This document shows, one piece after another, positions 1 through 64,000 of a DNA stretch of 64,000 bases; the first letter of the stretch is position 1, and the number at the start of each line of letters is the position of its first letter. The DNA is taken from positions 496,001-560,000 of the forward strand of contig NIVC01000004.1 in assembly GCA_002269645.1 (NCBI GenBank), read 5' to 3'. This DNA is from Macrostomum lignano. Lineage: Eukaryota. The notes beneath the pieces are model-generated. The model searched no databases. It saw only the letters and a program-made list of their open reading frames with translations, and was not told the origin of the DNA. Position numbers and translations under genes: made by a program.

Positions 1-226
1 CGCCCATCTACTTTAGTTGTCCATGAGTGAGTCAGCCTGGATACCATCATTTGACTGCCGATTTACTCGTAGTCTACGGTTAGGGTTTAGGTTAGAGTTG
101 GGATTTAGGCCGGGTTTAGGTTAGGTTTAGGGTTTAGATTTAGGTTAGGGTTAAGGTCAGCAGTCGATTTGTGGTTGTCAATTGTCGCAGAACCGAGTCA
201 GCCAAGATCAAGGGTCTTCTACTCAC

Positions 227-3200
227 TTTCAGGACGCGAACGTCGTGCACAATGTTGATGATGGTCAGGGGCAGCCAGGACAGGCTGAACACCACCGCGA
301 TGGTGACCAGCAGCAGGTTGGCCCGGCGCTGCCGCACGGCCTCGGCGGCTTCTCGGTTGGCCTGGTAGGCGGACCGGTGGTCGCCCCGCTGCTTCAGGCT
401 GCGCATCCGGTGCTGCAGGCGGACGCAGATTCTGGCATAGGCAGCCACCACAATGCCCAGAGGTACCAGGTACTGCACCACCATCACACCGCTGCCGTAA
501 GCTAGCTTAGCATATCGGATGAAAATTCGCGAAGTTGTCTCGCTGCAGATGTTCAGCGGCTTTTGATTTTGCAGCCGGTTCTGCTCGATGGTGGCGAACA
601 GAAACAGCGGGCTGGCCATCATGCCAGCGGCGCCCCAGATGGCCAGCAGGCACAGAGCCATGGTGCGCCGCTCCATCCTGGTGCGAGTTGGGTACACGAT
701 CACCTGCAGGTTAAGATGAGGCATGTAAAGTTGTGGCTGATAGAGTATGAGCTGTCGTGCTGTATAATCCAAGCTTTGGGCACCTAAATTTTCCCTTCTC
801 TTTGTACTGTGTTCGATGCTCAGTTCTTGGATGACTTCCCTTAACAGTAGAAAGACCACGCTATTTTTCCCATGGGGAAAGACCATGGGGGTGCATTACA
901 AATACACACGACCCATTTCACGATATCTCGCAAACCGAATTACTGATTTTTGTAAAAGTCCACCATACAGATCAAAATTTTCCGCCCTTTCCGACGAACT
1001 AACTTTCAAAGTCATCCGACGTCAGAATCGTCGAGATATTCAACGATTCTTGTCTAAGACACTGGTGGCAAGGACAACTAACACTACACTGTATAAATTT
1101 TTACGGTATATCCATATTGGCTCAATAATCTGGGTCCATCTGTCGCAGAAGCCTTTGTTCTCAGCATCACAGACACCAGGGTCTCCTTCATCTCCGTCTG
1201 GAGCATCGGCGGTGACCGTCGGGACCTTCAACAAAAGCACCCGATCGGCATCTCAGAGGCGGCTGCCTTCCCAAAACTGAAATGGAATAATCCTCTTCTG
1301 CATGCAGCATTCAGTCAGTAGACACAATCGGTGAATGAAATGGACGATGGCGACTCTCTAGGCTGACCTGTAGACATACAGGCGACCTTCAGGACCTTCA
1401 ACGGGGTGCCACCACGCGGCCCCGACGAGCTGGCACCCCCCACATTGTGATTTTTCTATCTAGACACCAAACCAGGCATGTCTGCATATTATACAATGGT
1501 CCAGCACCATGTTAAATTCGAAACTGCCGAACATCGTCAGCGGACTGCCACAACGGACAAATTCTACGGCATCCGACACCTTTGTCAGCCAGCTGAGCCA
1601 TCCTGTCCTTTTCGGGCCTGCCTCTGCGTCGACGAAACTCTGGTTGTCTACTGGGGTGTGGATTGTGACTTCACGGTCTTTCTGAAGGAGAAGCCCGTCG
1701 CAATGGTGCCAAGCTGTTCCTGCTGACATCGGCTGGGAATCCAGAGATTCAGGATGACATGGACATCCGCTATGTGTTCAATGCGGAAATCTGCACTGGC
1801 AAAGGACACTGCTGTCCACTACTTTTGCATCACAGGGATTTGATGCTCGGCTGGCCAAGGGCTCCGAGGTGTGGAGTGATGAGCAAGTTGTTTGCCGCTT
1901 GGCTGATCCATTCAAAGGACACTGGTACAACATCACATGTGACAGATTCTTCTCGAGTCCTGCGCTGGTCAATAACTTGTACCGAGAAATGGGATTCTCG
2001 TTTCTTGGAACAGTGATGCGCACTTGTGGTGGCCTGCCAGCCGATCTCAAGAATACAACTAAAACCATGGCTCCACACACGAGCGAATTCCGGTTTTCTG
2101 AGGAACTCACGTGTGTGTCCAACTGCCCCAAGGCGGGCCGAAACGTGATGTTGCTGTCCACCATGCATCACGACAGAAAATTGCTTCCCAATGGCAAGCC
2201 TGTAGAAATAGGCACGTTCTACAATTCTACCAAGAGTGGCACGGACACCTGTAACAGGATTTTCCGCACATCCGACTGCAAGCAAAATTCCGACTCATCA
2301 TGCGAGAAGGCAATCTTCTCCGGCGGCATACTCAACATAGCAGCTGTGAATGCCGCTGCTATCTGGAGACTGGCGCACCCGGAGCTCTGCCCCTCGCCGA
2401 ACTATCGCAACGAGTTCCAGCGCAAGGCAGCTGCGCAACTTCTGCAACCTCTGATCGAGGAGCGCTCGCAATCGGCCGCTCTTCTTCAAAATCTGTCCAA
2501 TCATCACAGGCTGATGTTCCAGCTCGCAGGTTGTCGACTCAACGACGAGCAAATGAAGGAACAGGCACGCGAAGCGGCGGCTGTGGTGTCAGTTGGTGGC
2601 AGAAAGCGCTGTGCAACACGCGCGAGACAAAAGTCAAAGGACGAGAAGCTTTGAGTGCGACAACAAGGAAGTGTTGCATGTGTGACGAAGGAATTTGCCG
2701 AAGACACACTGCGATGAAAATTGACTCCGCTTTTGTGTCTACGTGTCGGTGTTCAGATCCTTCTGCTTTGAATTTGCTGTACCATCATTTTTGACATGCT
2801 GTAATATCATTTTTGACATGCTGTAATATCATTTTTTACAAATAATATATTTTATATTTTTCAGTCGCGAGTTAAATCTGTAACTCTCCAATTTAACAAG
2901 GTGCAGGACCATTGTATAATATGCAGACATGCCTGGTCTGGTGTCTTAATATAAAAACGATGTTGGGGGTGCCACCTCATCGGGGCCGCGTGGTGGCACC
3001 CCGTTGAAGGTCCTGAAGGTCGTCCAGACAGAGCTGAATGCTGAACATGGTGCAGGACCATTGTATAATATGCAGACATGTCTGGTTTGGTGCCTTGATA
3101 GAAAAATCACGATGTTGGGGGTGCCAGCTCGTCGGGGCCGCAAGGTGGCACTCCGTTGAAGGTCCTGAAGGTCGCCTGTATGTCTAAAGGTCAGCCTAGA

Positions 3201-4769
3201 GAGTAGCCATCGTCCATTTCATTCACCGATTGTGTCTACTGACTGAATGCTGGATGCAGAAGAGGATTATTCCATTTCAGTTTTGGGAACGCAGCCGCCT
3301 CTGAGATGCCGATCGGGTGCTTTTGTTGAATCGAAGGTCCCGACGGTTTTGTGAGATTTTGTGAGCAGAAAAAATTGCTAATGTTGGTGTTTTTTTGTCA
3401 CCAGACACCCCGAGGAGAATCGTTGAATATCTCGACGATGCCGATTTTTTGTGATTCTCAAAGTTGCTCCATTGAATAGAGTGGAAAATTTTAGCCCGTG
3501 TTCTGGATTTTCATGGCAATTGGTTGAATATTTTCGGAGATACAGACAAAGGAAAAATGTGTGTACTTGAAATACACCCCCATGGTCTTTCTACTGTTAA
3601 ACATATACTTGTTTCAAATCCAGATATCTCGGTAGTAGTATATAGGGTTTTTTAGTTGGACAGTTTTTCTCGGATTTTTTCTTAGTCTAAGAATAAGAAT
3701 TTCCCTGCCCACCATCCACAATACGCTGTCATCGTATCAGTCACAAATAATGAGAAAGGCCGTGCGAACGCATTGTAAAATGAACAGCCTTTACCGTTGA
3801 TGGCAAGGAATCTCGCACTGGACAACGAAATATGAACTGACTGACTCACTGTTTTCTGCTATCGAGCTTTCTTGGACTCGAATCGTCACTAGCATATGAG
3901 CATGCAGCAATAATAGCTTAGGCTCTTTGCTACTTTTAGTTCATAAGGTCCTAATGTCCTAAAAGTCTCGTTACGATACTCGTAGAAGCTGACCTCTCAT
4001 TTCCAACCTCAAACTATTCTCTTTGTATTGAAGTTAAAGTGCCACTCAAGAACTGGCTGGCTTTGATCGCATGAGCATGGAGACTGAGGGATAGAGGCTG
4101 CTCTCGAGTTCGAAGGACCTTTGGGACACTCAATCCTCTGCATGCATCCACCAATGGAGAACCTAACTGGTTGCCTTTGAGAACATAGTGGCGCAGAATT
4201 CACCAAGGCTCAATACAAGTTGGCGTTGGCCAACCCTCAATCAGACAGTCTAAACAGCCACTCCATCATCTACTCACCTGGAAGCGGTCCAGTGCGATGG
4301 CTGTAATCGAAAACGTGGACACAAACATATTGAGACCGGTGAGAGTGTTGACCACTTTGCAGAGAAGCTCGCCAAATTCCCAGCTGATGTAGTCGGGGAA
4401 CAGGCGCAGCAGGTTGAGCGGCTGCGTGAAGAGGCACAGAATGAAGTCGGACAGGGCCAGGTTGAATATGAAGAGGTTCCGGGCGGTGCGCATGGCCCGG
4501 TTGCGGCACACAGTCAGCATGACGAGGCCATTGCCGAACGCACCGAACAGGATGAATAGACAGTAGACTCCGATGATGGCGGCCAGGATCGGCAGGCCGC
4601 GGTCGCGCCGGTCGCTGATGCCCCGCTCCATGTCGCTGAAGATCTTCGTATAGCGCGAGTCGTTGAGGCACACGAAGAAGTTGTACATCGGCATGGCTTC
4701 GGCCGCCTGGCTGCCGGCATTCAAGTGGTGAGCGCACAGGCGGAAGCGAGGATTTTGGAACACGGACAT
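227..4769 (-). CDS. Neuropeptide F/Y-type (NPFR-like) class A GPCR; partial, continues off the left edge
   Basis: Exon 4278..4769 from the likely ATG (acceptor CAG at 4800-4802 suggests the exon starts at 4799) encodes GAFGNGLV...RAMRTARNLFIFNLALSD...TAIALDRFQ, i.e. TM1-TM3. A GTGAGT donor begins at 4277. Exon 227..703 starts after CAG in phase 0 with VIVYPTR..., covers TM4-TM6 (FSLSWLPL) and ends at a GTGAGT donor at 226. The joined motifs RTARNLFI-N and DRxQVIVYPTR match NPF/NPY-family receptors from memory. TM7 is missing from the window. Confidence 0.88.
841..3600. mobile_element. piggyBac-type composite element flanked by TTAA, with long inverted arms
   Basis: TTAA at 841-844 and 3597-3600. 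Terminal inverted repeat CAGTAGAAAGACCA. Diverged inverted similarity 870-1050 vs 3400-3596, and a near-identical ~300 bp inverted arm 1210-1513 vs 3044-3347. Lies in the GPCR intron. Confidence 0.85.
1516..2760 (+). pseudogene. Degenerate, 5'-truncated piggyBac (PGBD-like) DDD transposase
   Basis: Motifs are spread over several frames: DKFYGIR, CVDETLV..KP, YVFNAEICTGK, ITCDRFFSSPAL..FLGTV, RNVMLLSTMH, YNSTKSGTD, LNIAAVNA, and a C-terminal Cys-rich tail (RKRC...KCCMCDEGICRRH). Frameshifts and stops are present. Confidence 0.9.
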
Positions 4770-4913
4770 GCCGTCCCCATTGGCGTCCAGCGTGATTTTC
4801 TGAGACGCATGAAGGGAAATGAAGTGCTTGTGACAGAGAAATGACCCCTTGAAATAATTGTTTCCAGCTTTTTTAGAATTTACGAGAATTCGTATTGGTT
4901 TCAACCTGACTCT

Positions 4914-5435
4914 GAATTGAGTCTCAGTTTCCTACAGCTCATCAATCTGTTTATGCTGATCATTGCGAGCGGAATTGAGTCTCAGTTTCCTACAGCTCAT
5001 CAATCTGTTTATGCTGATCATTGCGAGCGGAATTGAGTCTCGGTTTCCTACAGCTCATCAATCTGTTTATGCTGATCATTGCGAGCGGAATTGAGTCTCG
5101 GTTTCCTACAGCTCATCAATCTGTTTATGCTGATCATTGCGAGCGGAATTGAGTCTCGGTTTCCTACAGCTCATCAATCTGTTTATGCTGATCATTGCGA
5201 GCGGAATTGAGTCTCGGTTTCCTACAGCTCATCAATCTGTTTATGCTGATCATTGCGAGCGGAATTGAGTCTCGGTTTCCTACAGCTCATCAATCTGTTT
5301 ATGCTGATCATTGCGAGCGGAATTGAGTCTCGGTTTCCTACAGCTCATCAATCTGTTTATGCTGATCATTGCGAGCGGAATTGAGTCTCGGTTTCCTACA
5401 GCTCATCAATCTGTTTATGCTGATCATTGCGAGCG
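4914..5435. repeat. 58-bp minisatellite, about 9 copies
   Basis: Unit GTCTCGGTTTCCTACAGCTCATCAATCTGTTTATGCTGATCATTGCGAGCGGAATTGA, nearly invariant. Confidence 0.95.
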
Positions 5436-8297
5436 GGCCAGCTGGATTTCCATTCAACAATTTTCGGTGCACCGAAATCCGAATCCAGCCGCTTTCACAG
5501 CTCGAGAGCGGCTGCATCGGAAATGGGAAAATTAGGCAACTCATGCGTAACTAGATTATTCTAAAGGGGAATATCCTGGGATAAAGAGCTCGGGGTAAGA
5601 TTAGGCGGGCAGCAACAGTGATGAGGAACAGAGAGACTGTCGTCAGAGATAGCGACAGCGAGCTAGAGCGGGAGGTCCTTTGCGATTAAAATTTGATGCC
5701 AATGTCTGCATTGCGAGAGATCCAAATCCTTTAGGGAATCGAATCCCTTCAGCCTCGGAGGAGGGGGGGGGCGGGAGGACAGCGTGCTTGTTCTCAAATG
5801 TAGGATGTAGCGACCGAAGCAGGCAGGCGTTAGCCCTGCCTTGAACAGCTTTATATTTCGGTTAAAATTAGCTCTTGGCAAGGCTGAGCTGAACCATTTG
5901 AAATCTGATGCACTCCCGTCTGAGCACAAACATTTTTGACTCAAAAGTGAAGAACAGAATAAAATTAGGATTTTCGACAAAAGATTGACGAGCTCAGAGC
6001 TCAGGTTTGCTCAGTAAGATCAGGGCTTGCTCTCACTGTCTCTGGTGTTGTTGTCACGCTGGAGCGCTCCATGATTGCTGTGCGGTGCAACTGTCACGAT
6101 GTTTGAGAGAGCAACACGGGCTCTGAGATTTTGGAAGCTTGCGCAGGCGAGCTGCGGAGGAAACTGGGCTGCGGGAGAGGCCACGGATGGCTGAGACGAG
6201 CTTATGGGCTCATCTGTGCGCTGCAGGTGAGGGCGGTCGGGAGGGTGTAGGCTCTGGGGGAGGGCGAATGGAATGCCGGTCGAGAGCAGGATGGGAGAAA
6301 GCGCGCTGCCTTCGAGTCCGATTTCTCTGCCCCAATATCTCTCTCCCTTTCCCGCACCTTCCGACTATCTGGAGCCGACAGCCGCCCACTGGACTCTGAA
6401 ACCTCCCCGAGGCCCAGCTCACGTCCAGCCAGCCTCCTCCCCCAGTCCTGACGGATGGGGACAGGGAATCGAGCGACTAGTGCATGCGCTCCCGGCCTAT
6501 CTGTCTCCTCTCCTCCTCTTCTTTCTCCGACCTCATTCGTTGGTCTCCTCTGTTCCTTCCTCTTTCAGTCATCAGCATTCAGTTTTCATATTCCTGTTTG
6601 TCGACACACGGGCGTTGGGTGAACCGCGGCAAAAAAAGAGATCGGGGACGGAAGCCGGCTCAAGCTGAGGATCGGGCGAGAGAACTGCCGCAGCTTGACT
6701 GGGCATAAAAACAGAATAAAGAGATTAAATTCTTAGACCATGCACGCCGGCAGCTCATGGCCTTATATAGTAAGCAGGATTTGTTTTTCTGAGCTTTGTA
6801 TACAGCTGAGCAAGCTTCAGCTATTAGTGAAAAATTGAGGCAACATGCGCACGTACACACTGGGGCATCCATCCGCAAAATCAAATTGATTAAAAAGCAC
6901 GTCTTCTTGCTGCTAACTTCCTCAGCTAGAACTAAACGCACCTCCTCTTGCATCAAATTAAAATTACCGGTTTGCTTACTGAATGCTTAATTGTATCAGA
7001 AGCGCATGCATTAAAATTATACAGTTGCTGTTGCTGTCTCATTGCTATACTAATTTCTTTTTTTCCTATGTGTTGTATATTCATGTACATGCATGTATGC
7101 GTACATGTATTTCTTTAGTATCTTTTTCTGAGAGCGTTTTCTATAGTGGATTTTCCGGTTAAGTTTTTGCCCTATTGAGAAAAAAAGGCGAAAAACCCTG
7201 AGAAAACAGTTGCAGTGTTGGCGAAAAGCCGGCAAAATGCTGGCTGGCTGGCGAAAGTGTGGGGAAGTTTTTTTCCGCTTTTTCTCATTTAAAACGCATA
7301 TAAGAATATCAACTAGTATAATTGTTGTGTTTTGCATCAATTTTATAAGCTTCAGCAAAATTTTTTCACGGGCGAATTTTCGCCAGCATTTCTTAAGCAC
7401 CGACGCCAATCAATGAAAAATAGGTGCCACAACAAAAACACTTGTAGATAGAACAATTTCTTTTTTGAAATTACGGTTGCCACGCAGTACATATTAGAGG
7501 AGTACTGTTGATAGTTAAACTTGAATTTAAACTCAGACTTTAAACTCATTTATAACTTTAATATACTTCGCTTTGCGCCCATTTTTTGCAGTCGATGTCG
7601 ATCAAATAGTCGATGCCTTTGAATTAGTTCCTTGTAATTCTTGGGAAAGCAGTTAAAAAATAATGAAAAATAATTTGAATATATGATGAGATATGTGTTA
7701 TTTTGAGGATTACTTTATGCCCATGCAATTGTCAATACTATTTTTTTCGTGACATTTCAGTCACAATATATGCACAATATTTATCGTAAAAGTTAAAATT
7801 AATGAGCAAAATTTGTATTCTGGATTATTAGATATAATTTTCTTATCAAAGAGGATTATAGATCTTTTTACGGTAAAGACTTTCACTTCGTCGATTTAAC
7901 GTCGCTCTTTTTATATTAAGAACTTAAATTGCCGGTATTCACGACTCTATGCTAAACAAATATAAGTAAAACCAGAGACAAAAGCTAAGTGCTAACTATT
8001 AAAGCTTTTGCTTCTAAATATGTTTAGGCAGTTAAATAAATTAAAGTAAGTGTCGGTAAAAAAATTTTTTATCTTGTATGCGATAATTTAAAGTCGGTAA
8101 AAACACAGGCTAGTTAAATCACATTATTTAAATAGTGTCATAGTCACCTATACTTATTCATTTATTTAATCCTACTCTTAATTAACATTGTGTCTGAATT
8201 TAACTTTCTAATTTAACTTCGGCAGTTTTGCAGCTGGTTACTAATTTTGTAAAGTCAGTTGTAATCGTACTATTATATTAGAACCGTTTCTCTCAAA

Positions 8298-11200
8298 ATG
8301 TTTGCCCTTGTCCAGCGAATCTTGGATTGGGTTAAGAGCCTTTTTTGGAAGGAAGAAATGGAGTTGACACTAGTTGGTCTTCAAAATTCAGGAAAGACAA
8401 CGTTCGTCAATGTGATCGCTGTAAGTTTTCTGCATCTTAGACCACATTAAATTCAGATTGAATCTGATACAAAGCATGTCAACAAAAACTGTGGCTTGTA
8501 TTTGTATGAAGTCAATTCATATATAGAATAGACCTATTCAAATTGAGTTTTCTCTTTTCACTTATTGACAACAATCTTAAATAACATGCTTCATTTAAAC
8601 TATATGTATATGTTTTATATATGTATTACTGGCTCATTAGTATTGGTTATTATTATCAATTAATATTGTCAGAATTAAGAACAAAACAAAACTTTAAAAG
8701 AAAGACATCTATAGACTAAGCTTTATCATTTTAGATCATGGCATTATCTTTTATAAGAATATGTTCTAGCAAAAAATGAAACAATGGACTATTATTTTCA
8801 AATCAATTTGAAATTAATGAGCTATATATATTATATTATTGATTAGAAAGGATTTTATTAAAATAAAGTTAGTTATTTTTAAAAATATTTTTATATTTCT
8901 AATTGATAAATCTCATTTTTTTAAACAGCAAGACACTTTTTAAAAATTGGTCTAGTGATAAAATAGTTTTCTCACATTAATATATATTATATATTATATA
9001 ATATATGTATATTGTCTTAATAAGAATAAATCTAATATATCTAGAATTTTTAGCATATGGATATGTAAAACCTTAATAACCATATTTTAAAACATTAGCC
9101 TTTAGCCTAAAACACTACATTGGAAGACTATGAAAATTATTTTTTTGCTATAACAAATGTCCTAGGTTTATTTTTTGTGCATAGAGTGTGCATATGGACC
9201 TTACATTTTAAAATTGCACCCTGAAATTATATAGTAGTGCTCCAATACTGTACGAATTTTGAGCAATAAAGGTATGTTTTCTTAGAAACCAAACTCGTGT
9301 GAAATACTAGATAAATATTTTGTTTTACCATACTGAATATTTTGTTTTACTGTGCAAAATAAATTGGGGAATTATTTTTTGTTTTAATCGTATAGGGGGG
9401 GAAACCACTGTATATAAGAGCGGTTTTGTAGCAAATAAACCAACTGTCTTTTACCTGTGAGCAATATTGCGAACAAAATAAGCAGTTCAATCTAAACCTT
9501 TCAAAGTCTTTCGAGTTGAATAGCGACTTATTCATTTGCAAAGTCTGAGAAACGATTCCAAGAGATTTGCTAAGAAAAGAGAATCGGGGAACAATTTGTA
9601 GAAGTATTACGAGAGGTGCCATGACCCTCTAGTCTCAGTAACGCCCGATTAGGACTATTCACTAATACATATACCAGTATTAGACCGCTCAGGCCATAAG
9701 CTACCAGAATGCTACCAGAAAGCTAGCCATAAGCTACCAGAACACTACCAGAAAGCTAGCCATAAGCTACCAGAATGCTCATACATGCGCAACTGCTGGC
9801 CGACCTGGCCGATCTGGCCACCGTAAATCGTGGCTGACCAGGGGTAAGTCGCAAAATTGAGTCAACCAAAAACAGAAAAACACAAGAACCAAAAAAGGCA
9901 AGAGGAAAGCGAAAGAAAGAGCAGTTCAGGGAAAATGGTGAAGCAAAAGAAAAACAATTCGCAAAAGAAGCAAACTAAGTTGTAAAAATAATCAGGCAAG
10001 TCGCAAAAAGGATCAGGTAAGTCGCAACAGGATTAGGTAAGTCGCAAAAAGGGTTAGGTAAGTCGCAAAAAGGATTAGGTAAGTCGCAAAAAGGGTTAGG
10101 TAAGTCGCAAAAAGGATTAGGTAAGTCGCAAAAAGGGTTAGGTAAGTCGCAAAAAGGATTAGGTAAGTCGCAAAAAGGATCAGCTAAGTCACAATAAGAG
10201 GGAAGTAAGTCACAATCAGAGGCAATCAGGGGGTAGTAGGTGCAAGTGTGGCAGGAGAGCAAAAACAGAATAGAAGCCTTCAACAACAGACAAGATCTTT
10301 GAAATCAGAAGCCCGCGTCAACAGTTTCCCATTGATTTCTTAAACTCTGGAGCAGGGGTCGGCAAACTCCGGCTCGCGAAGCCCCTCTATCTGGCCCTCG
10401 CCCCTCGGGTTCTTTGAAACTTCCTAACTACGAGTAGCAAGGTTGGTGTCTCTTCAACTCTCATCTCTCTCTTCTTCTCTACCTTGCCTCCCCTCTTCTC
10501 TCTCTCCCCCTTTTCCCTCTTCTCTCTCCTCTCATTTTTACTCTCCTCTCTTCTCACCCTTTCTCTCTACCCTTTCTCCTCAATGCCCTCTTCTCTCCTC
10601 TTATCTTCAGCAAAAATATGTGCATATTTTCTTACTTCAAAGTAGAGGGAATAGAAGATTAGAGATAAGCAAACAGAGGAGAGGCGAGCGATGCGATGGG
10701 AAAAAGATAGAAGAGGAGAGAAAAGCTGAGGGAGGAAAAAGAGATGAGAGAGAAGAGGAGATGAGAGGAAAGAGGAAAGAAAAGATGATGGATGAGATCA
10801 GAAGAGAGGAAAGAGGAAAGAGGAGAGAGTAGATGAGAGAAGAGAGGATAAAGAGGAGATGAGAGGAGAGTGAAGAGAGGAGAGATGAGAGAGTAGAAAA
10901 GAGAGGAGAGATAAGATGAGAGAGTAGAGTGGAGAGAGACGAGAGGGAAGATAAGATGAAAGAGTAGAGTGGAATGGAGAGAGACGAGAGGAGAAATAAG
11001 AATGTAGAGAGGAGACAGAAGAGATAGGAGAGGAGAGGAAAGAGAGGAGAGAGGAGAGGAAAGAGAGGAGAGAGGAGAGGAAAGAGAGGAGAGAGGAGAG
11101 GAAAGAGAGAAGGGATAAGGGATGAGAGAGAAAAGAAAAAGAGGATGAGAAGATTGAGGAATGGAGAGAATTTGCAAAGGCCTCAAATCTTAGTTTAACA

Positions 11201-14200
11201 TGCATTTACTCCCATCTTTGCCTTTTTCCTAACTGTTAACAAGTTTTTGTTTGAGCATGACTTCAAATTTAGAATCTATGCAAAAATAGTTCCGGGAATT
11301 AGAATTCAGTGGTTTAAAAATCTGTGGGTTTTCACAGCTTGTATCTCTACTGTATTCGTATTCTGCATCTGATGAGCCATCTGAATCAGGGCTCTCATCT
11401 TCCATGCCAAATCGTCTAGCAAATCGTTCTTGAGCTATAGGTCACACTGTATTCACTTCACTTACTTCTGGACATTCATGAATCATGACTTTTGTAGTAT
11501 GCTCACTACACTGTACTGACAATTTACTAATTGCTTCATGCCGCCACTAGATGACATACTGATTAGCTGTTATAAAAACGCGAAATCTGCACGCAGCACT
11601 AATTAGCTGGCGAGGCATTAAGCTTTAAAAATATGGTCATAGTTACGCCTGCCGTTTACCTAAAGTTTTTTCTTGGCTCTTTCATAGGTAAGTCGCATTT
11701 TTTATCGAAAACTAAGTCGCACGGCCAGCATAATTTCAGAAGTTGCGCATGTATGAGAATGCTACCAAAAACGCTACTAAGAACGCTACCCAAAGGTATT
11801 TAAATGAAATTCTGAGAAATAGTTAGGGAGTGAAAACAAGTATAATCAGGATAACTGTAGTTGGCAAACAGGAATAACCCCTGTAACAACTTGGTGGCAG
11901 TTAGTAAAGTTAGTTGGAGGACAGAAGAAAAAGCCTTGTTACAACTTTGGTTACAGCAGTAGGATTTTGTATCGTACGGGAATACCCCTAGCACAATTAA
12001 AACATAGATGCAGTTTAGGTGCGGTCTCATAACCTATTTTTCTATTAAAGCCTTATTTGCACTGCCTTAAAATAAGAAAAAAGAGAAATTGCACTTTGAG
12101 CCTTAAAATTGCACCATGAAAGTGAGCTTACGGTGCAATTTTGCACCCTTTCTCTCGCAAAAAAGAAAACCCTGCAAATGTCTGTACAATTATAACTTTG
12201 GTTCTATTTTCCTCCTATAATAAACAGCATATTAAAATTTGTTTCTTGACCTAAGACAATAAAGCTAAGCCTAACCTATTAAAAATATAAAAATAGTGAG
12301 AACTTTATTGAAATATTATATATTGAAATATTATATAATATATATATATATATATAACTATACTTGAAGATTAATTAAAAATTAAAAAATATATTTATTA
12401 TATTGGCTTAGTACAAAAGCACCTATTTTGTAATGTCTCAAATATAGGTCCTAGACTTAATGGGAAATAATTACCCTAACATAATCTATAATTTTGCCAA
12501 ATATGCCAGACTATGCCAATTAGCACATTTAATTGCCCTCAAATATCCTTTTGGCATAGTTGGCATAGTTATAATATAATATAAATTAGTATATTATTGT
12601 GCCAAATAGGAGTAATGATATCAGTTGTAAAACAATTATGATTGCTACAATTGCGCACTAATTATTAATAATTGTTATTATATTGATTTTTTTTATCTTA
12701 TCCATTTTTGTATGTCACTTGGCATAACTAAGGGACAATTATTTCCCAATGGGGTATAGTTTATTTTCATTCTAATGGAAGCCATATACATTTATAAAAT
12801 ATTTTTCTTTATAAAAAGATTTATTCTAAAGTTATATATTTGCAAAAATATATTTTTTAACTTTTCCCTTTGTATAAATATTGGTAAATCATGAGATCCT
12901 CACTGAAGTCCCTATACAAAGCTATATAAAACACTTATTAAAACTTGCATAAGTCATTCTCATATAAATCATACATAAAAGCTGAGTTTTTAAGTATTGG
13001 TATTACTGTGCCATTTTAGGATCCAAATTAAAAACTAGGATGCTAGCTGGCATCTATTATCTATGATATTTGCTTTACATCTTATGTAGAAAAAACTTAC
13101 CATATAATAACTTATAATCTAAGCCTTTAAATATAAATGATCTAATTAAACTATAAATAATAGATAACTTTTTTAAGTACTTTTTACACTAACTTTTTTA
13201 ATGTATTGATTTATAAAATTATCTGTATCAATATTATAAGCCATATAATATATTTTTTATCCTTCAATCTATGTATAAGCTTACTTCCTAATTTTTCCTT
13301 AGAATTATTTTTTAAATACCTTAAGTATTTATTGATATAAAATTGTCAACATACACAAATAAACTTTGTTCTAATAGACTTTGTTTACTTACAATATAGT
13401 TGAAAATCTGACTGACATCTGACTGATTGCAGTTGCTTTTAGCATGGGTTTGGCATAGGAAGAAATGTGTTACGGTCACAAGAAGTGACATTTTAATCTT
13501 TTATCTCAGTTTACACCTTCAATGAGTGTTGTCCTTATCTCCTATTGCATTTTGATGAAGATATTAAAAATAACTTTGTGTTTCCCCAACCCACCCCAGT
13601 CCGGCCAGTTCACAGAGGACATGATCCCCACCGTGGGCTTCAACATGCGAAAGATCACAAAGGGCAGCGTCACCATCAAGCTATGGGACATTGGCGGCCA
13701 GCCCCGCTTCCGCAGCATGTGGGAGCGCTACTGCCGCGGCGTCAACGCCATCGTCTACATGGTGGACGCGGCCGACGCCGACAAGCTGGAGGCGGCCAGG
13801 AACGAGCTGCACAACCTGCTCGACAAGCCGCAGCTGCAGGGCATCCCGGTGCTCGTGCTGGGCAACAAGCGAGACCTGCAGGGCTCCCTCAACGAGAGGC
13901 AGCTTATCGAGCGGCTCAGCCTTGACGGCATCACCGACAGAGAGATCTGCTGCTACTCCATCAGCTGCAAGGAGAAGGAGAATATCGGTCAGTGCCGCCC
14001 CTTCTCCCTCACATGCCCTCCTACCACCTTCCACACAACTCCCCGTTCTGATATTCTCTCCTTTCTACTTCTCATCCTCTCTTCTCCCCACTCTCTCTCT
14101 CTCTCACTCTACTCCCCACTTTCCCTAGACAGAATAGTCTGTCTAGACAATGTCACCTGTTAGAGAGGGGATAGTGTCAACTCTTAGACAGGGGATAGTG

Positions 14201-15060
14201 TCACCTGTTAGACAGGGGATAGTGTCACCTGTTAGACAGGGGATAGTGTCACCTGTTAGACAGGGGATAGTGTCACCTGTTAGACAGGGGATCTCCAGCT
14301 TTCTCCCCACTCTCCCTCCCACTCTACTCCCCACTCTCCCTCTCACTCTACTCCTCACTCTCTCCAAATCTACTCCCAATACTCCCTCTCACTCTACTCC
14401 TCACTCTCCCTCTCACTCTACTTCTCACTCTCCCTCTCACTCTACTCCTCACTCTCTCTCCAAATCTACTCCCAATACTCCCTCTCACTCTACTTCTCAC
14501 TCTTCCTCTCACTCTACTCCGCACTCTCTCTCCAAATCTACTCCCAATACTCCCTCTCAATCTACTCCTCACTCTCCCTCTCACTCTACTCCTCACTCTC
14601 TCCAAATCTACTCCCAATACTCCCTCTCACTCTACTCCCCACTCTCCCTCCCACTCTACTCCCCACTCTCCCTCTCACTCTACTCCTCACTCTCTCCAAA
14701 TCTACTCCCAATACTCCCTCTCACTCTACTCCTCACTCTCCCTCTCACTCTACTTCTCACTCTCCCTCTCACTCTACTCCTCACTCTCTCTCCAAATCTA
14801 CTCCCAATACTCCCTCTCACTCTACTCCGCACTCTCTCTCCAAATCTACTCCCAATACTCCCTCTCACTCTACTCCTCACTCGCCTTCTCACTCTACTCC
14901 CCACTCTCCCTCCCACTCTACTCCCAGCTCTCCCTCTCGCCCTGCTTCCCACTCTCCCTCTCACTCTACTTCCCGCGCTCCTCCTGATTTACCGCCTTAA
15001 CTCTGCAAACTTTCAGACATAACACTGCAGTGGCTGATCCAGCACAGCAAGTCCAAGTGA
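8298..15060 (+). CDS. ARL8: ADP-ribosylation factor-like GTPase 8
   Basis: Exons 8298..8420 ([41 protein letters not shown]), 13600..13987 ([54 protein letters not shown]) and 15017..15060 ([14 protein letters not shown]). All junctions are GT-AG with matching phases; 555 nt, 184 aa. Confidence 0.97.
9778..11757. mobile_element. Non-autonomous DNA transposon, 17-bp TIR, 4-bp TSD; superfamily unassigned
   Basis: Perfect TIR CTCATACATGCGCAACT at 9778-9794 and its reverse complement at 11741-11757. AATG sits on both sides (9774-9777, 11758-11761). An internal ~21-bp TAAGTCGC-containing array spans 9996-10200. Confidence 0.8.
10353..11170 (+). mobile_element. hAT-type MITE left end followed by expanded CT and GA tracts, nested in the 9778-11757 element
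   Basis: CAGGGGTCGGCAAAC at 10353, preceded by CTCTGGAG. Shares GGTTGGTGTCTCTTCA with the complete copy at 39318. Right TIR not found. Confidence 0.6.
14070..14985. repeat. ARL8 intron 2 repeats: 24-bp unit (14150-14291) and CT-rich degenerate ~24-bp array
   Basis: GACAGGGGATAGTGTCACCTGTTA, about 6 copies, then CTCTACTCCTCACTCTCCCTCTCA-type units. Confidence 0.9.
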
Positions 15061-15587
15061 ACTGCTCGGACAGAATCCTGATGTTTGCCGCGGTACCGCC
15101 TGTATTCCGATGCACCCCCACGAGAAATGCCCATTTCTGTGGCGCGATAAGCAAACTTAGCTATGATAGAATTGATGCCATGAACAAATATGCTTCTAGT
15201 GGCTGAAGTCACACAATATATGCTAATATTCAGTAAAGCCCGGCCCACAGTGCTGCCCTTCTTGGGCGCTCAGTATTCTGTCTTGTCCAATTAGCCCCTT
15301 TATCCCGCCATGCCTCCACTTGCGCATCTGCAGAGAGAATTGCTGTAGCATGCGCCATATGAATGTGTTTATGATGTACTCTTTAGCTTAACATGATGTC
15401 TACTGTCCTAATCTTCTCGCATATTGTTGCTTTCAATAGAACTGTGATCACTACTGAGTCGTGTACTTTTCAGCAAGTTAATTTTCTCTGTTTTATTGCT
15501 GTTATTTAGTCAGTTTGCTGGCTTTGACAGCATTGTTGTAGCTTGGGTCCTTTTGGGCGCGCTGTTTCCAACACTTATTAAGTCCTT

Positions 15588-15800
15588 GAGTCATGGACTG
15601 GTCCAATGATTGGGTCATGGACTGGTCCAATGATTGGGTCATGGACTGGTCCAATGATTGGGTCATGGACTGCTCCAATGATTGAGTCATGGACTGCTCC
15701 AATGACTGGGTCATGGACTGGTCCAATGACTGGGTCATGGACTGGTCCAATGATTGGGTCATGGACTGGTCCAATGATTGGGTCATGGACTGCTCCAATT
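15588..15800. repeat. 24-bp minisatellite downstream of ARL8
   Basis: TCCAATGATTGGGTCATGGACTGG, about 9 copies. Confidence 0.92.
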
Positions 15801-16719
15801 AATGGCCGTGGACTCTTCAAATCATGGGGCCATGGAATGTTTTGAATTTTAATTTAGATCCCTCAAGTAACAAGGAAAAGTCCAAGTATATGCGGCAGCC
15901 CTGATCTCAGTGGTTGCCCCTAATAAGCAGATTTATTCACTAACTCATTAGTATCCTTGCGGTCCTTGCTTGTTTATTTTGTAGATCAGCTCTCTTAATC
16001 TAGCGTACCCAAAGGTGAATTTTTGCTACTCCTGTCATGAGGCTTCTCTGCCTAACCATCTCAGATTGTTTATTTCTGTTTGCAACTCAAGTTCTGCCCT
16101 CACTAACAGTAGTTAGCCAAGCAAGTGTATTCCGACGATCTCTATGGAATTCTGGCCACGAAGAATCACCTCGCGATGCGTCCTCTGGACTTGCCAAACT
16201 TCCATCGCTATCAGCGCTCTGATGACAGATGCAGCACATGCTACTTGCAGCAGTGCGTCGCTGTTGTAGTAATGAAATCTGGGTGAGGCCTGGCCCCGAA
16301 ACCAGCGGAAAATTTACCTCTTACTTTGCTGTTCCTACTAGCGCTAATTATGCATAATTGAATTATTGATAATTATGAGCCACTGTGACTGTTTTCACTC
16401 TACCAGTAAATGCAATGAATTTGCAGTAAAATCGCACCTGGAAGACTTCATCAAATATTCCTCTATGAAATTTTAAATTTCCCTGTCCCAAACTAATTTG
16501 CTGTTCCTTGCAATCACTCGATTTTATTTGATTCTCGTCCTCGTCGCTTTTTTGACATTTGACACTCCAAAGTATAGATTCTTGGCGCAGCCTTAGCGCA
16601 TGCTGAATTCCAACCGGATGGCTTTGGTCTCTCATTTCCCTGGTTTATGCCATTGTAATAGCCTGCTTGACTTCGCAAATCTAGAAGAAGTTTGAGGAAG
16701 ATTAGAAGGCTCTAAAGAC

Positions 16720-17725
16720 ATTAGGAGTATCCGGGAGGGATTAGGAGTGTCTGGAAGAGATTAGGTGCGTGGAGAGATTAGGTGTGCCTGGGAGAGATTG
16801 GGTGTGTCTGGGAGAAATTGGGTGTGTCTGGGGGAGATTAGGAGTGTCTAGGAGAGATTAGGAGTGTCTGGAGAGATTAGGTGCGTGGAGAGATTAGGAG
16901 TGTCTGGGAGAGATTGGGTGTGTCTGGGAGAGATTGGGTGTGTCTGGGAGTGATTGGGTGTGTCTGGGAGAGATTGGGTGTGTCTGGGAGTGATTGGGTG
17001 TGTCTGGGAGAGATTGGGTGTTTCGGGGGGAGATTGGGTGTGTCTGGGAGAGATTGGGTGTGTCTGGGAGTGATTGGGTGTGTCTGGGAGAGATTGAGTG
17101 TATCTGGGAGAGATTAGGAGTGTCTAGGAGAGATTAGGAGTGTCTGGGAGAGATGAGGAGTGTCTGGGAGAGATTAGGAGTGTCTAGGAGAGATTAGGAG
17201 TGTCTGGGAGAGATTGGGTGTATCTGGGAGAGATTAGGAGTGTCTAGGAGAGATTAGGAGTGTCTGGGAGAGATGAGGAGTGTCTGGGAGAGATTAGGAG
17301 TTTCTAGGAGAGATTAGGAGTGTCTGGAAGAGATTAGGAGTGTCTGGGAGGGAGTAGGAGTGTCTGGGAGAGATTAGGAGTGTCTGGGAGAGATTAGGAG
17401 TGTCTGGGAGGGAGTAGGAGTGTCTAGGAGAGATTAGGAGTGTCTGGGAGAGATTAGGAGTGTCTGGGAGGGAGTAGGAGTGTCTGGGAGAGATTAGGAG
17501 TGTCTGGGAGAGATTAGGAGTGTTTGGGAGAGATTAGGAGTGTCTGGGAGAGATTAGGAGTGTTTGGGAGAGATTAGGAGTGTCTAGGAGAGATTAGGAG
17601 TGTCTGGAGAGATTAGGAGTGTCTAGGAGAGATTAGGAGTGTCTGGGAGAGATTAGGAGTGTCTAGGAGAGATTAGGAGTGTCTGGGAGGGAGTAGGAGT
17701 GTCTGGGAGAGATGAGGAGTGTCTA
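16720..17725. repeat. 20-bp minisatellite, about 50 copies
   Basis: GGAGAGATTAGGAGTGTCTG and variants. Confidence 0.93.
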
Positions 17726-17987
17726 AATAATATTGGAGGGTATGGAAGAGAATCTGAAACGGGTTAGGCGGATTTCGAACGGTCTGCATTTCGAGGTTGG
17801 TGCAAGAGACTAGATAAGAGAAGATCTGGGAGAGATCCGAGTTGTTTGGGAAATTTAGAAGGATCCAGAAGAGACTGAGGAAATTAGATAGCAGAGCAGG
17901 AAATGCACAGACAACGGGGAGAAATTGCCAAGTCTATTCATGTAGGGCATCCTCGTTCACCATGGAGGCTGCTCTCAACCCACAGCC

Positions 17988-19336
17988 ATGCAGATGTCCG
18001 GCACCTCTCCGCGCAGCCCAGCCCCGGCGCCCAGCAGCCCTCTGGGCCGGCAGCACCAGCAGCTGTACGACCGGGCGCGGCACCGGAGTCCCTGGAAGAG
18101 CGGCTTCCGCCGGCGCTGCCTGGAGGAGATGCGCCGGCGCCGCTCCGATTTTCTTATGCGCGTCCGCCAGGCTGACGAGGATGGCGCCGCTGCGGCCTCT
18201 GATGATTACGACGTTCGCGGCGAGCTCGAGCAGCTCCTTGACGCCGAGATCGGCGGCGGCGGCGGCGGCTTTGAGTGGATGGACAGCGACGAACTCTTAG
18301 AGATCGAGGCGGCGATGCGGCGCGAGCTCAGCCAGTGCGGCTGCGTCTGCCCCGCCTGCCGCTGTGGCCAGCTGCGGATTCTCAGCACCGCCGCGGGCCG
18401 CCGGCTCGTCTGCGACTGCGGCCTCCTTGTCCGCCTGCCGGCCAGCTGCTGCGGTGACGGCATTGGATCAGGTGCGGCTTTTACTAGCGATAATAGTGAC
18501 TAGCCACCTGCATTAGTGAGCAGAGGTGGACCAGTTCCATGCCATTAGTGAGCAGAGGTGCACCAGTTCCATGCCATTAGTGAGCAGAGGTGCACCAGTT
18601 CCATGCCATTAGTGAGCAGAGGTGCACCAGTTCCATGCCATTAGTGAGCAGAGGTGCACCAGTTCCATGCCATTAGTGAGCAGAAGCGGCCCAGTTCCAT
18701 GCCATTAGTAAGCAGAGGTGCACCAGTTCCATACCATTAGTGAGCAGAGGTGGACCAGTTCCATGCCATTAGTGAGCAGAGGTGCACCAGTTCCATGCCA
18801 TTAGTGAGCAGAGGTGCACCAGTTCCATGCCATTAGTGAGCAGAGGTGCACCAGTTCCATGCCATTAGTGAGCAGAGGTGCACCAGTTCCATGCCATTAG
18901 TGAGCAGAGGTGGCCCAGTTCCATGCCATTAGTAAGCAGAGGTGCACCAGTTCCATGCCATTAGTGAGCAGAGGTGGACCAGTTCCATGCCATTAGTGAG
19001 CAGAGGTGGCCCAGTTCCATGCCATTAGTAAGCAGAGGTGCACCAGTTCCATGCCATTAGTGAGCAGAGGTGCACCAGTTCCATGCCATTAGCCTGCACC
19101 AGTTTCGCAGTGACTGACCAGCTTCAGAAGGAAAGCTAAGCAGGATTTCCGGCCCATCAACTCCAGATCCCGGGCTGACCCTCGGTGACCTGCGCGAGTC
19201 TCTCCTTGATTGCGCCAGCGCGCACGCCTCCCTGTGCACCGAGGACACCGCAGTGCTGGTTGTTGATGACGGTCAAGGAGGCGACAGCCTGATTGTGTCC
19301 TGCGACCACTGCCAGTTCTGCTGCGCTCTGATCTGA
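17988..19336 (+). CDS. RPAIN: RPA-interacting protein
   Basis: Exon 17988..18471 has HQQLYDRARHRSPWKSGFRRRCLEEMRRRRSDFL (RPA_interact_N-like), an acidic middle, then CPACRCGQL..CDCG. Exon 19167..19336 joins in phase 1 (G|AT) and gives LRESLLDCASAHASLC...SLIVSCDHCQFCCALI*, completing a Cys/His-rich C-terminus like RPAIN. Confidence 0.8.
18511..19100. repeat. 32-bp minisatellite filling the RPAIN intron, about 18 copies
   Basis: CATTAGTGAGCAGAGGTGCACCAGTTCCATGC. Confidence 0.95.
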
Positions 19337-19711
19337 TTGGCCCTGGCCGGCCGTACATTCGCATTTTTATTTTCCCCGGGTTTTCTATCTGGCTCGGCTT
19401 GATTAGTGAAGCCGGCCAGCCAATCAGATGGCGGTGAATCGCCTCTCGCACAGCCAATCAGAGTGAAGCAGCACTGCCGGACATCTCTTAGCATTTATTT
19501 AAACCTGCAGTTTGATTTGAATTTTTCGCTTGAAGCCTTGAATTATTGTTATTTTCTGACACGTGTTCGTTCATTTTTCATCTGGAACCGGGTTTTCATT
19601 TGTGTCATCAAGTAAATTCTCCGCCGCTGCTGCTTTTCATTCTTTATTTGTACTTTTAAAATCTGCAGCATTGTAATATGCTTGCTTAGCTTTTTATTTT
19701 CAATCATTTGC

Positions 19712-20640
19712 TGCAGTGGGACTGGAATTCAGGCTGCAGTGGGACTGGATTTCAGGCTGCAGTGGGACTGGATTTCAGGCTGCAGTGGGACTGGATTTCA
19801 GGCTGCAGTGAGATTGGATTTCAGGCTGCAGTGGGACTGGATTTCAGGCTGGGACTGGGACTGGATTTCAGGCTGCAGTGGGACTGGATTTCAGGCTGCA
19901 GTGGGACTGGATTTCAGGCTGCAGTGGGACTGGATTTCAGGCTGGGACTGGGACTGGATTTCAGGCTGCAGTGGGACTGGATTTCAGGCTGCAGTGGGAC
20001 TGGATTTCAGGCTGGGACTGGGACTGGATTTCAGGCTGCAGTGGGACTGGATTTCAGGCTGCAGTGGGACTGGATTTCAGGCTGCAGTGGGACTGGATTT
20101 CAGGCTGCAGTGGGACTGGATTTCAGGCTGCAGTGAGATTGGATTTCAGGCTGCAGTGGGACTGGATTTCAGGCTGGGACTGGGACTGGATTTCAGGCTG
20201 CAGTGGGACTGGATTTCAGGCTGCAGTGGGACTGGATTTCAGGCTGCAGTTGGACTGGATTTCAGGCTGCAGTGGGACTGGATTTCAGGCTGCAGTTGGA
20301 CTGGATTTCAGGCTGCAGTTGGACTGGATTTCAGGCTGCAGTGGGACTGGATTTCAGGCTGGGACTGGGACTGGATTTCAGGCTGCAGTTGGACTGGATT
20401 TCAGGCTGCAGTGGGACTGGATTTCAGGCTGCAGTTGGACTGGATTTCAGGCTGCAGTTGGACTGGATTTCAGGCTGCAGTGGGACTGGATTTCAGGCTG
20501 GGACTGGGACTGGATTTCAGGCTGCAGTTGGACTGGATTTCAGGCTGCAGTGGGACTGGATTTCAGGCTGCAGTGGGACTGCATGGATTTCAGGCTGCAG
20601 TGGGACTGGATTTCAGGCTGCAGTGGGACTGGATTTCGGG
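19712..20640. repeat. 23-bp minisatellite, about 40 copies
   Basis: GCAGTGGGACTGGATTTCAGGCT, with interspersed GGCTGGGACTGGGACT variants. Confidence 0.95.
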
Positions 20641-21227
20641 CAGCCGCTTTAACTTGCAATTCTGAACCAAACAGTCGGCATGAAGCAGTTGCCAAGGGGC
20701 GCAGACTTTGTAGCGCGGAGTCTCCTATCGGCCTGTTCGCAACTGTATAGCCAGGCTGCTGGAGTTGCGGCAATACGCTGTGTTTGAGATTCTGATTGCA
20801 ACCGAGCTGCCCCAGGTGTAATTGAGTTTTCCTGCCAACCTACGAGCACTGCAGTGTCCGCTGCTTCGAGGCCGCGGTACAGGAAATATCATCCTGTGCC
20901 CTAAAGGCGTTTTTGTTTTGATAATTTTATTGCGATCCGAGGCAACGGCCGGGCCGCACAGATCGCATTTGATTCTCTTGACTCTTGCTTTGGATCGAAT
21001 TGCAGATCTCTGTCCGCTGATCGCAGAGATCTGTTCCCGTTTGGCAATTTTTGCCGGCGCAATCGATGCAGTGCTTAACTGCAAGACCGTGGCGGGCGGC
21101 TCTTGAATGATTTGATCCGACCCGTAAGAAGGCAATTCTGCAGTGTTCTGCATTTTTGACTTGTGCGGTCTGATATCTGCAATACAATGTACAAGTCATG
21201 AGAGGAGTTCAAGAAGTTCAGAAAGCG

Positions 21228-21912
21228 GATTGACTGCAACTCAAATGCGGTTTGACTGCAATTCGAATGCGGATTGACTGCAACTCAAATGCGGATTGAC
21301 TGCAACTCAAATGCGGTTTGACTGCAATTCGAATGCGGATTGACTGCAACTCAAATGCGGATTGACTGCAGTTCGAATGCGGATTGACGGCAACTCAAAT
21401 GCGGTTTGACTGCAACTCAAATGCGGATTGACTGCAACTCAAATGCGGTTTGACTGCAATTCGAATGCGGATTGACGGCAACTCAAATGCGGATTGACTG
21501 CAGTTCGAATGCGGATTGACGGCAACTCTGACGGCAACTCAAATGCGGTTTGACTGCAATTCGAATGCGGATTGACTGCAAGTCGAATGCGGTTTGACTG
21601 CAAGTCGAATGCGGTTTGACTGCAACTCAAATGCGGATTGACTGCAACTCAAATGCGGTTTGACTGCAACTCAAATGCGGATTGACTGCAGTTCGAATGC
21701 GGATTGACTGCAACTCGAATGCGGATTGACTGCAATTCGATTTTGATTTCAGGCTGCAGTAGGACTGATTTCAGGCTGCAATGGGACTGGATTGATTGCA
21801 ACTCGGATGCGGATTGACTGCAATTCGATTTTGATTTCAGGCTGCAGTAGGACTGATTTCAGGCTGCAATGGGACTGGATTGACTGCAACTCGGATGCGG
21901 ATTGACTGCAAT
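21228..21912. repeat. 22-bp minisatellite ending in chimeric units
   Basis: GACTGCAACTCAAATGCGGATT; from ~21740 the units are mixed with ATTTCAGGCTGCAGT of the 23-mer array. Confidence 0.92.
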
Positions 21913-24059
21913 TACAAAACGTAACGCAAAATGGGGTGCAGCCGCTGGATTTGGGTGCCCTGAGCTGCATGCAATTATTATTTCTTGAGAGTGGCAGACT
22001 CTGATTTTGAAAATTCGAGTCGTCAAAAAATCTGTTGAGTCGGCACCCTTTATGAGTCATTTTATTTTGCATCCATGGATATCGCTTACACTTTCATTTC
22101 TACATAAGAGCGAATCCGTCACATTATCGGAGAAGCACACAGTCAGTGCCGATCAGTTCCGTGCAGTCACAAGTTATCGAGACTTTCCTGCGCCAGACTT
22201 TGAGCATCGATGACTTGTGCTCGCGTGCGCCCTTTGTCAGGCGCAGAGGCAAATTTATGCTGCTAAGAAGGGCGGCGGCGTATCCGCTACACAAAAGCAG
22301 CCGAGTGGCTCTGCTTTCTCCGCTCGCTTCTTAGCGGGAAAAGCTGTTGCCGGCTCGAGCTGCCCTCTGCCTCAGCCGCCTGCTAATCACAGGGCCGGCC
22401 TGCATTGTGTCCCTATCCATTCATTCTTGTCCCTCTTTCACTGTCTTGCGTTCTGCTGGATGACTCTCCTGCAAAACTCCCCTTCGCAAACGCAAAAACG
22501 TACTGCGAGAGAAAGGGTGGTCCGAGTTAATGGGAAGCGGAGGCTGGGGAGGTCGGGAGGTGAAAATGAGATGAAGAAGGCAGCAGGCAGGTTTGAGAAT
22601 AGCCGGCTGAGCAACCCGGAATTTCACTGGATGGATTGAGAGGGGTCATGCAGGGACCCCATCAAGGGCGGATTCTGTTCCCCCTGTCTCTTCCCTATTC
22701 GTTTTCTCCCCCGCTTTGCCCCAACGAATGCCGGGCAGGTAGGCCGGCAGTAGGACAGGGGGGTGGGGGAAGCCGAGGCAGAAAATTTGCAGAGCCTGAC
22801 GGCTGAGAAGAGGCGGCGAGAGACAGAAGAAAGGAGGACAGAGCGAGCAAACAGCGACGGACAAAGATCGATTCGGATTCCAGAGTGGCCGCTAATGCCA
22901 TTAAGTCCGGTGCTCGGCTGCCAGATGAACTGAAGAGCCTCTGCTGGCTGAGACAATGGATGACGGACAGGACTGCTGCTGCTGGTAGGTGCTCAGTGAA
23001 GCGCTTTGTTGAATTCTTGCCCTTTTGCCTACTGTGTCATCCAGCATTCCGGAATCGCCTGCACAATCAGCCAGGGAACCGCAGTCCGCCTGCCTGTCCG
23101 GTTTTGCTATTTTTGATTGTCTAAAATTTACCATGGCTGCTCCAACGTCCTCAGTCGGTATTTCCGCCGACTTGAAATGGCAAAAAATGAATTTGGATTT
23201 CAAGTAGGGACCCTCCTGCCTTCAAGCGGGCACGCGAGAGCCGCTGCAACTGGCCTGGTTGCAGCTGCCGCGACCTGCTTTTCCCGCGCGGAGACCCCCG
23301 CCCCGCCTCCTTGCAGAATCCGCCTCATCGTCTCCCCTACTCTCCACTGTCACTCGCCATTCCCGTGCCTCTCGGAGCGTGTGTGCGCATTTTCGAGCCG
23401 CATCATGCACCTGCCGTCGCTTCAAGCCCGCGGCTTCCTTTATCCTCTGGCTGCTCTCCGGGCTCCTCATCTCGCCTCTCTCCCTCTTCCTATTTCTCCG
23501 CCGCATCCCCGGCGCAACTCGGACCCCCCCCCCCCAGACTAATTAGGAGTCCCGGACGGGGCGCTCGTCCCGCTCTTCCCTGCTACCCGGCTGCCGGAGC
23601 GCCTCTAAGTGAGGCGGCAATGCGAGTGCCAAGCTGCGGACTGGCACCTGGGGAACTGCAGTTTCATTAGATTTGTCTCCACTGTCAGAGGTCAGCAGGG
23701 ACAGGCTGGCTCAGAATTCATTTTCCCTAGGTAATAATCCCCAGCTGATGCCTGGCAGGATGGCCCTCAGAGATCTGCAGGTTGGTCTTCAGGGCCTTCA
23801 ACACGATGAATAGCTCTGCTGGCGGTGTTGGCTATTCAGTTAATCTGCTCAGCTTGCTCCGAGCCCGCTTATCCCGTACCCCACTATTCTATTCTCTTAG
23901 TTCATAGTTTAATCCAGTTTGTATTATTTAAATCTCAAGGATTAGCGAAATGTATAGGATTAACTATCCATGCTTCAGTGAGCAGTACACCTTGAGTGAG
24001 CTCGAGTCCTCGGACATATTGGCGCACATGTGCTCAGGAGTCATCGGACTCAGGACTCA

Positions 24060-24762
24060 GGACACAAATTACACAAACCTACACAAATTACACAAACCTA
24101 CACAAATTACCCAAACCTACATAAATTACACAAATTACACATACCTACACAAATTACACAAACCTACATAAATTACACAAATTACACATACCTACACAAA
24201 TTACACAAACCTACATAAATTACACAAACCTACACAAATTACACAAACCTACACAAATTACACAAACCTACACAAATTACACAAACCTACATAAATTACA
24301 CAAACCTACACAAATTACACAAACCTACATAAATTACACAAACCTACACAAATTAAACAAACCTACACAAATTACACAAACCTACACAAATTACACAAAC
24401 CTACATAAATTACACAAACCTACACAAATTACACAAACCTACACAAATTACACAAACCTACATAAATTACACAAACCTACACAAATTACACAAACCTACA
24501 TAAATTACACAAACCTACACAAATTACACAAACCTACACAAATTACACAAACCTACACAAATTACACAAACCTACACAAATTACACAAACCTACACAAAT
24601 TACACAAACCTACACAAATTACACAAACCTACACAAATTACACAAACCTACACAAATTACACAAACCTACACAAATTACACAAACCTACACAAATTACAC
24701 AAACCTACACAAATTAGACAAACCTACACAAATTACACAAACCTACATAAATTACACAAACC
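24060..24762. repeat. 19-bp AC-rich minisatellite
   Basis: ACACAAATTACACAAACCT, about 36 copies. Confidence 0.95.
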
Positions 24763-25246
24763 TCGAGCTGCGCCTCAGTCGCCAGCACCGCACCCGCATC
24801 AAGTATGCGTCATTAGGGCAGAACAATGAAATTTACCTAATTAGTTATTCGCAAACCTTTGCATCGAGGTTTGTTCTGAGCCGGGCACACACATAGAATC
24901 CGCCTTTTCCAAGCCAAAAAGACCGAGGCATTTAAAGGCAGAAGTCAGCCGAGTCTCCTCAGGCCTAGAATAGCACAGTCGGCTCATCAGCCTGCAGATG
25001 CGCAATCCACCAAGGGCTCGAGCTCGAGTCGAGCCCGCTGGAATATCAACCACCATCGCGTGACTCTCTCAAATTAGGCGTCTGTCCCCGCCCGGGCCAT
25101 GGCGAGGCCGCCCTCGCCCTTTGCCGATCCGACAGCCCACGCTTTGCTGCAGCTCGCACTCCTTTATAATCAAAGCCGAGGGCCGCCTGCAGCAGCAGCT
25201 GTCGCCTTCTCTGCTGAAATGAGAAGAAGAGAGGCGCCATTGAGAA

Positions 25247-25672
25247 GGAAGGGAGAGGCGCTATTGAGAGGGAAGAAGAGAAGCGCCATTGAGAGGGAAG
25301 AGAGGCGCCATTGAGAAGGAAGAGAGAGGCGCTATTGAGAGGGAAGAGAGAAGCGCTATTGAGAGGGAAGAGAGAAGCGCTATTGAGAGGGAAGAGAGAA
25401 GCGCCATTGAGAGGGAAGAGAGAGGCGCTATTGAGAGGGAAGAGAGAAGCGCCATTGAGAGGGAAGAGAGAGGCGCTATTGAGAGGGAAGAGAGAAGCGC
25501 CATTGAGAGGGAAGAGAGAAGCGCCATTGAGAGGGAAGAGAGGCGCTATTGAGAGGGAAGAGAGAAGCGCCATTGAGAGGGAAGAGAGAAGCGCCATTGA
25601 GAGGGAAGAGAGAGGCGCCATTGAGAGGGAAGAGAGAAGCGCTATTGAGAGGGAAGAGAGAGGCGCCATTGA
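25247..25672. repeat. 24-bp GA-rich minisatellite
   Basis: GAGAGGGAAGAGAGAAGCGCCATT, about 18 copies. Confidence 0.93.
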
Positions 25673-26361
25673 GACGGCTGAGAAGAGAAAGGCGCTCAGA
25701 GGAGCGAATGCTCTGTGCTGTCTGTACGCGCAGCGCATCCCCTAGCAGGTCCCATCAATGGCTGGTCATCCTTTGTTCGGCCCCTCTAGCCCGAAACTCT
25801 GCCTCTTAGCACTGAACGCCAAGGCACATTTAAAATCGCTGTGCATCACCTGCCACGGAACGGTCATCGATCACCGTGCCGGCATTTCCGGCTTTTAACT
25901 CAGCCAGTTTTCATTAAGCAGCTCCTGTGCCTGGAATCTACAGTGGCGTGAACTAAGGCCGCACCAAAATATGAGCGCGGCTGGAGACTGAGTCCGGGAT
26001 CTCGGTCTCGATCGAGCAGACACTTCAAGTACAAACCGTCCCGCCTTCCAGAGTCATCGGATGAGGCGGCGTGTCGTCTGACACGGACCGCCATTCGTTC
26101 GCCATACTCGCCATACTCGCCATACTCGCCACACTCGCCATACTCGCCATACTCGCCATACTCGCCACACTCGCCACACTCGCCACACTCGCCACACTCG
26201 CCACACTCGCACCTCTCCTGCAGCACAGCGGACTGGGCAGCTGCCCAGACTCCGCCGTCGCCCCTGTCGCTGGCGCCTGTGGCTTCGGTTGAGTCGTCAA
26301 CTGAGACCGAAGCGGAGGAGACCGAGGCCGAGGCTGAGCAGGCGGCAAAGTCGGAGGCTGA

Positions 26362-42270
<15,909 letters not shown>

Positions 42271-43499
42271 ATGGCCCTGCTCGCATCACTCTACTGAAAG
42301 CAGCTGGGAAAGGCAAATTTTCTTGTCGAAGCGGTGCAGTTCGGGATTGACACTTCCTCTGCATCTGAGGATCAAAAGCAGGCATTAAGAGAGCTACTTG
42401 AGCTGATATTTTTGTTTCAATGTAATTCAATGCGCCACACTTTTCCTGCTTTTGCTGTTTTGCTACCAGTCCTGTTGTTGCAGACACCCTGCTGCCGCGT
42501 TGCGAAGCAATTTTATATGCTTATTTTTGTCAAAAATCTGCTTTTACCGCTATCAGCATTGCTTTACTTATGCAGTCGCACCGTCACACGCTCCTCTCTC
42601 TCGGCTATCAAAGGTCCAAGGTCTCACTTTCGGTCTCGTCCATCTGCCACCTGCCGATCATCTCAGCTTTCTTCTATTTGAGCTTCTTGCCCTCTGACAC
42701 CAGCTGATCGTGTTCTTGTGTTACCTGTGAAAATGCTGGTGTGCATATTAATGTCAGGCAAATAATCCGGAGGCCATCGAATTATTGGCGGCTGTCCCTC
42801 AGCTGTCAGATGAAAAGTTGCTTGTGCTTATAATTTTTTATCAACTTTTATTTATAAGCAGAAAATTCAGAGAGCGGCTAAGGCAAGTAAAAGAGACTGA
42901 GAACTTTGATTAGCAGCGGGTTGCAGTGCGGTTTCGAGATGCGGAATAACGGAGAATATAAAATCTGCGGCATTCGCTTTTGCATTCAGCTGAGTGCAAC
43001 TTGTGGCAGTTACTTGGAAAAAACGGAGACCAGGTTTCTCTTTGAGAAAAGGTTAAAGGTTTGGGACAGCTGGGACAAGGAAGGACGGCAAAGCATAGCA
43101 ACAGAAATCTACAGCGCGACGCGGAGAAATTCGCAAAACTTCGAAATCAATTTGGAGAGGGTGGGATACGCTAAGACGTCAGTTTGCAAGATAATAAGCA
43201 ATATTAAATTTGCTGGGCTGAGATGAGTCGGCTTCCGGCATCATCAGGCGGCAGTCTGGAAGTCAGTGGTTGCACAAGCTTTGACATCAAGCAGCCAAGC
43301 AATTAAAAAGCAGGTGTCACACAAGACTGCGAGCTCACCAACTGCTTGCTGGCAGTCGCTGCTGCTTGCGGCTTCTGTAGCCCCGGTACGTGGCCTGGAT
43401 CTTCGTGGCCGCCTGGTGATACATCGGGTCCTGGAAGTGGCGGGGGTGACTTAGCGATTCCTGGTTGACTTTTAGGTCTAGCTGTGTGTGTTGGGGCTA

Positions 43500-43735
43500 T
43501 GGTTATAAATAGTACAGGTACACACTCATAGACACGCTCACGGGGTGTACAGGCCCTGACTTTCTATTCGTCAGGCATGTACACTATCTGTGCCTTGGGG
43601 GCTGGCCCTCCTGGGCGCGAATCACACGGCAACCCCTCGGCCAATTTCATGCTCAAGCCTAAATGAATATGGGTGAGCACGGAATCGAACCCCGGGTCGC
43701 GGCGCAGAGTCGGGCGCGTCTACCGCTGAGGCTGG
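43500..43735 (-). mobile_element. tRNA-derived SINE, second family; 3' fragments also at 47895-47960, 50695-50790 and 61425-61540
   Basis: Minus strand reads AGCCTCAGCGGTAGACGCG...GGGGTTCGATTCC (A- and B-box-like). The shared 3' part (plus strand GGGGTGTACAG..CCCTGACTTTCTA..CGTCAGG.CATGTACAC..CTGTGCCTTG) recurs in the other copies. Confidence 0.7.
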
Positions 43736-44189
43736 GTTAGGGTTAAAATACCTCGTATCCATCATACTGCTCAGCTCTGTAGGTTGTGGCGTCGTTATGC
43801 TGCTGCTGGCCCGGCCTGGCATGGCTGGTTACGGGACTGTTGCTGTTAGACAGCACCTGGGCACGAATGAGATAAAAATGCAAGCCGTTAGTTGCTATGC
43901 AACATTGGCGCTGGCTGCGCTGCTATAGTGACGTTAGCAAGTGTGAGTAGATCATCCGATTAGCTGCTCATCCTGGCTGCCAATGCATTCTAATATCGCA
44001 ATGTTAAGCCGAAAAGCAAGCGCTGTTTTAGACACATGCGCTGTGTGAGATGCGCTGGAGTCAAACACCTACCGGATGGGGGGATGAGAGAGACAGGTTG
44101 GCGATAAAGGGGTTCTGCGGTGCGGGGAGCGTTTTGGGACATGGCGCGCTTGGGATGAGGCGGGCGGAAGCGGCCGAGGAGCATCCGCT

Positions 44190-47100
44190 TCAGGCGCCAC
44201 CGCTGCCCGCAGCCTTGCCGGCCTCCTGCCTGGCCACCTGCTTGCGGGTCTTGTAGCTGTTCACCGAGGCCTGGATGGACTTAGCGGCCGCCTTCTCCTC
44301 CTCCGACATTGGCTTCTGCTGCTTCTGCGGCTGCTGCTGCTGCTTTTGCTTCTTGGAGTTGGCCGCGTCGTTCTTCACCTCAATGGGCCGCTGGGCCACC
44401 TTGGAGGCCGCCTGTTTTCTGGCTTCAAAGCCCTTGACGCTCGACTGGATGGTGCCCGCGGCCTGCGCCTTCTCCTCCGGGCTCGCCTTCGCACCCTTGG
44501 GCTTCGCGTTGGCCTTGGAGTTGACCAGCTCGGGCCGGATCGTCACCGGGCCGCCCGTCCGCTTCTCTGCGGCCACTTTGCGGGTCTCGAACCCGCGGAT
44601 GCTGGCCTGGATCTGCCCGGCCGCCTTTGCCTTCTCGGCCTTCGGGCGGGCGGAGGTCGAATTGGGCTGGGGAGGTGAGGCTGGCTGAGTCTCCGAGTGG
44701 GGAATGTTTGAGTTGAGCTGTTTGGGAGGTGAGTCTGGTTGAGTCTCCGAGTGGGGAATGTTTGAGTTGAGCTGTTTGGGGGGTGAGTCTGGCTGAGTCT
44801 CCGAGTGGGGAATGTTTGAGTTGAGCTGTTTGGGAGGTGAGTCTGGCTGAGTCTCCGAGTGGGGAATGTTTGAGTTGAGCTGTTTGGGGAGGTGAGGCTG
44901 GCTGAGTCTCCGATTGGGGAATGTTTGAGTTGAGCTGTTTGGGAGGTGAGTCTGTCTAGGAAAGGTTGCTATACATGTACATATATTGAACAGCGGTGAC
45001 AAAACGTGCAACTGCCAGTAATAGAAGCAACAGTTTGGCAATTCGGTCCTGAATGAGGAAAAAACCAAGCAAGTGGCATAAAGTCAATCTACCAAGCATA
45101 AATATTTAAGTTCTACAAATAGGAGCCGGCAAAGCAGCCCTTTGAGCCACCTCTAAAAAGCCATGGTTTTGCGGTAAAGTGCCGTGTGCGCTGTGACCTG
45201 CAGTGCCATGTACAACACTCACTGCACAGCTTCAAGCATGCGGCAAGCCAGCCGAGTTTTCACATTTCATACTCACAAATTTCAGCTCTCAATCTAAATG
45301 ACGAGCATTGAGACTCCTGCATACTCACTGCGCCACTCACCCCTCAATGTAGATCCTGCACACTCACTGCGCCACTCACCACTCAATGTAGATCCTGCAC
45401 ACTCACTGCGCCACTCACCCCTCAATGTAGATCCTGCACACTCACTGCGCCACTCACCCCTCAATGTAGATCCTGCACACTCACTGCGCCACTCACCCCT
45501 CAATGTAGATCCTGTACACTCACTGCGCCACACACCACCCTCAATGTAGATCCTGCACACTCACTGCGCCACTCACCCTTCCTCAATGTAGATCCTGCAC
45601 ACTCACTGCGCCACTCACCACTCAATGTAGATCCTGCACACTCACTGCGCCACTCACCCCTCAATGTAGATCCTGCACACTCACTGCGCCACTCACCACT
45701 CAATGTAGATCCTGCACACTCACTGCGCCACTCACCCCTCAATGTAGATCCTGCACACTCACTGCGCCACTCACCCCTCAATGTAGATCCTGTACACTCA
45801 CTGCGCCACACACCACCCTCAATGTAGATCCTGTACACTCACTGCGCCACTCACCCTTCCTCAATGTAGATCCTGCACACTCACTGCGCCACACACCCCT
45901 CTCAATGTAGATCCTGTACACTCACTGCGCCATGCACCCCACTCAATGTAGATCCTGTACACTCACTGCGCCACACACCCCCCTCAATGTAGATCCTGTA
46001 CACTCACTGCGCCATGCACCCCACTCAATGTAGATCCTGTACACTCACTGCTCCACACACCCCACTCAATGTAGATCCTGTACACTCACTGCGCCATGCA
46101 CCCCACTCAATGTAGATCCTGCACACTCACTGCGCCACTCACCCCACTCAATGTAGATCCTGTACACTCACTGCGCCACACACCCCCCTCAATGTAGATC
46201 CTGTACACTCACTGCGCCATGCACCCCACTCAATGTAGATCCTGTACACTCACTGCTCCACACACCCCACTCAATGTAGATCCTGCACACTCACTGCGCC
46301 ACTCACCCCACTCAATGTAGATCCGGTACACTCACTGCGCCATGCACCCCACTCAATGTAGATCCGGTACACTGGCTTGCGGCTCATCACCTCACTCACC
46401 CCATGGATCCTACACACTTCATCACACACACAACAAACCACAGCTTTCCAACAGCTCTCATGAGTTCAAATTCACGCGCCAACCTCCTCGATGGAGACTC
46501 CGTCGCTGTTGCGCCGCCGCTGCCCGCCGGGGCTGCTGAACTCGCCGGGCTCGGTCTCGAAAGCCTCGCCCGCGTCAGCTCGCTTTGGAAAGGTTTTCGC
46601 CATAGTTGGTTAAAACGCTTTATGGGTCGACTGGAGGCGGAACAGAGACAACTAATTAGCATATCCAAGGTGCGTGGCCACCTTTGCTTACCTTGGTAGC
46701 TCCGCCTCCTTCACTATTGGTGGCTCTTGGATTCTGTTGAGCTTGGTCTCGCTGCGAGTCCTGCTTGCTTCTGCAAAGAGAGACGGATGAGGTGAGTGCC
46801 GGTGCATCGGAGGTTGGGCTCAGAATCCATGCAGCAAGAAGGTCTTTGATACTCACTTTCTGGACGAGTGCTTCTCTGGCGTGATGGGCTGCGACAAGTA
46901 CTTGATGGTCGACCTGAAGAGGTGCGCAATGGGCGATTGTTCGGTCTAAAGGTTTTCCAGAAATCTTGGTCAAGGATAAAAAAGGCTAATAAATGCAGCT
47001 AGTACAGGTATGAATGCAATTGTTCCTGTGAAGCCACACTACGCAATGCAAACTCTGAGGAAATCGAACTGTGAGCTGCAAAAACTGCTTGTTGAAAAAC

Positions 47101-49334
47101 ATAAAAAAGGTTGTAATGAAAACAGATTCTATCAGGAAATTTTCTATTAAAAAAGAACGCCTTAGAACGGTCTCGGCCTCACCACGCAGTGCTGTCGCTG
47201 AAAAAGGCCAAGATTACATGGACAGATGACAGATATTGCGTAACAATGCCACAATACCTGGCAGAAGCGCCAAAGATCAACAAATTTATTTAGAAAACGA
47301 ATCGCTCACTTTCTCTCAGCCTTGCCAAGAACGATGAGGGGCAGCTTCTGGCCGTACGGCCGGGACAGGAAGGGCTCGTGGCCGCCAGCTACGTAGTGCT
47401 TCTCGTGCTGCAGCTCCTGCGGCTCCCGGATGCGCCGGCCGCTGATGTCGAACAGCCTGCGGTGGGGAGGGGGGAACCAGTGGAATTCGCAGCGAACACC
47501 CGAACACAACAGCGGGTACGGCAGCAGTCAGTCGATAATGATGTCAAGCGCTCACTTTCTGATGGCCATGTTGTTAGGCAGGACCACTCGCTCCTCGACT
47601 GCCCGCAGCACCACCTCCATGCTGACCTGCTCGGATGGCCGAAGCATGACGATGATGGCCGGCGTGAACTCGTCACCGTTGCGGTACACCCTGGGGAAGG
47701 GGGAGCGCGGGGTTGTCTCAGTCAGAAAATTGATCCCACTCGTGGTTCCGGAGTACAGTTTATGGGGGAAGCAGACACAAGATAGTAATAATAATAATAT
47801 TTGCAGGAGGGCTGCGGGCACCCTGGAGCAAAACCTTCTTGGCGACATCGTCCCGCAACCAGTGGTGAAGCAATTTTGTCCATTTCGCCGACTCCTGAGC
47901 ACGCTAATACTGTACGTAGGCACGCGCTCACACAGGGGTACAGCGGCCGTTTGACTTTCTAATCCTCATGTGCGCTATTGGCTTTCTCGTTCGATTTCAG
48001 CAAAAGTGAATTCTATTTTGTCCGCTGCGCCTCCCGCCTACAGTTAGTGCATTCAATTTCGTGATCAGAAGAGCGCGGGGTGGTGGGTGCTACGGTAGTG
48101 AATTCTAATAAATTCTTGTTCTTGTTTTGTACCGCGAATTCCCCCCTCCAACGTTCTGTCCCGCTCACCTGATCGCCTTCGACTGCGAGCTGATCACATC
48201 CATCTTGGCGCCAAACCGAGGCTGCACGGACATCAGCTTCTTGTTGTGAACAACTGGCAGGATCTGCAGAGGCGGGGAGGGGCGTTCGTGATGACAAGGG
48301 GAGAACCGGGGGATCAAAGACAGCAGCGAAGAGTTGAGTCAATCAGAACTCACCGGCTCCAGCACGACTCGGTTGCTGCCCATCGGCTTCCTCGGTGAGG
48401 CCGTGGGCGATGCGCCGGAGCCCTTCGTCTCCGCGTGGCTCCCGTTGGCGCCGACCTCCGCCTCCGGGACGTAGCTGCAGCAGCATGGGAAATCAATGTA
48501 GAGGACTTGAGCCAGCTCAAGTAATAAACGAGCAATTGCTGCTTTTTCTAATTTGAAAATTTTATATAAAAATGGCAAGCAAAAGATTTCTGAATATTTA
48601 ATACGCTCATATCAGCGAATCCGTCAGCTAATTCCATCGATTTTGCCAAGCTCAAACGCATGTAGCTAGGCTCCCATCTTTGGGATGGTTGTCTCATTAG
48701 GGCAGAGGTCGGGGCAAAATTTTTACCTCAAGGGCCAGATAGATACAGAACCTACAGGTTACAGGTTACAGGTTTTATTAGGTTCCGTCACTTCGGGAAA
48801 GACAATGAGCCCTACAAAACCACAGGGAATTACGCTGACTCAACTCTCGGAATATCTACAGCTGAAACCCCTGCATGCGCCCATGGCTATATAAGAAATC
48901 CATGGATAAATTTTTTCCTGAGAATTATGGAATTGTTTTGACCCTACAACTTCAACCAATGCTCACGTCATTGGCTTAAACCGCTCGCCCCTGGCCAGCG
49001 CCACATAGTGTCCCTTGTCCTCGAAGCTGTCCAAATCATGGATGCGCCTCCGTCCTCGCTTCGGCGTCACGATGTTGCGCACCGCGCCGCGCAGTGGGTT
49101 CACCGACATGGTCACCTGTTCCAGGAAGACGTCCCAATCGCGTAGCTGGCGCCGGTTCAGCACAAACTTCTTGGAGGGCGCGAACACGTCGCCGTTGCGG
49201 AAAATGTACACGCACTTGGCTGTAGCCGAGGCCGACGACTGCGAGGCCTGTGGAGGACCTTCACCGCCGCCGGCTGGCGCCTCGCCGTTTTGCGCCGGCG
49301 GCTGCAGCTCGGTAGATTTCGGATCCGTAGCCAT
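44190..49334 (-). CDS. Doublecortin-domain protein (DCDC2-like, two DCX domains) with three C-terminal IQ motifs
   Basis: Exons 49334..48967, 48474..48354, 48263..48169, 47690..47556, 47456..47310, 46913..46857, 46770..46692, 44666..44190. All GT-AG and phase-consistent; 1479 nt, 492 aa. DCX1: VYIFRNGDVF..KFVLNRRQLRDWDVFLEQVT..GAVRNIVT. DCX2: VYRNGDEF..AIRKLFDISGRRI..HYVAGGHEPF. Last exon: IQASIRGFETRK, IQSSVKGFEARK, IQASVNSYKTRK. Confidence 0.85.
44675..44950. repeat. 54-bp minisatellite abutting the last acceptor of the DCX gene
   Basis: GGCTGAGTCTCCGAGTGGGGAATGTTTGAGTTGAGCTGTTTGGGAGGTGAGTCT, about 5 copies. Confidence 0.92.
45318..46368. repeat. 39-41-bp intronic minisatellite
   Basis: CACTCACTGCGCCACTCACCCCTCAATGTAGATCCTGCA, about 26 copies. 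Confidence 0.95.
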
Positions 49335-50951
49335 GAAACTCTCAGGCTACAGCATGACCTGCTGACTGCTCGGTTTAGCTTAAGCGGCGGCCGTCTCGCT
49401 ATTGGAGTAGGGCCGATCGTAAGTGCAAAAGAACTAACGGCTTGTTTCTCCGCCTTTTGTCAGACTGTTGCAGGTTTGTTTTACTCGACTGAGGTGTGGA
49501 GACGCCACTAAGAGACCTAGGCGAGAAGAGAGAAGAAAACGAATGAAGGAAAGACAGCTAGAAATTTGCGCAACCAGCGCAGACTGAAAACGCGCGCCTC
49601 TGCCGTGGAAGCCATGACAACACGCGGAGGTTGGGTGGCTGCCGGTGGAAGGTAGGAATTAGGCAAGGAGCGGAGCTGCAGTGCGTTGCGCGCGTGTGTG
49701 CGGGCTGGATGCTCTCGCCCGGGCAACTGTGCAAGCCCGTACAGCTGCCGGCCCGCCCTCACCAGCCCCATTGTGCTCTTGTGCGTGCGAAAGCGGGTGA
49801 GCTGTCGACTCTAGAGGGGAGACCGCAGTGCATATCTGGCAGCAAGCTTGACTGTGCCATCCAGCCAGAGCCAATTGATTTCAGCAGCCGGCTTGCTGAC
49901 TTCTGCCGCTTCCTCCTCCCCCCCAACCGTAACAACCGGCCTGCCCAGATCACCATGGGCACTTGGACTGAGGTGGCTGCGCTGTCTTACATCTTTACAA
50001 TCTGCATTACAATCTGGACCAGTACAGCTGATGCCTGAGCTGCCGTATACACGCGGCATGGAAATTAATCAACGCCCCTCCCCCGCCTCAATAGTATAGC
50101 TTAACTCAGCAGCAGGCTGCGCATGGCAACAAGAGTGCACGCTGAACAAGGCGGTATCGGTGACAAGGCGAAGGTCCGGAAGGTCTCGGAGAGTGTCTTT
50201 CCGAAACACACTCAAGTGGCCCGTGGGATACATAGACCATGCAATCCAGAACAAGGCAAATTTCTAACAGCGAACGCGTGATTGCGAGAAAGTTTTTATC
50301 ATGACACATTTGTATACATTTTGCAAATGTACTTTTTATTAATAAACCCAGGCAAACAGAAGTTATAAAATGAATACGACAGCGATTATAGGCCAGAATA
50401 GGTACAACAGACTATAGTTGAGGCAATATTTTGATTCGCCAAGAAACGAGCAAATCGCAGGCATACAAATAATAAAGCTGACTAAAATGAGAAATATACA
50501 GAATAGTAACTGAAAGACACAAAACACAGACTACTTATAACGAATAGTAAGCAGTAATATATGGCGCAAGTTTATAAAATCTGCTAGACAACATCTAGAG
50601 TAGCTAGTAAGAACTATTGAGAAATACTACAATTTGCGTATAACAGCATGTATTCGATAGTGTGACAAGCAGTCATGTCCATTCTCTGCCTCCTGAGCAC
50701 GCTCACAGGTACACAGACAGGCACTCATACAGGGGGTGTACAGCGACCCTGACTTTCTAATCGTCAGGGCATGTACACCCTCTGTGCCTTGTGAGCACAA
50801 GCCCCAAATCAGAAGCCCATCTTGGAACAGAAGGGGGGCGCAAGTGGGAATTTTATTCTATACGGGGTTAAATCGTTACAAATTGCACACACGAGATCGC
50901 ATGAGATCACCGATAGGAACAGGACAGCAAGCCACAGTAAGCAGGGGAGTC

Positions 50952-53105
50952 TCAGGCAAAGTCGGTGACCAAAGCGCTGGCGGGCAGCGAGCGCAGCACC
51001 GGCATGCCGGCAAAGTTGGTGCCCAGCACTTCGTCGGGCCGCAGCGGCAAGCTGGCCGACTGGCTGAGCAAAGCCGAGCAGCCGGCCAGCCAATGAGGCA
51101 GCGGCTGCTCGAGCTGCTGCCAGGTGGCCGACTGCGCACCGGCGTGGGCGCGCACCAGCGGCAGGCGGACCTCCGTCTGGAGGCGACGGCCGCCGTCCAG
51201 CGACACCAGCAACTGCAGGAAGTGCTGGCAGGTGAGCCGGTGCGAGTTCACCGTCTGTGCGAAGTCGCACGGCGTTGGCGACGGGATCGGGATCTTCAGA
51301 TCGTCGAAGCCGCACTCGATCACCTGCGGGGATGTGGAACCAAGCTTTACATAGATCTACTGGCAGATCCCACAGCCTGCACTGGCAGATCCCACAGCCT
51401 GCACTGGCAGATCCCACAGCCTGCACTGGCAGATCCCACAGCCTGCACTGGCAGATCCCACAGCCTGCACTGGCAGATCCCACAGCCTGCACTAACAGAT
51501 CCCACGGCCTGCACTAACAGATCCCACGCGACTGGCAGATCCCACAGCCTACACTTAACAGATCCCACAGCCTACACTTAACAGATCCCACAGCCTACAC
51601 TTAACAGATCCCACAGCCTACACTAACAGATCCCACAGCCTACACTAACAGATCCCACAGCCTACACTAACAGATCCCACAGCCTGCACTGGCAGATCCC
51701 ACAGCCTGCACTGGCAGATCCCACAGCCTACACTAACAGATCCCACAGCCTACACTTAACAGATCCCACAGCCTGCACTAACAGATCCCACGGCCTGCAA
51801 TAACAGATCCCGCAGCCTGCACTGGCAGATCCCACAGCCTGCACTAACAGATCCCACAGCCTACACTAACAGATCCCACAGCCTACACTTAACAGATCCC
51901 ACAGCCTACACTAACAGATCCCACAGCCTACACTAACAGATCCCACAGCCTACACTAACAGATCCCACAGCCTACACTGGCAGATCCCACAGCCTACACT
52001 TAACAGATCCCACAGCCTGCACTAACAGATCCCACGCGACTGACAGATCCCACAGCCTGCACTAACAGATCCCACGCGACTGACAGATCCCACGCGACTG
52101 ACAGATCCCGCAGCCTGACCTCGGGATCGCTGCCGGGCATGAGCATGGACCACCATGTAGAGCAGACGCTGACGCAGTGCGGACACTTGGTCGGATCGTG
52201 CGGCTGCAACTGCTGCAGCTGCTCGCCGTTGTCAACGCAGGCCACGGAGATGCGGCGCAGCAGCTTGATGGCGACGTTCTCGATGGTCCGCCGGGTCTCA
52301 TTGACCAGCCGCAGGGTGACGGTGAGAAACTCGCCGAAGCGGACAGCCTGCCGGTCCAGGCTGAGGCCGAGTCGCAGCGTCTTGCGCATGGCCGGGATGA
52401 CGGACAGGTTCAGCGAGTCATTCACCGAGAGCGCCTCCTCGGAGCCCGGCACTTCCTCGTCCACCAGCAGGTCGAGGCGGGCGCCGAAGCGCTGACTCTG
52501 CGGCGACGCCAGGCTGATGCTGTAGGCCACCCGGCAGGCCTCGGGCAGGTCGCTGGCCTCGCAGCAGAGCTCGTCGAACTCGGCAAAGTAGAAGCTGGCG
52601 GGCAGCAGGTTGGGCAGCGGCAGCTTGAAGGGGATCAGGTAGCTGCCGAACGGGATTGGCTGGGGCAGGCTGAGCAGCTCGTAGGACTGGTCGATGAGGC
52701 AGGCTGAGCTGCTCTGGCCCTTGCGCCGGCTCCACGTGACTGGAAATGGAGATTGCAGTTCGAGAGTGGACTACTCTTCGCTGGCTGGGTTCGCCCCTTT
52801 CAACCCCAGCCCCAGCAGCGGACCAGGGCAATAGGCTTCGGTCAGGACCCGCGCCCAGCGAGCGCCAGCCATTCCAGAGGTCCCAAACTCGATTCTATGT
52901 AATTCGCAGCTTGAAGTGCTCTATTGCTCATAGCTGCTATCAGACTACAGACGACAGAGCAGAACTAACCAGTCTCCGTGCCCTGGATGCGAATCTGCAG
53001 CGAGCGAATCTGCGTTGGCCGGCAGATGCAGATGTAGGCGGCGCCGTAGACAATCTCGCCGGCATGGTAGCTGCTCTGGTTGAGGCACAGGGCCGCTTCG
53101 TTCAT
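50952..53105 (-). CDS. Arrestin-domain-containing protein (alpha-arrestin-like)
   Basis: Exons 53105..52970 (MNEAALCLNQSSYHAGEIVYGAAYICI..IRSLQIRIQGTET), 52739..52120 (VTW..GSYLIPFKLPLPNLLPASFYF..VAYSI..LSLDRQAVRFGEFLTVTLRLVNETRRTIENVAIKL) and 51323..50952 (..LTCQHFLQL..EVRLPL..*). Phases match; 1128 nt, 375 aa. The YxxGExVxG, GxY.FPF.LP.LP.SF and L.I.N.T motifs fit Arrestin_N/Arrestin_C. Confidence 0.75.
51352..52117. repeat. 22/23-bp minisatellite filling arrestin intron 2
   Basis: CAGATCCCACAGCCTGCACTGG and CAGATCCCACAGCCTACACTAA variants, about 34 copies. Confidence 0.95.
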
Positions 53106-53244
53106 GGCTGCTTCTGCTTGGCTTGTGGGCCTGTTCCGGCTGCTGTCAGCTCTACGAGTCTGGGGGACTCTGCGCGCTGGAAGTTGTGCCCGTTGGAGGT
53201 TAATACGGGGGTTTGGAAATCAGTGCGGACATAAAAACTGAGAC

Positions 53245-53830
53245 TGGGGATTGGGGATCTGGGTTTGGGGATCTGGGATTGGGGATCTGGGATTGGGGAT
53301 CTAATTTGCGAATCTGGGATTTGGGATCTAATTTGGGGATCTGGGATTGGGAATCTAGGATTGGGGATCTAATTTGGGGATCTGGGATTGGGAATCTAGG
53401 ATTGGGGATCTGGGATTGGGGATCTAATTTGGGGATCTGGGATTGGGGATCTAATTTGGGGATCTGAGATTGGGGATCTAATTTGGGGATCTAATTTGGG
53501 GATTTAATTTGGGGATCTGAGATTGGGGATCTAGGATTGGTGATTTAATTTGGGGATCTTGGTTTGGGGATCTGGGTTTAGGGATCTGGGATTGGGGATC
53601 TAATTTGGGGATCTAGGATTGGGGATCTAATTTGGGGATCTAGGATTGGGGATTTAATTTGGGGATCTGGGATTGGGGATCTAAGATTGGGGATTTAATT
53701 TGGGGATCTTGGTTTGGGGATCTGGGTTTGGGAATCTGGGATTGGGGATCTAATTTGGGGATCTAATTTGGGGATCTAGGATTCGGGATCTGGGATTGGG
53801 AATCTAATTTGGGGATCTGGGATTGGGGAT
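53245..53830. repeat. G-run-rich degenerate 13/14-bp repeat
   Basis: Alternating GGATTGGGGATCT and AATTTGGGGATCT units between SF3B5 and the arrestin gene. Confidence 0.9.
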
Positions 53831-54044
53831 CGGTGGGGATTCAAGAAATGGGGATCACAGTGTCGATGAAGATTCATAAGTTTTAGGGATAAATCTGAAG
53901 AATTAAATATTGTTGTATAATTATTAAGCAGCGACACACCAGAAGCTTCTACTTTGCACTGACATCTGAGTGCTGGTATATTTACGAGCATAAAAAATGT
54001 ACACATGAAATTTATGCATAAATTTGAACAGTAAAGTTTTTAAA

Positions 54045-54302
54045 TTAGACTTCAGTTTTCTCTGGCGGCGGTCCGCACGGCTGCAGCATCTTCTCCATCA
54101 GGTTGAACCTGACTCGGGCCCGGCTCTCATTCTCAGCGATGGCAATCATGTTGAGCAAGTCCGGGTGGCCCTGCACAGAGGCGCAGGTGTCCCGGTGCTG
54201 GTTGGTGAGCCACTCCCACTTGTTTGTGTCGGCGTGGCCAGTGCCAACATACTTGGCCTGGAGGTGCTCTAACTGGGTGTGCACGTTGAACCTCTCGCCC
54301 AT
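54045..54302 (-). CDS. SF3B5: Splicing factor 3B subunit 5
   Basis: Single exon, 85 aa: MGERFNVHTQLEHLQAKYVGTGHADTNKWEWLTNQHRD...ENESRARVRFNLMEKMLQPCGPPPEK, unmistakably SF3B5/SF3b10. Confidence 0.97.
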   Translation of the reverse strand: MGERFNVHTQLEHLQAKYVGTGHADTNKWEWLTNQHRDTCASVQGHPDLLNMIAIAENESRARVRFNLMEKMLQPCGPPPEKTEV

Positions 54303-54374
54303 GACTGAGATTGCGCTGAAGTTTCAGTGGGATGCAGGCTTTTGTGTCTGAACTGTTTCTTGTAGGAACTTGGA

Positions 54375-54595
54375 ATTGGAACTGCAGGTTTGGTATTGTT
54401 TAGTTACTAAACATTGTGATTGGAACTGCAGGTTTGGTATTGTTTAGTTACTCAACATTGTGATTGGAACTGCAGGTTTGGCATTGTTTAGTTACTAAAC
54501 ATTGTGATTGGAACTGCAGGTTTGGCATTGTTTAGTTACTAAACATTGTGATTGGAACTGCAGGTTTGGCATTGTTTAGTTACTTAAACATTGTG
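54375..54595. repeat. 44-bp tandem repeat upstream of SF3B5, 5 copies
   Basis: TGGAACTGCAGGTTTGGCATTGTTTAGTTACTAAACATTGTGAT. Confidence 0.92.
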
Positions 54596-55210
54596 AGAAG
54601 ACATATGAGAGAAGAGAGGGGAGGAGAGAAGGGAGGGGAGAGGAGAGAGCAGAGGGGGAAGAGAAGAAAGGGGATAGTGGAGAGAAGGGAGAGAGAAGAG
54701 GAAAGGAGAAGAGATGAGAGAGGAGAGGGAAGAGAAGAAATGGGAGAGGAAAAGAAGAGAGGAAAGAAAAAACTAATGGAGAAAAGAGAAAGGAGAAAAA
54801 AAACAAATTAATAAAATGCCACATATACATTGAGCACTGTCTAAAAAACTTTATTCAGAGCTTCATTTCCACAACTATAATAGTTGACATTAGCAACAAG
54901 ACGTCCCAATGCTTATAATCCCAATTTATGACATTCTCACCAAATATGGCTAATGGCACTTTGCAACCATGGTAAGAAAGTAAGAAAGTTGAGAAATCAT
55001 AGAAACTTTTTTGCTATAGGTACGGTATAGAAAAAGACATAACTTATGGGAAAATTTTTGAGATATTGTTAGTAGATATAGATATAGGAATTTTTAATAG
55101 ATCTCTACTCTAAATATTCTTTTTTAAACAAATAAATTATAAATAACTAAGCCTATTTATACTATAATTAAAGATTATTTGTTTAAATTAATCTATCAAG
55201 GAAGCCTATT

Positions 55211-55996
55211 GGCTCATTCCATATAAGATGGACATATTTGGAAAATAGAAAAAAGTCAATATTTTTGCTTGCCATTGCCTAATTAGCCTATTTTTTTACC
55301 AAATGTTTATATTGTGCAATATATACAATCTAAGAATAAAGGAATGGTAAAATGTTGGATTAGTATGTTATCAATTGGCAAAAAGTCATTTTTGTAAAAA
55401 TTTGGACATTTTTCGAAGCAAAAGACATCATTAAGATTTTGTACCTTTTAAAAACAAATAGAAAGCTTTTGAAGGTTGAAACAAACTATAGATAAAAGTA
55501 TAGTACTTGCATCATCAGATAAAAGCATTGGTGACCAAATAATCTATTATATTTTTAATGTATTAGTACCTCAAAGTTACTGAATTGACAGAAAAAAATA
55601 TGTTACGACCATAATGTTATGACCATAAGGCTGCCTTTTCTTTTGTATCTTTGTTGCCTTTTGAGTTTATATAGTCTAATAAAAGAGTATGATTTCTAAA
55701 GATGTTCTTAGTCAAATTTTAAAAATGTATTGCAAAATATCAAAAATGAAAAATGTTATAAGACTTTTACCTTTTAGTTTCTATATGTCAAAAATCCTGT
55801 TGTTACGACCATAAGTGTCATTTAAGGTTTAATAGCATCTATACTAATGATGATATCTGTATGAAACTCGATAAATATATTCTAGACAAAATAATCTTTC
55901 ATTTAAAATATTGGTTTAGTATATTCTATTATTAGATTTCATTTTATAAGTAAAAATAACCTGTCATGTTACGACCATGCTTATATGGAATGAGCC
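55211..55996. mobile_element. MITE, perfect 17-bp TIR, TATT duplication
   Basis: GGCTCATTCCATATAAG at 55211 and CTTATATGGAATGAGCC ending at 55996. TATT at 55207-55210 and 55997-56000. Internal TGTTACGACCAT motif about 4 times. Confidence 0.8.
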
Positions 55997-56110
55997 TATT
56001 AGTGAAAATATACACTACTTTAGTCTAGAATCTAGATGATTAAATTATTATATATTATTTATATATTATATTATTATAGGCCTATGAACAATAACAACCA
56101 ATTTCAGAGT

Positions 56111-56310
56111 CAGGCGCTGCGGAACAAGTTTTTGCCAGGGGGGGGGGGCAGGACCAAGTTTCCGAAACTCAAGCCCAGACCCTGTCTTGGACAATGACCA
56201 AAAATTTGAGCAACATTATGCTGTTGAACGGTATTTGAGGGGGGGGGGAGCAATGCCCCCTCAACTCAATGTCAGGGGGGCAGCTGCCCCCCCCTGTTCC
56301 GTGGCGCCTA
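56111..56310. mobile_element. Small GC-rich MITE
   Basis: CAGGCGCTGCGGAACA at the left and TGTTCCGTGGCGCCTA at the right form an imperfect TIR around G-runs, inside AT-rich DNA. No clear TSD. Confidence 0.55.
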
Positions 56311-56494
56311 TTTAGAATTGAGTCTAAAAGCAGTCTAAATTAGATATTTTACTATTTCAGCCTTTATTAGATTAGACTAAGCTTAAGGTTAAGGCTATTA
56401 TAATATATAATATACTCTTATTAAAATATTGCCTTGGCTAGGCTAGGGTCATTTAGTTTTGTTTTCAATAAGTAAGCCTAGGCAATATAATTTT

Positions 56495-56746
56495 GGAAGT
56501 GCTTATCCCCACAATAGCTTATTGGAATAGAGAACCTTAAAATTAATATGGTCAAAAACTGTCTATTTGTTTTCATTGTTTTACAAATCTTCCAAATAAG
56601 TTATTGAATACTAAATAGTATTGAGTACTTTGTTAAAACTTTCTTGTTGTTAAAAGGGTTAATTTTAAATATTCACTTAGCTGCCAGCTTTGCTTAAAAT
56701 GACTGAATTGAGGCAAATGAGACTGGCAAAATTAAAAATTAAAAAT

Positions 56747-56783
<37 letters not shown>

Positions 56784-57057
56784 TAATAATAATGACAATA
56801 TCAACTTAACATCAGTACACAAAACAAAACACAAACAACTGCACAATCTTAACCATGGGAATAAGCTGAAAATTATTGACATGGATTCATGTAGATAAAA
56901 TTGTTATTATTGACATGGCCAATAATATAGACTTGAATCTTGAATGGTGGCAGCTATTTCAATAAGCTGCCATGGGGATAAGCTGGAAATTATCAACATG
57001 GATCCATGTGGATAAAATTTGAATTATTGGCATTGGACTGTGGGGATAAGCACTTCC
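56495..57057. mobile_element. Mutator (MULE)-type MITE
   Basis: 19-bp TIR GGAAGTGCTTATCCCCACA / TGTGGGGATAAGCACTTCC. Exact 9-bp TSD TATAATTTT at 56486-56494 and 57058-57066. Confidence 0.85.
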
Positions 57058-57636
57058 TATAATTTTATTAGAGGCTAGGTAAGGCTTAGCTAGAAAGTAG
57101 ATCAATTTATTATCAATTAGGCTATTATATTGAGTTATAAAAGCCTATTAGTATAAAGCTATTGAACTTTGAATGCTAATGTAATGGTAATGCAGTAATG
57201 CTAATCAGTCAATCACTGAATTATAAAAAGCATTCATTATCAATAATATTTCAACAAGTTTTAGAATTATAACATAGGCCTTGTTCACTAGGCTATACTT
57301 TTAAAACAAGGTATATTTATGGCATGCATAGAGGTGATGGACCCACAGTATTAGTAGTCTAAATTAATTTTCCTAGATCTTTTCATAGGCCTCACCCCAA
57401 TTCTGTTTACGCCCTATGTTGGCGCATGACCAAGACTGGCTACATAAAGAACAGTGACAAAAAATCAAGGCCCTATGTAGGTCCCTATTTGGAATCAGTT
57501 GAGAAATTGCAACTTTTGCCAATAAATTGGCAAGACATCATGATCTGACACAGTCCATTCGTAACTGTCTATATAAATTTTCCCTACCAACCTTCGACTG
57601 ATGATCTAAACAGGCCTTCTGGTTCTGCCAGGGGTT

Positions 57637-58030
57637 CACGGTGCGGGTCTCCCTAAAACACGCACCGCCCCGCCCCACAGCGCTACACGTTAAAACAAAT
57701 TAGACTATAACTGAAGACATTTCAAAATGCATTTTATGTTAAGCTTTAAGCTTTTATAAAATTTAGTTTTTTTTACCGTGAAATATTTAATTCGATGTAT
57801 AATAAGTGATATTAATAATAATATTAATAAAATAATAATAATTTAATTTAATAATGCAAACGAGAATATGAAAAATAATAATAATATTTAAGGTAATAAA
57901 TAAAGTTAATTATTCTGTTCCTCTTACAACAAATAGTTCTCTTTGCAAGCAAAATACTGCATTGACAAAAATGTTATAATGTGTAGCGGTCGGGGCGGTG
58001 CGGTGCGTGTTTTAGGGAGACCCCACGGTG
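57637..58030. mobile_element. MITE-like element with ~55-bp GC-rich inverted arms around an AT-rich core
   Basis: GGGTCTCCCTAAAACACGCACCGC...GCTACAC at 57645-57688 versus GTGTAGC...GCGGTGCGTGTTTTAGGGAGACCC at 57981-58023. Confidence 0.7.
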
Positions 58031-60660
58031 CATTTCGTTGAAAAATAGCTGCGCACTAAAACAACGATACTATATTTTCTAATGAGAGTGCGTGTTACTG
58101 TAATACTTTTAAATAATAATTACAGGTTTTATCACAATTCCGACAATTTCTAAGACTTATTATTTGAGGAGACTCAGTAAGTCCTTAATATTGTAGTTCT
58201 CCGCCGTAAGATAGACCTCTTATTCCAAGTGGTCCTTGTCTGGTGAGTTAAATCACTCAGGCGATGTTTCGATGAGGTCCTCAGGCCTTCCTCAGTGCTC
58301 CGAGATGATTAGCGTTCACTGCGGCCGTCGACTCTTTGACCTGCGCTACTAGCGAGGCATGGCTCCCGCGCGTTGCTTTCATCAGCTGCAGCCAGGCTAT
58401 TGTCCGGGCGGACCCAAAATTTTTTAGGGGGTGGGGTCAAACTATACCCAGCAACTGTGACCCAGCTTTAGTAAACAGAATACCTTGCATAGTTACAGGC
58501 AAAAAATTATAGACTATTTTTTGGCCACGCCGGCCCCCTATGGCCTCTTGCCCGCCCCCCCCCCCCAGCAGGTAGTAGTTCAGATGGTAACGCGGCTGGA
58601 AATTATTAATTCAGTTACTGTGGTTCATCGATTTTTTGGGGAGACTGGCGACTGCTGAGACGAGGATATCTTATAAAGTCGTCTTTGTGCTGGGAGAGCG
58701 GTGGCAATCCAAACGAAATACTCTACTTCTCCAACACAAAAATAGCGATAGTCATCTCATCAACTTGAGTCACCCTTGATTAGGATTAAAACAATCAGTT
58801 GACAATCTTGTCTAAGGCTTCAAACTTCTGTATCTACTTATAGCGGTATGTACATATACAAATACATTTATGAGACCTTAGGGGCATTGGACATTTGTTT
58901 TGAATAGTACATGTATTTGATCCTAAACTGCAACAAAAATGTATGGAGAAATTGTCTAAATTAACTCATCATAAAAAAGAGGCATAAATCAATTGATCTT
59001 AATAAAATTCGATATTGAAGTTGCGTTCAGGAAAAGTGGTAAAAGGGTGCAATTTCACGAAGATTATGAAATTTAATGTAAAAAAGAATATCTTTGTCAA
59101 AATATTTATGTGAAGGAGCTTCAATGATACTTTTGAAATAAAAGGTGATTTGATGTGACTATAATATAGATATTGTTTATTATTGCATATGAAGTTTGAC
59201 GCGTTTTGTTTTATCTATGGACTAAATGAAGCTGCCAAAACAGGCTTGGGTTAAAAGCCCGCTGTGAGAACTGTGAAATAAGAAGAAATAAGAGCAAGAC
59301 TAAGAACCCTGGAGCAGCGTAAAAGTCTGCTATGATATCAGCACTAATAATTAACGCCTTAAGCATATTGAACTAACCTGAAAACATAACAAAAGGTATG
59401 TAAAAGGTATATAGGAACTAATGGTTATAAATTGTTTATAGGTTACACAAATAATACAGATTGGTAATGAATGTAATAAAAAATGAAAATAAATGCCAGA
59501 TGAGATGGAGATAATATCCATCCTCCGATGCTTAGTGATCCCGATGCCAACGCCTGTGGTGGCTTTGCATTCTTGTATCACAGAGCTTCCTGAATTCAAT
59601 TTTCTAAAAGCTTCATCGTCCAACGACCAACGACTTGTCACAGACTGCCCTTAGGATGAGGGCAGGCATTCAGAATTTTGGCCCTCCTCCATAAGAGGCT
59701 GTCGCTCGCTTGACATTTCGTTTATGGCCGGGGCAGTGGGCCGGCGCACCTGATAAGCATCGAAATGCCACAACTTTCGCTCATAAAGCCGCATCTATCA
59801 GCCTCCGGCCTATCTTTTGTCCTTTCCACCTTTTAAAATCTTTTTCACTTTTTGTCTACATCGCTGCACTAAATTTGATCAGTCTGAAGGCTTGAAGCGA
59901 ATGCTTAAAGGTAGTAAAAATCTATTTTGCCCCTTCAGTTCTGCCAAAGACGAGTCAAAAAACGAATCGCTTTGATAGAGTCGAGGTCTGAGCAAGCGTG
60001 TAGGGACGAACGAAAGAGATTGAATGCTTATAGAATTTCTAACTCTGCTTCGCTTTGTGAGAGCGAGGCGGGCTGGAGCCCCTCCCATTTGTCTCCCCAT
60101 GCTCCTTTCAGCGGTGGAGACTCTGAGTAATCCTCCGTCTTTGGCGCGTGGCCCTTTGAAATGATGTCAAATTCCGAATGAACGGAGAACCGCCTTTTTC
60201 CCGATCTGATTCACAGAAGTTTTTAAAAAGGCATCCGTCATTGTGTCTGTGGCTCAGCTGGCTGTCTGTCCATTCATCTAGGAGTCCTTGGCCTGCCAAG
60301 AGCACCGCACTTTTATTGCAAGCTGAGTGGCAGTCGGACTGCCAGGTTTCCAGCTCAGCTCAAATGCGGGCTGTCGATCCCAAAAGCCGTGGCGAGTCAG
60401 CCAAAATTGTAGGATAGAAATGAATAACTCATGAAATATTCAAGTCTATTCACGAACTCAGTTCTTGGTTGCGAGCGTTTTTTCCCAACTCTCACTTTCA
60501 CAGTTTGGTCTCAAATGTTCTGCTCAATTTTTGGGCGTGGCAGTTATGGTTCTCCCATCGGCAGCCAGGGAAAGAAGTGCTTTTCGAAATCGAAGCGCTT
60601 CGTTTGATCTAGATCTTGCTTGACTCCCTTGTTAAACTTTGCTACTATAGATTGTCCCAA

Positions 60661-61183
60661 TTAAGATTCTTTAGAAGAACAGAACCGTGCCCAGAGCAGT
60701 GCCGCTGAGTTCCACCAGGCTTCATGGGCTTGCAGAAGCTCAATGGCAACCAGGGTTCCATCATCAGCTGCGCATTTGGCGTAGTTCTTGTTCAAGAAAC
60801 GCATTCAAGTTTTCAACATTGCAATTCCATGCCTGTCCTTGCTGAACCAGTTCGTCGCATTCAGTTCCGTGAAACTGGCATCAAACGAGATCTTCAGCGC
60901 CGTGACGCCGTTCTTGAGCAGCTCGACCGAGATCGTGTTGCCGGACACGAGTCTCACGAGATCCGGAAGTCGGTCGAGCCAACACGAGCGCCAGAAGCCG
61001 AGCGGAGGCGGTCCGACGATCGGCGACACGAGGAGAGACCGGTTGCAGTTGACGGGCGTGAGGAACGAGTCCAGGACGTTGACTTGGCTACCGGACTTGA
61101 CCGCGAACAGCACGAGTCTCGACTTGCCAGAAAGTTTGAGACTTTGTATGGTCACATTAGGTGGGATGTTGCAGACCCCGAGC
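60661..61183 (-). pseudogene. Probable pseudo-exon of an uncharacterised invertebrate domain
   Basis: Acceptor ctaac...gacag at 61184. Reads ..LVLFAVKSGSQVNVLDSF..FWRSCWLDRL..VELLKNG..ISFDAS..NWFSKDR..KT*MRFLNKNYAKCAADDGTLVAIE. The in-frame TGA at 60805-60807 interrupts the pattern. Family recognition is from memory only. Confidence 0.45.
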
Positions 61184-63586
61184 CTGTCGATGAGGTTTGG
61201 TTAGAGGCAGGAGGGCTGTGTGCACCCTAGCCCAGCACTTTAAGCGTCATTGTGTCACACAACCGGCAAGAGGCATTGCCTGTGCAACGTACGCGCACCG
61301 ATGTACATCTACGCGCTCGTATCATTAATATATATTGGCTAACACTATAGCTGAGAGCTACCTCTCCTCTCCTTCGTCTCAAGTGAAGTGACTTATTCAT
61401 TTGGCCAGCGGCCACAACAAACCCTGAGCAGGCACACAAGCGCGTGGATACGTACGCAGTCATACGCACAAGCACACACTCACACAGGAGTGTACAGCGG
61501 TCCTAACTTCACTGTGCCTTGGCGGTTGGCCCTCAAGGGCGTTAATTGCACGATCAGACCCAAGCCGAGATTAATGTGACTGCACTTGGAATCGAGCATG
61601 GGCCGCCGGCACATCAGAGCGCCGCGCTGTACACTGGGCTACGCCCCCCGTCGATGAGGTTTAATGAATGAAAGCAAGCTCAACTCTCCCCATCTTCAGC
61701 CTCAGCTAGTACTGTTGAAGAGCTCGCTAAGCAGGGGCAGCTATTTGAGGACCTGCAGACGCACGCTCGATTCGGCTCCACCAGAGCCATCAGATACAGG
61801 AGAGCCAACCTTTCCCAGGCTGCCAGGTGCAAGCGCGGATCATTGCAGTCTTGCCGAGTCTGGTCCAACCACTGATTTGCATTTCGTTCGCATGGTGAGA
61901 CCATGCAGCTTCAACTTGTCACCAACCGCAGTTGAGTTGGACTAAACGATACCATGAGAATTCAGGCAGACAGGCGCAAAGCTGGCTTACTTTTGTCTGC
62001 TGCTCAAGTCTTGCAAAGTCTCGAAAAATGTTGGAAGCAGCTTCTAGACAGCTCAGAAAAGTCGCCCCTAATTGCTGTTTTCTCATTAGCGGGTCCCGCA
62101 GGCAGAGAGTCGCTATCCGGATATCCAGATTGACCGAGTCAAGCAGCAGCGGGCATCCGAGCAGAGAAACTGAGACGCCTGCCATCGCCCACCTGTCTCG
62201 GCCCAACGGATCAAAGTCTTCCCAATGCTAGCGGATTCTCCCACAGCACAGCCTGCTGGGCTCATCGCGGCGAAGGGGGTGTTTGGCATCGACCCGGAGC
62301 TGCGCACCTCGCGACGACGCGAGCTGGATATTGCATATCTGCGGTGTGCGATGAGGCAAAGAGGCTGTGTGAAGGCTCTACGGCATCAAATTTAGTTCAT
62401 CTTTTGAAGAGTCTCCAGTGCGCTGAGATCGATGCAGCTGCGGGGCCTGAAACGAGGACGGAGAGCGCTGGGGGCAGACTTGAGACTCAAAGGCTTGAAG
62501 AGAACAGAAGGGGTTGCTGCTTCGTATTTCCAAGCTAAGCAGCATTTTTAAGCTCGCAGTTTTTGGCCAGTTCTGGTTACCATAGAAATTATTTTGTTTT
62601 CAGCATACTGAGCTGCAAAGCACTTCAAAGTCAGAGTTTCATGGTTCAAAATTTCTTATCAATGATGCCCTCGGCCAGCAGCTAGAGTTCAAGTCGGTGA
62701 TACTGCTGGCAAAAATAAGAGAATGCACTTTTATTGCTCCACGACCAAGATGCCATTGGCTACTCATCATTTAAACAAATGTTTGCTCTTGCTCTCTGAT
62801 TTCAATAAAAGGCTTTTTGTGGGCCGGTACCAGCTCAAGTTGTCACTGCGGGTGGTGTTGCCTCAGCTGTAGGCCGCCCTGACAGATCCGCCTGGCTCTT
62901 GCTTGAAGGAGCCGGGGCGAGAGAGTCGCTGAAGGGCTGGTCTGCTCCGGGATGCCCCGGGCCGCATTTTAGAGGGGTGGGTTGGCAGACAGGAAGCGAG
63001 TGCCCGCCCTGCTCACCTGAGTCTCGGCCGCAACCAGCTATTAAGCTGCACACACACACGCGCGCGCGCACAGCCCCCTATCCTCTTCTGCTCGCCAAAT
63101 CTTCTTCTAGAAGCACAAAAAGCCTCTGAGTCAACATCGCGCTGCGCTCCTCTACCTGAAAGAAGCAGGCAGGAGGAATGAGAGGGGGAGGTGGGGAGAG
63201 GAGAAGACGGGGGGGATAAGTCTGGTGTGGAATTGGCCAGAATTGAGAACTGATACAGGAAAAGCTGCTCTGAGGACAAGAAGCACAAGATCTGGGGAGT
63301 CGAGGCAAACCCAAGGGGAAGAAATTGAAGGCGATGGGATAAGCTGGGACGCAAGTGGCTACCCCGTCTGCCATCAGCAATTTGTAAGACAAAGCAAATA
63401 GTAGACAAATTCTTGACAGTCGCTTTTCTGCGTTGATGCAATCAATGCTCTGTGAATTCTGCGATGCAAATTCATGTAGAGCGCCGCAGCTCCGTCACGT
63501 AGACAAATTTCCCACTGAAAACAGGATTGGCCATTGAGGAAGTTTAATGTTTGAATTGGGGGATGAAACTCATGCAAATAATTTTG

Positions 63587-64000
63587 AGAGGGTTGGTTCT
63601 GAGCGGGTTGGTTCTGAGAGGGTTGGTTCTGAGAGGGTTGGTTCTGAGAGGGTTGGTTCTGAGAGGGTTGGTTCTGAGAGGGTTGGTTCTGAGAGGGTTG
63701 GTTCTGAGAGGGTTGGTTCTGAGAGGGTTGGTTCTGAGAGGAATGGTTCTGAGCGGGTTGGTTCTGAGAGGAATGGTTCTGAGAGGAATGGTTCTGAGAG
63801 GGTTGGTTCTGAGAGGGTTGGTTCTGAGAGGGTTGGTTCTGAGAGGGTTGGTTCTGAGAGGGTTGGTTCTGAGAGGAATGGTTCTGAGAGGGTTGGTTCT
63901 GAGAGGAATGGTTCTGAGAGGGTTGGTTCTGAGAGGGTTGGTTCTGAGAGGGTTGGTTCTGAGAGGGTTGGTTCTGAGAGGAATGGTTCTGAGAGGGTTG
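63587..64000. repeat. 15-bp minisatellite running off the right edge
   Basis: GAGAGGGTTGGTTCT, at least 27 copies. Confidence 0.95.

Follow-up and report, generated by a model that had tools for sequence, protein, structure and literature searches.

The minus strand of the analysed window, a stretch of 64,000 nucleotides from the Macrostomum lignano scaffold NIVC01000004.1, encodes two DCX domains followed by a series of IQ-like repeats, which raises the question whether both parts belong to one gene and what such a protein might do. Reconstruction from the raw sequence yielded a gene at 49334-44190 (all positions refer to the window) with eight in-phase exons and seven GT-AG introns. A sequence-only reading of the locus had proposed an eight-exon, phase-consistent DCX model with three IQ-like peptides, and this was confirmed, as all introns are of the GT..AG type and the peptides were found exactly. 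Translation starts from the ATG at 49334 in exon 1 (48967-49334), which covers an acidic N-terminus as well as DCX domain 1 (about 48967-49217), and exon 2 (48354-48474), which has AG/GT borders and a consistent phase, encodes the inter-DCX linker. The end of this linker lies on exon 3 (48169-48263) together with the start of DCX domain 2, whose core (VYRNGDEF...) is on exon 4 (47556-47690) and whose end is on exon 5 (47310-47456), whereby the domain spans about 47348-48185 with introns included. Exon 6 (46857-46913) encodes a basic linker and exon 7 (46692-46770) a further linker segment ending in ...GGGATK in front of the donor gtaagc. With the last exon as originally drawn, the product comprises 492 aa and ends at a TGA at 44192-44190.

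The exact M. lignano protein is already known, since it has been in GenBank since 2017, and the UniProt entry of another copy already bears both Pfam domains; the gene IDs in the M. lignano annotation are Mlig016684 and Mlig018380. The deposited protein PAA94678.1 (P0083, 483 aa) matches the rebuilt translation to 100%, exons 1 to 7 included, if the acceptor of exon 8 is placed at 44639. The sole difference to the earlier model is thus the start of exon 8, which had been set at 44666, 27 nt further upstream, and which there adds nine codons in the same frame. The GenBank junction of exons 7 and 8 reads ...GGGATK/AEKAKAAG, without PNSTSARPK, and GenBank exon 8 (44190-44639) contains IQ-like repeats 1-3 and the TGA in exact identity to PAA94678.1. 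Hence, of the proposed 46692-to-44666 junction, the joining of exon 7 to the IQ exon is upheld by the RNA-seq-guided GenBank models, whereas the acceptor 44666 is not. The annotation of the NIVC scaffolds was built by genome-guided StringTie/TACO/TBONE assembly of RNA-seq (PMC5730564), and because PAA94678.1 joins both parts, the DCX and IQ exons are placed in one transcript. The annotation shows this junction in each of three nearly identical M. lignano copies, PAA84147.1 and PAA60723.1 among them, and two of the three are confirmed on separate scaffolds. These data support the view that the DCX pair and the IQ-bearing exon form one gene.

It could also be that the IQ exon(s) belong to a separate transcript. 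Here, the DCX gene would end in an alternative exon from 46630 with an in-frame stop (...ATKSTHKAF*), and a second small gene would start from the ATG at 46603 and splice from the donor at 46484/46483 into the IQ exon. Both structures are phase-compatible on paper, M. lignano has polycistronic precursors that are resolved by trans-splicing (PMC5730564), and intron 7, at 2 kb, is of unusual length and full of tandem repeats. About half of it consists of a 41-nt minisatellite with 26 copies (45315-46373), and its 3' end carries a 54-nt tandem repeat with 5.3 copies (44670-44954), which adjoins the 44666 acceptor. However, exon 7 and the IQ exon are joined in three RNA-guided GenBank models of nearly identical copies, the TBONE pipeline, which cuts at trans-splice sites, made no cut here (PMC5730564), and orthologues from at least six phyla, RefSeq models among them, carry DCX-DCX-IQ within one protein. 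We therefore consider a separate transcript extremely unlikely. The 54-nt repeat shares an open frame with exon 8 and offers a phase-0 AG in every unit; it was rejected as part of a coding exon, as the GenBank models and two of three ML2 predictions (P0085 and P0086) start the exon at 44639. P0085 and P0086 are arrestin-DCX fusion proteins; since the RNA-guided annotation has two separate genes, we regarded them as chimeric ab initio predictions.

The search with Pfam DCX (PF03607) identified two stretches in the protein (98.5 bits, E=2.3e-28, cut-off 22 bits), the best one at residues 58-119, which assigns it to the tandem-DCX class. AF2 likewise predicted two confident ubiquitin-like domains (pLDDT about 85-91 overall), at residues 40-125 (about 85-90) and 190-275 (about 84-92). 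Matches of the DCX region in the PDB were DCDC2, DCLK and DCX domains, whereby the best solved-structure match was the DCDC2 DCX domain 2DNF, to which DCX domain 2 with its exon 4 core aligned with E=5.8e-7. As exons 3-5 must be spliced in order to rebuild DCX domain 2, this gives independent support for the exon 3/4/5 junctions.

All named matches outside Macrostomum, that is besides unnamed rotifer products, were DCDC2 or DCDC2C, which makes these the closest named relatives of the protein. The best vertebrate DCDC2/DCDC2C matches reached E values of 1e-24 to 1e-15 with about 30-35% identity over the DCX pair. A profile built from the M. lignano protein and 12 invertebrate DCX+IQ relatives matched vertebrate DCDC2 with an E value of about 1e-95 and RP1 with 5e-28; it recovered essentially the single-query set without the alignment's own members, and is uninformative for architecture counts. 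Two motifs behind the DCX pair, D-x-D-DGG[VI]FKAK and DTKVDLP[IV]DQ...E-rich, are an alignment-derived hallmark of most aligned invertebrate and vertebrate members rather than a curated definition. These middle motifs (DDGGVFKAK and DTKVDLPIDQ) are kept by most non-flatworm relatives, whereas in two alignments they were absent from M. lignano and the cestode, so that orthology to DCDC2 rests on best-hit evidence. Vertebrate DCDC2 and DCDC2C possess a tandem DCX of the same subfamily, but their C-termini bear no relation to the M. lignano tail. By precomputed Pfam and the strict IQ pattern, no IQ was found in the vertebrate DCDC2 and DCDC2C matches nor in one RP1 (a partial bird sequence), and the matches included no DCX or DCLK. 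The earlier remark that IQ motifs are not known from vertebrate DCDC2, DCX and RP1 thus holds for the DCDC2 matches and this one RP1, while DCX was not among the matches.

The tail of the protein is strongly basic, for the most part disordered, and built of repeats of about 54-58 residues with an IQ-type helix at the centre of each. IQ-like repeats 1 (AAGQIQASIRGFETRK, 44624-44577), 2 (AAGTIQSSVKGFEARK, 44462-44415) and 3 (AAAKSIQASVNSYKTRK, 44291-44241) lie on the minus strand exactly as they had been quoted. In the six-frame translation of the window, with approximately 128,000 residues, the strict pattern [FILVM]Qxxx[RK]Gxxx[RK] was counted five times; three of these matches lie in this gene and on its strand, and the other two form the arms of a single inverted repeat, so that the clustering of the pattern in this gene exceeds chance. 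The consensus [FILV]Qxxx[RK]Gxxx[RK] is present in repeats 1, 2 and in a fourth repeat, IQ4, but not in repeat 3 (IQASVNSYKTR), which lacks the [RK]G core and has N-S instead. Run singly, the peptides of repeats 1, 2 and 3 gave no match to Pfam IQ (PF00612), and the 492-aa model scored 10.7 bits (E=0.52) against a gathering threshold of 20.3 bits. The three IQ motifs of the sequence-only reading therefore stand as peptides, but not in Pfam IQ strength; the only significant IQ resides in a candidate exon it had missed. Calling the motifs neuromodulin-like conveys no more than the generic IQ consensus: no Pfam family of neuromodulin (GAP-43) or neurogranin matched at E<=1 or E<=10, the likeness is limited to the generic AA-x-K-IQ-A-S-x-RG prefix, and neuromodulin-like was rejected as a family assignment.

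The missed exon becomes accessible through an internal donor in exon 8 (CAG/gtggcc, after 44238), which opens a route to two candidate exons on the minus strand. Candidate exon 9 (VLSNSNSPVTSHARPGQQQHNDATTYRAEQYDGYE, 43752-43856) would be used only if the donor at 44238 is spliced, and is suggested by splice sites, phase and the independent gene predictions P0002, P0085, and P0086. Candidate exon 10 (43335-43430) encodes DPMYHQAATKIQATYRGYRSRKQQRLPASSW followed by a TGA at 43337-43335, and is indicated by Pfam IQ and by alignment to the cestode orthologue P0246. It contains the sole canonical IQ motif of the gene, IQ4 (AATKIQATYRGYRSRK, 43412-43365), which as a peptide scored 27.5 bits versus the Pfam cut-off of 20.3 bits; the resulting 534-aa model scored 25.5 bits. 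Thus, a 534-aa form with IQ4 is predicted to arise by splicing out intron 8, on the basis of ab initio predictions, splice-site logic and orthologue collinearity, whereby the tail aligns with P0246 IQ for IQ including the terminal IQ (E=2e-15). The RNA-based GenBank models end at 44190 and therefore exclude IQ4. Between the annotated stop and 42300 there is a single AATAAA (42847-42852, minus strand); it is located downstream of candidate exon 10 and is likely the poly(A) signal. A copy of the gene on NIVC01000387.1 shows about 96-97% identity in exons and introns alike, with 9/477 nt differences in exon 8, 8/382 in intron 8, 3/105 in exon 9, and 1/93 in exon 10; because exons and introns are equally identical, this comparison has no power for coding constraint on exons 9 and 10.

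Based on these features, the protein is probably the M. lignano orthologue of the DCDC2/DCDC2C branch, in which the DCX pair would bind the microtubule lattice and the IQ tail would dock calmodulin or an EF-hand light chain. The most likely function that we infer is that of a ciliary or flagellar microtubule-lattice binder docking calmodulin. DCDC2 has been found at primary cilia (PMC3116825), and flagellar tip proteins include DCDC2C (PMC6281473). The DCX pair would hold the protein to microtubules of cilia, of flagella or of the cytoplasm, and calmodulin or a calmodulin-like EF-hand light chain might dock to the IQ repeats, of which there are three in the deposited 483-aa form and, if intron 8 is spliced to give 534 aa, a fourth canonical one. 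Such docking could either enrich the Ca2+ sensor at microtubules or tune lattice affinity by masking the basic tail. DCLK, with its kinase, and Drosophila DCX-EMAP likewise present the tandem DCX as a portable microtubule anchor with different effector modules, the effector here being the IQ array; DCX-EMAP is described as working in ciliated mechanoreceptors (PMC2892299; PMC1550402).

It might also be that repeats 1-3 of this one gene are decayed relics without calmodulin binding, so that the tail would be a basic disordered extension touching acidic tubulin tails or other partners, and any calmodulin docking would be confined to IQ4 of the longer isoform. This would fit the missing single-peptide Pfam matches of repeats 1-3 as opposed to the 27.5 bits of IQ4, the N-S in repeat 3, and the strongly basic character of the tail (net charge +20, pI 10.2), and the equivalent cestode repeats are canonical, which suggests decay in Macrostomum. 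In the AF2 model of the 534-aa form, the tail has a pLDDT <50 and helices are predicted for repeats 3 and 4 only. On the other hand, repeats 1 and 2 keep the minimal consensus IQxxx[RK]GxxxR, all four repeats share a conserved register and the AA-x-x-IQ-[AS]-[ST] prefix, and sub-threshold Pfam scores are compatible with binding, which leaves the relic explanation rather unlikely. Dedicated light chains bind the IQ motifs of myosins, and the array could accordingly bind another EF-hand protein (a calmodulin-like light chain or centrin) or form a stiff spacer helix as in myosin and ASPM necks, without a Ca2+ role. The best non-DCX match of the tail is indeed an IQ array with the same long period, the ASPM-like XP_040569707 of Lepeophtheirus salmonis (E=1.6e-36, 13 stretches, tail only), whose repeats of about 59 residues, with one IQ each and E-E-A-A-T-K before it, align to the M. 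lignano tail repeats; this likeness does not extend beyond the IQ repeat unit and does not indicate orthology. Since the IQs are spaced by 54-58 residues and separated by long non-helical, low-complexity linkers, unlike a continuous lever arm, and nothing specific favours another ligand, we regard this explanation as very unlikely and prefer calmodulin docking by a DCDC2-type microtubule binder.

The combination of DCX and IQ had been taken as plausibly lineage-specific, which proved not to be the case. Tandem DCX with 1 to >11 IQ motifs is present in bivalves, a gastropod, an annelid, a nemertean, rotifers, cestodes, and a tunicate, and one nematode protein likewise has DCX and IQ; the architecture is thus already common among invertebrate DCDC2-like proteins and therefore not flatworm-specific. 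Pfam confirmed two DCX domains plus IQ in Lymnaea, Owenia, Tubulanus, Styela, Mytilus, Pecten, Sparganum, and Adineta, and precomputed Pfam shows DCX and IQ in Mya, Mizuhopecten, and Gnathostoma. An N-terminal DCX pair with C-terminal IQs is found in Pecten maximus XP_033726436.1, Mytilus galloprovincialis XP_076083325.1, Mya arenaria isoforms, Lymnaea stagnalis CAL1538719.1, Owenia fusiformis CAH1774299.1, Tubulanus polymorphus XP_074657000.1, Styela clava XP_039253834, Adineta ricciae/vaga, and Sparganum proliferum BHF63762.1. The IQs are Pfam-significant in most of these relatives, whereas M. lignano repeats 1-3 are degenerate. In the literature searched, we found neither a paper describing DCX plus IQ nor a functional characterisation of any invertebrate DCX+IQ protein, and a DCX-superfamily survey makes no mention of IQ in DCX proteins.

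Because many invertebrate DCDC2-like proteins have IQs and no recovered vertebrate match does, the simplest reading is that the IQ array would be an old bilaterian feature which was lost in vertebrates, and not a flatworm invention. More tentatively, it is possible, though doubtful, that the ancestral bilaterian DCDC2 was a calmodulin-docking ciliary/flagellar MAP whose IQs vertebrates lost, and that splicing or retention of intron 8 in M. lignano gives isoforms differing in calmodulin capacity. The single gene alone has little significance, and its value is mainly comparative, as invertebrate DCDC2 orthologues in several phyla have IQ arrays that vertebrate DCDC2, DCDC2B, and DCDC2C lack. If the arrays bind calmodulin, a ciliary microtubule binder of the DCX family would be tied directly to Ca2+ signalling. 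In humans, DCDC2 is a candidate gene for ciliopathy and dyslexia, and M. lignano, with transgenesis and RNAi, is a workable system for the Ca2+/DCX link. The number of IQs differs among Tubulanus isoforms, and M. lignano may do likewise; the variable IQ cassettes of Tubulanus are a hint that Ca2+ sensitivity might generally be tuned at the level of isoforms.

The DCX gene on the minus strand of the window (49334-44190) has already been deposited and belongs to a group of DCDC2 proteins with IQ motifs that is widespread among invertebrates and uncharacterised. The eight-exon model proposed by the sequence-only reading (49334-48967, 48474-48354, 48263-48169, 47690-47556, 47456-47310, 46913-46857, 46770-46692, and 44666-44190) could be rebuilt from the raw sequence, whereby every intron is bordered by GT..AG, all phases are consistent, and the product comprises 492 aa. 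In a protein search, this product showed 97-100% identity to Macrostomum lignano proteins. When the last exon is started at 44639 instead of 44666, the translation corresponds in every residue to the 483-aa GenBank entry PAA94678.1 (BOX15_Mlig016684g1), whose CDS spans 5145 nt on NIVC01000004.1, the same as the eight-exon model. The GenBank annotation of the assembly (GCA_002269645.1) derives from a genome-guided RNA-seq assembly with StringTie, TACO, de novo assembly, TBONE, and TransDecoder, whereby TBONE cuts boundaries at trans-splice and poly(A) sites (PMC5730564). The junction ...GGGATK/AEKAKAAG is also present in two more near-identical copies. Since the annotation is derived from RNA-seq and the same junction occurs in two copies, the connection of the DCX exons to the IQ exon has transcript support. 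The proposed 46692-to-44666 junction thus holds as a DCX-to-IQ join within one gene, but its acceptor had been placed 27 nt too far upstream, which leaves the frame unchanged. Two ways in which the IQ exon might belong to a separate transcript, namely by an acceptor at 46630 leading into a stop or by a mini-exon from an ATG at 46603, are phase-compatible on paper; both are contradicted by the annotation and the orthologues. The two DCX domains were recovered by Pfam in two stretches (E=2.3e-28) and correspond to two confident AlphaFold2 domains at residues 40-125 and 190-275 (pLDDT ~85-91). The second aligns to a DCX domain from human DCDC2 whose structure is solved (2DNF), and since this second domain of the M. 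lignano protein is formed only once exons 3-5 are spliced, the junctions of these exons are independently supported.

In order to survey the DCX+IQ architecture, which had been regarded as plausibly lineage-specific, phmmer was run exhaustively against 1.84 billion representatives and yielded 490 relatives. Among the best 150 of these, 15 match the strict IQ pattern [FILVM]Qxxx[RK]Gxxx[RK]; one of the 15 covers the tail only, and another seems to be spurious. With cluster look-ups and Pfam scans, tandem DCX plus Pfam-significant IQ stretches were established in the gastropod Lymnaea stagnalis (11 stretches), the bivalves Mytilus galloprovincialis (8) and Pecten maximus (5), the cestodes Sparganum and Spirometra (6), and, with one stretch, in the annelid Owenia fusiformis, the nemertean Tubulanus polymorphus, the rotifers Adineta ricciae and A. 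vaga, and the tunicate Styela clava, where the score exactly equals the cut-off. Two unnamed Logan/JGI sequences show the same combination. Another search extended the list to Mizuhopecten yessoensis, to Mya arenaria with 8 IQ, and to a DCX+IQ protein of the nematode Gnathostoma spinigerum. The architecture is thus not specific to one lineage and is frequently found in invertebrate DCDC2 orthologues. No IQ was found in the vertebrate DCDC2/DCDC2C matches, nor in the checked echinoderm, hemichordate, and Ciona matches. A profile built from invertebrate proteins with DCX+IQ retrieves vertebrate DCDC2 at ~1e-95 and RP1 at 5e-28, and these proteins are therefore of DCDC2 type. RefSeq isoforms X1-X4 of one DCDC2-like gene from Tubulanus contain 2, 1, 0, and 2 IQs (P0124, P0237-P0239), which suggests that IQ cassettes are alternatively spliced in other invertebrate DCDC2-like genes. 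IQ number also varies among the Mytilus isoforms (isoform X26, P0183). A survey of the DCX superfamily gives kinase and HELP/WD fusions, with no IQ (PMC1550402), and nothing relevant that links IQ, calmodulin, or Macrostomum to doublecortin or DCDC2 was found in the literature searched. As far as we could search, the architecture is on record through automatic annotation, with no discussion or testing found in that literature.

The three IQ peptides quoted for the last exon are exact matches at 44624-44577, 44462-44415, and 44291-44241. Judged by their sequence, these repeats are weak motifs. The Pfam IQ score of the 492-aa model is 10.7 bits (E=0.52) against a cut-off of 20.3, none of the three peptides gave a Pfam IQ match when scanned singly, and peptide 3 (IQASVNSYKTR) is devoid of the [RK]G core. 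In a six-frame translation of the 64-kb window, the strict pattern matches five times; three of these matches lie in the DCX gene, and therefore the IQ motifs are not a matter of chance. The remaining two are both arms of one inverted repeat.

Candidate exon 10, which was missed in the sequence-only reading, is predicted to carry a fourth motif (IQ4), the only canonical IQ of the gene. An internal donor, CGCAAGCAG/gtggcc, follows 44238, 48 nt ahead of the annotated stop. From there, candidate exon 9 (43856-43752, minus strand; borders ...tgcccag/GTG and GAG/gtatttt) and candidate exon 10 (43430-43335, minus strand; acceptor ...cttccag/GAC, TGA at 43337-43335) follow in phase and have good splice sites, and splicing into both would give a 534-aa product ending in ...YEDPMYHQAATKIQATYRGYRSRKQQRLPASSW. 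IQ4 exceeds the Pfam cut-off with 27.5 bits alone and 25.5 bits within the 534-aa model. The starts of the four repeats are spaced by 54-58 residues, and their common prefix is AA-x-x-IQ-[AS]-[ST]; the tail is strongly basic (pI 10.2, net charge +20). For the older ML2 assembly, there are three independent gene predictions (P0002, P0085, and P0086) that include both candidate exons. Furthermore, the 226-residue tail and the C-terminal end of P0246, the cestode orthologue (Sparganum proliferum 'DCDC2B'; E=2e-15), are collinear, whereby a canonical cestode IQ lies opposite each M. lignano repeat and the terminal AATKIQA-YRGYR-RK is aligned close to both C-termini. The sole AATAAA downstream of the annotated stop (to 42300) is located at 42852, past both candidate exons. 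Against the longer form counts that the RNA-guided GenBank models end at 44190 and read through intron 8. Overall, a spliced four-IQ isoform of 534 aa is predicted and appears rather likely. The other copy of the gene on NIVC01000387.1 is ~97-98% identical, and because exons and introns are equally identical, this comparison is uninformative on the candidate exons.

DCX tandems bind the microtubule lattice, as established for DCX and DCLK. The epidermis of M. lignano is multiciliated, and its sperm are flagellated. The domains of the DCX gene match solved DCX/DCLK domains in PDB alignments. DCDC2 is ciliary (PMC3116825), and DCDC2C is among the listed flagellar tip proteins (PMC6281473). The M. 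lignano protein is most likely a ciliary or flagellar microtubule binder. Plausibly, its basic IQ tail would dock calmodulin or a related EF-hand protein. Docked calmodulin might then be a Ca2+ sensor positioned on the lattice, or it might mask the basic tail and thereby lower microtubule affinity. The main rival explanation is that repeats 1-3 are decayed and that calmodulin would be bound by IQ4 only, if this motif is included. Both the Pfam scores and the alignment to cestode repeats that are canonical favour some decay of repeats 1-3.

Within the DCX gene, intron 7 contains a 41-nt x 26 minisatellite (45315-46373) and a 54-nt x 5.3 repeat (44670-44954). The latter has no stop in the frame of the IQ exon and provides a phase-0 AG acceptor in every unit; the exact 20-nt core of its unit occurs five times in the window and is absent from the other copy. 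Upstream neighbours on the same strand, mapped from a public locus, are an arrestin-domain gene (~50952-53174), whose span includes 35 tandem copies of a 22-nt unit (51364-52117), and SF3b10 (~54045-54311). P0085 and P0086 are chimeras of 899-921 aa in which arrestin and DCX are fused. On the opposite strand, a 380-aa ORF without Pfam match (41128-42270, plus) runs towards the 3' end of the DCX gene, and the public annotation of the two loci consulted has no gene call at its position. The minus strand carries a rhodopsin-family GPCR in two halves (Pfam 7tm_1 profile positions 1-85 at 4266-4904 and 86-228 at 140-886). Between them lies a piggyBac-type transposase ORF (DDE_Tnp_1_7; 1869-2654, plus) flanked by ~290-nt inverted repeats of 95% identity (1227-1513 and 3044-3330), which looks like a DNA transposon sitting in an intron of this GPCR. 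An Arf-family small GTPase ORF at 13522-14163 (plus; Pfam Arf, E=7.6e-35) looks intronless. Blocks of ~31-34% GC at 8-10 kb, 12-14 kb, and 54-58 kb stand out from a background of ~50-55%, and the stretch at 10-12 kb has 42%.
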